A stretch of DNA of 63,937 bases, filler included, from Salisapilia sapeloensis CBS 127946 (lineage: Eukaryota; Protista; Oomycota), in assembly GCA_023334545.1 (NCBI GenBank). It is 9 parts of 9 records of this genome, joined end to end, with 100 filler letters (N's around TTAATTAATTAA, not from the genome) between each part and the next. Parts side by side here need not be neighbours in the genome. Positions count along the whole stretch, not along the records: positions 5,101 to 24,321 come from JAADVB010000312.1; 8 more parts are not named here. The stretch is one strand, 5' to 3'. A program made the translations under genes and the position numbers. Shown here piece after piece: positions 1-63,937 of the stretch; the first letter of the stretch is position 1, and the number at the start of each line of letters is the position of its first letter. The notes below the pieces were generated by a model, which saw only the letters and a list, made by a program, of their open reading frames with translations, made no database searches and was not told where the DNA came from.

Positions 1-1
1 A

Positions 2-229
2 ATCATTTCCGTATCGCCATACCAATGGAACGCCTTCCACGCCGGCCCACGACAATGTGTCGGTCAGCGCATGGCCATGATGGAGCTGAAGACTGTGCTG
101 GCACATATGCTGAGCAAGTACGATATCCATCTTACGGAGAAAGAGTACACATACAGAATGACATCGGTCATGTATGTCAAAGGCAGGGTGCTTGCCAACG
201 TCAAGCGTCATCAGCAGTCTATCTACTGA
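2..229 (+). CDS. Cytochrome P450, C-terminal fragment (CYP86/CYP704-like, oomycete type); 5' truncated by window edge
   Basis: Manual translation of frame 2: ...SPYQWNAFHAGPRQCVGQRMAMMELKTVLAHML...QSIY*. It contains the heme-binding motif FxxGxRxCxG. Not in the ORF track. Confidence 0.85.
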   Translation: MISVSPYQWNAFHAGPRQCVGQRMAMMELKTVLAHMLSKYDIHLTEKEYTYRMTSVMYVKGRVLANVKRHQQSIY

Positions 230-344
230 AGTTAATGCGCAAGCTAACAGCGTCGTATGCAGAGAGCATTCTCAAATATAATCGTCACGCATTGAATGAA
301 CAGATGCAAATGTGAGCTTTGTTTGTTTTACTCAAGGTACCAAC

Positions 345-1853
345 TTATGGCAGACATCCCTCCGGACGCTTGATGATGACCGTCTTGTGCTCCAAGTAGT
401 TCTTGAGGCCTGGCTCACCGAGCTCACGGCCGATACCCGAGTCCTTAAAGCCGCCAAATGGGGTGTTGGCGTCGAGTACGTTGTAGCAATTAACGTACAC
501 CGTGCCTGTGCGCATACCATGCGTGATCTTGAGGATGTTGTCCATACTCTGCGTGACGAGTCCGCCTCCAAGACCATACTGAGAGTCATTCGCGCGACGG
601 ATGACCTCATCCACGTCCCTGAACTTGAGGACGCTCATCACGGGACCAAAGATCTCCTCTCGAGCGATCTTCATGTTGTCCTCCACATCCGCAAAGACAG
701 TTGGCTCGACAAAGTAGCCAGTGTCACCAGCGCGTGCGCCGCCGGTGACAAGCTTTGCGCCCTCCGCCTTGCCTTGATCCACGTAGCTCAGGATCTTGTC
801 AAACTGCTTCTGGTCGATCTGGGCTCCTTGCTGCGTCTTATAAGACAACGGGTCTCCGACGCGACGGCTGGCTGCACGCTGCGCAGCTTTCTCGAGGAAC
901 TCATCGTGCACCTTTTCGTGCACAAATACACGGGTGCCAGCAATGCAGCACTGACCCTGATTCATGAAGAGACCAACCTCCGTTTGGTTCACCGCCAGAT
1001 CCATGTCGGCGTCGTCCATGATGATGTTGGCGCTCTTGCCTCCGAGCTCCAGCGTCACGCGCTTCAGGTTGTCCACGTGGGAATTGCGCATGATGTCGTA
1101 CCCGACGCTCGTGCTGCCAGTGAATGCCACCTTGTCGACATCCTTGTGCTTCATAAGCGAGGCACCAGCAGTGGCACCAAAACCTGGCAGGAGATTCAAC
1201 ACACCCTCTGGGTATCCAGCCTCTGCAGCCAATTCAGCGACGCGCAGGGCAGTCAGAGGCGTCTGCTCTGCCGGCTTCATGACGACGGTGCATCCGGTCG
1301 AGAGAGCCGGGCCAAGTTTCCACGCCATCATCGCCAACGGGAAGTTCCATGGAATGATTTGGGCGCACACACCCACGGGTTCCATCCGGCTGTAGCAGAA
1401 ATGCTCCGTGCTCAGCGGGATCGTCTGACCGTGGATCTTGTCAGCCCACCCAGCGTAGTGTCGGAGCACCTTTAGCACCACATTGAGGTCTCCGTGTTTG
1501 GCTTCCGCAAGAGGTTTGCCATTGTCCATGACCTCCAGTACCGCCAACTCGTCAATGTTCGCCTCGATCAAGTCGGCCAGTTTGTACATAAGACGCCCAC
1601 GCTCCGCGCCGGACATGCGTCGCCATGGGCCGTCGTCAAAGGCTTTGCGAGCCGCGGCGACGGCACGGTTTACGTCTTCTTCGCCGGCCTCTTGGACTGA
1701 TGCGAGCTTCTTTTCCGTGGCAGGATTAAACGTGTCGAAGGTCTTGCCATCAGCAGAGTCGACGAACTTGTTATTGATGAAGAGCTGCGTCTGTCTGATG
1801 GGCACGTGGCCTGCACTCGAGAAGGAGCGTTTCGCGAACTGGCGGAGCATCAT
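345..1853 (-). CDS. ALDH2: Mitochondrial aldehyde dehydrogenase (ALDH1/2 family)
   Basis: Intronless 502-aa ORF with IIPWNFP, FTGST, LELGGKS, catalytic Cys in GQCC, EEIFGP and PFGGFKDSG. The N-terminus is Arg/Ser-rich and transit-peptide-like. Confidence 0.95.
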   Translation of the reverse strand: MMLRQFAKRSFSSAGHVPIRQTQLFINNKFVDSADGKTFDTFNPATEKKLASVQEAGEEDVNRAVAAARKAFDDGPWRRMSGAERGRLMYKLADLIEANIDELAVLEVMDNGKPLAEAKHGDLNVVLKVLRHYAGWADKIHGQTIPLSTEHFCYSRMEPVGVCAQIIPWNFPLAMMAWKLGPALSTGCTVVMKPAEQTPLTALRVAELAAEAGYPEGVLNLLPGFGATAGASLMKHKDVDKVAFTGSTSVGYDIMRNSHVDNLKRVTLELGGKSANIIMDDADMDLAVNQTEVGLFMNQGQCCIAGTRVFVHEKVHDEFLEKAAQRAASRRVGDPLSYKTQQGAQIDQKQFDKILSYVDQGKAEGAKLVTGGARAGDTGYFVEPTVFADVEDNMKIAREEIFGPVMSVLKFRDVDEVIRRANDSQYGLGGGLVTQSMDNILKITHGMRTGTVYVNCYNVLDANTPFGGFKDSGIGRELGEPGLKNYLEHKTVIIKRPEGCLP

Positions 1854-3061
1854 GATGCTTGTCGTAGTCGAGGGTCTATCTGCGTGGTTGAGCGCAAGAA
1901 TGGAAATGGAACTTTACGTTTAGATTACCAGAAACACCAATCAAGCACTTCAAGATCACTTTAAATAAACTTCAAGTCACTTTAATTTCGAAGTATCGTT
2001 GGTAGCACCAGCGTAGTGGTGCCTTTGAATCGATCTAGGAGGTTTTATGGACAGCAAGCCCGATTTCTTACGCATGTAATAATGAAAAAGTATAAAGGTG
2101 CAAATGGCTATTTGGCATAACATCGATTCGAACACGCAGGATATTTGGAAACACAATGATCAGAATAGACTACTTTACATTCTCTATGTGTATATTTTGT
2201 CCCCATCGTAACGTTTTCATAAGACCCTTTAAACCCATTGTGCTTCGGTGGCATTAACATATCGACGCAGAATCCGATTCCGAGTCAAATTGTAGCTGAT
2301 GTTGAACGCCAAGCTTTTGCACTTCCAGATCATCTCTTTTAATTTCCGACCTTGCGGTCGGACGAGACGTTTACTGCTGACTTTTGTATTCCACAGATAT
2401 CTTGATTTAATTTTCTTGTATTTTGGCTTCGGCAACTTAAATGCCGCCTAGGATTGAAGAAATTGATATGAAAGCAAAGTAGATTGAGTAATCGAGTAAT
2501 CGCCTTCTGGTATTCCCACTACTAGCCCTGCCTCTACTACAAAATTGGCTGGCAAAGCTTTGGATACACTTTCGCCCTTCTTCAAGCTTTCCTCGTATTT
2601 ACTTTGTGCAAACTAAAAGAGAGATACTTCGTAGACAGTGAACTTTATCGCGCTCAGCCTCCCTTTTGCCAAATTTCAACGTATGTTCTAATAAAGAATC
2701 GCTACTAGCATGTTCAATGGAAATTCATTTTTGTTTAAAAACCTCGGTTTATTACAGTACAGCATCATCTATCTAATGTGAACGCTAATAGCCGTTGAGA
2801 GAAACCTGTTAGTGAAGAACAGTGACTTCACGTGACGAGGGAAAGTCTAACTTAGATGTTCTGATCTCAGTACCTGTGAACCAAGTGGTCCGTAGCAATA
2901 CCACTGTCTAATGTCGTCGGACAACGTCCAATGGAAACTAGAGAAGCCTCTTCAAAATGCTGTGAAGGGATACACCGCAATACAATACGGAAAACCGCAG
3001 AAATGGAATATGTATTTGCTTGCTGTTACGCGTTTCAATCCAACTTACTACATCTTGTTAT

Positions 3062-3233
3062 CTAAGCGTACAGCCCTTCGATCGTGTCCGCGTGCTTCTC
3101 GCCAACCACCTTGCGCTTCAGCTTGAGCGTCGGTGTCAGCTCTCCGCCAGCGAGGGAAAAGTCTCCGTCGAGGATCGTGAATTTACCGACGTTCTGCGCT
3201 CTCGAAACCGCCTGCTCGTTCGCCCGCTTCACG
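3062..3233 (-). CDS. Long-chain acyl-CoA synthetase (ACSBG/bubblegum-like), C-terminal fragment truncated by gap
   Basis: Reverse-strand translation VKRANEQAVSRAQNVGKFTILDGDFSLAGGELTPTLKLKRKVVGEKHADTIEGLYA* carries the characteristic GELTPTLKLKR tail. Confidence 0.82.
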
Positions 3234-3333
3234 NNNNNNNNNNNNNNNNNNNNNNNNNNNNNNNNNNNNNNNNNNNNTTAATTAATTAANNNNNNNNNNN
3301 NNNNNNNNNNNNNNNNNNNNNNNNNNNNNNNNN
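3234..3333. other. Artificial contig linker (N44-TTAATTAATTAA-N44)
   Basis: 100-nt spacer with a six-frame stop core, identical at eight positions in the window. Confidence 0.98.
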
Positions 3334-3942
3334 GGGCAGGTCGGCCAGTACTCTGAAACTACTTCTGTAAACTCCTCCTTCATCCAAGCGGACTCAGCAG
3401 CTACGATACCGATGCCATTACTGAAGTACTTGAAACGAAAAGGCTCTAGCTTCTTCCTCGCTACAGTTGCTGATGGCCCTGATGTCTCTACTCTATCATG
3501 CTTGTGCTGAAGAAGAGAAGGAAACAAGTGAGCTCACAAAACGGAGGACGTGAGCAAGAAAGGTGACTTCAAGCAAGGGACATAGCTATGGCTAGAAAGA
3601 TGACAAGAAAATGACAATTACCGAATAATCTATGCGCATGGAAACCCAGGTTACCATGATCCGAAATAAAGTCATGGCTGCTAGATCTATTGATTCTACC
3701 CACAATTATAATCTAATGCGTCGACAAGGAGGGCATGTATCACTGCTTCCAGTACGACGACGACTACGAAGGCAACGATGAAGTCACAACTGCCGCTCAG
3801 GTTACTAGATTTATGTAGGTCTCGAGTGGTAGTCGCAAATCCAATGCAGCAAAAGAAACACATGAAAACCACAGCAACAACAACATCACTTCACTAGAAA
3901 CTCTTCTCCTCGTAGGCTTCTCGGTCGTAGCATCGAGTTTAG

Positions 3943-5000
3943 CTACGGATAGTTGGAGTAGTCAAAGTGGAATGTCGGATCCACACCTACGTCAGAGTGC
4001 TAGTCAGTATATACTGCATGATATAAATGCCATTGCGCATGCTATGGACGTACCGAAGTGAGGATATGGAAACTGTACCACCAAAGTGAGGAATAGGACG
4101 ATCCTAGCAGCAATTGCTGTGCCTTTAGCTTCAAAGATATAGCCAAGAAGTTTGATCGGACTAAACCCAAACTTCCATCGAATATACGCGACGAATGCAA
4201 TGAACGAAAGAAGCTCAAGTCCTCCATATAGAGCGATACTTTTGATGGAGCTGTAAAGCGTTTCTTCAGTCAAATACCGAAAGTTGGCATGGTACTTGGC
4301 GTTTGGCAAATGGTACAGGACCGACATGTAGATGATATAGATGAAGGGCACCACGAATTCGACATATTCGAGCGATGCCAGGTATTCGCAACGGAAGAGC
4401 AGAGATTGAGTTTGTTGCACAAGTAAGATTTTGTCTTCGTCTGAAATTTCCGCTCGATTTGTACGCTCGGATCTCCTGTGGTCACTCGTAAGAGCTGGTT
4501 GAGTTTTCTGATCGACGAGCACTTTTTTCGTCGGAGAGAACGGTATAACCGCTGTTACCTTGATTAACTGTTGAGAAGAAGAGGGTTTATCCTTGCTTGA
4601 TGTATTCGTGTGGGGTAGTGGAGTTACTCTGTTGTTCTTAAGATCTTGATCTCCTTTCTTCGGCACTTGATCTGAACTGGAAGTTGATGGAGTCGATTGA
4701 TTGGGGAGACACCGAAGGACCATGAGTAGCAAATTCTCGTGGTGATGATAATTTAGCTTCTTCTGCAGCTCACATACTTTCTGAGATGCCCTTTGAATGG
4801 TATAGAGCGACCAAACAGAGTTAACTGCATCGTACGCTATAAGAACGACAGTGGACCATGAGTTGACGGCTGCTTGCATGGATGTAGAGACGTAAAACGC
4901 GTTAAATACTTCCACGGAGAAAACTGTCGTATTAATGATGTTTTTTGGCATTGAAATAAACAGATTTGCCATAAAGTTTTTCATGAGCACTTTGATAATA
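3943..5000 (-). CDS. Oomycete-specific multi-pass membrane protein (5' truncated by gap); short last exon GVDPTFHFDYSNYP*
   Basis: ORF 4004-4990 has LFRCEYLASLEYVEFVVPFIY...LYHLPNAKY and several hydrophobic segments typical of an expanded oomycete TM family. A GT-AG intron after HFG leads to a stop at 3943-3945. Confidence 0.7.
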
Positions 5001-5100
5001 NNNNNNNNNNNNNNNNNNNNNNNNNNNNNNNNNNNNNNNNNNNNTTAATTAATTAANNNNNNNNNNNNNNNNNNNNNNNNNNNNNNNNNNNNNNNNNNNN
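5001..5100. other. Artificial contig linker
   Basis: N44-TTAATTAATTAA-N44. Confidence 0.98.
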
Positions 5101-7283
5101 CGAGGTGTCACTGCTGAAGCAAGTTGGAAAATGAAAAGCAATCGGACTGGCGCGCACAACCAGTATCCAAAGCTCGACCAACGTCCAGTTGTTTTGCAGG
5201 AACAGGCAAAAACAGCTTGCTCATCGTTACTCGATCGACAGATTGAGCATAGATCTACGCCAGCGTCTGGCCGTCACATCAGACTCGATGGGACATATAT
5301 AAGACGCAGTTGGTTGCCTGGAATACCTTAGGACTGGTGAGCATGTTGTGCGTATTTTTTGAATCCTAAAGTTGGACGGATGTATATCTAGACTATCCAA
5401 CAACCTTTTTTGCTTGATTGTCGTCTAAATGATCGACGATTGACTCTTGGCAAGGTCATGTTGAAGTGTCATCTCGTATGATGGAAAGCGGGGAAATGCT
5501 CTCTTGAGCTATTGCGAAAGGAAGCGTCAAATTTGCTACTTTAATCACCTTGACAAGTGCTTTCGGAAAGCCTTTCTCGTCGGATTGAATAACTGCCAGA
5601 GCTTTCATTGGTAATGACACTGCGATTGAATGCTCGATCAATTCTCTTCGTGGATAGGTAAACAGAAACGGGGTCTGAGTTCTACGTATAGGTAGTCAAC
5701 CAGAAGTAAATGAATCCTGTGATTTTATCCGTCTATTTTATTTACATCATGTTTTCAAAAATCCTCAGTCTATTCAATAAGCATTTGAGACGAAGCGTGT
5801 ATTTGATATGAATGCTCACACTCATCTTTTCCTTCAGATTTGCAAGAATCGAAGAACTTTAAGTAGTCGTATAAATTACGGAACGACATCCGAGCTACAC
5901 CAATCTTTCAGAGCAGAGCAAAAGAAAGATTTGCTAAACATGCGATTAAAAAGAAATATGTAATGGACGCTGACTGATAACGCCATCAGTTCACAATCGT
6001 AGCCTTGGTTTAGCTTTTGCAAGCACATCAGGTCAAGCGGGTCTAGCGTAAATTCACTAGATACTTAATGGACATACCTTTTCGATCAAATAAATCATTG
6101 GACTTTTTGTTGTTGTGGCAAATACGGAAGTATATTAATTGGTGCTTATTACATCTTTACCTTTGGAGCCCACAAGAGGTGGGCTCAGCCATTCCGAAAA
6201 ATGGCAACGAGCATGCTCGGCTCCTTCTAAATCTTTCGACTGGAGGAAAGCTGCTAACTAGTTTCAGAGTTTGCGAAATTGAAATCGGCGCTCCTAGGTA
6301 ATAGATCATTGATTTTCTACAAGTCCTGGTATTTCCATGATATATTCGAACGTTTTATAATTGGTAAAATGTAAAGAGCTAGGCGGTACCAAACGAGTGA
6401 TAACGATCGTAAATGCGAGGCTATCGTGTGAAACCAAGCGTACTCTACACTCATTTTAACCTCCCAGGAAAGATTGAGGAAATTGAAAGTATTCTAGAGA
6501 AATTGAAGTATAACTGTGTTGATGTTTGGCAACATAGGGTCTAATGCATATCAAAAGACGTCAAAGTTGAATACCATTAGTCATCTAGTCTAATTTGTGC
6601 TACCTTAAACATTTCTTCTGCCATTGAATAAATGGCAATGGTGGTAGTGTCGAAAATAAAAATATTTAAGCTTTTGTACTAGCGTACTTGTTAGAAACCT
6701 TGCAAACTGATGTAGATAAGTAGCTTGCTTATCCTACAAATAGTGTTCTAGCGAGGAGTAGATCAATAAAATACCTGTTCTGAAAGAAGATTTAAAAATA
6801 GCTTTTTAGTGCGTGAAGCGAGCATAAAAGTATATATATCAGACGCCACTACGGTGATACGCGGGTGGGATGAGATATTTAGCGTTTCTGTGCATTAACG
6901 TGCCGAATAGACAAACAAGTATTCGGACGAAGATATGCCTCTTAAATGACATCCGGGGTCTGATAGTAGACATTTGACGTGTTTATATTGCTATATTTTT
7001 TTTAAATATCAGCTTTGATTGACCTTGATAACCGAGTTGATTTCCCGGTCCTATAGGTCTATTTTTTAATGAATGATTTAAGTTCATGGCCGCGTATGAT
7101 CCGACAAAGCATGTTGTTAACATGATAGTCACCGAAGTCTTGGCATAGGTTTAGCACATCTTACATTTCGAAATTAAAATTCCCTCTGATAGTTCGAGCT
7201 GCACTGAACAGCATTTGATTCGCATTAAATCCCTCGCAGCTCATACATTTATTATCATCAGCCACTGAGTTCTTTCCGGCACG

Positions 7284-9985
7284 ATGAAGTGTTATAGTCA
7301 AGAAATTGCTTATATCTTCCTCTTGCTTTGTGCTTTGCCAGGCATATATGCTCAGAATGCCAAATCTCCTTCCAAGTCAGGAGTTGTGTAAGTTTATCGA
7401 TAAACCTTCCAGCAAGACAGATTGCTCACTTTCCTGTTTTGTAGTAACCAGATTAACAAGGATATCTGGCAACTTAATGGATCTCATTATCATGACATCA
7501 AAATCCTGTACAGCAACGTGAGCTTGTCTAGTATGCATTTACCAACTCACTTTGTCCATGTAGTAACGTTCGTCAAAACCCGATCAAAGAGATAACGGGA
7601 ACGTTTCCAAACCTAGAAGAGCTGTACGTCTTATATGGCATTGGGTTTCAACAAGTAGTACACTCTCTAAACTTTAATCTGGGCAGGTATATGAGCGAAT
7701 CCTGGCTTATACACCTGGATGGGGACATTTTTCCCAGCCTTCGTAAAATGTTAGTGTTCCTATCTACATCGAAGCTAGGGTGGCTAAGTATTTTCTATCT
7801 TTGCATACAAATTAGAGAAAGCAACCACGGCAAGTTAGAGAGCGTTACCGGCACATGGAAGAAGCTTGAAAGCTTGTTAGATTTATTATATCTAAATTGG
7901 ATGACGTAGATTTTATTGTGTGTATTAATGTAGGCAATTGTATGACAACAGCATCTCTGAAATCAATGCTACAATGCCAGAGCTCACTAAGGCGTAAGCT
8001 TTATGCAGTCATATATTGTGTCGGTAGAATCGACATCCCACGTGCGCACGTAGATCGATAGAAGCAAATCCTATTAAAGAAATATCGGGGGAGTTTCCAA
8101 AGCTGGAAAAGCTGTACGTCTGACATAGCTTTAAGCAGTGCCAAGTGACTAGTTTTCTGAAAATCGATCTAAATAGGAACATGAGCAATACACAGCTGAA
8201 GAATCTAGAGGGTGATACCTTCCCGAGTCTTCAAGAGCTGTAAATGCATATATTCACACTGCACCGTCGATATTTAAATGCTAATTTCCGACCGCAAATG
8301 AACTAGAGAAAGCAATGCAGGCATATTAAAGAAGGTCACTGGTGAATGGAAGGAACTTGTCATATTGTAAGTCTTCAACTATATATAATCTAGGACATAC
8401 ATATCATCTGTGTTCATGTAGGAGCTTAATCAACAGCAGTGTCTCCGAAGTAAAGGCGCAGATGCCCAATCTCAGTGTAGCGTAAGCTTTAAATAGCCGT
8501 TTGTCTCTTTCGTGTAGCTGACACCTTGTACGTAAATACAGTCAGCTGAGCTTAAACCCGATCAAAAATCTGTCGGGAAACTTTCCAAGTCTAATACAAT
8601 TGTGCGTCCGATAAGACATCACATACTATCAAATAGTACACATACTAAAGATTGGTCTGAACAGATACATGAACGGAACCTTGCTCAAGAGCCTACATGG
8701 AAAAACCTTTCCTAGACTTCACAAACTGTAAATAATACTGAAGACATTGTAGCATTGACGATAACATATTAATCTTGCGACCTACACAAATAGGGTGAAT
8801 GCGCGCGGTAGATTAGAAAAAATCACTGGCAAATGGGAGCAGCTTTTAATCTTGTAAGCTTTTGATTATAATCAATATCAAGACGTGTATGTTATTATAT
8901 GTGCTTTATAGGGTTGCAAGACACAACAAAATCTCCAAATTGGACGCGAAGATGCCTCAGCTGACCCATGCGTAAGCTTTTGATCACCAATTATCTTGTC
9001 TGTATCCGAGATGACTCAAATGTGAGCCAGAGACCTCGATTACAACTCCTTTACTGATTTCGACTGCACCGACATGCAGCTTAAGTACTTGTAAGACACA
9101 TTAAAGATGATTTTTAAATACATTGAGCTCACAAGTATCACATGTAGGAATCTGTCAAATAATATGCTAACGAGTAAAAGTCTACGTGGAGACAAGTGCG
9201 AAAATCTCCAAGAAATGTATTGCTGTTATTGTATCCTGCTGCGTGTATGCGACTAATCGGCTCAAAAAGCAAGTTGAATTATAATGATATCAGAGAGCTT
9301 GATGATCGGCACAGCAAGACTCTCGACTCGGTGACGAAATTGTCCGTGATAGTTTATGAATATGCAAGCACAAATAGTTTACTCTGAACTCTTGGTAGGA
9401 CTGCGAGTGACGGTAATTTGGAGCAGTGGAACGGAAGCTGGCCCAATCTTGTTAAAGTGTACATATTCGTTGAATATATGCGTGTCTATTCGCGTTAACG
9501 TTCTCTTGATAATAAAGGTCAATGCCGGGCAACAAACTGTCTAAGATCGACGCATTTATTCCGAATGCCACTTGGATGTAAGATGTATCCTTGACTAATA
9601 TGAATGAGAGACTATCCTATATTCGGATCAACTTACAATGTTGCTTACGATACAGTGATCTTCGATCCAACAAACTGGGCACTTATGGATTTCAGCCAAG
9701 ACCTTTTGTACAAGCTGTCGTGGATGCTACTTCTGTAGCAGTTAGCAAGTACATGTCCACTCTCAGTATCAATTCGTAAGTGAACACAAATGCACTATCT
9801 TGTGCAAGGTTATTCAGATATTGATTTGATTGGTAGGTTTCTGGACGATAACCCTATGATGGAGTAAGATTCGAGTGTATAGCTTAATCTTTCATATCTA
9901 TGTATAAAAACATTCTTTACGGCTAAAATGATTAACGTTTGCGATGACATGTAGACAATCAACGGATAACGCTACGCCTAACTAA
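7284..9985 (+). CDS. Secreted leucine-rich-repeat protein, about 22 exons, one LRR per exon (3' end uncertain)
   Basis: Exon 1 (7284-7387) encodes the signal peptide MKCYSQEIAYIFLLLCALPGIYA. GT-AG exons follow at 7445-7507, 7564-7623, 7687-7749, 7816-7875, 7934-7993, 8054-8113, 8177-8239, 8307-8366, 8422-8481, 8542-8601, 8665-8727, 8794-8853, 8912-8971, 9031-9090, 9148-9216, 9270-9341, 9399-9458, 9518-9577 and 9656-9775, then probably 9837-9863 and 9955-9985. All are phase 2-2, and the spliced frame is open with LxxLxLxxN-type repeats. Confidence 0.87.
7564..9030 (+). repeat. Tandem triplication of a 4-exon (A-B-C-D) module, period about 489 bp, inside the LRR gene
   Basis: Exon starts are A 7564/8054/8542, B 7687/8177/8665, C 7816/8307/8794 and D 7934/8422/8912. 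Exon lengths are 60/63/60/60 in every copy. Confidence 0.85.
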
Positions 9986-10532
9986 GCTGGGAACACACGA
10001 CATCGATCCAGTTATAGAAAGAGAACCGTCGCCTAGCGGACATGGATAACTTGAGAAACTCAACTTCGTGAAAGACCTTACGTAATTTGACAGAATCAAA
10101 ATGTATTTTGCTTTTACGTTTTCTACAACAAACTATGCAGCAGATATTGAAGCAGAGATAAGTACTATAGCACTAAGTTCGTGTGCTCAAAACAAGCATG
10201 CGTAGCGTTCATAATATAGAGCGCTTTTACATGTACATCATTCCACTTATTATGTGCAGCTCAACTACGATTGAAGAGCCGTTTCTCCTCTTCTCTTCAT
10301 TCTATAGTGGTCGGATCACCCTGTCAGAGTCGCTGTTCAGTCAAGTTCCGAAATGCTATTTCTCCAAAAAAAATTTCGACGATGGTATTTAATGCTTCTT
10401 TGTCATTTGCACCACCACATATGGCAGAGTCTTCGTCCCAGGATTTCCTGTTCCATTCGGTCACCTGAATAACTTCTGTGGATGAAGTGAATTGAGCAAA
10501 GGCACTCAGCGAATTTTCAGTCGAGGGCCAAG

Positions 10533-11752
10533 TTAATCTGAGTTGAACTCGTCAATTCCGCCAGCACACGTATCGTTGCCTGTCAAAGGAGTCGATTCTT
10601 CTGCCAGCTGAGATATCCCAGAAGACTCCACGATAGTCAATCCACCCGCTTCTTTCTCATATCTTATAGTTAGAATTTCTTTTCGAGCAACTTTATACGA
10701 ACTAACTTGACTAACAATGTGATTGCAATTAGGATAGAGTCAAGCCTTCTTGGTCACTAGTTTCAATCTTGGAATGACGTCGATTAAGTCAATGGGAAGA
10801 ACACATTTTCTACAGACCGATGGATCACATAGAGTACAGAGAGAAGCTTTGTGTAAGGGACCAAATCGCTTTTTGCAAGATCGACATTCGGAATTGCTTA
10901 CGACTTTGCTCATGTCGTTCAAACGCATGACATATTCCTTGTTCACACTTTTTATCTGAAGAAACCACGAAAGTTTCTTTTGTTTCGCAGATTGAATGGT
11001 TGTCCTAGTGTCCATGAGTCCACTGGCCACAGTAACGACGGCAATAGAGTCGAGGAGATTGTTTTCTGATACTTCATAATCTCCCTTGATAAACATTTCA
11101 ACCGACTGTTCCGTAACGGGTTTAAAGAGAGGGACATACGAAATTCGTGACCGTATGATGCCTCTTTCTTCGAGTGGAGGGGTAGTCGGTAGATCTACTG
11201 AATGCATGAAATAGTATCCAATGCGCTCATCTTTACTGACTTGAAGAAGTCCATTCGCTCGAATGTAAACGCCACCTCGGTCTTTAACAACCCTCGAAGT
11301 GCTCGACTTGGGTTACCACTATGCCATTGGAGAACAGTGCAACGATAAGGATGCTCCAAAGTTGACTTTTCAATCGCCTCCAGAATTTGACAATTTAACA
11401 CCGGTGAGCCCCAGTAGCTCACAATTTGCAAAAGTGATTCCTCATCCCCGTTCACCAGACCAAAAAGAAGGTCATCGATAGTATTCATAATCGTTCCGTT
11501 ACCGACGACGACACGAGGCACTTGTCAATCACTACCGTTTGTAGCCAAATATTTTACCACACGTCGCGGCGGGTTCCGCTCTCGATATATAGCTACATTG
11601 CTGTATGTCTTGATCGTTTTCCTTTGTCTGCGGTTAAATCCGCGAGGCATTGATTGGTCAAACCTTTGATAATGTCGAAGCGCTTCGTGAACGAGTATCT
11701 TCGCGATGCGCTTGCAGTCGGCTTTTTCCATCCGAGAGAAATAAGTCTTCAT
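10533..11752 (-). pseudogene. Disrupted oomycete START-like + FYVE-type zinc-finger gene
   Basis: Three ORF pieces join into one family member (GTIMNTIDDLLFG; HPYRCTVLQW; GYYFMHSVDLP; CRSCKKRFG...CTLC..SVCRKC). Lesions: in-frame TGA at 11525-11527 and 10740-10742, and a frameshift near 11290-11310. Confidence 0.6.
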
Positions 11753-13400
11753 ACGCGTCTGCTGCCCATTGCGTGGTCATGACTTCGACGGTAATGTCAG
11801 CAGTTTAGTTTTGGAAACGGCATGAAAACTCAGTGCCAATCCTTTATTTGGAGACGATACGGCGGGAAACATGTCTGGCGTGCTCATATATCACCCTCTG
11901 TAGCGTATAGTTTCCCTTGTACCAAGCATGGTAACATACCTCGGACAGAAAATCGGGCACTATACTTGAGCACTCGGAGGATCGTGGTGATGAAAGTACC
12001 AGTCTATTTTGTTTCTGCTTTGGCAATGCCTATACGAATGATGTCAATAAATGTACAAATATCCAAGTACAGACTGCTGGAGGCAACGGATATAAATGAT
12101 GAGCAAATAGAGACACATTACGCTGATCACTTAATGTTATCCTACGCTTCAATTGTATGCGTCTTTGTAACTTTGGCAGGAATAAAATAAAGTCCCACCC
12201 TGCTGAAACTCCGGATAATGCTAGCAGCGTTGTCAGACGGTTTGAAGCGCCTTCGTCTGTAAAACTATCAGCCCTTTGTATATAGTGTCCATTAAAAGGC
12301 GAGAAAATGAAGCAGTCACATATGCAAAGCACAATGACAGTGCATGCATGCTGAATGGTATCAGCAACTAAAAATTGATGCGAGTTGCACAGGTGAATGA
12401 ACTTCTTAACTTGGTAGCTACCTGCCGATGGTTTTCTTAGAGAATATATGGAGACACTGGATCAGTTTGATGTCCCTGTATCTATCGCTATGCAGCGAAA
12501 GCTTTCTTCAGAATGCAAAAGGAGTTATATTACGACAACAAGTGGTATAGTTGCTCTGGGAAGCAGTTTGTCCTTTCTTCCTTGCCTCGTGACCTTCACA
12601 TTCGTGTTTACACTGTGATCAGTTAGCGTATCGTGCTATGCAGGCTGGTAGAGCTTTGATCTCTCCAGTGAAGGAGATCCTTTCTTTGACGATAATCATA
12701 CATACATAGAGTTACGAGTTGATTTTTATATGGAAGGAATCTATCTCAATTCAATCAACTGCTCTGAATGCGCAATTGTTTATTTTAATTTCTAAAAGAG
12801 TTGTCGTACTGGTAACCTAGTAGACATATTGCACCACACATCTCTTTCGAGTGATGATTCGTACATACTCCCACCGTTGGAACCTCGCTTGCTAGCATAC
12901 CATTACCTAGAAAGCTTTCCACACTTTAATTTTAGTCGCCACTGACATCTTATCTTGTAAGACTCTCCCATGATTTTCGTACGAACCAACATGTACCAAA
13001 GGAGTCGCTACTTCAATGCTATCTGTCTGATATCGCAATCATAGCAGACATTGTACTGCAGCTGTTAGCACTCTTACACAAAGTATACAAGCTATCTGGT
13101 CGTCCAACGCATCCTATTTGTTTTGTAAACAGAACAAAAATTCTATTTGGACGCCTCATGCCTTTTCGAGTAGAAAGAGACGCAAAGACAACCAACATAT
13201 CTATCTCTAGCTGCCTTTTGGACTGGGTTGTACGTCATGCTTGCGTAAATATAGCAAAAACTCCCGGCAACCAACCCAAGCGCTTTTATCCGATCTATTT
13301 GAATGCATCATCTGATACCATCTGGCTCTGTAGTTCAATCATTTTTTAAATAGGAGTGTATCCGGTCGTTTCATTCTCCCTTTTGTCTGCTCAAGCCATC

Positions 13401-15499
13401 ATGCTCGCCGCAAGACTACGTTCCATACATACACGCATCCGCCCTCGCCAATTTGTCCGTTTGGCAACCTCTACTAAGCAGCAAGCGGCATTTTCAACCA
13501 ACATCTTCACGTCCCCTCATGGACAAGTCCAAGTACCTGATCACAGTATCTGGGGTCTCGTCCATGAGCGAGCAAAGGCTTCCGGTGATAAAGAAGCCTT
13601 CATTGACGGGATCACGAACGAAAGCTACACTTTCCAGGAATTGCAGGACCGCTCACGCAACCTCGCCGCTGCTCTCGCCTCGGATGGTGTCCGCAAAGGA
13701 GACGTACGTACACGCCATCCCACTAAAACTACATTGAAACGATCAGAAGACTAATAGTATCATTCATATGCAATAGGTGGTGCTCTTGCACTCGATCAAT
13801 TGCATCGAATATCCCATTGTCGTGACTGGTACAACTTATTATGTATCATGTGCATTCATCCAGATACTTACACGCTGGTGAAGCTCTCGCAGGACTTGGT
13901 GCAGTATGCTCCCTTGCATCCCCGATGGCGACACCGACGGAATTGTCTAATCAACTAAAAGCTGCTAAGGTAAAGCTACTGGTATTAACCTCTTATGTGC
14001 CGATCCTCATCTTGGTCATGCATCCTATAGGCACGATACCTCATTAGCCATCACGAACTATCTGATATCGCTATCCAAGCTGCTGCAAGTGCTGGTCTAG
14101 CTCAGAATCATATCTATACTATGGGCAAAAGGACGAAGCGCTCCGACCTGGCTAACATCAAGTACGTACATAATTGCCTAGTTCCCATCCTCGAGCGCAG
14201 AATAATTTTATGATTTCCTACGTAGTGATATGGCCATGCGTGACGGACATAATTATGAGTTCGAGTTCATCGATCCGAAATTACACTCGATTCTGCCGTT
14301 CTCAAGCGGTACAACGGGAAACCCAAAGGTATGTCTATCCACCAACACGCGCCAAAATGAATTTTCTAACTTGATCTTGATGTACTAGGGCGTATCCTTA
14401 AGCGCTCGCAACGTTGTCGCCAATGCGATGCAAGTCAATGCAATAGAAGAGATAGAAGGTCATTCCCTCGGTCTCCTCCCGTTCTTCCATATCTATGGCT
14501 TCCTCCTGCTCCATCTATCCGTCTCCCAAGGCGTCCCCAAGGTCGTCCTACCTCGCTTCATGCCAGACACCCTCCTCCAAGCGCTCACCACCTACAACGT
14601 ACGTCGACTCAAGTATGGTGATAAACTGTAATTCTTATCTTTGCATTACCTAGATCCGGACGGCGCACGTCGCTCCTCCAACACTTCTCTTCTTAGCTCA
14701 TCATCCGGCTGTTGATGAATATGACTTGTCCAACACAAAGTATCTCGTCTCGGGTGGTGCACCTGTCGGTAAAGGTGTCGAGAAACTCGTGCACGATCGC
14801 GTTGGTATCAAAGTAAAGCAGGTATACGGGTGCACAGAGTTGTCTCCTGCTGTCAACTGGGGAGAAAATGATAACCTCAAGCCAGTACGTGCATCTATCG
14901 ATCGTCCATATCTACATCCGTAACCTTTTATCTTGTAGGGAAGCGTCGGACGATTGATTCCAAATACTGAACTCCGAGTAAAGTGCACAAAGACAGATAA
15001 AGATCTGGGTGTTAATGAACATGGAGAGCTCTTGTATCGTGGGCCGCAGGTTATGATGGGTTATCTAGATAACCCGGAAGCCACAGCTGCGACTGTGATG
15101 AAAGACGGGTTCCTACGCACGGGCGACATTGGATACATTGATGAAGACGGATTTGTATTTGTTGTGGATCGAGTCAAGGAACTTATCAAGTACAAGGGAC
15201 ATCAAGTAGCGCCAGGCGAGTTGGAAGATATATTGAAAGGACACCCGGATGTTGCGGACTCGTGCTGCGTGCGTAGTAAGGATGAGATGGGGGAAGAGAT
15301 TCCGAAAGCGTTCATCGTGTTGAAGGACCCGAAGGATGAAAGTGAAGAGATGAAGCAAGGGATCATGGATTATGTTGCGGACAGAGTTTCTCCATATAAG
15401 AAGATTCGAGCGGTCCAATTTACGCATGAAATTCCGAAAAACCCGTCCGGCAAAATCTTACGTCGTCATGTTCAAGAACGAGAGAACAGTCAGGAGTAA
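13401..15499 (+). CDS. 4-coumarate:CoA ligase-like / luciferase-like AMP-binding enzyme, multi-exon
   Basis: Motifs LPFSSGTTGNPKG, VYGCTELSP, GELLYRGPQVMMGY, FLRTGDIG, DRVKELIK and KNPSGKILRR lie across GT-AG-bounded exons. The N-terminus is Arg-rich. Confidence 0.9.
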
Positions 15500-15718
15500 T
15501 GACGTTGGATGGACATCGAAAACCCGGAGTATGGTGGAAGTATCTTCGGGATCGAGTTGCCTTATTCATGTTCCTCGCGTTGGATAAAAGATATTCAACA
15601 TGTACCTTTGCGATCGTTCCAAGCATTCTTACGATGCTGTTGCGTTATACTCTACACTTTATACGTTGTTTAAAGTCTATGACGTACGACTTATATTCCA
15701 ATGCGACTGATCGTCACA

Positions 15719-17288
15719 CTATCCTTTGCAAAGGTAGCTTGAGATCATATAATCTTCGTATCGTTCAATCTCAGACTGCATATACGACGATAAATTCTCC
15801 TTCGTGACAGTGAAGAGGATGGACAGAAAACATAAATACGACGTCTTACCATGGCGGCAATATGGCAAGATGTGACCTTCTTAGCAGACAAGCTAGTCGG
15901 AAAGAATGAAAACGATTTATATTGCGAAGAGCAGACCTACTTGGATGGGTATTCATGCGAAGTGTCGCCGGACTGGACGCGGCATCGGTGCAAAGTTAGA
16001 TGGAAGTCTAGAGTAGGCAGCGTCCCACTGGAGCTCAGGCTTGTTGGTGATGGTAGAGACTGTGTAGGAGACTGTGTATTTCCATGCAGCAACGTCGTAA
16101 TAGCGAGCGCTGCACCGACGGTTAAGCAGCACTTATGGAGCCAATGGAAGCCATCGACACCGTAGATCAAGTGGACGAAGAGACATAAGACGAGGAAACC
16201 GGCGGACGTACATGTGCCTACCATACTCAACCACTTATCCTCTATCTCTTTATCGTCCTTCTTTTCCTTCCGAAGTGCGCCTAATAATCCCTTGTTGGAC
16301 GTTTTCTTCGATAACACTTGACAACTAACGGAAACTTGGATTTGTGTCGTATGCGTCGTTTCATGGACATCGATCCAAGTAGAGTGATTGGCATCCCATG
16401 CACTCGTCAACGCCTGTACACCAACGCGTCCGACGCCTCCAGTCTGGAGTAAGATAATGCAGGCACCTCCAGGCGCCAAGACACCCAAGTCGAGTGTATC
16501 TCCCCACGCAACTTTCCGTCGAACGACTCGCTCTCGTGGTTTCGACGATGACTCGATGACCGAGACAAGGGCGATTCGAGGTGGTGTGTTTTGCTATGGA
16601 AGGAATGAGCAAGTGATGATAAAAGAGTATGATAAAAGCGTACGAATAAAGAGTAGAGCTCGTGGTTACTGGCGAGTAAAGTCGGACTCACAAGTGACTC
16701 GTATGCATCGTCGTCACTTGTGTCGCGACTGCCAGCGTCATCTTGTACGAGTGCGAGCGATATATTCTGATCGTTCGTCTTTCGGTTCTTCTTCTTGTTT
16801 AAAAGTACCTTTCGCTGCTCTTCAATTGCAATCGACCAGCTTTCACATGTAGAAGCCAATCGCAAGGGTGTGCGCATAAGAAAGTATCGATTGTCTTTCT
16901 ATCAGCAAAGATTGGTATCGTTATAAGTTGTCATTACCAAGTCGACATACGGTGATAATTTCCAGATAATAGTGCTCGGCATTCGACTCTACCGCCGATT
17001 CTGGGACCTCATCCTCCGTCCGAGCACGTACGCACTTGATGGACTTGAGTGCCAGCTAATTATAGTAATATACCATCAATACGTCATCGTATAGTCATAT
17101 GATGCAAGTAGAAGTACATGTCCACGCTCTTCACCGAGCAGCTCACCTTCCACGGCTTTACGAAAGTAATGGAGCGAATGAGGTGTTAGGATGAAAAGCC
17201 GAGACGACCATCCCCCTCTCACTGCTCCATCGCGACGCTTCTCCAGTTGCCCACAGAAGAGCACTCGGCCGTACGCACCATACTCCAT
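15719..17288 (-). CDS. Multi-exon protein with N-terminal PH domain and a hydrophobic hairpin; exon structure approximate
   Basis: GQLEKRRDG..RGGWSSRLFILTPHSLHYF is a PH-domain start. Downstream minus-strand ORFs (16407-16877, 15937-16488) and GT-AG junctions give plausible coding continuity. Confidence 0.5.
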
Positions 17289-17431
17289 GGATCCGTTCGT
17301 GATGTGATTACAGCACTTTTGACCAGGGCGATCAGTATCATGGTACCAACAGTGTACCAACTGGAACTTTTGTGGATCGATCGCACAACCGAAGAACAAG
17401 CCTCCGCTTCGTCCGCTTCGTCCGCTTCACA

Positions 17432-18624
17432 ATGCTCAACCTCGATAACGACAACAAGATACTGAGAGACGTATTGGAGGGGCGTGTTGGAGCAAAGTAT
17501 GCTAGCAGTTTATATCTTTTTATACGTTTAATATGGTCAAATTGGATTCTTATGCTTGGGATTAGAGCGCCGCGTCCGGTACAACCTCTTGAAATCCGTC
17601 TCTGTGATTTTGATGGTAATACTCTCGATCCACTTCTCTTTATCGGTCCAGTCTGATGATATGATAGATGCCCAATACGACGTTTCTATCGCGGATAACA
17701 TGCTCACTGTCTCCATGGTCTACCCTCCGTACCAATCGGTCCAAGGGTCCTATCTCTCTTCTATCAGACATCATTCTATACTCACATTTATCGTCTAGAT
17801 TGGGAGCAGAGCACATGTTCAGCGTCACGTACCCTGAATTCACTCTAGCAACGCCAAAGCAAGGTTTCGATCTGTCTCTCCAAGTCAATGTGGACAGTAT
17901 CACACCTGATAACGCCGGTGCGTACCTTTCAAACTATCTGTACAGTCTTTATACTGATTATGTAGTAGAATCTTTCATCGACCGAATTGCATTGCTTAAG
18001 CGTAATATCCTCTGCGCTCCTTTTGAGCAGTGCTTTGCTGCACTCCAGAATGGCAACAGCAGTTCACTCACACCAGTGCAGATTCCATTCCGTCGGAACG
18101 AATCCGTGTGGATTCTACCACAAGACGACCGTATCGTCGTCGTCTTCTCCATTTGCTTTGAAGAGAAGACGGACCAAGCGATTGCTCGTGTCTTCCTCCA
18201 AGAATTCGTCGACACCCGTCGATCGGTGAATAATGCACCTCCTGTGGCATTTAATAAAGAACCGCCGATGGAACTCCGTGGCGCACCGAACGTCAAGTCG
18301 TCGAGTGACTTGGTCGGGTACCTGAGCTTTGCGATTTTCCCATCGCACGTGGCGACGGATGCAAAACGAGCGAAAGCAGCGTCTTTGTTACACAACTTCC
18401 GGAACTATCTGCACTACCACATCACGTCGTCAAAAACATTTTTGCACATTCGCATGCGTAAGCGCGTGGATTTGTTACTGCAAGGTACCTCGTCTCTATA
18501 TATTGCCATTCATCCTTCGCGTACTAAAGCATGCTTCTTAGTACTCAATCGTGCTCGTCCGGAGAAAGACCCATCGAAAGTTCAGAAGAAGACGATTACC
18601 GGACGAACGTTTTCACGTGCTTAG
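17432..18624 (+). CDS. ARPC2: Arp2/3 complex subunit 2 (p34-Arc), multi-exon
   Basis: MLNLDNDNKIL..., IARVFLQEFVD, NAPPVAF, GYLSFAIFPSH and FRNYLHYHI..SKTFLHIRMRKRV. Confidence 0.9.
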
Positions 18625-18793
18625 ACATTGCCGCATGAAGAAGGATGGTTGCAATCTAAAGCTACAACTCCTTTGCTCTCGTTTATTATTGTAGTTGGGT
18701 TGAAGTGCTGTGTTTCATCCAATCAATAGCGAGGAAAAAATAATAACAACCAATCAATAAAGTCTTTCGGACAACCACAAATCGCACAGCAGG

Positions 18794-19351
18794 ATGCTAC
18801 GACGGCTGCATCACCTTCGTCCGCTTTCATGCGCTTCAAGGCAAGCTGCGACTCGGCAATCCGCATGCCGATGGATGTCGTCGGAGAGTACTGCTGAAAT
18901 TACTGATTTGGCTCCTAAAACTTCCAAGAAGCAACAGCAGCCGGCAAAGACGACGACGTGGCACAAGCTGCTTGTCGGACGGATTGAAGCCATTGAACCT
19001 CATCCGGCAGCAGACACGCTGAATATCTGCCAAGTATCCGTGGGTACGGAAGCAGACAACCTTCAGATCATCTGCGGTGCACCCAACGTCCGCGTCGGTG
19101 CGCTCGTGCCGGTTGCCACCATCGGCTCGAAGCTTGCGATGGCATCACCGGATCAGGATGATGGCATCAAGATGGTCAAGATTAAAAAGAGCAAGTTACG
19201 TGGTGAAGTTTCGCAAGGTATGATTTGCTCGGAAGAGGAACTCGGATTGTGCGAGAAGAGCGATGGCATCATGATTCTAGCCGATGACGTCGCCGTAGGG
19301 AGCCTCGTGCAGGACGCGCCTACGTTCCGACAACGACAAGTAGACAATTGA
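18794..19351 (+). CDS. Stand-alone OB-fold tRNA-binding domain protein of bacterial PheT (B2 domain)/YtpR type with transit-peptide-like N-terminus
   Basis: LVGRIEAIEPHPAADTLNICQV..G..QIICGAPNVRVG..VATIG..IKKSKLRGEVSQGMICSEEELGL..SDGIMIL; N-terminus MLRRLHHLRPLSCASRQAATR. Confidence 0.85.
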   Translation: MLRRLHHLRPLSCASRQAATRQSACRWMSSESTAEITDLAPKTSKKQQQPAKTTTWHKLLVGRIEAIEPHPAADTLNICQVSVGTEADNLQIICGAPNVRVGALVPVATIGSKLAMASPDQDDGIKMVKIKKSKLRGEVSQGMICSEEELGLCEKSDGIMILADDVAVGSLVQDAPTFRQRQVDN

Positions 19352-19598
19352 TGCATAAAGCAGTTTATTTGTTTTTTCTTCTTGTCTGTTGGTACCGATA
19401 TCGAAGTATGAAGTATGCAAATGAAAAACCTACAAAAGTTCAAGCCGATCGCTACAAGTCGCCCGTGGCGGAGACGACGTCCTGTTCTAACCTACTCTTT
19501 CTTTTCATAAAAAGAAAACAATTCCTCAAAAATAAACCGACCAAAGGGGAAAACACTCCATATCCAAACGCTTGCTCGTAAAGACACGCGAACATCAA

Positions 19599-20027
19599 CT
19601 AACGCTTGCGAGGCATGTTGGCGACGCCATCCAAAAACTCCACCGTCTGATTCCCAGCGGTCACATGGAGCAGGCCTGTGGGCTGTTTGTTCTCATAAAT
19701 GGACAATTCCACCGGCGTCGGGACGCCAGGGCTCACGAACAATGCGTCGTGGCGCTGCGGAGACATCGAGTTCATGTACTGGTTCGGGTGGCTGCTGTAC
19801 ATGCCATAGTCGTTATACATAGACTGGTCCGGCGAGTTCGGAGGAAGCGGCGGGAGGGGCGGCGGAGAACCCGATGGCACCACCCGGCGACGAGTGGGTG
19901 ACACGAGCTGCGTCGACTTGAGCTGCATCTGAATCTGCAAGGCGGCGTCCGTGTAGGCCGTGTAGTGGGCGTACGAGTGGTTGTTCAGAGGAAAGTGGTT
20001 CGGAGCGTCTCTGTAGATGGCGGCCAT
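19599..20027 (-). CDS. Hypothetical Pro/Tyr-rich protein (may have further exons)
   Basis: Open frame from MAAIYRDAPNHFP with coding-like composition; no recognisable domain. Confidence 0.3.
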   Translation of the reverse strand: MAAIYRDAPNHFPLNNHSYAHYTAYTDAALQIQMQLKSTQLVSPTRRRVVPSGSPPPLPPLPPNSPDQSMYNDYGMYSSHPNQYMNSMSPQRHDALFVSPGVPTPVELSIYENKQPTGLLHVTAGNQTVEFLDGVANMPRKR

Positions 20028-20331
20028 GGTCAATGTATTGAGAAGAGAAGGGCCGCGTCCGCTCACCCTCTGCCTCTCGAGATGGAGTTTTTTCAAATGA
20101 CCAGAACTTTTTTTCGGCGTTTTCTTGATTGCGCTTCTCCAGACCGTACAGGTCACGTATTTTCGACCAATCACACATGTCCAAGTCACGAAAACGAAAC
20201 GTTGGATTGGATGAAATCGAGAAGAATGTTCGTAACGACATAAAAGGGGTTAAAGACAGAATGTTGGATTTGCGCCTCTTGAGAATGCAACGTGGCTATC
20301 TTGAACCGTTTCAGCTTCTGGTACGGATGCG

Positions 20332-20853
20332 CTAGAGCCCTAGATCGCTCAATCCGTCGTGATCGATTGGACGAACACCTTGTTCCCAATGGAACTTGCG
20401 CTCTTCTTGCGTAATGGGGAGGTCGTTAATGCAAGCAAAGCGCTCGGCCATGTACCCTTGGTCATCGAAAACCCAGTTTTCATTTCCATACGATCGGTAC
20501 CATTGATTCGCCGACGTATCCTTCCACTCGTACGCAAACCTTACTGCGATGCGATTTTCGCTATAGGCAAACAGCTCTTTGATCAGTCGATAGTCAGACT
20601 CTTTTTCCCATTTTCGAGTTAAAAACGCCTCGATCTCATTCCGACCACTAATGAAGTCACTCCGGTTCCTCCATTGACTGTCCCTTGTATAGGCTAGCGC
20701 CACTTGAGCCGGGTTTCGTGAATTCCACGCGTCTTCAGCTGCTCGGACCTTTTGCGTGGCCGTCTCTTGCGTGAACGGCGGCAGGGGAGGTCGCGCCGAT
20801 TCACTAAAGTGACGCACATGAGCAACAGTAGGGAGGCGTATCAGACGTTGCAT
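20332..20853 (-). CDS. DUF1348 / SnoaL-like (NTF2 fold) protein
   Basis: [66 protein letters not shown] and terminal GLSDLGL. Intronless. Confidence 0.9.
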
Positions 20854-21509
20854 TCTTCCTCGAGTCAAATTTGCAATCCGTCGCAGCTTGGTAAATAAAC
20901 CGTATACAATTTAAAGGGCGCGATTAATGGTTGGATTTCTTTGGTAATGGGCGTCGTGTTTACATGAGGCTTGTATGCTCTATAATGATAAGATGGTCAC
21001 GACAAGCTTAATAGGAGGATTAGGAGTATTTCTAAGCCAACAAATTCGATTGTAAATTGTCAAATCAATGCTTGTGGGAAAATTCACACGGGTTCAAAAG
21101 GCAGAGACCACAATCAGACTGGAAACCGCCATTTTACAACGCATGAACTAATTATGCGTCTTTAGTCCTTAAAACTTAGTCTATTTCTACCGCCCTCATA
21201 GAAATCTACAATCGGTTTTGGTAATTTACTTGGTTGATCTCAAAAATACACATACATTTATTGTTAAAATAAGGTATTTTGTATCGCCAAAAACCACAAT
21301 TATATTGGAAAACGTAGCTTACCGACAGACTTGACACAAATCACGGAGCAGCCCCGAGTGGCCTCATCAGCGCTTTCTCCACCGCTTTCGACGCTGCCTC
21401 GTGCCTCCATCGAGCATCTATTATACCTATATAGCTCCCCCACCTCCTTTGTGTCTTACACCTTTAAAATTACCCACGAACTTGTCAATTGTTCTACGCT
21501 ACACGCACC

Positions 21510-24100
21510 ATGTTCAAAAGCTTCTCGAGCGCCGTCCAATCCACCGTCTCTAGCGCCGTCCAAAGCGCTGTCTCGGGTGCCATGGGAGAAGAATTCGCCA
21601 AGCACTACGAAACACCAAAGGACAGCACTGCCTCAGGTGGTCATTCCCTCGCATGGAAGATCTATCCAGGCGTATCCAAGAAAACGAATCAAGAAGTTAG
21701 CATCTTTATCTTTGACAAGGAAGATTTGCGCCGCATCAAGTCCAAGGATCTACAAGAACGTCTATTGGATGTCTTGCGGCAAGAATTGAAGACTTTACGA
21801 GTCCTACGTCACCCAAATGTCCTGCGCGTCATCGAGATCTACGAAGAGACGAGACGATCGCTATCCTTTGTGACCGAACGTGTTACCTGCTCCTTGGCCA
21901 ATGCGAACAAGAACTTTAGAAACGTAGGAAACGTAACGCCAGAGGTACTAGAGCTTGGTATGGGCGAATTTGACATTGCGTGCGGCTTGCTCCACGTCGG
22001 AGAAGCACTCAGTTTCCTCCACCGAGAGGGTAGACGTGTTCATTTAAGTATCGGTCCGCACAGTATCTTCATTACACCCAAAGGTGAGTGGAAGCTAGGT
22101 GGCATGGGCTTCTGTCGTGTCGTCGAGCCTGGGAAAACGTCTCGAAGTGAGTACTACTCGTCGGAAGCATCTTCCGGTGCCGTAGATCCTTCTACTGGCC
22201 AAATTGAGTTCAGCTGGGAACCTCCATTAGAGTACTGTGCGCCTGAAATCGTGACAGAGCCCCGCCAGTTCACGAGCAAAGCCGACATGTTCTCTCTCGG
22301 GTTACTCGTATATGAGTTATTCTGCCCTCCAAGAGCAGACGGTGGTCGCTCGCCTGTACTGGACATTAGTGACGGGAACACTGTCTCCCATGGCTACAAA
22401 GTCCAGTCTCTCCACCCAATCAAGTTCCCATCAACAGTGCCTGTCCCTCTCCAGAACACAATTCGGACATTGCTATCGATCGAGCCTTCGGAACGTCCGG
22501 AAGCAAGAGCATTCCTTGCTTCCCCATTCTTTGATTCCGGTTCTATCAAGACGCTGCGATCCTTGCAGAGTCTCGTGGAGCAGGAACCTGCTGCCCAAGC
22601 ACGTTTTCTAAATGACTTGCCCGATCAGTTGTCCGATTTCTCTCCACGCGTCTTGCGAGACATGGTTCTTCCGTCCTTACACAGCGTTTCCTTGAACAAA
22701 GCCGTTGCGCCTTTCGTCATCTCTCCTCTGCTCAAGGTCGTGGAGAAAGTAGACAAGTCTACTTTCCGAAGTGACATTGCGCCCATGCTCGTTCCGTTAT
22801 TAGGCATGACAGAGCCTGTGCAGTGCATGCTAAAGTTCGTCTCGGAACTCGAGATCCTCCTTCCCAAAGCAGATGAAACCTTCTTGCGAGACCATATCGT
22901 ACCAATGTTATGTCGTGCGTTGGAGAGTCCTGTCCCGGAGATCTTAGACGCTGTCTTGAGTAAGATCCAGGACCAAGCGACCTTGTTTGAGTATCGTATA
23001 CTAAAGCAGACGATCCTTCCGCGTGTAAACAAGTTAATTTTACACCCGCCACAGGCAACAGTGCGGGTGAATGCACTCGTGTGGCTCGCCAAGTCCTTCA
23101 ATCTGTTCGACAAGGACCTCTTGATTGAAAGTGTAGTGCCGACATTGGCACAGACAGTCCAGAGCGACAAGACGCCTGCAGTGTGTATGAGTGTCTTGGC
23201 ATGCTACGACCGACTGGCGAAACACTTAGGTCCAGAGTATACTGCCAAGCTCGTGCTTCCCTCTGTCGCTCCTTTATTATGGGAACGACAGCTAAACAAT
23301 GCGCAGTTCGATGCTGTCTGTGAAAAGCTACAGGATATGCTCAAGGACGTCATCTCTGCTCGAGACAAGGAGTTTGCACAGAAGGATTCCGTCGGATCTG
23401 TTGCGACGTCTGCTGGATTCAGTGACGCAGCGAAAGCGATGGAGAAGAATAAGGAGGAGGAGAGTGGGATGGGTAAAGCGAGTAAGGTCTTGAGTGAAGA
23501 GTACGTTGTGGAAGAGGAGGAGAAGGAGACGCAGCCACGGAACGGGTCCGATGATCCGTTCTACCTCGGTAGCTCCTCCTCGTCTGTATCCAGGTCGGCA
23601 CCAAAAGAAGAGAAGAGTGATAGGAGCTCCAGAAGAGTTGGTCGAAAAGGATCGAGGGCGAGGAAGACCAGGCAAAATGATGGCAACCTTCTTGACATGG
23701 ATACGTCTCAGGTACGGCTTCTTATCGTTTATAGATAGGGGTGATCTAATTGATGGCATAGTCTACTGGAAACGACTTGTTGAGTATGCAGTCGACAGCA
23801 CCTCCACCACCGCAGAACCAGGACATGTTCAGTGGCATGAATATGACTGGGAATGGGTATGGCCAGCAAGCGATGACACCTTATGGACAGACGTTTGCAC
23901 CTCCGCAGCAACAGTTTAGTCAGATGCAGATGACGCCGTACGGTCAAAACTACCAGCAGCCTCCTCCGAATAACGTGAATGCCGGTATGAACATGGGTGG
24001 CATGGGCTCACAGCTCCAGCTGCAGAACGGAGGGTATCAACAACAGCAGCAGCAACGGTCGAATCCGAATGATCCGTTCAGCGCCTTTGATGGACTATGA
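21510..24100 (+). CDS. SCYL2: SCY1-like pseudokinase (SCYL2/CVAK104 type), two or more exons
   Basis: The kinase-like N-lobe lacks catalytic motifs (WKIYPG, LRHPNVL, GEWKLGGMGF) and is followed by HEAT repeats and a low-complexity tail ending NDPFSAFDGL*. Confidence 0.85.
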
Positions 24101-24193
24101 AAGTAGATAGCATACATGACAATCGATACAGACGTCAGACATCTCGTTTTTTCATTCGCGTTACATGTATTGCATCCTTTCTTCTTTATAGTC

Positions 24194-24321
24194 CTATTCG
24201 TCCGTGACGCAGCCTTCGGATGCCGAGGAGACGTTCTTGATGTACTTGTAGAGCGTCCCGTTGGTGGACTTGAGCGGCGGGGCGGTCCAGTTCTTCTTCC
24301 GGTCTGCCAGCTCGGCGTCCG
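24194..24321 (-). CDS. ilvD: Dihydroxy-acid dehydratase, C-terminal fragment truncated by gap
   Basis: [41 protein letters not shown] matches the conserved IlvD C-terminus. Confidence 0.85.
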
Positions 24322-24421
24322 NNNNNNNNNNNNNNNNNNNNNNNNNNNNNNNNNNNNNNNNNNNNTTAATTAATTAANNNNNNNNNNNNNNNNNNNNNNN
24401 NNNNNNNNNNNNNNNNNNNNN
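24322..24421. other. Artificial contig linker
   Basis: N44-TTAATTAATTAA-N44. Confidence 0.98.
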
Positions 24422-25077
24422 GACGTCCGCCATCCTCTCCTTGTGGTCGGCACGGCGGACAAGCAGATCCACATCGTCGACATCCGGAAGCCGACGCAGA
24501 TCTACAAGTCGATCGCATCGAACCTCAAGTTCCAGACTAAGAGTGTGGCGTGCTTCCCGGACCAACGAGGTTTTATTGTTGGATCGATTGCTGGTAGAGC
24601 TGCCGTGCAGCACATTGAGCCATCCGATCAGAGGTGTTTTATGTGCATTAAGTGTATTGAGATGAGCTTGTGGTAACTTGGGCTCTAGGAATGATTTTGC
24701 TTTTAAGTGCCATCGATACAATGGGCACATTTATCCGGTGTCTAGTATCTCTTTCCACCCGACTGGTAAGTTTGCCACTGCTGGAAGTGATGGTGGCTAT
24801 GTCTTCTGGAGCAAAGAGCTTCGTATCTCCTGTCGCGTTTTTGAAAAATGGTACTATGCAGTCCACATGCCTTGTCTTACTCACGTACTCATTTCTTTCT
24901 TATAGTAACCAATCTATTACAGTTGGTAAATTCAATACTCCCGGAGACATCTTTGCTTATGCAGTGTCTTACGACTGGATGATGGGCCATGAAAAGTATA
25001 ACCCGTCGCAGCCAAGTGTCCTGCGCCTACACCAGGTCAGTCAGTCGGAATTGCATGGAGGTAGGAAACGGTCGTAA
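24422..25077 (+). CDS. RAE1: RAE1/BUB3-family WD40 protein (RAE1-like), 5' truncated, three exons visible
   Basis: SNLKFQTKSVACFPD, GSIAGR, FAFKCHR, ATAGSDG and DIFAYAVSYDW. Confidence 0.82.
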
Positions 25078-25135
25078 GCCTAAGCTTGCTTTTTCAATCG
25101 ACTCTATTGCTCTTCAGCAGCAGCATCTATTACTC

Positions 25136-26032
25136 CTAAAGTCGTTTCAGCGCTTCTTGGGCTTCCTTCACACCACTCTTGGCTGCAGCCTCATACAATT
25201 CTTTTGCCTTGGCCAAGTCCCGTGGAACGCCAGCGCCTTGTTCCAGCATTTGGCCCATTAAAAACTGTGCTTCTGGGATACCTGACTGTGCAGCAACAAA
25301 GAAGCACTCGGCAGCTTTTGCCGGATCCTTGTCGACTCCTTTGCCCATGAGGTAGCACGCACCCAAGTCGAACTGCGCTTTCGGATACGCTTGGTCTGCT
25401 GCAAGTCGAAAGTGCTTGACAGCGGCCACCGGATCAGTTTGCGTCCCTTTGCCGTACATGTACGCTTTGCCGACTGCATACTGTGCTTCTGCCATGCCCT
25501 CCGTCGCTGCCTTGGTGTAGAACGTGAAAGCCTTCTCCTCATCCTGTTCCACATGCAGTCCGTTTGCATAGAGGTGGGCCAGGTCGTAGCTGGCAGCCAT
25601 GTGGCCACTTTCCGCTGCCTGATGCCACATCTCCAAACCTTTGGAAACATCCTGCGTAACGTGATTCGATCCGTCCAAAAGGATTCGTCCAAGCTGATGG
25701 CAGCTGCCGGAATGTCCTTGGTTTGCTGCCTGCTCTAAGAATCGAGTTGCCAAGATCTCGTCTGGCAATAGATCTTCACCGTATCCTTTGAGGTACAGGT
25801 GACCGAGTGCGCTTTGAGCCTTCACGTGCCCAAGCTCTGCTGCATTGGTCCAGTGGAGAACGGCTTGACGGACTTTAGGAGCCGCTGACTGGCTGTCGGA
25901 TTTATTCGTCAAGTGCTTGACACCCTCCGCGAACTCTTCATCCGGTGAAAGGTTTGAAAAGGCTCGGACGAGGTTTCGTGTGCCGTCCGAGCGTCGAGCA
26001 CAGGTCAGTCGTTGGGCTACTCGTCGAAGCAT
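25136..26032 (-). CDS. Sel1-like repeat protein with mitochondrial transit-peptide-like N-terminus
   Basis: 298-aa ORF with repeated AAE.G...AQ..LG..Y..G.GV..D...A..W motifs. Confidence 0.9.
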   Translation of the reverse strand: MLRRVAQRLTCARRSDGTRNLVRAFSNLSPDEEFAEGVKHLTNKSDSQSAAPKVRQAVLHWTNAAELGHVKAQSALGHLYLKGYGEDLLPDEILATRFLEQAANQGHSGSCHQLGRILLDGSNHVTQDVSKGLEMWHQAAESGHMAASYDLAHLYANGLHVEQDEEKAFTFYTKAATEGMAEAQYAVGKAYMYGKGTQTDPVAAVKHFRLAADQAYPKAQFDLGACYLMGKGVDKDPAKAAECFFVAAQSGIPEAQFLMGQMLEQGAGVPRDLAKAKELYEAAAKSGVKEAQEALKRL

Positions 26033-26204
26033 GATTCGTTGTCGATTTTCATGTCATGTCACCGGGAGTAGTTATTCATTCGAGACACTCTACTTTTATA
26101 TTGTATGCGTACGTTTATGTTTTTGTAGGACTTTTTCTTTTCTTTCTATCCGAATGCCTATAGCGTACACATCTCGACCTGTGCTGGAAAGCTAGAAGAC
26201 CAGC

Positions 26205-26898
26205 ATGACATCCACAGGAAAGGACATCGAAAAGGTTTCGTACTGCTATCGCTACCTGCACGTGGCTTAAATAATCCACTAAAACAACGGGCAGGCTCGA
26301 GTGAAGCGACTGTTATCTGCTGATAGTGACATGGGACAGCTCAGTGCCTCGGCCCTTGTAGCCATCGGTACGAACGAATTCACATTGTGCAACGTAGCAC
26401 ATGTTTATTTTTATGCATGTAGCCTGTGCTGCTGAAAACTTTGTCCGTGACATTGGCGCCCAAATGATAGCCCACGTGAGCAGCACTAGCCGATCAACAG
26501 CTACACCAGTGGACTTGTACGCCCATCGCCTCGATCACACCACACGTACACTCATCTGATATTGAATTGCAGCAAACAGGTTGTCCTAGCAGATAACACA
26601 TTATCTTTCCTGCATGGCAAGATGGACGAGATTGACGAATCGGATGTCAAGTACGCCACCACTCGGAGCAGACGCAAGCGAAAGACAAGAGCCGAAACTT
26701 CAAACGACAGTGCAGCGTACGGCTAGCGACGCATTTATAACGACCGTATCTACAGTTTATTCACACGTGCATAGCCAAGTATCATCAGCAAGCAGAAAGA
26801 CACGTCGGAAGAGCCCGGTGGAAGCCAACACCCAATCGGTAGTCTCTGTCGACATTGACGAAGATGACGATTATGACGAAAGTGAAAGTGATAGCTAA
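26205..26898 (+). CDS. Histone-fold protein (NC2-alpha/DRAP1, NF-YC or CHRAC-like), multi-exon, acidic tail
   Basis: The spliced frame MTSTGKDIEK|ARVKRLLSADSDMGQLSASALVAI|CAAENFVRDIGAQM...TPVD|KQVVLADNTLSFL fits the ARIKKIMQ.D.D.G...FDFL pattern. Introns are GT-AG. Confidence 0.65.
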
Positions 26899-26933
26899 CT
26901 TGATAGAAAGAGAGCTCTATGTTTGTCGATCAA

Positions 26934-28520
26934 TCAAATCTTGAGCTCTTCCCACGTCGGTCCAAAGATGCTTCCGTTCTGGCCAGCCACGTCCTCTTCG
27001 TTAAAGAAGAACCGGTGCATGTGCGCCACTACGTTATTCGAGTCCGACTGCTGAAGGACAAACGAAAGGTTCAGATCTTCTGCTGACTCACTCACCAGCA
27101 GCACGTCATACCCTTCCAGCACGCCTAACGCTCCTCCCAACTGGCCCAGTCCGCACCTCAGCCTTCTTCCGACGATCGAAACTACACTGCAGTTGTAGAA
27201 AACTTCGACACTCGCCTGTTCTTGCAGCACTTCCAAAAGACGCTGGAAAGAGTCTCCGTCCGTTCCGCCGGGGATGTGATCCAGCGTGACGGTGACGGAG
27301 AACTGGGACGTCGCAATGAGATCGACGGAGATGCCAAACTGCTGGAAAGGAGCAAAGACTCTGGCGAGGAAACCAGACGTTCCGAACATGTCAAAGGCAG
27401 TGATACTCAGCGTCGTAATGCTCTGTCTCTTCATCACAGCCAAGATCTTCGAGGTAGTTGGCGCGTCTTCCGTCGATCCAGCTCGAATGACTGTGCGAGG
27501 TCCATCTGGGTCATTCGTATTCCGGATTTCCACAGGCACGTTCGCCCACTGCGCTGGCAAGATGCACCGAGGGTGAAGCACTTTGGCGCCCATCGCAGCA
27601 AGCTCCTGCGCCTCTCGATAATCCAGGTCTGTGATCAGCCTCGCGTGCTTCTCGGCTCGAGGGTCGGTGCTGAACATGCCATGAACATCCGTCCAGATCT
27701 CAAAGCTCTTTGCTTCCAACAACGCTGCGAAGAGAGCTCCAGACGTATCACTTCCACCTCGACCGAGAACTGCAGTGGAGTGGTCCGAGGTGCTACAGAT
27801 AAATCCTTGTGTTAGTACGACAGGGCAGTTGTCTGCTAGAGATAAGGCTTCCGTCTTGAGCGACTGCGTCGGCAGCACTTGAGCCTGCAAGAACCGATCG
27901 TCCTCGGACTGCGTGCGTGAAGCAGTTGCTATCAAAAGCTTTCGTGCATCGACTCGCTGCACTCGAGACAGACCGAGGTGATTTAGGATGCAGACACCGA
28001 GATGTGTCGACAGGAGCTCTCCGAACGCCAGCACTCTGGCATGGATCCGAGGCGACGTTTCCTCCGTCAGCTTAATTCCTTCCAGCACTCTCACCAGGTT
28101 TTTTAATTCTTTCAGTAGAGGGTGCAGAGTCTCGGGAAGAGCGTCGTTAATGTGTCCGTCCATTGCGAAGGACGTGTCGCCGAATACAGAAGACAGCCAC
28201 CGTTCTCGCCATTCCTCCTGAGTCAGCTCAGAAGTTGACAAAAGACCGGTGGCAAAAGCTAGCTCAAAGTGCTGCAGTGCGATGGCTTTAGCGATCTTCC
28301 CATGGTCGTCCGTGGCGTCTCGAGCCGCCGCGAGCGCTTGCTGAAGCTTGTTGGTTACCTGAGACAGCGCCGAGATGGTGACCCAGACGCGTCGCTTGTC
28401 ACCATCCGGAGCGTTCAGGTGATAACAAATCTGGTTAAAGATGCATTGCCAACGTTCCGGTGTTGACACACTCGTGCCGCCGAACTTGAGAACCACCCAC
28501 GGCGCGTTCGAGGTGTCCAT
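26934..28520 (-). CDS. lysC: Aspartate kinase with two C-terminal ACT domains
   Basis: WVVLKFGGTSV, AFGELLST, LGRGGSDTSGA, IWTDVHGMFSTDPR, EAQELAAMGAKVLHPRC and GISVDLIATS. Intronless. Confidence 0.92.
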   Translation of the reverse strand: MDTSNAPWVVLKFGGTSVSTPERWQCIFNQICYHLNAPDGDKRRVWVTISALSQVTNKLQQALAAARDATDDHGKIAKAIALQHFELAFATGLLSTSELTQEEWRERWLSSVFGDTSFAMDGHINDALPETLHPLLKELKNLVRVLEGIKLTEETSPRIHARVLAFGELLSTHLGVCILNHLGLSRVQRVDARKLLIATASRTQSEDDRFLQAQVLPTQSLKTEALSLADNCPVVLTQGFICSTSDHSTAVLGRGGSDTSGALFAALLEAKSFEIWTDVHGMFSTDPRAEKHARLITDLDYREAQELAAMGAKVLHPRCILPAQWANVPVEIRNTNDPDGPRTVIRAGSTEDAPTTSKILAVMKRQSITTLSITAFDMFGTSGFLARVFAPFQQFGISVDLIATSQFSVTVTLDHIPGGTDGDSFQRLLEVLQEQASVEVFYNCSVVSIVGRRLRCGLGQLGGALGVLEGYDVLLVSESAEDLNLSFVLQQSDSNNVVAHMHRFFFNEEDVAGQNGSIFGPTWEELKI

Positions 28521-29062
28521 CCTGCCACTCGTGCCGTTTTGCACAATTCAAAGTCGGCTTCACGTCCACTAATTTCAGCCAATCAATGCTCGCTTAGAAC
28601 ACGAATTCTCAGATCTGACACAATGCAGAGGTTTGGTTTCGCGCGTTTAACTCGTTAATCTTGATGGATTCGCCCTTCCGGTGGCAAGGGCACGTGCGGT
28701 AAAGTATACAGAAGCTGCTTTATGAACGGTCGACTTTCAAGTGACGCTTCACTCGCATCGACGCATTGTCTAGCACCATATCCATTTCAACGTAGGAACC
28801 GAGCTAGTCGACAGGTGCAACTCCTCTGTACCACTCACAGCCTGAAGAGGAAACCAAGCAGATTTCGCCGCAGTGATAGAAAAGTTCGCGCGCCCTCCTT
28901 GGATTTGTCCTTCTAAATTGCCTCCACTTCACTTGACTTGGGTATTGTATAGACCTAGCTTCAGAAATAATTTCTGGTTCGGTGTCGAATCGCCCCCATC
29001 GTCGTGCTCCTCGGCCATTCTTCCGCCCTGCTCTACAGCTTCGCCACTCGGACAAAGGACAA

Positions 29063-31285
29063 ATGTCATGGACCTCCGGAAACAACGACTGGGACCTCGA
29101 GCTCCAGCGCATGAGGTACATTGAGTCTCTCTCAGGAGGCGCCTCGCCGGCCATCGCACCCTCTGCAGGTGCGAATGGTGGCGGCGGGTCTTCCCTCCCG
29201 AATTCTGCCTCCTGCCCCTCCTTCACAGACCTCAGCAACCAGGCAGACGATGCTTTCATGTCCGAACTGATGCCCGGAGAGCAAGACGCGACTAATCAAA
29301 CGCACTCTGGCGGTGGATTCGCCTCGAATTACAATGGTTTCTTTCCCTATTCCGACACCTCGGTCGTCTACGAGAACAAGGAGATGCCTTTCGAACCGTA
29401 TGGCCAGGACGCAGCTTTGAGCAACAGCAGCTTCCACATGAACGCCCCAAACGATTACAATCATCTATTGGATCTCCAGCAGCAGAATCAGTCGTCTACC
29501 ATGCGCCAGTACCCGCACACAAACAACACTGCCATGGGGAGAGGAACTAGTCTAGCTAGTGGTTCTGCCAAAACTAAAGGAAGGGGTAATTTCCACGGCT
29601 CTGCTTCCTTCACCAGTCTTGCGAACATGGAAAGAGAGCACCGGCGGCAGGCAGGCAAATTGCGACCGAGAGGTACTTCCATAGGATTTCATTTGACGTG
29701 TACTCGGACTAATCAATCTCAATACAGCAAACAGGCAACTCAAATGCAGTGGAAAGTCGCTAGGAAAGCAGCATCGCCACCAATCCTGTAAGCACCGCGC
29801 CCTCGTCTGCTATCTTTCTATTCAAATCTTATCAGCATGTCAACAGTAGTCGACCTCTCCTCCAAATCCACCTTGGGCTCGATGCGACAACGACTAGGCT
29901 CGACACCAGAGACCCACGCGGTCGCCGACTCGTCCATGGAAGACGCCTCCAATGACGACATGATCGGCTTTTCCATCGACGACCTGCCGGAGACGCTGAC
30001 GTCGGACTCTAGTTGGCCTGAGCCTCCCTCCTCTTCCTTTGAGACGAGTGCCACGAGCGATCAGTTACTATACAACTCTTCTCCCCCAGTAGACACAGAC
30101 ACCACGTCGACACGCCGAGACTCCCTCCCGTCCGCGAATGACATCGACTTGCTGCTGAACGACCAGGACAAGGCCAACATGTCTAGTCTCTTCGACGCCA
30201 TCCGAGACTTTGAAGACGCAAGCGAGTCTTCGGACGGCAAGGTCCAGTGCGACAACAGTCGGCTGGTAAACGCCGTCCAGCGAAAGAGCGGAGATCCGCC
30301 CACCACAGTGCTTTCGAATAAGGAGCAGAATCAGATGCAGTCGTCTCCGCTCTTTTCCTCTCCGGACAAGATCACCGAGACCGCTGGCTCCTTATGGCTG
30401 CTGCTGCATGTCCAAGCATGCTCGCAGCCGTCTTCATGCACCATCTCTGGCTGCCAAGTCATGCAGAAAGTGTTCCGTCACTGCATCCAATGCCCAAAAC
30501 TTGTCGGGGATTGCCAAACGACGTGCAACGAAGCCAAGATGATGCTACTGCACTTTGGCAGCTGCACGCAGGCGCTGTCAAAGCAACAGCCGCCCACCTG
30601 CTCATTGTGCAGCAAGCTTCAGGATATTGACAACGCTCACCACGCTCTCCAGCGCAGCAAGGCGAACTCATCCATGTCCGACCTGCAGAGCCTAGATTCT
30701 CCTGCGCCGGAACCTCTGAACGAGTCTACTAGCCGAGGGGGATCAAGTGTCGGGATGACGCGCGTAGCCTCAGCTCCAGTTCTTTCCAGCCTCGAACAGC
30801 AGCAAAAGGGCAGTCGGAGGCCAGTTCCGATCAAACCGAATCCGCTGCCGACCGCATCGAACCCAATGGGTATCATGGGCTCGTACCCTCACATGGGTTA
30901 CTCCCTCGCACTGTACATGGAACAGACGTCGCCTCCGTTTCGGGAAGAAGTAAAGGATCGCATCGAGAAGAAAGTCAAAGCAGCTGCTGGACAGGACCTG
31001 GTGAGGCACATGAAAAAGAAGACACGATTGCGTAGTTTGGACGAGCTGAGAGGGCAGGCACGCACGACGGTGCTCGGGGAGCTAGAGAGAGAGCTCCACT
31101 GGCGTATGCAGGGTCTTCACAATTGGAGCCAACAAGAGCAGCTGCCAGACTATCTTTCTGACCTACCTACGAATGGCGTGATGGCGTTCCACGCGCACCA
31201 ATCTAGGTTACAAGCGGCGATGTTGCAACGGACTGGAGAAGTGGCGAGCAAGGCCAAGCTCGAGGAGCCGGCAGAACCCGTGTAG
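29063..31285 (+). CDS. TAZ-type zinc-finger protein, low-complexity N-terminus, three exons
   Basis: LLLHVQAC....CTISGCQVMQKVFRHCIQC....CQTTCNEAKMMLLHFGSC...CSLC. GT-AG introns lie near 29673-29726 and 29788-29836. Confidence 0.7.
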
Positions 31286-32287
31286 AGGAAGAAGAGTTCG
31301 GTGTAGACAATGGAACGTATGTATTTACAATTTAAAAGACGCTATCGATCACTTAAGTACGCTCCAATCGACTTTCTACGGATTAGCGAGGCCGGAAGCG
31401 TATAGGAACGAAATGTTTCAAATTCAAGCTCGTTGACACCTAGGTTACTATATCGATTGCGCGTTGCGCTCGTTGAGTGGCTCGAGGATACACTTTCTAT
31501 TTATTCCTCGATCCCTAGGGTGAAAACCTTCTACCGATCGCAAAAGCTAAACCCAGATTGATGCATAGCCATGTGCAAGGTATTTACGACTTTCCATGGG
31601 GAGATCCGGGAAACAAATTGCATCCATTTAAATCCGGCTTTAAATTCGGAACTCAACCATAGAATACTATTGGGCTGGTCATTCCGGTGCACTTTCTTCA
31701 TCAATATCCTGAGATCCGAGATGACGCATTTCCAGCAGAGCTTTCCATAAATGGTTCATCGCAAATAAAAGCACCTCGCCACGTACCTCGTACCCGTCTA
31801 CATTATTCTATCTTTGCATCCACTATGTGTCGAGCCTTAATAGATCCTGTGCATGGCTACTCAACACCGGAATCAAATACACAAGCAACTTTATTCGCAG
31901 CTCGCAGGCTTGACCGATAAGTGTTGCCGACGTCGAAAGGTGCTCAGTATTCTATACAAGTCACCAGTGCGCGTGTTCGAAGACATACTCTGCTATCAAA
32001 GGTGCTTGCGTTATGTATCCGTTGGGTGTCCTACTGTGCACAGTAACCTAATGGCTATCGCTTTTTCTAAGCGAAAGGTTCAAGATCGAATCAATCGTAC
32101 TACCGTGCGTGCTCACCCATTAGAGGAGATCACAAGCCAGAGCCAGCACGAATCCGTTCATGTCCGCAAGGCACTCAAACGATCACTTTCGGATTTGATC
32201 CCAAGCGCTCAAAGCTTATCAGCAGTTAAAACAACCGCAACCTTTCGTATTGAGTTAACACTTGAAGACAACTTCAAGTAGTTTTCG

Positions 32288-33341
32288 ATGAAGTTACCAC
32301 TTCCAACTTTCCTCGCAGCTGGTATCCTGCTACTGCATACTAGTGTCCGTGCGGAAGCACCGGTAAGCGTCTGCCGCGATGCAACTTACGTCCTCGATGT
32401 CGACCCGGCCAAGCTTTGCTCTGGCAGCGGTGCTGCACCTCATGGTACTGCGTGTCCCGTTGCTGGAGACTACACGTCGATCGACTGTCATAGCAACCTT
32501 GCTTCGTACAGCGAAAGCGATGGTGCTTGTATAGCGATGGAAGATGCCGAGTGCCAACTCGTTCATGACGATGTATGGGGCTGTGTCTTTCCGACCATCG
32601 GCTGTGGGACAGCAGATGTGACCCCAGCTCCCACGCCCATGTCAGCATACTACCATTATCCAGACACATACACCGGTTCTGGACATGGACATGATATGCC
32701 GGACGCTGACGATCACGAGCCGACTCCTGTGACCACTGCATACCCCACATTGGAGCCTGACTATCATGATGGTAACTATGGTGGAGAACACAAAGACTCT
32801 GAAGACTCCCAAGACTATCACCCAACTTCAGCTGCTACTGCCTATCCATCTATGAGTCCGCATCATCCGAAAGACGACAGCAACGATGACGCTGGCGACT
32901 ACGCGTCACCAAGTCCTACAGTCTACCCAAGTCATGCTCCGGTCGACTCCTCTACTGCCTCTGGAAGTGCCTACGACAGTACAGAGCCCGACCACACTAA
33001 GCCTGGACATGACCATCCACCAAACAGCCCTTCAACTGACTACTCACATGACTCTTTCTATGGAGACCATTCCACTTCTGAGGAATCCAACAGCGACCAC
33101 GACGACTCCCACTCATCGTACCATCCAACACCACTGACAAGTCACGAGCCCGACTACTCAAGTCAATCACAATCACAAACCGATAGCCACCCTCCAACGG
33201 TCTCTCACTCAACCAGCTATAGCCACGGTTCATCCGGCAGCAGCCACGGTTCGTCCGGAAGTGGTAGCGAGACGCCATGCCCGAGCGATAGCCACTCTGG
33301 CAGCCAAGGTTCATCCGGCAGCAGCCACGGTTCGTCCGGAA
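32288..33341 (+). CDS. Secreted mucin-like protein (oomycete cyst-germination acidic-repeat/Car-type N-terminal Cys domain) with His/Ser/Asp/Pro-rich tail; 3' truncated
   Basis: Signal peptide, then SVCRDATY...CSGSG..P.GTACP..GD....DCH..L.SY....C.A.EDA.C.......WGCVFP. The tail has SSHGSSGS repeats running into the gap. Confidence 0.8.
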
Positions 33342-33441
33342 NNNNNNNNNNNNNNNNNNNNNNNNNNNNNNNNNNNNNNNNNNNNTTAATTAATTAANNN
33401 NNNNNNNNNNNNNNNNNNNNNNNNNNNNNNNNNNNNNNNNN
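33342..33441. other. Artificial contig linker
   Basis: N44-TTAATTAATTAA-N44. Confidence 0.98.
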
Positions 33442-34110
33442 ATTGGGCTGTACTTGAGTCTGGGCATTCCGTCCATGCTGCTTCTGACGCTCGGCTGGTG
33501 GTCGTACGAGCTTATGGCTATTCTTGCTGGATTACTTCCGAACGGCGTCGTAGCTATGAGTGCGCATGCGGTGATGATGAACCTTGCGCAAGGAATGTTT
33601 ATGCCGTACCTTGGTATTTCCATTGCATCGAATATTCGTGTTGGCAACTGCCTCGGGGCGAATCATCCGAAGCGGGCCAAGATGACGGCGAAGATCGGCA
33701 TGAGCATGGCACTCGCAGCGTCTATCATCGGAGCATTGGTGGTTTTGTTCTCTCGCCAGTGGATTCCGTTACTGGTAATTAGTGATCCCGAGAGTGTGGC
33801 CGCTGCCACGAGCGCTCTCGTTGCCATGATCCCATACCAGATCCTCGACGCTATTACTGGTGTGATTGGAGGCGTGTACCGTGGAATCGGTTGGCAGCTT
33901 TGTGCGGCAAAGATTAACGGTATAGCCTATTACATCGTAGGGTTGCCAATTGGAGCGTTGATCGCATTCCGGTTTGGGTGGGGTGTGCCCGGGCTGTGGA
34001 TTGGTTTTATGATTGGGAAAGCCTTGTGCTTTACATGGTGCGCAATCCCGCTGTGTCGATGCGACTGGAAGCAACTGGCAGACGAAGCTGCCGAGCGAAC
34101 GAAATTGTAG
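33442..34110 (+). CDS. MATE family efflux transporter, copy 1 (5' truncated)
   Basis: WWSYELMAILAGLLP, NIRVGNCLGANHPKRAK, GVYRGIGWQ...AKINGIAYYIVGLPIG and GLWIG. Confidence 0.9.
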   Translation: MGLYLSLGIPSMLLLTLGWWSYELMAILAGLLPNGVVAMSAHAVMMNLAQGMFMPYLGISIASNIRVGNCLGANHPKRAKMTAKIGMSMALAASIIGALVVLFSRQWIPLLVISDPESVAAATSALVAMIPYQILDAITGVIGGVYRGIGWQLCAAKINGIAYYIVGLPIGALIAFRFGWGVPGLWIGFMIGKALCFTWCAIPLCRCDWKQLADEAAERTKL

Positions 34111-34959
34111 ATCCATGCTCATGACGAAATGGAAACGCAAAGAGACTTTAGACATTAGCTGCTGATTTGACTGGCACCGAAAGCTGGAGATGTAACCAGT
34201 ATACGGAAAGAGTAAATTAAAAAATTGTCAATGCATAGCCGTCAATTATCTGTCGGTAGAGACTGCCAAACTTCGTCCAATATCCGCTAACCTACAGGCA
34301 AAGTGAAAGGTTAATAAACCGATTTGAAGAAAACCCGAAGCATTTGCGCTTCGGCTGGAACTCTCATCACGAGTGCCAGCGAGAAGAGATGCTTGGACCA
34401 AAACTCTTCCGTTTGACAAGATATTCCTGATAAGTTTTATTTGATGTTCAACTACGCTCGTCACTAGCTTCACGTCTTCTCACATGGAGGCTTGAGGAAT
34501 ATGCCAATGTTTCTACAGCTCTCTGCATTCTAATAGTCTAGCTTATTATTGACATTATGAATGGTTTCCACGATATACCCAATCTGCATTAAGCTTGACA
34601 ACATCCCTTAGATCCATGTTCAAGATCGGGGCTCCCAAAAGATAGCGGGGTGATGTACAAGCATATACAAATACATGCCTAATAAGCAACACTTGAAGAT
34701 GAATACCACTATCCACCAAACACTTCATGAGCTCTTTCGCTCGAGCCGCTAAGCAAATACATTTGTATCGTACCTATCCTTTCCCTCCGTGTATCCATGT
34801 CGCTTCAGCTTCAACATGTACCCACTAAGTGGACGCACTTGATTGGCTGGTTCGAGTCGACCGTCGAAATGCCATCAAATGCACGTGATCGAGCTACTTG
34901 AGGCGCTGCTCCGTCCAGACCACACGTGACCCAGTAACTCTGTTAGAAGCCCACTCGAG

Positions 34960-36624
34960 ATGGTGTCGAAAAAAGAGGACCAGCGCCAAGAGCGGTCTCC
35001 TCTGCTCTCGCCGGCGGCGCAAGACTCCGAGTCCCGAGAGGACTCGCACGAGATCGACTTCAGCTTTGACGACGTCCCGATTACCACCACCCATGCCACA
35101 CTGCACTCCCCTCGAGTGCGAGTGGGCGCCAAGTCTCCGGGAGTGAAAGTGGACGACCCATCGTTCGAGGAGGAGAAGCTGGAGCCGGACGATCCGTCGA
35201 TCCGGCCCGAGATCCACAAGATGCTGACGCTCATGACGCCGATCATCCTCACGACTGCGCTGGAGTTCATCCCTGGGTTCGTGTGCATCGTGCAGGTGGG
35301 CCACTTGGACTCTCCGTACACGAAGGAGTTCGTGGACGCAGCGACGTTCTCCACCACGGTACGCTTTCTATCCTGTCTCCTGCCTACATGACCCCATGCT
35401 AACCTCGTCTGTCTGCACCGCCAGCTCACGAACGTCACGGGGCTGTCGATCGTCTTCGGGCTGTCGTCGGCGCTCGACACGCTGTGCTCCCAAGCCTTCG
35501 GGGCGAAGCAGTACATGAAGAACGGCATCTACCTCCAAACGGGGCTGCTCATCGTCGTGGCCTTCATGGCGCCAGTCTTCCTCATCAACTGGAATGCGGA
35601 CGTGATTCTGGCGTTCCTCGGTCTAGACCCGCAGGTTTCGGCCTTTGCCGGCGAGTTCTCTCGGTACACAGTCTTCGGCGTGCCCTTCCTCTTCGTCTAC
35701 GAGCTCTTCCGCAAGGTCCTCCTGGGGCAGAACATCGTCAAGCCGATGATGTACATTGCTCTCATGGGCAACTTTGTCAACATCTTCGGCGGCTACTACC
35801 TGACGTACTACACGCCCCTTGGCTTCCACGGCGCGGCCCTCGCCCGAACACTGGGGTACGTCGCGATGCCCCTGCTCATGTTCCTCTATCTCGGCTACAC
35901 CGGCGTCCACAAGCAGTGGTGGCCCGGGTGGAAGCTGGACGTCGCTCGGACGTACATGCCGTTGTACCTGAGCCTGGGTCTGCCGAGCTGCGCGCTGGTG
36001 TGCATGGACTGGTGGGCGTACGAGATCCTGGCGATCCTGGCTGGTCTGCTTCCGGACGGCGTCATCGCCATGAGTGCCCACGCGGTGCTGATGAACCTCG
36101 CGCAGGCCATGTACGTCGTGTACATGGGCACGTCTGTCGCGGCGAACATTCGCGTGGGCAACTGCCTGGGCGCGAACCACCCGAAGCGGGCGCAGATGGC
36201 CTCGAACATCAGCATGGCGATGGCGCTCGGGTCGTCGATTATCGGCGCGGCGGTGGTGTACTTCTGTAGGCACTTGATTCCGCTGATCTTGATCAACGAC
36301 CCGGTGACCGTCCAACGCGCCGCCGAGACGATGCTGGTGATGGCGCCGTACCAGATCGCGGACTCGATCAACGGCGTCATCCAGGGCATCTACCGCGGCG
36401 TCGGCTGGCAGCTCACGGGTGCCAAGATCAACGCTTTCTCGTACTACATCCTCGGTCTGCCGCTCGGCTGCTTACTCGGCTTTTACTTCGACATGAACCT
36501 GGAGGGTCTGTGGATCGGCTTCTTGCTTGGCCACGTGGCTGCCTTCTTGTGCTGCGCCTTCTTCCTGTACCGGTGCAGCTGGAAGGATCTGGCGGAGGAG
36601 GCACAGACCCGAACTGCGCATTAG
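34960..36624 (+). CDS. MATE family efflux transporter, copy 2 (intron 35359-35424)
   Basis: GLSSALDTLCSQAFGA, WWAYEILAILAGLLP and NIRVGNCLGA; about 12 hydrophobic segments. Confidence 0.92.
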
Positions 36625-37249
36625 GTTTACAAGATGTCTGCGAGGCGGCTTAGAGAGTGCAGTTCGTCGGATGGACGTCCATGCTGGCTTCCCACAAAGA
36701 GAACGAGTTAGCTGTCATTCAAGTGTGGTTGCGAGTTGGATGTGCTCTTTGGTTTCGTATGAAATATTATGAGTCTTTCTAGTTCACTCATTTCCGGAGT
36801 TTAAAGGTTCTCAGGTGGACTCGTGAATTCACTCTTTCCTCCCGTCTCCTTTGCCATGTCTTTGGCGAAGTCTGCATACGATTCCGCTGGAACTGGACGT
36901 CGGTTCTCCGGTCGGGCAAAGCGTCTTCGTTTCAACGCGACGGATGGCCTTTCGAAAGACTTCTGCTGCCAGGGCTGGGCAACAGCAAATATATGAATAT
37001 CATAATTAATTAATTTGTTTATTTATTATTTATTTTTCTGAGATCAATGTCACTTCATGATCGAGTTAGACGGCCAGGGCTACTTCAAACGCGAGTCCGA
37101 GGTCAATCTATAAATCGATTGATCGATTTATTCATTCGTTCCTTTTCCTGAGAGAAAAAAATGAAATGCATATTTGAACAGCCCTGTTATCGATATTATC
37201 GCCCATGTAGAAACCTCTTAGAGCGACATCTTCGCAATCGGCGTGCAAT

Positions 37250-37571
37250 ACTACTGATCTAATGCTCTTGTGGACTTCCACATGGGTAGCAGAAGTACGG
37301 TAGACGTACTCGCCTGCCTCTCAATCTACTCGTGAGCATCCAGATCCCATCCTCTGGCCTTTCGCTTTCTAGCTTGAGGTGTGTTCTTACAAACTTCAAG
37401 TAGAGATACTTGAAAAGACGGATAGATCTTCCAGCGAGCTCTCATGAGGCAAGGGATGACATGTAGAGACTCTGGACCATCTCATTAGGCACTTTGGAGT
37501 GCGTTCTATCCATAGATACTAAAATTGGAATCTTGAAAAACAAAGGTTTTGGTGGTCGACTCGATCGCTAC
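37250..37571 (-). mobile_element. Possible degenerate Ty3/Gypsy pol 3' remnant
   Basis: The minus-strand peptide ...RWKIYPSFQVSLLEVC resembles the Gypsy WKIHPVFHVSLL motif. It is surrounded by stops. Confidence 0.3.
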
Positions 37572-37671
37572 NNNNNNNNNNNNNNNNNNNNNNNNNNNNN
37601 NNNNNNNNNNNNNNNTTAATTAATTAANNNNNNNNNNNNNNNNNNNNNNNNNNNNNNNNNNNNNNNNNNNN
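37572..37671. other. Artificial contig linker
   Basis: N44-TTAATTAATTAA-N44. Confidence 0.98.
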
Positions 37672-39163
37672 ACCGGGACATGTATTAGCAATCAGGTGCA
37701 ACTCCTTTTTAATAATCAATGTCTATGGCAAAGGACAGGGGTCGAAACAGGAAGAAATGTATCGAACCCTACGTACGTTAATACCACAAGATGAGCCGTG
37801 CATACTCGGAGGTGACTTCAACTGCGTCCTTAAACCTCCAGTAGATAGACTTAGAGACAATCATCCAGCTAAAGGAAACTCAGAATGCCAGGCATTGGAA
37901 AAGCTAGTCAATCACCGCTTGTTAATTGATGCGATTACCACCACGGCTGATGAGGATGAAAATGATCACTGGGATCCGGTCCGACGATATATGTGTTGGC
38001 AAATGAAAGCGCAAGTCGGTTGGACAGATTTTATTGTCGACTCCCTCCACAATGGGAGGTGCGAGGCTTGCACAACTTCGTTCCGTCGGTCAAGACTGAT
38101 CATATGATGGTGGCGCTTCAACTGGCAATTCTAGAACCGTACAGGAAGTCAAAAAAACCGTCGCACGCACTGTATCCGATTGCGGGTTCAAATCAGGCAA
38201 CGATAAAGGAGCGCTTGGCAGAGAAGCTAGAGCAATGGGCACACTCGGTCTTGGGAGCAGAGTATGTTCAGTCATGGGAGCTGACTGAAAAAGATTTGAC
38301 GTCCATCCTTCGGCATGAACGACAGGCAGCACGACAGCGTCTCCGGCGTCGTCAAAAACGTCGGGCTATTAGGCATGCCAAAGTAGTCTCATGGAAGGAC
38401 GAGGTTCAGAACAATGAACGCTCACGCCGAGCCATTGCGCAAGCGAGATTTGGAAACTATCTGACTCACTATCCGCAAGACATGCGTTACTTTTATCGAA
38501 GAATATCGGCGTGGGATTCGAATCAGTTAGTCTCGGAGCTGCAGTTTGCGGGGACAGGCACAACGGAGAGTCAGCAAATTGCGAACGTGATGGCAAAGGC
38601 TTGGTCGCCAATATTGATTAAACCAGACGCACAACAAAACAAGGATGGAGGTAGTAGCGAAGATAGGACAGTGGGCAGGCAATCCTTCGTCCTCACTAAC
38701 TCCGGAAGATCAGCAAGGTTTAATACAGCCACTTGTGCTAGAGGAGGTTCAAAAGGCCATCAAGCATCTTGCACGTCACAAAGCACCAGGCACAGATGCT
38801 ATTGGGAATGATTTTTACAAAGATTATGCCGAGTATTTAGCACCCGTCTTACTGATTTACTTCCAACGCTGGACAGAAACAGAGCAATTGCCTCATCGAC
38901 TACAGGAAGCAATGATATTGCCTTTGAGAAAAAATGATGATTCGCCGAATCCTCTTGATTATAGACCGATCTCGTTGCTGCAATCAGTTTATAAAATCTA
39001 TGCAGCAATCTACTCGGAACGTCTGCAAGCAGTATTAGACAAGATTGTACATCCACGGCAACAGGGATTTGTCCGTGGAAGACAAATAAGTAGATCCCTA
39101 ATGGTAATGCAAAGGGTTCTTCAACGTCGGTACAAGGACCCGAAACAGTCGATTGAAGCTAGT
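37672..39163 (+). mobile_element. Degenerate non-LTR retrotransposon (L1/Tx1-like ORF2: APE endonuclease + start of RT), frameshifted and truncated
   Basis: ILGGDFNCVL, SRLDRFY and TDH (endonuclease); KAPGTDAIGNDFY, DYRPISLLQSVYKIYA and QQGFVRGRQI (RT). The motifs are spread over three frames. Confidence 0.9.
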
Positions 39164-39450
39164 TGTAACGGGAAGTTACATGAATGTATCCCAAGCTGGG
39201 GTAACATTCCGGATCTTGAAGTGGATCCTTGTATTGGAGCATATGGTGCTAATACAAAGGTACAAGGAACATGAATGGTCGTTAGACCTTCCCATACTAA
39301 GGTGAAGGTTAAGGAGATTGTATTAGGATTTAGTAGGTATATAGAAACGTTAAGTCTAGTATTCGGATTAAGCCTCAATACAATCAGTTCTCATTTTGCT
39401 TTCTAAAGCACAAGTGCCTTACATTACTTCCGTACTTTTTAGTACAAGAG
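39164..39450 (+). mobile_element. LTR-like repeat (starts TGTAACGGG) inserted into the LINE RT
   Basis: 39164-39308 matches the reverse complement of 62759-62903 (about 11 mismatches in 145 nt by hand count). Both copies share the exact TGT boundary with unrelated flanks. Confidence 0.65.
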
Positions 39451-39550
39451 NNNNNNNNNNNNNNNNNNNNNNNNNNNNNNNNNNNNNNNNNNNNTTAATT
39501 AATTAANNNNNNNNNNNNNNNNNNNNNNNNNNNNNNNNNNNNNNNNNNNN
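39451..39550. other. Artificial contig linker
   Basis: N44-TTAATTAATTAA-N44. Confidence 0.98.
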
Positions 39551-39958
39551 AGTAGGAGCACAGAGTATATCGATTATCATTTATGTTTTATGTCTTCTAT
39601 CTTGTATCGTGTGGTACATGCGATGGAATGGAGATGCCACGCACTGTCATGCTGGTCGATACCGACGGCCGGTTTCCAGGACATGATGCATACGTGTGCC
39701 TCCAATGGATTCTTTGATGAAGTGTCACGCTCCAGGCATATTGTTATGGCAGGGTCTAGAAAATCATCGTGCAGAATGGATGGATGTTTGGATCTTCAAC
39801 TACATCCGTATTGGTAGTATTGTTTATTAATGATGATTTCCGTACAGCTACTTGGACGAGTTGTGCCCACGACATAAATTTATCTTGACACATAGTTTTA
39901 TGTCGTTCTATATCTAGTTAAAGGTGACGTTATGAAGCTTGTCAGTTGCAAACTAGTT

Positions 39959-40464
39959 CTATGTGATTGCGAAATTTTTTTTAGTATTAGATAAGCGGCA
40001 CATTTCCGCTGTTGTAAAATAGTTAGGCCGTATACGCGCTAAATACCTTTTAGGCACCATTGGAGGTTTGCATTTTGTAATTCTATTCGTTATAATCGAA
40101 TCGGGCAATTCCGCGTTCGCTGAGAATTGCCAATACTGTTTTACCACTTGCCAGTGGAAACCCAACGAAGCACCTCGATATGACTTTCCCGGTAAGTTAG
40201 ATATACAAAGCAAGTGGTTACTATTGATGAGGACGTGACTCCATATTCTTGATCTAACATACCTCTCGTGCTCCATCTTCTGCTGAAATTGACGCTTCCA
40301 TTGCCATGCTTGGTGTAGCGCAAATTGTGTGGAAGTTGCAACATACAAATGACGTTCTTGGGGCAAATTAGGCCTGGATCGACATACCTTTCGACATCAC
40401 CTACCTTTTGCGTGCATTTCAAGTAAGCCGATTCAAGAGACATAATACCGATCACAGTTCGCAC
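39959..40464 (-). mobile_element. Possible decayed retroelement 3' region (zf-RVT-like)
   Basis: Overlapping broken ORFs with LICP..ERHL...AW spacing reminiscent of the LINE C-terminal zinc knuckle; weak. Confidence 0.2.
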
Positions 40465-41460
40465 GTGCTCGTTACCATACTGTATATTCTATCTCGCATA
40501 ATCCTCGATTATCCTCTCAACGAACACAACCTTGCTTCTTTTGGTCAACCATCGCCTTGAAGTCTTCTCCAAGATCGTTTCCTCTTGATTACATCGAAGA
40601 CCAAGTCACGCCCATTGCTCGAAATGTGCAAATTTGAAAAAGCGCGCGAACGACTTGGTGAGCTCTTCGCTTTACTTGCGCTCTTGAGCTCTTCGCTATT
40701 ATTTCGGAACAGACACAGTACAGTGTTGGATGGAATAGTTGAGTGGTATTTTCGACTCGCACTGTACTCGTCCCAGTAAAACAGCGAAAAGCTCAATGTT
40801 ACAAGTAAATCGAATGACACTTCAACCTGAAGGACTTCGGACGATCAACCACGATACGCTCGACATTGTTCCCACCAAGACATGACAAAGGAACGGAAAA
40901 TACATGTGGATAGGAATAGAAAGGTAAATAGTGACATAAGATTAGGACGAACCGCCAAAGATTCAGGTATTGATTCTTATATTTAGCTTGTGCATCATTA
41001 TTCACAAGATGCCTAATGTACCTAGCTTAGTACACAATTTTCTGCTCAACGAAAAAGGTCTATATCTATTCTCGCTTACTTTTGGTTATGCCGCTAGGTT
41101 AACTTTTAGACACACTGACAATTTGCACTCAGATAGTACCCTAATTTCTTAGCTCCTTCCATTATGGTCATGATATATGGAGATTAGCACGAAAATGGAC
41201 GGGAAAATTCCAAATCATGTCCTCGATATGACATACATCCCCCGGCGACGCAAATCAGTCCAAGCGACTATCATACCCAATAATGACTCGTCATAGGTAG
41301 CTTTCGACAAAGCTTCGTGTCGATGGAGCGTGGATGCGGTAACAAGTGAACGTAGTATTGAAGCAGAGTCTTTCATTTCATTCTCTTTATAGAAAACGCT
41401 TACTCGATGAAATTACGGAAAATTAAGAATAAATTTCGTAGAGTGAGATGTAAGTGGAGC

Positions 41461-42176
41461 CTATTCTTCCTCTTGTAAAATAGCAGCAATGGCACGAAGC
41501 TTCTTCTCGGTCTAGACGTGATAGTATTAGTGTACATGCATAATGCAGAGGGAAAGGATTAGTTTCATTCACGAGCGTACCTGGTTGTGAGCTCGGAGGT
41601 CGATCATCAGATTTTCGGTGGCATCATCGAATCGATCTCGACTCTGTCGCTGGCGTTGCTGCACGACTTCCAATAAATTGTTTATCAGCGCTTCGAGACG
41701 ATGGACTGTGTCTAACCATCGCTTTAGCATCTGCAACAACCGTCAAGACCTACCACACGTACCATCCACGATAGAATTCACTTGATCATCGAGATCTCGC
41801 TTGCGTTTACCAATCCTTTGGACTTGATCCACGCAGCTTGCAATATATGACGTTGGCTCTTCAACCGCCGCTTGGTCTTGCTTGCCTTCAGTCTCTTTGT
41901 CCTCTTCTTGCGATGACAAAGCCTGACCAAAGTCTCTGTCTACATCATTCGATAAAGTCGGATGTACTTCATCCGTCGCAACATGAAAGCGATCTCGATT
42001 CTCCAATTCTGGTGATTCAACTGTCGGCATGTCGTTGTCACCAACTTCCAACGAGTTTCCATTTGCCTCATCGCTACCGATAGAGTTCATCTGCGGAAGC
42101 ATTCCCTACACATCCACACATATATGAGATAACATCCCCTACAGCCTAGCAAGCGCTGGTCTACCTCGGTATCCAT
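41461..42176 (-). CDS. Hypothetical acidic/coiled-coil protein, multi-exon (start uncertain)
   Basis: ORF 41743-42102 plus GT-AG-linked exons MLKRWLDTVHRLEALINNLLEVVQQRQ...HNQ|TEKKLRAIAAILQEEE*. Confidence 0.35.
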
Positions 42177-42381
42177 GTCAAACGATCCGAGTTGAAGTTA
42201 AATTGTCAGGTAGTCGGTATTCCTATCACTCTTCCCGATACTACTGCTACAACCATTAAGATCCTCCTGCGACTGTTGAAAATCGTCTGGTATAAGAAAA
42301 CTCCTCCATCGTCCGCTCACAAATCGCTGGAAGCAGGCACCTCGGACCCGCCGCCTTTGATCTTCCACCTCTCTAGTCAAC

Positions 42382-44118
42382 ATGTCGATGGTCTTTGATG
42401 AATACGGACGTCCCTTTATCATCCTGCGTGATCAGGAAGAAAAGGAGCGTATCAAGGGCGTCGAAGCTATCAAGGTACTAGACCTTTCGATCCACTCCAA
42501 TAGATCTTATGATCGAAATGCTCATCTCTCATCTCTAGAGCAATATCTTGGCTGCACGAACTGTCTCCAACCTCCTACGTACTTCTCTTGGTCCCAAAGG
42601 TACTTGTTTTACTCTTATACTAGTAGATAAACGTACTGAACGTGTATATAATGCATTCTAGGCATGGATAAGATCATGGTGAGCCAAGATGGAGACGTGA
42701 CGATTTCCAATGACGGAGCAACGATCCTCGACCAGATGCAGGTAGAGCACCGCGTTGCTCACTTGCTCGTGGAACTAGCCCAGTCTCAGGACGATGAGAT
42801 TGGCGATGGGACCACCGGTGTCGTCGTCCTCGCAGGCGCTTTGCTCGAACAAGCTGAAAAGCTCCTGTCGCACGGTCTGCACCCGATGCGTATTGCCGAC
42901 GGTTTCGAAGAAGCGTGTGAGATGGCATGCGAGCACCTAGAGAAAATCAGCGACGTGATCGAGTTCTCGGAGAAGGACACGCAGCCACTCGTGGAAACGG
43001 CCATGACGACACTTTCGTCCAAGATCATCAACAAACACAAGCGTCAGATGGCCGAGATTGCTGTCGATGCTGTCGTCCAAGTCGCGGACTTCGAGACGAA
43101 AGACGTGAACTTTGATCTGATCAAGGTCGAGGGCAAGCCTGGTGGCACGTTGGAAGAAACGGCGCTCATCAAGGGCATCGTCATCGACAAGGACTTTAGC
43201 CACCCGCAAATGCCAAAGGAAGTCAAGGACGCCAAGATGGCTATCCTCACGTGTGCCTTTGAACCGCCAAAGCCCAAGACGAAACACAAGCTCGACATCA
43301 CGAGCGTCGAAGCTTATGAAAAGCTCTACAAGCAAGAACAAGAGTACTTTAGCACGATGATCAAGCAAGTCAAGGACAGTGGCGCCAACATGGTCATCTG
43401 CCAGTGGGGCTTTGACGACGAAGCCAACCACCTCTTGCTCCAGCACGAACTCCCGGCCGTACGATGGGTCGGCGGCGTCGAGCTCGAGCTCATCGCCATC
43501 GCCACGGGCGGCCGCATCGTCCCCCGTTTCTCGGAGCTTACGGCCGACAAGCTCGGCAAGGCCGGCACTGTCCGGGAAGTCGCATTCGGTACGACCAAGG
43601 AACGCATGCTAGTCGTCGAGGACTGCGCCAAGTCGGACGCCATCACGGTGCTCGTTCGCGGTGGCAACAAAATGATCGTGGAAGAGGCCAAGCGCTCGCT
43701 ACACGACGCCATGTGCGTCACACGCAACCTCATCAAGAGCAACCGCATCGTGTATGGTGGAGGTGCAGCTGAAGTTTCTTGTGGTGTCGCCGTGCGAGAG
43801 CACGCGAACAAGACGAGGGGCATTGAGCAGTACGCCATCCGTGCATTCGCCGATGCGTTGGAGGATATTCCGATGGCACTTGCGGAGAACAGTGGACACA
43901 ACCCGATCGAGTCGCTCACGTCGGTGCGTGCACAGCAGGTGAAGGAGAACAATCCGCGACTGGGCGTCGACTGCAACTCGACTGGAAGCACGGACATGAA
44001 GGAGCAGCTCGTGTTCGAGACGCTCATCGGGAAGCAGCAGCAGCTGCAGCTGGCCACGCAGGTCGTCCGCATGATCCTCAAGATCGACGACGTCATCATG
44101 GACGGCAACTACGCGTAG
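42382..44118 (+). CDS. CCT5: T-complex protein 1 subunit epsilon (CCT5), three exons
   Basis: [68 protein letters not shown] and ILKIDDV. Confidence 0.97.
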
Positions 44119-44136
44119 ACGATCGATCAAATAAAC

Positions 44137-44814
44137 TTAGCTGCTCCTACGGTTGTATTCATGTTCTTGGTCTAGTAGATGGCGAAAGGTATGGGCTGAT
44201 TCTAGTGGGTCTGGAGAGCTAGAGATAGCTCGGATGACTGCGATGCCTTCAGCACCTGCCTCTAGAACTTGGCTTACGTGAGAAGATGTCTGGATACCTC
44301 CGATCGCGATGAGACTGGGCGATTTCGTCTGCTGGAGATGGTGGCGGATGTCTCGTAGCAACTGGACACCTTCGAGCTGCTCGATGGACTTGTCCGGGTG
44401 ACTTGCCGTCGGGAATATCGTCCCGACGTGCATGTAGTCCAAATGCAACGATGTCGCTAGTTGAGCGCTGTGGACGGAATGCACCGAACACCCGACAAGT
44501 CCCTGCTCACGTTGGAAGTACGCTGCACTCGATTTGAACGAGGGGTCCTGGAGCATGGATTCCTTGACGTGCCAGATATCCGCGCCACTCCTTATCGCTA
44601 CCTCCATCGACGGCGCGTTCACAGCCACAGATGTCGTTGGGAGAGCTGCTCGCACATGCTGCACGGCATCCGTCGCGACTAGTTCATCTACCTCCGCTTC
44701 AGGACAACGAAGATGGACTCTATCAAGAGCTCTCGATCCCTTTAAACGCTCCAACACACGAGATACTTTTCGAGGTTCCAACACAAGCGTTAACGACCAC
44801 TTCTTCATCTCCAT
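44137..44814 (-). CDS. Thiamine-phosphate synthase-like (ThiE/TenI family) TIM-barrel protein
   Basis: VGCSVHS, DYMHVGTIFPTASHP, LIAIGGI and VLEAGAEGIAVIRAI. Confidence 0.8.
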   Translation of the reverse strand: MEMKKWSLTLVLEPRKVSRVLERLKGSRALDRVHLRCPEAEVDELVATDAVQHVRAALPTTSVAVNAPSMEVAIRSGADIWHVKESMLQDPSFKSSAAYFQREQGLVGCSVHSVHSAQLATSLHLDYMHVGTIFPTASHPDKSIEQLEGVQLLRDIRHHLQQTKSPSLIAIGGIQTSSHVSQVLEAGAEGIAVIRAISSSPDPLESAHTFRHLLDQEHEYNRRSS

Positions 44815-44828
44815 CCCAAATAAATTTC

Positions 44829-46596
44829 TTATGCATCCAGTTCCTGACTACTAGCATTCTCGTCATTCACGCCAAGCAAAAGATCCCACTTCTCCATACT
44901 CGTCATCTCTCTACCTCTTCCATGACCTATCGTATTCCTCTGAATCTTCCTACTCTCTTCACTCCTTCCTGACTCGAAGACTCTAGGCCGTTGGAATACA
45001 CCTCCATCCGTCTCTGTCCCGAGATACTCGACCTCATCCTCTGTATCCGACAGAGACCGTTTCCGAGACGCTCGTTGCGATACGATATGAGCACTCACAT
45101 GCGACTGGACTTGTCCATTAAACCCACTCCCGTCCTTCCCACTCGGTCGCTTCGAACGATGTCGAGTAGCTACTTGATGACTCACCGGTTGCGTCTCGAA
45201 CGCTTGTAGCTGCTGGGCAGATACATGCGAAGTACCTGTAGAAGCAGGTACCTTGGACACAAGAGGTCTAAAGTCATCACTAACCTTGGAGCTATGGAAG
45301 TTAAGGATATGCGCAGATACGCCAAGCGCTCCATCCAAGTGTTTCCACGACTCACTACCTCCCTGATCTACTTGTCTTTTACTAGTTACTCTAGATGGAC
45401 TACTTGATGCATTTGGTCGAAGGAAATTGTTTTCACGTGGTGGACACATCTCGGATGAGCGAGAGCTCGATGGACGATCTGTAAACGAAGGTGAGACTTC
45501 TTCCCACGAGTAGTTTTCGCGTGTCAACGGATTCAACTTCCCAGACGCTATACCTGCTGCGACACTGTCCTCTAACTCGACGTCTCCTAGGAAATCGAGC
45601 CTATCATCTACTACATCTAGTGCCAGAATGTCCTTGGACAGCTCGAGAGGGTTTAAAAGCTTCACTTTCTTGTCTCGTGGGTCAAACACCAAGTGATGGC
45701 GAAACGTAAGAATGGCTGAATAGAACTTTTCTGGATAATCGGATGGTACTTGGTCCCCATACGCTTGCTGCAGTCCTCCCAGTACCTAGACATCGCCTAA
45801 GTTAGATCTAGAAACTAAGATAAAACAAGTAGAAGCGTACTTCTTTCGGGTATCGATGCTGTTGTACTAGCTTATAAGCAGTGATAATGCCAATGCCTGG
45901 TAAGGAGGCACAGTAGTCGCATCCAGCGACAACACAGAGCTGTACGAGCATCTCGTCTGTCCAACCTGCAAAGGACAATTCTTCACATGCGCCTAGACTT
46001 CTCCTCTCGAGCTCTTTCACCCACCCATCCATATTCCATTTAAATAGCATACGTCTGCAGCCATAAGGCACACAGTCCGAGTCTTCCGATATGACAGCGT
46101 CGATCAGTTTATGCCGAGAGAGGAAAGCTAGCTGCGCATCGGCTTCGTAAGGTGCAACGATAAAGTTTATATCCAATTTGCGTAATTTAGCCACGAACAA
46201 TTTGATCATGCTAGTTGTCACTGTCAAAGCCTTGGCACAGAGTGAGAAAAGCTCTGTCTGGTCACCGCCACGGTCGAGCACTTGCTGCGCTTGTTGACGC
46301 GCGAGAAAGCGTTTGCGAGCTCGAGCTTCGTTGACCGCTTTCTTCGCAGGCAAAGGTGCGCCGTCGAATACGAATATAAAGTTAACGCCATGATCCTGCA
46401 ACGTCTGGATTTGCTGCATGCAGTAGTTGATGTAGCCCATGGGATTCTTGTCCATCATGAGCTCCACGGGACAAGTGTACGCTCCTTTATAAAGCCAAGC
46501 GTTGGCATCCACCCCAACAGTCTTGCCTTTGAATTTAGAGATGTGCACTTGATCTAGTACGCTCTTCAGCACGGGTAATAAACCTTGTACGCCCAT
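44829..46596 (-). CDS. EXO1: Exonuclease 1 (XPG/RAD2 family), multi-exon
   Basis: MGVQGLLPVLK, VGVDANAWLYKGAYTC, FVFDGAPLPAK, IVAPYEADAQLAFL, ISEDSD and GCDYCASLPGIGIITA; low-complexity tail to 44829. Confidence 0.9.
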
Positions 46597-46681
46597 CGTC
46601 CCCTGCCGCGCGAATGCGATTCCGAGTACTCAGGTGGTTCTCTATCGGTACCGTGTACCATCCATAGTAACTCGAGGAAGC
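46597..46681. promoter_or_regulatory. Putative 85-bp bidirectional promoter (EXO1 / LENG1-like)
   Basis: Head-to-head ATGs at 46596 (-) and 46682 (+). Confidence 0.55.
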
Positions 46682-47233
46682 ATGGGAGGAGGTGGACTGC
46701 GTATTCTCGGCCATAAGAAGTGGCATGTGTGGCGACGAGAGAATATTGAACGTGTGCATCGAGATGAGAGGCTACACGAGGAAGCTCAGGCAAAAGAGCG
46801 TGGTGAAAGACGCAAACGAGACCAGGAAAAACGACGCGAAGAGCTTGAGAAGACACCACCGACCGAGCATTTCCATCTATTCGGCAAGGAGGAGCGCGAG
46901 AGCTGGAAAGCGAAAGCACCAAAGAAGAAGACAGATACACTAGGTGAACAGACAGCAACAGTCCCTTGGTATGCAAAGACTCCACAAGACACTGTGTTAT
47001 CATCCAAGCAAGAACGCAAGCGTAAGCGTGAACAAGAGGAGCAAGACCCCGTCTCTTGGATCCAACCAGCGTCCGACTACAAGCCAAAGACCAGTAAAAA
47101 GCACAAAACTCATAAGGAGGACCTTCGAACGAAACTCCGTCGAGAACGACAAGAGAGAGAAGCAAAGGAAAGAAAGAAAGCAGAGAAACTCGTTCATGGA
47201 CATTCCCAAAGACCAAGAAAATATATTTCTTAG
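46682..47233 (+). CDS. Cir_N-domain splicing-associated protein (LENG1/CWC25-like)
   Basis: LRILGHKKWHVWRRENIERVHRDE is the Cir_N motif, followed by charged coiled coil. Confidence 0.75.
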   Translation: MGGGGLRILGHKKWHVWRRENIERVHRDERLHEEAQAKERGERRKRDQEKRREELEKTPPTEHFHLFGKEERESWKAKAPKKKTDTLGEQTATVPWYAKTPQDTVLSSKQERKRKREQEEQDPVSWIQPASDYKPKTSKKHKTHKEDLRTKLRRERQEREAKERKKAEKLVHGHSQRPRKYIS

Positions 47234-47253
47234 CGATATCTGTGTCACTAGAC

Positions 47254-48348
47254 TTAGTTGTCCTTCTCGACCTTCTTGATTCCGCGCAGACGGCCCGTAC
47301 GGCGAGCGGCAATAAGACCAACCTTCTTACCGGCAGGCGCGTCACGGCGAACCGTGGACGGGTGACCAATGTGCTGGTGGTTACCACCACCGTGCGGGTG
47401 CTCAACCGGGTTCATGGCAACACCACGAGTCTTCGGCCAGGCGTTACGCTTGACACGGTACTTGTGGAAGGCACGGCCGGCCTTGAGCATCGGCTTGTCG
47501 GTACGTCCGCCACCGGCGACGACACCAACCATAGCACGGCACCTACAAGAGACAGAAAAGTAAGTATACGGACGGATCGACGAAAGCGATCGTCTCCGCA
47601 CACGGATACAAGCAGCATTTCATTGTAAAATACCACTTCCACATAGCAGCAATAGAGATATATAAGAGTGTGGATATGGTACTTACGCACCGCGCAAAGG
47701 CGGGAAACGTTTAGCACAGCCAGCTAGGTACTCATCAAGTACAGCCGAGGCAGTTCAACCTGAACGCCGCTGTGCCCAAGCGCATGTCCATCCGAATAGA
47801 TGGACATGCGCCTGTGCGTTTTGCATCATGTGAAGTGGAGACGTCGCAATGGGTGACAAAACTTACGCAGACGGCACGGTCTTCTTGGATCCAGACGGAA
47901 GACGGACCTTGGTCTTCGCCTTCTCTTCGTCGTGGGCGACGATGACGGCGTAGTCACCCGAGCAACGGGCGAACGTACCACGGTCACCGACCGAAGCCTC
48001 GACGTTGCAGACGATGGAACCTTCCGGGATGTTACCGAGCGGCAGGATGTTGCCAACAGCGAGCGAAGCCTTCACACCGCTGAAGATGAACATACCCGTG
48101 TACATACCTTCACAGGCAACCATGAGCTCATGGTGGAGACGGTAGCGGTACGGGTCACGGTACGTGACGCGAGCCAACGGGGCACCACGGCCAGGGTCGT
48201 GGATAATGTCCTTAACGACACCCTTAATGTATCCGCGACGCTCAATGTAGTCGAGCGGACGGTACTTGGTCGGCCCCTTACGGAGGTTCGTGTGCGAACG
48301 GAAGACAGAGCCAGCGCCCTTACGCTGTCCACGGATAACTCGACCCAT
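47254..48348 (-). CDS. RPL8: 60S ribosomal protein L8 (uL2), one 324-nt intron (47543-47866)
   Basis: [27 protein letters not shown] and [20 protein letters not shown]. The spliced junction PSA|CRAMVG is intact. Confidence 0.97.
47543..47866 (-). promoter_or_regulatory. Structured RPL8 intron with internal GTAAGT donor (47686-47681) and candidate 37-nt poison exon (47687-47723)
   Basis: Hairpins at 47780-47811 (13-bp perfect stem), 47741-47773 and 47628-47684. The cassette reads GC|C TGG CTG TGC TAA. Confidence 0.55.
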
Positions 48349-48644
48349 TGTTTCTTGCTACTTTCGGAGGGAATGTCGAAATGGTTGGCCAAGCCATTCC
48401 TTTGGCTATTTATACCCCATTTCCAATCATACGCATAGCCAGTCATTTCATTTTCATTTTCTAATTTACGAGCATTCGGTATCTCCTCCTTGTGAATTTA
48501 CCAAGTGTGCAAGGAGGTCATAAAGTAATGCGATAGCAAAGTTGGAGTAATTATAGTTGGACGAGTATGGCGGCTATTTCTCCACCGCTACTTGTCCTGG
48601 TTTTCGCTCCCAATATGTCAATAGCAAAAATACATTTCTTTTCT

Positions 48645-49706
48645 TTAGTAAACACGATCCACTACTGTTGTGGTCGATGTACTAGTATACATAGTCGTTA
48701 GATTAGTCTTGGTGAGCCATGGATGCTCGAGCAACTCGTCCGCGGTCATCCTTACCGTCGGGTCTTTTGCCAAGAGACGACGGACTACGTCCTTGGCATC
48801 GTCCGATACGAGCTGCCACGGGGCAAAGCCAAAGTCGATCTCTTCCTCACGGATACGTCGTTCCACCTCGGTATCCGAGGCTGTACCCTCTAAATCGAAC
48901 GGGTGGGCGCCGCATAAGGCAATGTAGAGCACACAGCCCAAAGCCCACATGTCAGAGGCTGGGGTGAAGCATTTGGTAGTCAATAGCTCCGGCGACAAGT
49001 ACGCCACTGTACCAATTTCATCTTCATCCCTGTCCTTTGCAAACTTGTTCGTTGGTCCGGCACTTCCAAAGTCAGCTAATTTGGCGACTTCGTTGTCGTC
49101 ACTGTCAGAAGTGAGGGCAGTCGATAGGAGGACATTCTCTGGCTTGATATCGTTATGAATCACGCCGTGTTTGTGGAGGAATTGGAGAGCTCCAGCGAGT
49201 TGTGGAGCTATTGACCGCACTCGAGTCTCTGGAAACACTCCTTTCGAAATGATGTGTTCAAACAGCTCTCCTCCTGCCACGAGCTCCGTCACGAGACATA
49301 CGCGACGGTTGTCAACGTAGATATCGCGTAGCTCGACAATGTTAGGGTGTCCCCCAAGTGCTTTAATAAGCTGCAATGAGGAAATCTCTCTCTCCAAAGC
49401 ACTTCGGTGCTGTCGGGTGTACTCGACGACTTTGACCGCTGCTGTCTCACCTGAATTGATACACTGTCCGAGACGTACAGTACCGTAGGAGCCAGCGCCA
49501 ATGGCGCCATGCAATTGCCATCGGCCGGGAGCATTGTACGCCAAGGCAGATTCAGCAAGAGATTCAGTCGATGTCGTGTGGAGAGTCGCCGCCGCGACGC
49601 CGACAACAAGACCCCATCCAGATTGCTCCATACCACGATGCAAAGCTGTCGTGGGCAAGTGACGAAGGGCAGTGTGTTGTACAGAGTTGCGTACTAATGA
49701 GAGCAT
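48645..49706 (-). CDS. CAMK-group Ser/Thr protein kinase (start codon uncertain)
   Basis: IGAGSYGTV, AVK, ELVAGGELF, HNDIKPEN, DFG, GTVAYLSPE, DMWALG and DPTVRMTADELLEHPW. Confidence 0.9.
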   Translation of the reverse strand: MLSLVRNSVQHTALRHLPTTALHRGMEQSGWGLVVGVAAATLHTTSTESLAESALAYNAPGRWQLHGAIGAGSYGTVRLGQCINSGETAAVKVVEYTRQHRSALEREISSLQLIKALGGHPNIVELRDIYVDNRRVCLVTELVAGGELFEHIISKGVFPETRVRSIAPQLAGALQFLHKHGVIHNDIKPENVLLSTALTSDSDDNEVAKLADFGSAGPTNKFAKDRDEDEIGTVAYLSPELLTTKCFTPASDMWALGCVLYIALCGAHPFDLEGTASDTEVERRIREEEIDFGFAPWQLVSDDAKDVVRRLLAKDPTVRMTADELLEHPWLTKTNLTTMYTSTSTTTVVDRVY

Positions 49707-50679
49707 GCTTGATGATGCTGTTGTAGAACCGGAAATGAAAATGACGTCTATGCGAAAACTTTGAAATGGGTGCACTCGATTCGCGTCCTCGTGTTCCAAC
49801 CTGCACTCTTGTCGTTGATCGCGTCTTATCCTGCAGATCAGAAATGAGGCTAGCAAAGTAATCGACAAAATGGGAAGACTTGCGTCAGATAGTGAATCTT
49901 TTAGCATGATGTGAGCACGGACGTTGCTTCAATAATCGTAATTTCACTTCATGGACCAGATATGTACGACGGTAGTGATAGATCAGAGGTACAGAGGGAT
50001 ATTTATCATAAGTCTTATTGCGTGCTTCCTGTACGGATGAGATTTTCATGTCGACCGTCAATTACAGGCGACTAAGCTTGTCACACTGAAGAGCTGCATT
50101 GCTCAACTACGCGCATAGCTAGTAGATTGACGTGCTAGTTTTATTCTACTAGATACTGTTTGTAACTTGGTTCAAAGACGCAACTATTGCGTTCGAGCAA
50201 GTGTCCCTGCTACGCCAAGAATGGATGTACTCTTCCGTGATTGGCATCAGCCTACATCCTCGTGTTCAGAGCATAAACACAAATATCATCGTGCTGTGTA
50301 GGCTGACTTGCGTCGGTCTCACCGGCACTTGGCATCCTCCGCTCAAAAGTTTCCTTCCGTCCAAATCACGCTAGTCGCTTTGCGATACGCCTGTCGTAGA
50401 TTCGACGCACTCCAATTACATCAACTGCTGTGAGTTCAGGGATATCCAGCTTTCAGCGTCTCCGCATTAACGATAATCTAGCATGAATTCGCTCTGTTTG
50501 CTTCCTTTGTCCTCTACTTCCTCCAGATCTGATCCATTGTACTCACTAGATGCGTTCTCTCTTTCCACAGCTGCGTATATCCTTCCATCGTATCGACAGA
50601 TTTACCTCAGGCATTCACATTTTGTCGATAACTCGTTAAAAGCTACTTTAGGACGGAAACGTGCATCGTATTCTTATAT

Positions 50680-51649
50680 CTACCACCGTCTCGAGAAAAT
50701 GTGAATGTAAAAGTACGTTGCCAAGAACATGATAAGTGCAACGGACACAAGGTACAAGGACGTCCAGAACCCAATACTCGATGCGAGCTGTTGCTCGAGT
50801 AACTCGTGCTCTCGTTCGAGCAACGCTGCGGTCGATTCGGCACTTTGACCGACAGCGTCGAGCATCTGATTATCTTCAGCTAGCCATGAGTTGAACGACT
50901 GGGTCTGCTCCTTCAACTGCCGTGCCAAGCCCATCATATCTGCTTCGAGAGACTCTTGCTCCGCTCGAGCTGCTTCTTCTGACACGTCCATCGGATCTGC
51001 ATTCGCCTTTGCTTGCTCCAATAGGCTGTCTCATAGGAAGGTCAGGTGGGCGTATTGCATAGCTACGTGAATGATGAATATACCCTAGACGTCTGCGGAT
51101 ATCTGTGGTCGTGAGCTTCGACTGCTTTGGCTCGATCGCTTTCTGCATATCTTCGTCTGATAATTCGAGCTCAGTATGATCCGGCAGCACTTTAATTGTC
51201 TTTGCGTGCTCTTCCATTGCTTGTCGTCGCATCTGGACAATGTCGTGCACGCGTGGTACTTGGAACGCCTTTGAGTCCGAGGGAGGGAGCCGATGCTTAA
51301 TGTCTTCCGACGCATCTTGCATCAACACCAACAATTCTCCTTCCTGTACTCATATCCAAATGAGACTTTTAAGGTCAGACAGCTAAATGCACGTATACGA
51401 ACCCTTCCATGGGATGATAGCTGCTTTAAGAAGCTCTGCGCAGCCTTCCAAAACTACACATACGTCCAGCACACCCTTTAGCACCGTATAAATGCTACAA
51501 TACTGCATTGATTGTACTTGTTTCAACTTCTTCGCATCCGTACTCTCAGTCTCTACAGCTTGAGATGGCAATCGTTTCTCAAAACGCTTCCACGCATCCA
51601 CAAACCGCTGACAATGTAGCTCGATCGATGCCTCCATGTTCACTCCCAT
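50680..51649 (-). CDS. USE1: USE1-like Qc-SNARE, multi-exon, C-terminal TM anchor
   Basis: QESLEADMMGLARQLKEQTQSF..LAEDNQML coiled coil followed by the TM segment FWTSLYLVSVALIMFLATYFYIHIF. Confidence 0.68.
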
Positions 51650-51723
51650 GAGCTCCTAAAGTTATGTACGCCTCTACATTATTCTGCACGTGATGTATGC
51701 AGAAGACTGCCCAATCTTCGTCG

Positions 51724-54700
51724 ATGATGGGAGCAGTACTCCTCTTCCTTTACTTGCTCCTAAGCATCGTAATAGCTACATCCGATGACACTTTTGTCAT
51801 TGACCACAAGACCAATCTGCATGATGTGTTTGAGGTACAAGACTTGTCTATCATGAATTCCTTCTCTTGACATGGATACTCATCCTGTCTGATGCAGTGC
51901 TCTCGAGTCCATGCCATTGGCTTCTTCAACGAGTTCTACGTCACTTGTGCATTCCATCCGGGTAAACACACCAATGCATCCAAATTGGAGGTACACAATA
52001 CGACTGTGAGAGGTGCAGACTTGGCACCTTTTGATGATGTACACGTCGAGCTCCAATTCTCCACCAAACCTATGCTTGCTGAAGTCCACGTCCAAAGCAG
52101 TATCATTGAAGCGAGTGCAGTGGAAATCATAGCTACGTCGATCTCAATCGATAAATCTTCTACAGTCAATACCTCGATGCAAGGCCTCAAGTTCGGTCCT
52201 GGCTACGATTCGTGGGATCACACAGGTGGTAGCTACGGAGGCATCGGTGGTGCATCCCTCCAGTTCCTACGAGACACGTGTGATCAAATAGGCAAGAATA
52301 CCATGTTTCGAGACATTGGGACGATAGCAGGTGATTTAAGTAACTTTCGCGGGTATGGAAGTGGAGGAGGAGATGTGTGCTGTCGAGGAGGTGGTCGCGT
52401 CAAGATCCAAGCATCCAAGGCGCTGCAACTAGATGGAAAGTTACTGGCTGTCGGTAGTGATGCAAATGCAGGTGGTGATGGAAGCGGTGGATCAGGTACG
52501 ATATCATAATGCCCATCGTACATATATTCTTCTCATTAGGAGCATCCTGGTAGGTGGATTGGTACTTGTCGTTGCAAAAGAGACTTTATCAGGATCTGGA
52601 GTTATCCAAGTGAATGGTGGAAACCCAGCAGCATACGAGAAAAAAGGAGACAAGGGGGGTGGCGGAGGTGGAGGTGGTGGACGCATTTCAATCCGAACGT
52701 CCGATGAGAATCAGCTCAAGAACATTTCGATGGAAGCGTTTGGAGGAGGAAAGTTTACAGGTAAATCGAGTGCCACGCAATGGTGTCAGTTAGGAGCAGA
52801 CGGAACGGTCTTTCTTGAATATAACGTATCCACTACAGCGTCTGAAGATGGCAAGTCCCAAGTCGCTGGACACATCCTCATCGCCGGAGCTAGACTAGAC
52901 GCCACAGCTCCGTCTCGAAGTGTCAGTCTCTACGGCTGCACGCCGATCTTTGAGTTCACTAGTCGATACGATCCTTTCCTTCCGTCTTCCACCGCTTCTG
53001 TCGTTGTCAGTGGCGGTGCATCCGTCTGCATCGATTCTATAAAACTCCAGCCATTTACTAGCAGTACACTCTCCCTCCAGTCCGGATCAGCGCTGAATGG
53101 TATGGCCAGGACGTCTCGAATGTCCATTCATGCGAACAAAGTGTCCATCCAAGGCTTTGTTGGTCCATCAACGCAAGAAACGAACGACTTATTCGACATA
53201 CACTTCCAATCCGACAGTGTCTCCATCTCTAACGCTCTCGTCGTCGGTGATTCCATCGACATTTCCACCACAGGAACGTTTGAGCTAGATCAATACTCTG
53301 TCATAAAGTTCCAGACGCATATGCTCGTAGATGCAAAGAAAGATGTAAAAATGCAAGGCTCTCTCCAGCCTCTACCTTCCCAAGATGAAGACAAATCCAC
53401 CGTAGACATCCGCAGCAGCTCTGGCAACGTCCAGTTCCTTCCACTCTTCATTGGACTCGAAGCAATCTACATCAGCATCACATCTGGAGCTAAAGCTGAT
53501 GTAGAACTACCATTCGATGCACCGCTCGCCCATCTCGCAGTCTCAGCACAAGATGTCCAGTTGGTACGTGCCAACAGTCGACTCACACGCACTTGTGCAG
53601 CATCAGCGTATCAAGCTGATCCCTCTGCGTGCTCCATCCTACGCCACGAACCGCCTCAATCATCTCCTTTCATCATCGGTGTCTTTGCCAACAAGTCTGC
53701 TACCGTCAAAAACGTGACGGCTGGGTCCATCCTCTTGTGTGGCAGCGACCAGCTGAGTATCGAAAACCTCATCACCTCCGATGCACTCGGTTGTCCTCCT
53801 GACCAAGGTCCTGGCAAAAGCGACAGCACAGACTCTGCCAGCGGTGGTGCTGGACATGGCGGCCGAGGAGGTAACATCCAGCCCGACGGTCAAGGCGCTG
53901 GTAAGGCCTACGACGCATCCTCCGGTTGGTGGGGCGGACACCAATGGCCTCAGTGGCCTGGTAGCGGAGCATCCGGTGGAGACGATCCGTCCGGTGTATG
54001 GGGCGGGAGTGGAGGTGGGATGATCCACTTGGCATCTCCAAAGCTAGAGATTAAAGGAAATGTCAGTGCCAAGGGTGGTAGTGGTGCCAAGGGAGGTGGA
54101 GGAGGGTCTGGAGGGTCCATCTTCATCTCCACAGCAGACGTATCAGGATCAGGTCTAGTGGACGTATCTGGAGGTCACGCCAGTAACGCAGGAGCTGTGG
54201 AGTTCACCACCACATCCGTGTGGGAAGTAGATGCAACTTTGATACGACACGTTGCCGGTACGAGCTTTGGTGGAGGCGGTGGAGGTGGTGTCCTGCGTAT
54301 AGATTACTTGGGTTTCAATAACACTGCGAATAACGCTGAAACCTTCCTAAAGAACGGAGGCAAGTTGCTTGCAAGTGGAGGGAAGAGTAACGGTGGTGAA
54401 GGCGGACAAGATGGTGTCACGATCGGCAGCAACTGCTTCAGTGGTCGTGGCGGCGTTGCTTGTCAACCATGCAATGAAGGCACTTATAGTCCTCATAACT
54501 CATCCACTTGTGTTCCTTGTGATCCAGGCTCTTTCACAGACAAGAAAGGGTCGAATATGTGCAACAAATGCGCTCCTGGACACTTTAATAAAGACTTTGG
54601 AAAAGCCTCCTGTTCCGCATGTGGTGCAGGAACCTTTGCCAAAGACAATGGCGCGACGCAATGTGCTCCTTGTACGCCTGGATCGTTCGCACCAGGAGAA

Positions 54701-56934
54701 GCTAGCTCCATCTGCGCCGAGTGTCCTATCGGTAGTATCAGCACGACGTTCGGGAACACCAATTGCTCCGTCTGTCGTGTAGGTCATACGACTGCGAAAC
54801 GAGGCTCGACCGTGTGTGAAGAGTGCCATGTGAAGCCTGATCATGCATACTTTAACGTCCCTGGTAACTGCACATACGCGTGTGAAAAAGGTCGAACGGG
54901 ACTCGACTGCCTCACACCCTTCGAACGACTGTTGAAACCCATTGGTGGTGTCTTTGGCTTCTTGCTCATCGTCGCAGGCGCTGTTTCCATGGTCTTTGCT
55001 ACCTGGGGGTTCGTACGCTACCGAGCATCAAGACATATTGCTACACGCTTTGAGCAGTACAAGAAGCAAATGAAACGAGATGAGCAGTCTTTAACAAGTC
55101 TCACGCGCAACCTAACGCCACGCTTGACTGATCACGATCTAGAAACGCACCTCGTACGCTTGTACCTCGGTGGAGAGAATCGTGTGCAGAGTCCATGGGT
55201 CGTAAACTCCACTTTCCTCCCTCTTCCATTACGTGACTTGGTCTTTGAAGGCGCATTCTCAGCATTTGCAGACAAGTGCAACGCTTTGCTCAAGTGGAAG
55301 AATAATTGGTGGGAAACATCCTTGTACAGGGTCCTCTATTGCCTCCTACCTCCCGTGGGTGTCTTGTTCATGCGTCACCGACAGCTACGTCGAGTGGAGA
55401 AACTAACACGATTCGTGGCACAGTATCGAGGTGGTTTCTTCCGAGAAATCAACTTTCGAGTGCACAGTGCCCACCTCAAGGTCGGCTTCAGTCCAGACTT
55501 TTCTCTTGCGTACTTTGATGTTCTCGTTGCTCCTCGAACTCATTCTTCTACTGGCTCTGCACCGTCCTCTGGTTCGATCGATACGCCTGATCTCATCCTC
55601 GTCGTAGCTGGTAGTGGCTCGTTCTTCCGACCGTATCATCTCGATACGAACGACGTCCTCGTTCGAGCGGTGCCGAGACAACTACATCTTCTTGATCATG
55701 ACTCTTGGCTCGCTTTCGTCGCCGATGCGAATGAATTGCTGTGGAGAGTCCCACAGCCATCGTCTCCTTCTCGACGGGACAAGGCAGCCATGGACATTGC
55801 ATCCATGGTAGACATCGTCTCGGAGTTTAGCGAGAGGCATAGTCACGATGGACTAGAAGTCACGTTTGGGACGTTCTGGGTGTCATCTGCAGCTTATGCA
55901 GACTCGAATGCGAACTGCTTCGTGCCATGGGAGACCGAACGAAGTAGTGAAGTGTTGTCTCAATACAATGAAGATCAGTTCAAGCTCGCCTTTCGTATCA
56001 CGAGACAATGGGGAACGCCATCGAGTGCCATGGAAGAGAGCAAACGAGATGATCACGTGCTATCGAATGACGAACCGGAGAGACACTTGAGCTCCGACCT
56101 TCGCTTTTCAAGTATCCGACGTGAATCTCTATTTGCGGAAGAGTACGCAGCGAAAAGCAAACCTCTGTCTCCTACAAAAGACAAGGAAGGGCATCGACGA
56201 ACATCACGTAGTAGTAGCATTGGTGCATGGATGGAAAATTCGCATCTGCCATCATGGCTGCAGTCTTTAGAAGAGTTTGCCGGTCCAGTCTTCCGCCTAC
56301 GTCATGTACGAGCAAAGGAGTTTCGGATGCAATGGATGCTTGGTACATTCATGATCCTCCTGCTCATGCTCGATCTCGCGCTCGTCTTCTGGGTCTTTGT
56401 CGAGTACTTTTGCGTACAAGTGCAGGACCCTACGTCACACGACTCTGGCTGCTCTCGTGTACGTGCATCCTCGTACTCTGCTCTAGAACATATCTTACCT
56501 GTCGTCTCTAGGCTGCTTTGTGGTCCGTCAATTTATTTCTACCAGGAGGACTAGTCGGCGCACCGATCCTAGGACTAGCTGCTGTCGCGAAGAAGAGCCT
56601 CTTCTACGGAAAGCTCGTACGCTCCCATCGTCTTGCTATTGCTTACTAGTACTCTAACCTATGCATGTGGTAGTTTGTCGTGTGGGACGTAGCTTCTGCA
56701 GTCAACTTTATCGTCGCCTTTGCATGTGGACTCATCTACCAGCGCTACATCCACGCAACAATCATCTTCATCAGCATAGGCGGGCTGCTCATCAAGTACG
56801 CTCTCAAAGTAACAGCTCTCCAGTGTCTCGCTCACTACACGAAAGAGCGTCCGCTACCTGGTTGGCGAGGTCTCTACACGACCGAAGACTGGTATGACGC
56901 AGCCTATACGCCTTTGCTGCATCAAGAAAAGTAA
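51724..56934 (+). CDS. Large Gly-rich, Cys-rich (ephrin-receptor/GCC-like repeats) membrane protein related to the plant At5g11700/At4g32920-type family; multi-exon
   Basis: Signal peptide MMGAVLLFLYLLLSIVIA; GGSYGG/GSGGG/GGAGHGGRGG blocks; CxxCxPGxF repeats; a TM segment; then HLVRLYLGGEN..SPW, WWET and LKVGFSPDFSLAYFD; further TM exons ending HQEK*. Confidence 0.78.
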
Positions 56935-57001
56935 ACAAGTACATGTGATTCCATTTGCATTCCATCGCATGTCGTGTGTATTTGATACCACTCTCGACAA
57001 G

Positions 57002-58138
57002 CTAAAACACGACATCCGAGTCCGTCGTTGGCTCGTACTCGGCCAAGAGATCGCGGTCCGTGGCTCGAGCATCCGCAAACGGATCCCCACCATCCGACAT
57101 ACTAGGAGACTTGGCACCATTCTCCGCCGCTTCTTTTTCTATCGCATTTGATAGCATAAGCTCTAGCATTAACAACATGTCCGAGGAACAAGATACCTGC
57201 AGCAGTACGTCGAGCCAACACTTTACTCTCTTCCTCTGCTTTGAACGACTGGACTTTTTTAATACGCACAAAGTCCTCGCGCTCGAGTTCATCCAACTCG
57301 CGAGAGATGTATGCGATCGTGTTCTCAATGTTCGGAATTGTCACCTACGCTTCTCGTCACTTACATGCTATCATACTATTCGTTCCTAACCAATTACATT
57401 ATCCAGCGCATTCACACGACGGTTCGTCACCTTTAACGCTTCATCCAGAGTCACGAACGACGTCTAGTAGAGCGTTAGATGCATCTATTAAATAAATAGA
57501 GCAGCAAAGGACTTACCTGGAGAGATGCAAGGCGTACAAGCGCATACAAGAGCTTTCGGAATTTCTCACGGCAGTTCTGGATCTTACCTCCACCACCGCC
57601 TAGACCGAGGTTATCGCTCTTTTCATTCCCCATCTCGACGGCAGTGAAGACAGGGAGCTTGACACCAGCGACGTTATCAATGCGGTTCTCCAGACGCACT
57701 TCAGCACTCGATACGGATTCGATCACCTTGTTACGGAAGTCACCAGCGGCATACTGAGCCTGTGTGAGTGAGAAGAAGGCTTCGGACGCTTCGGACGACA
57801 TGGCTAGCTTGGTCTATCCTCAGGACGTTAGTACAAGATAGAAAGTGGTGTATATGGAGGAATACCTGCTGGATCTCACGTAGCATCGCCTGGAAACGCA
57901 TCTTGAGCGCATCAGCCTTCTTCTTTAGCAAGTCGTAGCCTAAAGACGGCAATATGAGACCTCGACGCTTCTCTCAAAGCAGTCGCGATCCTACCTTTTT
58001 TAGCCGCAACGTGCTTCCCTTTGAACGTCGTCAGCGCCCTACATGCGTCACAAGGTTATCCCTGACTGGTCCATCACTAGTACTGGCCGAAAGAAGGACG
58101 TACATGCGCGTGGGCGCTGCCCGATTGCTGCTCGACAT
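57002..58138 (-). CDS. ATP6V1D: V-type ATPase V1 subunit D, multi-exon
   Basis: MSSSNRAAPTRM|ALTTFKGK..AKKG|YDLLKKKADALKMRF, ENRIDNVAGVKLP, RLASLQ, IENTIAYISRELDELEREDFVRIKKVQ and terminal DSDVVF*. Confidence 0.92.
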
Positions 58139-58482
58139 CTCGACTTGGTCCTCGGCCTCTGCGTAGGTGTTTCTAACGGTCTTTCATCCTACTTATACAA
58201 ACTTCAAGTACATAGCTCCAATCCACGTTCAAAACCATGTTGTTCGAGAAAGTTAAGCCCAAAGAAATAGAGCAACCACTAAACAACATACTTGCAGCAG
58301 AGCACATCTACATGTAAGGATACCTACTACATGTAATAGGCAAAGTAAGCTCGGATCAACCTCAAATGAACTCTCTTTCTACCTACAAGTCTCACAAACA
58401 ATAAAAAAACGTCATGTAAGAAACAGGATCTCTATGAGGTTTAGAACGCACGAAAGCTGCGGTCATAAAACAACGAGCCAAG

Positions 58483-58818
58483 ATGCTGACGAGACTAAGC
58501 AGGGCAAGTGGACGCCAGAGTACGCTCTTGAAGCATGCACGCTTCGCCAGCTCCTTCAGAGCTGAAACGGATTCGATTGGCGAGGTCCAGGTCGACAGCA
58601 CCAAGTACTGGGGTGCGCAGACGCAGCGCAGTTTGCAGAACTTCCCCATCGGCGGTCCTCGCGAGCGCATGCCGTTACCGGTGATCAAGGCTTTTGGTAT
58701 CATCAAGAAGACTGCGGCGAGGTACAACATGCAGCAGGGCAAGATGGACAAGGCGGTGGCCGAAGGCATCATGCGCGCCGCCGATGACGTGATCAGCGGA
58801 GAGCTGGATGACCACTTC
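58483..58818 (+). CDS. fumC: Class II fumarate hydratase, N-terminal fragment truncated by gap
   Basis: Transit peptide, then FRAETDSIGEVQV...YWGAQTQRSLQNF.IG...MP..VIKAFGIIKK.AA..N and GELDDHF. Confidence 0.95.
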
Positions 58819-58918
58819 NNNNNNNNNNNNNNNNNNNNNNNNNNNNNNNNNNNNNNNNNNNNTTAATTAATTAANNNNNNNNNNNNNNNNNNNNNNNNNN
58901 NNNNNNNNNNNNNNNNNN
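58819..58918. other. Artificial contig linker
   Basis: N44-TTAATTAATTAA-N44. Confidence 0.98.
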
Positions 58919-59059
58919 TCCAGAAGTGTGGGAAGCGACGGCAGGAACGATCGACTTCCTTCACACACTTGAAGCCCGTGGCATCCTGTGTGGATCGTTT
59001 CCTCACGTTGAAGTCGGCTCGCCACAAGGTGAAGTATTCCCCAGTACAAGCGACAAGAA
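58919..59059 (-). repeat. 141-bp repeat, left copy (inverted relative to 62518-62658)
   Basis: Reverse complement of 62518-62658 with no mismatch seen by eye; runs into the gap. Confidence 0.9.
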
Positions 59060-59390
59060 AGTTGGATTGAAGGATTCTGTAGGTGTTTAAAATGTAGCTT
59101 TTGGATGATAAACAGACGGTTTTGTTCATAGAGTATGCTTTGCAAGATAGATTGATGTGGAAGTTGTGGCGTTTGTAGGAACCGGGAATGGGTTCGAAGT
59201 AAATTATAAGGTTAAACCGCAGTTTTAACCTGCTTCTGAATAAATTACGAATAGATCGGTTGTGATAGGGTGAATTACAGTTCCGTTTATAACTTGTCTC
59301 CACAAATAGTCGACGAGGTAAAGTCAGGTGGTGAGGGAGCAGACCTAGAGCGTGGAAGACGCGAAGTAGTCGTTCGTTGATATAGACACC

Positions 59391-60597
59391 ATGGCAGCGC
59401 ATCAAATGGCAGCGGAGGTACAGCAGCAGTTGCGGCGAATGCCTGGAAATAATGTACGTAATTTTTGATAGTCTGAGCGATGGTAGTCGGCGGTTTTACT
59501 GATAATATGGTGGACGACATAGAGATGCGTGGACTGCGACGCCCCGTATCCGCAATGGGCAACAGTTTCGTACGGCACATTCATGTGCCTCGAGTGCTCT
59601 GGAAAGCATCGTGGTCTTGGTGTTCACATATCCTTCGTTCGCTCCGTCACCATGGACTCGTGGACAGATCGACAAATCTTGCACATGCAGGTTGTCACCT
59701 TTCATGCATTTAACGAAGCTCGTACTGATAATTTTATAGAACGGAGGAAATGAAAAGTTCAAAGAAGCATTCGCCAAGGCTGGCGTGCCTCCGTCCTTGT
59801 CTCTCCAGCAAAAGTACAATACCCCACAGGCAGAGGCTTATCGGAAGAATCTGACTGCTCTAGTCGACGGCACGTCCTCTGTGCCGATGCCTTCGTGGGA
59901 CGCTTCGTGCCTTCAGTCGGCACCGTCTTCCTCTCCATCATCATCCGCTGGAGGAGATCCGAATGGCATGGAAGCGATGAAAGGCGAGTCGGAGCAGGAC
60001 TATGTCGCTCGTCAGCAGCGTCTTCGAGAAGAAGCTCGAGCTCGTATGCAGGCGAAATTCGGGGCGAATGGGATGCAGGGTATCGGTAGCGGCGGAGAAT
60101 CTGCTGCACCCACCCAGCAGACGTCCTTGTCGAGCGTATCGGACTTTTCGAGTGCCATGGGTTTCTTGACAAGTGCGGCATCCGGCGCCGCGACTTTCGT
60201 AAAGGACCAGGGTCTTGGCGACAAAGTCTCGTCCGGCTGGTCCTACCTCCAAACCACCATCTCGGACCCGTCCTTGGCGAACAATGTCCGTGGCACAGCT
60301 TCGACCGGGTGGTCTGCGTTGTCCTCAGGCGCGTCATCCGTCTGGAACACAGCTCAAAGCGCTCTGCAGCAACCGCCTGCATCGAACGGAACCAACTCGA
60401 TGTCAAACGAAGTCCCCTCAAGCAACACGTACAATGGCTTCGGCGCCCCTGCCCCAACCTACAGCAGCTCTAGCTACCAGACACAAGCATACAACCCACC
60501 ACCGTCCGTTCCACCCCCAGCTCCAGTGGCCAAGACGGAGCCGAAAGCAGTGAAGAAGAAGGAGCCGGTGGACTTTTTCGCCGAGTATGGCATGTAG
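59391..60597 (+). CDS. ADP-ribosylation factor GTPase-activating protein (ArfGAP1-like), multi-exon
   Basis: CVDCDAPYPQWATVSYGTFMCLECSGKHRGLGVHISFVRSVTMDSW, GGNEKF and QKYNTPQAEAYR. Confidence 0.92.
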
Positions 60598-60664
60598 GAG
60601 CTGTGATTTTTCAAAAAGAGCTTTTCAGATTATCTTTTGGGTTTGAATCTACTCATCTCTTTCT

Positions 60665-61826
60665 TTAAAGCTGGCGAGCGACTGTGCGCTTCACCGTGTT
60701 GACAATGTCCTCCACCTGCGGGAGGCACATGGCCTCCAGGTTCTGCGCGTACGGCATCGGGACGTCCGTGCCGGCGACGCGCTCCATCGGAGCATCGAGG
60801 TAGTCGAAGGCTTCCGTCTCCATGATGCTGCCGGCGATCTCGGCACCGACGCCGTAGGTTCCCCAGCCTTCCTCGACCGTCACAATACGAGAAGTCTTCT
60901 TGACACTGTCAATGATCGTCTGCGTGTCGAGCGGTCGGATCGAGCGGAGGTTGATCACTTCCGCGTTGATGCCTTCCTTGGCGAGCTGCTCGGCGGCTTC
61001 AAGAGAGAACCCGACCATGCGGGAGAAGGCAACGATGGTCACGTCACTTCCCTCCTTCATGACCTTGGCCTTGCCAATCGGGAGCGTAAAGTCCTTGTCC
61101 AGAACCTCGTCCGACACAGGGAACGTCGTTCCGTACAAGAGCTCACTCTCGAGGAAGACGACGGGGTTCGGGTCGCGGATGGCCGACTTGAGCAGACCAC
61201 GCGCGTCTTCCGAGTCGTACGGCGCGACGACCTTGAGGCCAGGGACCATACCGTACCACGCGGCGTAGCACTGGGAGTGCTGGGCGGCTAAGAGAGTACA
61301 TGTTAGAGATTGAATGACCATCTCAAGTAGACAACAAGGATGGAATGGGAAGGATCGAGTACGTACCAACGCCGGCAGCAGGTCCGTTAGGTCCACGGAA
61401 GACCATGGGGGACGAAATGTCTCCGGAAGTCATGTAGTACTGCTTGGCGCTCGAGTTAATAATCTGGTCGATGGCCTGCATGGCGAAGTTGAACGTCATG
61501 AACTCGACGATCGGCTTGGTGTTGTTGTACGATGCACCGACGGCGAGACCGGTGAAGCCAGCCTCCGTGATGGGCGTGTCCCACACACGTTCGCTGCCGT
61601 ACTTTTCCCACAGACCCTTGGTCACCTTGTATGCACCCTGGTACTTGGCAATCTCTTCACCCAACATGAAGACCTTGTCGTCACGCGCGAGCTCTTCGTC
61701 GAGGGCCGAGTTGAGGGCGTCACGCACAGTAAGTTCATTGCCGCTATTAGAGGCAAAGGCACGACGGGCAGTCGAGACTGTGTTCTTGCGGAGAGAGTTG
61801 GCACGGCGCATCAATAGGGAAGTCAT
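60665..61826 (-). CDS. PDHB: Pyruvate dehydrogenase E1 beta subunit, mitochondrial, two exons
   Basis: [54 protein letters not shown]|AQHSQC and VPMPYA..LE. Confidence 0.96.
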
Positions 61827-62035
61827 CGTTCCGGGTGATTCGATTCCGAAGAATATGTGGTGGAAATGATTCGCACCAAGCAGAATTGGGATCGACATAC
61901 ATTGATCAAGTTTTCAATTTAATAGCACCACTTTCTATTTGAATGTCTGGCACGATAGGGTACGCATTATCGCAATTACGTTGGAACGGTCAATAGATCA
62001 TATATAAAAGTTAGGATTAACAGTTCATGCACTTG

Positions 62036-62416
62036 TTAGACGATCGCGGTCGCATCTTGTCTCTGTAGCTCCGTTACGTCCGCTGCGAAATTATCTGCGC
62101 GACCTTCTTGGTGATGATGAGAATATTCGACTTTGAGAATGGCCAGGATGATGACGACAGCAGCGACACCCGTGCCAATGGCAGTAACTGTCATGGCGTG
62201 ATGCGTGTCAGAAGCGGTGGCAGTAAACGCTGCTCCATCCATCGGCGACTTTATCGTCGCACCCGTGGCGAGTGATGGCACATTAAGCTTGCCTCTAGCA
62301 GGAGATACAGCAAGTGCGCTTGAATCTGCCGAGGGCGAAGAAGTGCAGTAGCCGCGTGCAAAGTGTAGTATCAGGAAAAACAGCAAGTTTAAGCAACGCC
62401 GCCTCAAGTGCTCCAT
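62036..62416 (-). CDS. Small hypothetical type-I membrane protein (signal peptide, Ser/Thr/Ala-rich ectodomain, one TM)
   Basis: MEHLRRRCLNLLFFLILHFARG... and TM segment VTAIGTGVAAVVIILAILKV. Confidence 0.45.
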   Translation of the reverse strand: MEHLRRRCLNLLFFLILHFARGYCTSSPSADSSALAVSPARGKLNVPSLATGATIKSPMDGAAFTATASDTHHAMTVTAIGTGVAAVVIILAILKVEYSHHHQEGRADNFAADVTELQRQDATAIV

Positions 62417-62517
62417 CCCACCTTTGACGGGAAATATTAGACTGCGAATAAAACTGATACTTCTCTTCGGAAAAGAGGAACACTGAAACGGACCCGCCAT
62501 AACATTCTAGAAAGCTA

Positions 62518-62658
62518 TTCTTGTCGCTTGTACTGGGGAATACTTCACCTTGTGGCGAGCCGACTTCAACGTGAGGAAACGATCCACACAGGATGCCACG
62601 GGCTTCAAGTGTGTGAAGGAAGTCGATCGTTCCTGCCGTCGCTTCCCACACTTCTGGA
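62518..62658 (+). repeat. 141-bp repeat, right copy; contains TGTCGC (possible LTR 5' end) at 62522
   Basis: Inverted copy of 58919-59059; runs into the gap. Confidence 0.9.
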
Positions 62659-62758
62659 NNNNNNNNNNNNNNNNNNNNNNNNNNNNNNNNNNNNNNNNNN
62701 NNTTAATTAATTAANNNNNNNNNNNNNNNNNNNNNNNNNNNNNNNNNNNNNNNNNNNN
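62659..62758. other. Artificial contig linker
   Basis: N44-TTAATTAATTAA-N44. Confidence 0.98.
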
Positions 62759-62903
62759 ACTTCATCTTAGTATGGAAAGGTCTAACGACCATTACTGTTC
62801 CTTGTAACTTTGTGTTAGCATCATATGCTCCAATACAAGGCCCCACTTCAAGATCCGGAATGTTACCCCAGCTTGGGATACATTCATATAACTTCCCGTT
62901 ACA
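62759..62903 (-). mobile_element. Second copy of the TGTAACGGG LTR-like repeat
   Basis: The reverse complement aligns to 39164-39308 with a shared TGT terminus. Confidence 0.65.
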
Positions 62904-63093
62904 CTTATAGTCCTTTCTGGACATCTAACAGGATCTATGTCGTTCATTGATGATCTACCTAAGAACAGACTCAATTAGCTCATAATCGAATTCGCCATCA
63001 ACAACTCATGCTCCCCAGATCCTACCCTCAACTACCCTTGCCTGTAATAGAGTTACCGCTCTATTCCTAACCAACCGGTCAACACCGAGTTTT

Positions 63094-63937
63094 GTGACTC
63101 CAAGTTTGTATGTCAAAGAGGATGACTAGGAAAATATATGGTCAACAGCAGTAATTCAGACTTTGTATGTCAACATATATGACTTGGAAAAAATATGGTC
63201 AATATCACTTACTCCACCTTTTTTGTCAACATATACGACTTGGAAATTATATGCTTAAGAGAGGTGACTCCAAGTTTGTATGTCTACATATATGACTGGG
63301 ATAATATATGGTCTACAGCAGTGACTCAGACTTTGTATGTCAACATACACGACTAGGAAAAAATGTGGTCAATATCAGTGACTCAGAGTTTGTATGTCTA
63401 CATATGTGACTGGGATAATATATGGTTAGAAAAGGTGACTTCAAAATTGTATGTCGAGAAGAATGGCTAGGATAATATATGGACAGCAGTAGTGAGTCAG
63501 AGTTTGTATACCACCAAATGTGACTGGGAAAATATATGGTTAGAAAAGGTGACTTCAAAATTGTATGTCCACCAAGGTGACTGAGATAATATATGCCCCA
63601 CACCCGTGACTCCAAGTTTGTATGCCTACGTATATCACTGGGATAATCTATGGTCCTCACCAGTGACTCCAAGTTTGTATGGCTACGTATATGACTGGGA
63701 TAATATAAGGTCAACAGCAGTGACTCAGACTTTGTATGTCAGCATACACGACTAGGATAATATATGGTCAGCAGCAGTGAGTCAGAGTTTGTATACCACC
63801 AAATGTGACTGGGAAAATATATGGTTAGAAAAGGCGACTTCAAAATTGTATGTCGAAAAGAATGGCTAGGATAATATATGCCCCACATCCGTGACTCCAA
63901 GTTTGTATGTATACGTATATCACTGGGATAATATATG
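63094..63937. repeat. 57-bp tandem repeat (minisatellite), about 15 diverged units, continues beyond window
   Basis: Unit starts at 63094, 63151, 63208, 63264, 63321, 63378, 63435, 63492, 63549, 63606, 63663, 63720, 63777, 63834 and 63891. Approximate consensus GTGACTCCAAGTTTGTATGTCTACATATATGACTGGGATAATATATGGTCAACAGCA. Confidence 0.95.

Follow-up and report, generated by a model that had tools for sequence, protein, structure and literature searches.

Gene structure

Within the window (the whole stretch of DNA that was analysed, 63,937 nucleotides with filler), positions 7284–9985 of the plus strand hold a gene of 22 exons and 464 codons, delineated by dynamic programming and a manually built exon chain that starts with the ATG (7284); the chain gives a stop-free coding sequence of 1395 nt that is translated into 464 amino acids. 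Exon 1 (7284–7387, 104 nt) provides the start codon and the predicted signal peptide, and ends in phase 2. Exons 2–19 measure, in order, 63, 60, 63, 60, 60, 60, 63, 60, 60, 60, 63, 60, 60, 60, 69, 72, 60 and 60 nt and encode leucine-rich repeats (LRRs), exon 2 (7445–7507; donor GTACAG) specifying a degenerate first LRR or an N-terminal cap unit. The next 12 exons form three four-exon blocks, each with repeat types a, b, c and d. Block A consists of exons 3 (7564–7623, type a, repeat family D1), 4 (7687–7749, type b, a 21-aa unit), 5 (7816–7875, type c) and 6 (7934–7993, type d, repeat family D2); block B of exons 7 (8054–8113), 8 (8177–8239), 9 (8307–8366) and 10 (8422–8481); and block C of exons 11 (8542–8601), 12 (8665–8727), 13 (8794–8853) and 14 (8912–8971). 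Exons 15 (9031–9090), 16 (9148–9216) and 17 (9270–9341) encode divergent LRRs, and exons 18 (9399–9458) and 19 (9518–9577) LRRs similar to types c and d, respectively. The last LRR and a C-terminal non-repeat region are encoded by exon 20 (9656–9775, 120 nt), which is followed by exon 21 (9837–9863, 27 nt) and exon 22 (9955–9985, 31 nt), with the TAA stop codon at 9983–9985.

All 21 introns are of the GT-AG type and in phase 2; introns 1–19 are 53–78 nt long, intron 20 has 61 nt and intron 21 has 91 nt. Introns 1–19 all fall within the codon for LRR position 4, where the residue is hydrophobic (V, L, L, I, L, A, L, L, L, A, L, L, L, A, L, I, L, V and I, from first to last), while introns 20 and 21 split codons for S and E. 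The chance of a single phase in 21 of 21 introns would be ∼1e-10 if the phases were independent, but independence does not hold here, because the repeat units arose by duplication. The leading bases of the split hydrophobic codons (CT, TT, AT, GT or GC) specify a hydrophobic residue with any third base. With every intron in phase 2, any two exons can therefore be joined without loss of the frame or of the LRR framework.

The sequence-only reading had described a hidden gene at this position, with a signal-peptide exon, 18 exons of 60, 63, 69 or 72 nt, GT-AG introns of 53–78 nt in a phase 2-2 arrangement, and L, I, V or A at each split codon, and had held that exons could be removed or swapped without a frameshift. 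The exon chain agrees with this description, the intron values and split-codon residues being those of introns 1–19, and the peptide strings quoted there match the gene model exactly. The gene is intact and transcribed, and it encodes an LRR protein with a signal peptide, each repeat having a 2-2 micro-exon of its own.

The junctions of exons 1–11 are based on reading frame, GT-AG boundaries, LRR register and homology by position with the RNA-verified block C. These exons, including the signal peptide encoded by exon 1, are predictions that lie upstream of the RNA contig cover in the four small runs. The boundaries of exon 2 are the least certain, because four stop-free alternatives exist, from which the present one was picked by intron phase and LRR register.

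Splicing and expression

RNA contigs from four runs and three samples matched the predicted joints of introns 12–21 exactly in 10 of 10 cases (8727>8794, 8853>8912, 8971>9031, 9090>9148, 9216>9270, 9341>9399, 9458>9518, 9577>9656, 9775>9837 and 9863>9955), so that contig cover begins in exon 12 and extends through exon 22. The RNA 3′ end lies at ∼10072, and the 3′ UTR (9986–10072, plus strand) is a lower bound given by contig reach, two contigs ending at 10072 and 10064. Expression is low, with a word depth of 2–6 in the available runs.

No exon skipping was seen in the contigs of the four runs, where all 24 junction observations and four loose ends are canonical neighbour joins; assembled contigs lose rare isoforms, and this result speaks to the main splice form only. 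With respect to the RNA check put forward in the sequence-only reading, the joints of introns 12–21 were confirmed, and the skipped isoforms that it envisaged did not appear in these contigs.

The encoded protein

The predicted signal peptide has a hydrophobic core of ∼14 residues (top hydropathy window, residues 3–26) and is probably cleaved after I-Y-A, at residue 23. Neither a transmembrane segment nor a GPI-type tail is present in the model protein, the maximum KD after the signal peptide being 1.0, and the gene is devoid of a kinase or other signalling domain. A regex search of the model protein for RxLR(-dEER), LxLFLAK/CRN and CHxC motifs was negative. The model protein carries 11 NxS/T sequons and a single RGD tripeptide at residues 332–334, encoded by exon 16.

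The 19 consecutive LRR units, of 20–24 aa and mostly 20–21 aa, are in register and have the consensus LxxLxLxxNxIxxIxGxFPx; they thus display the tandem units of 20–30 aa with an LxxLxLxx(N/C/S/T)xL segment that characterize the LRR superfamily. When a 19-column profile derived from 18 repeat exons was compared with the PDB, 30 of 31 matches were LRR proteins, among them chondroadherin, internalin B, VLR, dynein LC1 and ANP32, but the E-values were weak (0.012–5). The motif and this weak profile search together point to membership of the LRR superfamily. Pfam gave no match for seven exons searched singly or for a 103-aa piece read through an intron, because such pieces are too short or interrupted, and an ESM Atlas feature search with a 125-aa read-through stretch yielded no more than weak leads towards LRR proteins, below the recognition threshold.

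Triplication and age of the exon array

Within the array, the four-exon-plus-four-intron block occurs three times in tandem (7564–9030, plus strand; copies at 7564–8053, 8054–8541 and 8542–9030, period 488–490 nt), the introns having been copied along with the exons. Intron lengths are conserved across the blocks (63/63/63, 66/67/66, 58/55/58 and 60/60/59 nt), and the block introns are 53–59% identical in MAFFT alignments, compared with ∼29% ungapped for non-homologous introns. A 489-nt period is visible by repeat search and MAFFT; Tandem Repeats Finder reported nothing on the array, because the copies are too diverged.

Between blocks, pS is 0.62–0.76 (saturated), dN is 0.37–0.48 and amino-acid identity is 43–53%, with a top exon–exon nucleotide identity of 67%; near-identical, recently recombined exons were not found in the array. 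Judged by the saturated synonymous sites and the low exon identity, the block duplication is ancient. That dN is well below the saturated dS suggests purifying selection overall. Selection is also implied by the unbroken frame, GT-AG boundaries, phase and LRR register of exons 1–11 over 1.3 kb despite this saturation. Core positions 1, 4, 6, 9, 11 and 14 of the repeat are 64% identical between block copies, compared with 12% for the x positions.

Genomic context and homologue searches

The host was placed among the oomycetes, in the Pythium/Phytophthora clade, in keeping with the oomycete-like lineage suggested earlier, and the protein database contains none of its close relatives. The locus is present in one DNA run. 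The GC3 of the gene is 0.50 and that of neighbouring genes 0.42–0.57; with GC3 typical of its neighbours and a native composition, a foreign origin is ruled out. A pseudogene or assembly artefact is ruled out by the intact frame and RNA splicing, and the LRR ectodomain of a kinase by the RNA-confirmed stop codon and 3′ UTR together with the opposite orientation of the next gene. The 5′ intergenic region extends over at least 2.1 kb without an ORF of 100 aa or more, and other ORF gaps in the 19-kb piece that carries the gene go down to ∼170 nt.

The order of PH, ARPC2, tRNA-binding and DUF1348 genes in this piece is shared with Pythium oligandrum and Plasmopara halstedii, and no LRR homologue lies within 10 kb of the syntenic genes in these two species. 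No paralogue was found in the 19-kb piece, for which Rfam and tRNA scans were also empty. Among 1.84 billion representative proteins, the sole match to the 39 aa of exon 20, the longest coding piece free of stops, was a spurious low-complexity repeat protein, and a degenerate DNA pattern of the type-a exon gave one chance match over metagenome contigs, with no LRR array. No homologue was found in the searches made, and we therefore infer the function proposed below from architecture alone. Literature searches likewise turned up no description of a gene built in this way in oomycetes, in line with the sequence-only reading.

Comparison with known LRR gene architectures

Plant genes of the ERECTA/SERK type encode one LRR per 72-nt exon. 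In rice LRR-kinases, the norm is one LRR per exon, with the first Leu of xxLxLxx (LRR position 4) split by a phase-2 intron (PMC3050792); the same intron position and phase are found in the oomycete gene, and the earlier statement that repeat-per-exon LRR genes are known elsewhere is borne out. Plant LRR-kinase arrays are thought to have grown via exon duplication, as is the oomycete array. However, plant exons of 72 nt encode the 24-aa plant-specific LRR (LxGxIP), whereas the oomycete exons are mostly of 60 or 63 nt, with 20- or 21-aa units and the segment xxIxGxFPx; and plant LRR-kinases continue into a transmembrane segment and kinase, whereas the oomycete protein ends after the LRRs (stop at 9985).

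A second counterpart comes from a stramenopile: the type II LRR exons of Ectocarpus are frame-symmetric, with the exon register xLxxNxL...LxxL, and have the same boundary as those of the oomycete gene. They occur in LRR-kinases and eight other loci, where neither signs of shuffling nor cryptic or inverted exons were found (Zambounis et al. 2012, PMC3341825). At 72 nt, each type II exon encodes 24 aa, and a kinase domain is present in many of the genes, in contrast to the mostly 60- or 63-nt exons and the kinase-free product of the oomycete gene; the likeness is one of architecture. Given the rice LRR-kinase and Ectocarpus type II counterparts, the layout is not exotic. The type I (ROCO) loci of Ectocarpus and other brown algae similarly have one LRR per constant-length exon (PMC3341825, PMC11378527), and their exons are therefore freely recombinable in principle. 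These loci form large paralogue families and have spare and inverted LRR exons in introns, near-identical exons and ROC-COR domains, but such exons and domains were not seen at the oomycete locus.

In Tetrahymena, LRR genes with arrays of equal-length 90-bp exons have almost exclusively phase-2 introns and a ‘junction’ amino acid, as in the oomycete gene, and arose by clonal exon expansion (PMC6564038). There, however, thousands of genes and very recent expansions are involved, whereas one locus and an old duplication are known for the oomycete. With respect to the repeat itself, bacterial-class LRRs (YopM/IpaH) also have 20 or 21 residues and a hydrophobic-Pro pair late in the variable segment, which reads xxLPxLPxx or xxLPxxLPxx (PMC5976695); the oomycete units do not have the first Leu-Pro pair, with a conserved Gly at position 16 instead, and thus fall outside this class. 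Their NxIxxI spacing is similar to that of repeats of the SDS22-like or internalin kind, and the PDB profile matches include such repeats, but the oomycete units are two residues shorter than SDS22-like units and their four types alternate as a super-repeat.

Interpretation

We consider it likely, with a probability of roughly 0.7, that the locus is one constitutively spliced oomycete gene, whose product is a secreted LRR-only protein of ∼19 units that is probably N-glycosylated. The one-repeat-per-exon layout with its position-4, phase-2 intron is the footprint of tandem exon-plus-intron duplication, in which an ancestral intron-bearing repeat diverged into the four-type unit a-b-c-d, and this unit was triplicated long ago as a genomic segment of ∼489 nt. 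The protein may fold into a solenoid and bind, on its concave face, an extracellular ligand derived either from the wall or surface of the organism itself or from a host.

A host-directed apoplastic effector or adhesin, with the LRR scaffold binding host surface or wall in infection and the micro-exons incidental, overlaps with this explanation, the sole difference being a host-derived ligand. Such a role would be consistent with the signal peptide, the many glycosylation sequons, the lack of a membrane anchor and the long 5′ intergenic region. The RGD tripeptide would also fit, but a lone RGD is expected by chance in ∼1 in 10 proteins of like size; the RxLR, CRN and CHxC motifs are absent, expression is low in the available runs and the searches found no homologue of known role. 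We regard a host-directed role as unlikely.

The sequence-only reading had proposed an exon-shuffling or alternative-splicing system, that is, a diversifiable recognition system in which symmetric LRR cassettes are skipped or reshuffled among paralogues or alleles to give many binding specificities, as has been suggested for the type I LRR exons of Ectocarpus ROCO genes. In-frame joining of any two exons would permit this, and the triplicated block shows that unequal recombination once acted on the array. It is also supported by the divergence of the predicted ligand face, since concave-face positions 2, 3, 5, 7 and 8, with 12% identity, are the most diverged between block copies. However, the observed joins are canonical, the block duplication is ancient, with at most 67% identity between any two exons, and the low dN argues for purifying selection overall. 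Introns of 53–91 nt are too short for spare exons, and tblastn of the model over both strands of the 19-kb piece revealed no cryptic or reverse-strand LRR exons outside the 22 exons. Genes with Dscam-like splicing diversity have multiple cassette isoforms and docking/selector pairing; neither was seen here, the former in the contigs of the four runs and the latter in a search within the gene for intron–intron complementarity or inverted repeats. Exon shuffling or skipping for diversity at this locus is thus unsupported, and a recognition system of this kind appears quite improbable. Frame-symmetric exons make repeat gain and loss evolutionarily cheap, but there is no sign of present use of this property, either in splicing or in recent evolution.

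Very improbably, the gene could be the one member in view of a whole oomycete family built from frame-symmetric 60-nt LRR cassettes, in which exon number or order varies between paralogues or isolates, or in which skipping occurs at low frequency; if true, a lineage otherwise poor in introns would have a repertoire for extracellular recognition that is open to diversification. In a milder version, the phase-2 intron in the position-4 Leu codon of oomycete, brown-algal and plant genes may represent an ancient mobile LRR exon module and not convergence.

It is scarcely credible that the transcript starts internally near exon 12, with exons 1–11 a decaying or separately regulated remnant: exons 12–22 alone are covered in all four runs and one contig end extends 9 nt into intron 11, to 8656, but 5′ fall-off is ordinary for poly-A-primed libraries and coverage is very low, the selection implied for exons 1–11 speaks against decay, and a product from exon 12 would have no signal peptide.

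Implications

The locus adds an oomycete to the plants, brown algae and ciliates as builders of LRR arrays from one-repeat exons. Animals, too, build LRR arrays in this way. The one-repeat-per-exon architecture was already known and currently opens no new mechanism; the 60/63-nt exon of the oomycete is the shortest module among the systems compared here, and the gene is a data point on whether the LRR intron position is ancient or has been repeatedly favoured. The gene also illustrates that secreted proteins encoded by micro-exons in oomycete genomes can escape ORF-based views and possibly also automated annotation, which is relevant to secretome and effector catalogues.

Gene structure and expression

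We consider it likely (probability roughly 0.7) that the 22-exon gene at 7284–9985 (+) is constitutively spliced and encodes a secreted, glycosylated binding protein consisting of leucine-rich repeats (LRRs) only, its symmetric micro-exons being a relic of an ancient exon-plus-intron duplication. A chain of GT-AG introns, built over 7000–10300 from the start codon (ATG) at 7284, gives an uninterrupted frame of 1395 nt or 464 codons, in which exon 1 (7284–7387, +) encodes a classical signal peptide, exons 2–19 each measure 60, 63, 69 or 72 nt, and exons 20, 21 and 22 measure 120, 27 and 31 nt, the last closing with a TAA stop at 9983–9985. All 21 introns (53–91 nt) are GT-AG and in phase 2, and the codons that they split encode, in order, V L L I L A L L L A L L L A L I L V I, then S and E. 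Since the split codons of the array start with CT, TT, AT, GT or GC, any exon-exon join would yield a hydrophobic residue. The sequence-only reading had taken such joins to be neutral for frame and LRR framework, which holds true of the sequence as such, and the exon chain reproduces all of its numbers and peptides for this gene. Twenty-one introns in 2.7 kb make the gene a local outlier, neighbouring genes having long unbroken ORFs (a single ORF encodes, for instance, a 749-aa SCY1-like kinase). Introns 3 (7624–7686, 63 nt) and 4 (7750–7815, 66 nt) are multiples of three without in-frame stops, so that an open stretch of 125 codons (7532–7906) crosses exons 3–5 and retention of either would add 21–22 residues with no truncation; two or three stop-free cases are expected by chance among the eleven introns of 3n length.

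Splicing was assessed from contigs of four small RNA data sets (one organism, three samples, one 2019 study) aligned to 6900–10500. Ten predicted joints of the 3′ part are seen exactly (8727>8794, 8853>8912, 8971>9031, 9090>9148, 9216>9270, 9341>9399, 9458>9518, 9577>9656, 9775>9837 and 9863>9955), each in one to three runs; the observation of a hidden LRR gene is confirmed. The contigs differ from the window by at most one base across all aligned pieces and extend through the 3′ UTR to ~10072; all four loose contig ends are canonical joins between neighbouring exons. Coverage begins after exon 11 and, because word depth is only 2–6, is most simply explained as low and 3′-weighted. For the junctions of exons 1–11, support comes from the reading frame, the splice sites and the LRR register, to which introns 3–11 add positional homology to exons 11–14, where three junctions (introns 12–14) are RNA-verified.

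The encoded protein

With the split residue taken as LRR position 4, the protein parses into 19 consecutive units of 20–24 aa with the consensus LxxLxLxxNxIxxIxGxFPx. No hydrophobic segment follows the signal peptide (19-residue hydropathy peaks at 1.0), and the protein ends in a hydrophilic tail; the model contains 11 NxS/T sequons, and its mature part only two cysteines. A 19-column profile of the 18 repeat exons retrieved LRR proteins in 30 of 31 PDB matches, including chondroadherin, internalin B, variable lymphocyte receptors, dynein LC1 and ANP32, at weak E-values (0.012 to 5). Single exons have no Pfam match, a read-through piece gave only weak LRR leads in the ESM Atlas, a degenerate exon pattern matched metagenome contigs once, by chance, and a search of 1.84 billion representative proteins with exon 20 (39 aa), the longest coding stretch free of stops, gave no genuine match. 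A motif scan detected no RxLR, CRN, CHxC or ER-retention motif. As a narrower version of the main reading, the protein might act on a host as an adhesin or effector, which is plausible but of low probability.

A single RGD tripeptide lies at residues 332–334 (unit 16, exon 16, ~9195–9203), which is not unlikely by chance in 464 aa; RGD is of importance in some Phytophthora proteins.

Origin of the repeat array

Exons 3–6, 7–10 and 11–14 are three tandem copies of a block of four unit types (a, b, c, d) with a period of 488–490 nt. Homologous introns have matching lengths across blocks (63/63/63, 66/67/66, 58/55/58 and 60/60/59 nt) and are 53–59% identical (MAFFT alignment), against ~29% (ungapped) for non-homologous pairs; the introns were thus duplicated together with the exons. 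Block copies share 58–61% exon nucleotide and 43–53% protein identity, synonymous differences are saturated (pS 0.62–0.76; dN 0.37–0.48), and the twelve best exon pairs are all same-type, with no exon pair anywhere in the gene exceeding 67% nucleotide identity. The copying of blocks with their introns, the saturation and the low best identity show that the array grew by segmental tandem duplication long ago, and overall purifying selection has maintained it since. By score, units 18 and 19 clearly match types c and d, suggesting a fourth, degenerate block. Between block copies, identity is 12% at the predicted concave-face positions 2, 3, 5, 7 and 8, 64% in the core and 50% elsewhere, the usual LRR pattern, which is compatible with a binding surface varying along the solenoid and says nothing on positive selection.

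Across the blocks (7564–9030), homologous introns keep their lengths within 0–3 nt and ~55% identity despite saturated flanking synonymous sites, suggesting that most positions in these ~60-nt introns, or length itself, are constrained.

Genomic context

The ARPC2 ORF (17668–18624) in the 19-kb piece carrying the gene (5101–24,321, JAADVB010000312.1) is 64–68% identical to Peronospora, Plasmopara, Phytophthora, Globisporangium and Pythium proteins and 57–61% to those of Saprolegniales, with no self or near-self match in the protein search. In a tree it falls inside the Pythium/Lagenidium/Phytophthora clade with support of 92/97, its own branch being long and unresolved. The order PH-domain (−), ARPC2 (+), tRNA-binding-domain (+), DUF1348 (−) at 15851–20868 is the same in Pythium oligandrum and Plasmopara halstedii, at whose syntenic loci no relative of the LRR gene was found. 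A GC3 of 0.50, within the neighbours' range (0.42–0.57), argues against a recent foreign origin. Among DNA data sets, a single one contains the locus.

Upstream of the PH/ARPC2 cluster lies an acyl-CoA-synthetase-like gene, whereas the two other species have a DSPc-FYVE gene. Upstream of the LRR gene, 5101–7283 holds at least 2.1 kb without an ORF of at least 100 aa and is low in G+C (0.36–0.45 per 500-nt window, 0.40 overall), and may be either a gene-sparse flank or the site of another micro-exon gene; elsewhere in the piece, intergenic gaps go down to ~170 nt. GCTCATACATTT at 7239–7250, ~35–45 nt 5′ of the ATG, resembles the start of the oomycete initiator/flanking promoter element GCTCATTYYNCAWTTT, the match being good in the first six bases only. 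Downstream, two adjoining ORFs of 108 and 155 aa (10740–11521, −), the second of which carries a Cys-rich, FYVE-like zinc-finger motif close to the C-terminus, probably belong to a single gene interrupted by an intron or a change of frame, and a 107-aa Gln/Pro/Met-rich low-complexity ORF (23777–24100, +), in another frame directly after the SCY1-like kinase ORF, may be the C-terminal exon of that gene.

Relation to known repeat-per-exon genes

The sequence-only reading proposed an exon-shuffling or alternative-splicing recognition system. This interpretation is supported in part: the gene of one-repeat symmetric micro-exons stands, whereas an active diversity system is unlikely on present evidence. 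The shuffling system of Ectocarpus has spare or inverted LRR exons within introns, near-identical exons from recent recombination, exon numbers that vary among recent paralogs, and linked ROC-COR or NB-ARC domains (PMC3341825). Here, by contrast, the introns are too short to contain exons, the exons are old rather than recently recombined, tblastn of the model found no LRR-like sequence outside the 22 exons on either strand of the 19-kb piece, and the gene contains no inverted repeats that could serve selector pairing. The RNA contigs contain one form and no exon-skipping joint, although contigs hide rare variants and may conceal alternative splicing at a low level.

One-repeat-per-exon architecture is known and recurrent: Ectocarpus 'type II' exons (register xLxxNxL...LxxL), which occur in LRR-kinases and at eight further loci and showed no sign of shuffling, have the same boundary as the present exons (PMC3341825), rice LRR-kinase introns are identical in position and phase (PMC3050792), and in Tetrahymena the 90-bp LRR exons number in the tens of thousands, with phase-2 introns between them and a junction residue (PMC6564038). 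The units themselves match no LRR class exactly. At 20 and 21 aa, their lengths are those of the bacterial class (PMC5976695), of whose two Leu-Pro pairs they keep one, a conserved Gly replacing the other, and their NxIxxI spacing is similar to that of SDS22-like repeats. We found no report of such a gene structure in oomycetes in the literature, and the gene adds this lineage to those with repeat-per-exon architecture.

Follow-up and report, generated by a model that had tools for sequence, protein, structure and literature searches.

We found that the only intron of the uL2 (RPL8) gene of the oomycete Salisapilia sapeloensis CBS 127946 carries a conserved module, in which a short RNA hairpin is fused to a second consensus 5' splice site (the internal donor). 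This module is very likely a splicing-control element, since the internal donor and the hairpin are kept in every related oomycete gene examined. The element is solid, and its function is what we infer. Positions refer to the window, the whole stretch of 63,937 nucleotides (filler included) that was analysed, and the uL2 gene lies on its minus strand.

Exon 1 of uL2 (48348 to 47867, minus strand) starts with the ATG at 48348, comprises 160 codons plus two bases, ends in TCTGC, and is covered by RNA contigs. Exon 2 (47542 to 47254, minus strand) closes with the stop codon at 47256-47254. Profile searches with the exons handled separately matched both to Pfam Ribosomal_L2, exon 1 to Ribosomal_L2_N and L2_C and exon 2 to positions 64-118 of the Ribosomal_L2_C profile. 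The top protein matches are oomycete uL2/RPL8 proteins with 74-80% identity. Between the exons lies a phase 2 intron of 324 nt (47866 to 47543, minus strand), which is unusually long here since another intron in the same piece has about 53 nt. It begins with GTAAGT; the true donor, GC/GUAAGUU with U at +7 (47866-47861, minus strand), is established by RNA junction contigs, and the acceptor AG is at 47544-47543. When exon 1 is read on into the intron, the frame continues as GCG TAA and terminates after codon 160 plus one.

The likely branch region is UACUUAC (47566-47560, minus strand), a putative assignment in which the branch A, at 47561, is 18 nt upstream of the acceptor; branch-like CTAAC or CTGAC is found at the equivalent place in orthologues. 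We observed that ACUUAC (47565-47560) is exactly complementary to the two GUAAGU donors (47866-47861 and 47686-47681), and that it pairs with the first donor in the minimum-free-energy fold of the window intron.

The gene directly upstream of uL2 encodes a protein kinase (48645-49907, minus strand). The same kinase-uL2 order is present in most of the orthologous loci, among them those of Saprolegnia, Aphanomyces, Phytophthora and Pythium as well as L001-L007, and is a case of deep gene-order conservation. On the other side, a convergent ORF of 199 aa, rich in K, E and R (46634-47233, plus strand), has its end 21 nt away from the stop codon of uL2, and gave no Pfam match. RNA contigs of the runs X1 and X2 extend 590 to >1200 nt beyond the uL2 stop codon and cross this ORF, which makes an overlap of the two genes at their 3' ends probable.

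A sequence-only reading of the same DNA had proposed that this intron holds a switch for regulatory unproductive splicing. Its description of the sequence was accurate: the intron length and the normal donor TCTGC/GTAAGT at 47866, a second donor GGTGC/GTAAGT with its G at 47686 (GTAAGT 47686-47681), a TAG at 47726-47724, a segment of 37 nt (47723 to 47687) that reads A-W-L-C-stop after the GC of exon 1, and an immediate stop (GCG TAA) when the internal donor is used. A single extra GTAAGT in 324 nt is not rare and has little meaning by itself, because the whole window contains 7 against 6.9 expected, which corresponds to about 0.08 per intron strand. The internal donor goes beyond chance in that the site and the hairpin preceding it recur in all 14 orthologous introns.

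The 14 orthologous uL2 loci were fetched and compared under the labels L001-L014, L025 and L027. They include Saprolegnia parasitica (L008), Aphanomyces euteiches (L009 and L010), Phytophthora fragariaefolia (L011) and Pythium oligandrum (L012); L013, L014 and L027 group with Albugo, and L025 is a metagenome contig from a marine AT-rich lineage. Intron position and phase are identical in all 14, with intron lengths of 152-454 nt. Many database relatives are ORF calls of 161 aa, that is, exon 1 read into GTAA. Gene callers give such ORFs because in every species the read-through of exon 1 ends at an immediate stop, and the ORFs already show that these relatives share the intron position. Conservation of the internal donor across oomycete RPL8 introns, which the earlier reading had named as a check on its proposal, was present in 14/14 orthologous loci.

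In the window, the module spans 47704 to 47680 on the minus strand. It consists of the 5' arm C-CCGC (47704-47700), the loop CUUUGC (47699-47694), the 3' arm GCGG (47693-47690), the letters U, G and C (47689-47687) and then the internal donor GUAAGUA (47686-47680), and is immediately preceded by a U-rich run (47707-47705). We identified 21 instances in the 14 loci, with one or two copies per intron, and their consensus of 24 nt is C-CCGC, a loop of 3-7 nt, and GCGG-U-G-N-GUAAGUA. A covariance model, R2, was built from nine instances and searched against 125 kb on both strands. It recovered all 21 instances at E <= 3e-7 (the window module at 28.8 bits, E 1.5e-8), always in the orientation of the transcript. 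Since the next best match over these 125 kb reached only E 0.17, the module is confined to the uL2 intron within the sampled oomycete DNA. We also aligned the window intron locally, with the splice-site ends removed, to each of 11 orthologous introns, and the best alignment fell on 47672-47708 in 11/11. The module is the sole segment of the intron that can be aligned between distant species.

The stem of the module is paired in 100% of the 21 instances, and four pairs never vary. One stem pair is changed on both sides, from G-C to A-U, in the first copies of L013 and L027 (CCGC/GCGG to CCAC/GUGG); this double change may be a single evolutionary event. The loop varies freely in length (3-7 nt) and in letters, as would suit an RNA hairpin better than a DNA site of fixed spacing. 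The internal donor is GUAAGUA, with A at +7, in 20/21 instances, usually as GUAAGUAU or GUAAGUAC, and the true donor is GUAAGUU, with U at +7, in 13/14 loci. Against the canonical U1 5' end, which may not be the U1 of these organisms, the internal donor gains one or two pairs over the true donor. Between the last internal donor and the shared acceptor there are 68-192 nt, with one branch-like motif (CTAAC, CTGAC or CTTAC) near the acceptor, so by its placement the internal donor could work with the normal 3' splice site. The predicted accessibility of true and internal donors showed no consistent difference. Two other classes of site were ruled out: a recursive splice site, as no AG immediately precedes the internal GU, and a U12-type donor, as GUAUCC follows the site in few species only. 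A metagenome scan for CCCGC-N3-10-GCGGTGAGTAAGTA gave 10 matches and no extra oomycete loci; these matches are at chance level, since none of them adjoins uL2 exons.

Two copies of the module, 25-28 nt apart, are present in 8/14 loci (L002-L005, L009/L010, L013/L014, L025 and L027), an arrangement that reads as a tandem duplication, and a single copy is present in 6/14, the window included. The short introns of L013, L025 and L027 (152-178 nt) have little content besides the two modules. Just after the single module of three loci, we observed remnants rich in CCGCC or CCCG (intron positions 205-235 in L006, 222-250 in L007 and 123-140 in L008). As they resemble a decayed second module, the tandem pair may be ancestral. 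In a tree of exon 1 (160 aa), L025 and P0024, an orthologue compared as protein only, fell with the ochrophyte outgroups and not with the named oomycetes (support 94/92, weak data). The module may therefore predate the oomycetes, because L025, near the ochrophytes in this tree, has two perfect modules.

We searched four RNA-like runs as assembled contigs, a form of data from which rare variants are lost. X1 and X2, from the same organism, match the window exactly and have the character of RNA; X5 and X6 come from a relative about 97% identical to it. The junction of exon 1 to exon 2, which skips the 324 nt, was found in all four runs, with word depths of 7054 (X1), 8518 (X2), 784 (X5) and 538 (X6). 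The whole intron appeared in X1 and X2 as one unbranched contig of 382 nt (47513-47894) at depths of 55 and 71, and in X5 and X6 as low-depth pieces (11 and 2.7). By the depth of the X1 and X2 contigs, unspliced intron amounts to about 0.8% of the junction, that is, about 99% is spliced. No junction involving 47686 or 47723 was found in the contigs of the four runs, which bounds the abundance of such products but leaves room for rare use, above all if the product is an NMD target. The X5/X6 relative has nine differences in the intron and none in the module, too few for significance. The intron contigs of X5 and X6 both stop at 47561, on the predicted branch A of UACUUAC and 17-18 nt away from the acceptor; low coverage, a local difference or an end related to the lariat are possible causes.

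The explanation that we favour, with about even confidence, is that the module is a conserved U1 site of the alternative or decoy kind, with its stem-loop as the gate, and that it diverts pre-mRNA to a form with an immediate stop (GCG-UAA). The long uL2 intron would then exist to carry this cis-acting RNA module. The module would bind U1 snRNP and act as an alternative or decoy donor, and its competition with the true donor would depend on a factor that occupies the invariant stem, in the simplest case free uL2. RNA that used the internal donor, or that was held unspliced, would retain the 5' part of the intron, where an in-frame UAA directly follows codon 160. Such RNA could not make uL2 and would be removed by NMD or nuclear decay, which would lower the output of uL2. 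U1 binding, donor use, decay of the products and uL2 as sensor are steps that we infer, and uL2 is the simplest candidate for the regulator on the stem by analogy with other ribosomal protein genes. The distal true donor is used at about 99% at steady state, although the internal donor is nearer the acceptor and has the stronger consensus. Either the internal site would be mostly masked, or the products of the internal donor would be efficiently destroyed. A U1-bound internal site nearer the acceptor should win unless masked, and this counts against the explanation.

A more specific form of this proposal is possible, but we hold it only tentatively. Here the module would be a uL2-sensing riboregulator, oomycete-wide or older, whose stem mimics part of the uL2 site of 28S rRNA and gates a super-consensus U1 site, so that excess uL2 leads to use of the decoy donor and to decay. 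In autoregulation of this kind the protein would bind its own pre-mRNA, often at a place that resembles rRNA, and the module bears what we take to be a faint likeness to the H68/H69 junction of 28S rRNA.

It is rather unlikely that the module has instead a positive, housekeeping role, in which it recruits U1 snRNP and aids the true donor or suppresses premature cleavage and polyadenylation, with no feedback and no unproductive isoform. Such a role fits the RNA contigs, which show efficient splicing through the normal junction alone, and it suits a module that comes close to a perfect U1-type site; introns here have mostly about 50 nt, and a long one might need help. However, the short introns of L013, L025 and L027 consist mostly of two modules, which makes the module look like the cause of the length rather than its remedy. 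The true donor is already a consensus GUAAGU, and a housekeeping role would leave unexplained why the module is restricted to one gene and attached to an invariant stem.

The window intron folds far better than shuffled sequences (z -7.5, and -7.0 in a second computation). Orthologous introns are mostly better than shuffles as well (z -1.3 to -4.8, with one exception; six loci at -3.5 to -4.8). In the 5' half of the intron, the predicted fold contains a perfect hairpin of 13 bp with a loop of 6 nt (47811-47780, minus strand), and hairpins of other sequence stand at this place in L006, L007 and L011. Three of the X5/X6 differences (47782, 47785 and 47786) lie in its 3' arm, and each turns a Watson-Crick pair into a G-U pair in the sense RNA; this is suggestive only, as transitions would give such an outcome by chance about 1 time in 8. 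A second, weaker conserved block, GGGCACAGCGGCG (47777-47765, minus strand), forms a helix with GCUGUGCU at about 47711-47718 in the minimum-free-energy fold. The block is present as GGGGCACGGCGGCGC in L006, L007 and L011, and as GGGCACGGGCGG in L012. The window, L006, L007, L011 and L012 show a similar order of elements, namely a hairpin of variable sequence, the block GGGCAC(R)GCGGCG, the second helix, the U-rich run and the module. This possibly marks a larger structured domain in front of the module. Covariation could not be scored from the MAFFT and RNAalifold consensus of five long introns, whose alignment was too poor. As the short introns are without this domain, it is accessory and not part of the core.

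This structure bears on another reading, in which the intron gives rise to a stable non-coding RNA (snoRNA-like, miRNA-like or other) and the module is a part of it or a processing signal. We consider this improbable. The strong structure of the window intron and of the six other loci, a perfect hairpin that stays paired in the sense RNA despite the changes in a relative, and the fact that introns of ribosomal protein genes often host small RNAs would all agree with it. However, no Rfam family was assigned; with Rfam 15, only sub-threshold miRNA-hairpin noise was seen in the window gene and nothing in 9 orthologous loci. C/D and H/ACA boxes are absent as well, and a snoRNA host was ruled out for lack of these motifs. 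The conservation is limited to about 24-30 nt, with the structured 5' domain missing from the short introns, and the depth of the intron in contigs is flat and low, though contigs cannot reveal small RNA.

The mechanism of the sequence-only reading, a poison cassette exon of 37 nt with the reading A-W-L-C-stop (47723-47687, minus strand) that is included through the acceptor AG at 47725-47724 and the internal donor, is very improbable. The sequence allows this putative exon, with a YAG acceptor, a weak branch-like UUGAU upstream, an upstream intron of 143 nt and the in-exon stop. However, the acceptor and branch site upstream of the module are not conserved in orthologues: nothing conserved corresponds to the TAG acceptor at 47724, the close relatives L002-L005 differ there, and distant species show only scattered AGs where the acceptor would lie. 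L013, L025 and L027 physically cannot accommodate the cassette: their first module donor follows the true donor after only 63, 62 and 47 nt, respectively, too little for a mini-intron plus an exon. Its junction is absent from the RNA contigs, from whose assembly rare forms are dropped. The conserved feature, as the orthologous introns indicate, is the donor with its hairpin, not the cassette. The idea of regulatory unproductive splicing is supported in one part, an internal donor that is deeply conserved, specific to uL2 and whose use would put a stop right after exon 1, and finds no support in the other, the cassette exon.

Least probable of all is a DNA-level element (a transcription-factor site, an intronic enhancer or a promoter): the T-rich stretch followed by CCCGCC, the resemblance of UUUCCCGCC to an E2F-type site and the palindromic CCGC..GCGG arms would suit one, but the arm spacing of 3 to 7 nt is unlike that of a fixed dimeric site, the change from CCGC/GCGG to CCAC/GUGG keeps pairing, the invariant part runs on into GUAAGUA, and the orientation is always that of the transcript.

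The proposed stem-gated U1 site has parallels in known systems. RPL30 and RPS14B are related cases in yeast. Yeast Rpl22 controls the splicing of RPL22B via an intronic stem-loop (PMC4838235). The genes RPL22B, RPL30 and RPS14B share with uL2 a conserved RNA structure in or next to the intron of a ribosomal protein gene. In the yeast genes, this structure lowers the productive splicing of the own pre-mRNA, which for uL2 is our proposal. The yeast protein blocks a single donor, whereas in uL2 the stem is fused to a second donor of stronger consensus and is often duplicated.

Ribosomal protein genes are also subject to alternative splicing coupled to NMD, as in rpl-3, rpl-7a, rpl-10a and rpl-12 of C. 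elegans and in mammalian RPL3, RPL12 and others. There, an alternative site in a conserved intron leads to a premature stop, and the intron sequence is kept across species, as it is in uL2. In contrast to these cases, uL2 concerns a stramenopile, another gene and a defined architecture of hairpin plus donor, and only the normal junction is seen in the contigs.

Tandem repeats of U12-type 5' splice sites (USSE) were reportedly described by Verbeeren et al. in 2010 in the U11-48K and U11/U12-65K genes. Like the uL2 module, they are tandem copies of a consensus 5' splice site that are deeply conserved in an intron and are not the main donor. Binding of a snRNP to the USSE switches splicing to an NMD-prone form, which for the uL2 module is proposed. 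However, the USSE is U12-type, senses the level of U11 snRNP and activates an upstream 3' splice site, whereas the uL2 module is U1-type and each copy has its own stem-loop. The host of the module is a ribosomal protein gene, and 6/14 loci have a single copy.

Pseudo-5' splice sites are also known from the third intron of the Drosophila P element, where PSI and U1 form a decoy. In this case, donor-like sites close to the real donor attract U1 without being productive, and splicing is inhibited, as is proposed for uL2. Unlike the uL2 module, the P-element sites lie in the upstream exon, are regulated by tissue through PSI, and involve neither a stem-loop nor a ribosomal protein. We found no description in the literature of uL2 splicing control or of such an element in oomycetes.

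To our knowledge, oomycete introns are otherwise short and fast-evolving, and for this reason the near letter-for-letter conservation of 24 nt from Saprolegnia to Phytophthora, Albugo-like and marine lineages indicates strong selection on the module. It is a defined element that is testable in transformable oomycetes, and its covariance model can be used to survey stramenopiles. If the module is a feedback switch, splicing-based control of ribosomal protein dosage would extend to stramenopiles and to uL2, a core protein of the peptidyl-transferase centre for which no such loop is on record, and the compact fusion of a stem to a consensus donor would offer an architecture in which the gating of competing donors can be studied. 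If the tentative uL2-sensing riboregulator is true, it would provide both uL2 and the stramenopiles with their first described splicing feedback loop, one whose building block is a modular stem-plus-donor unit that can be duplicated.
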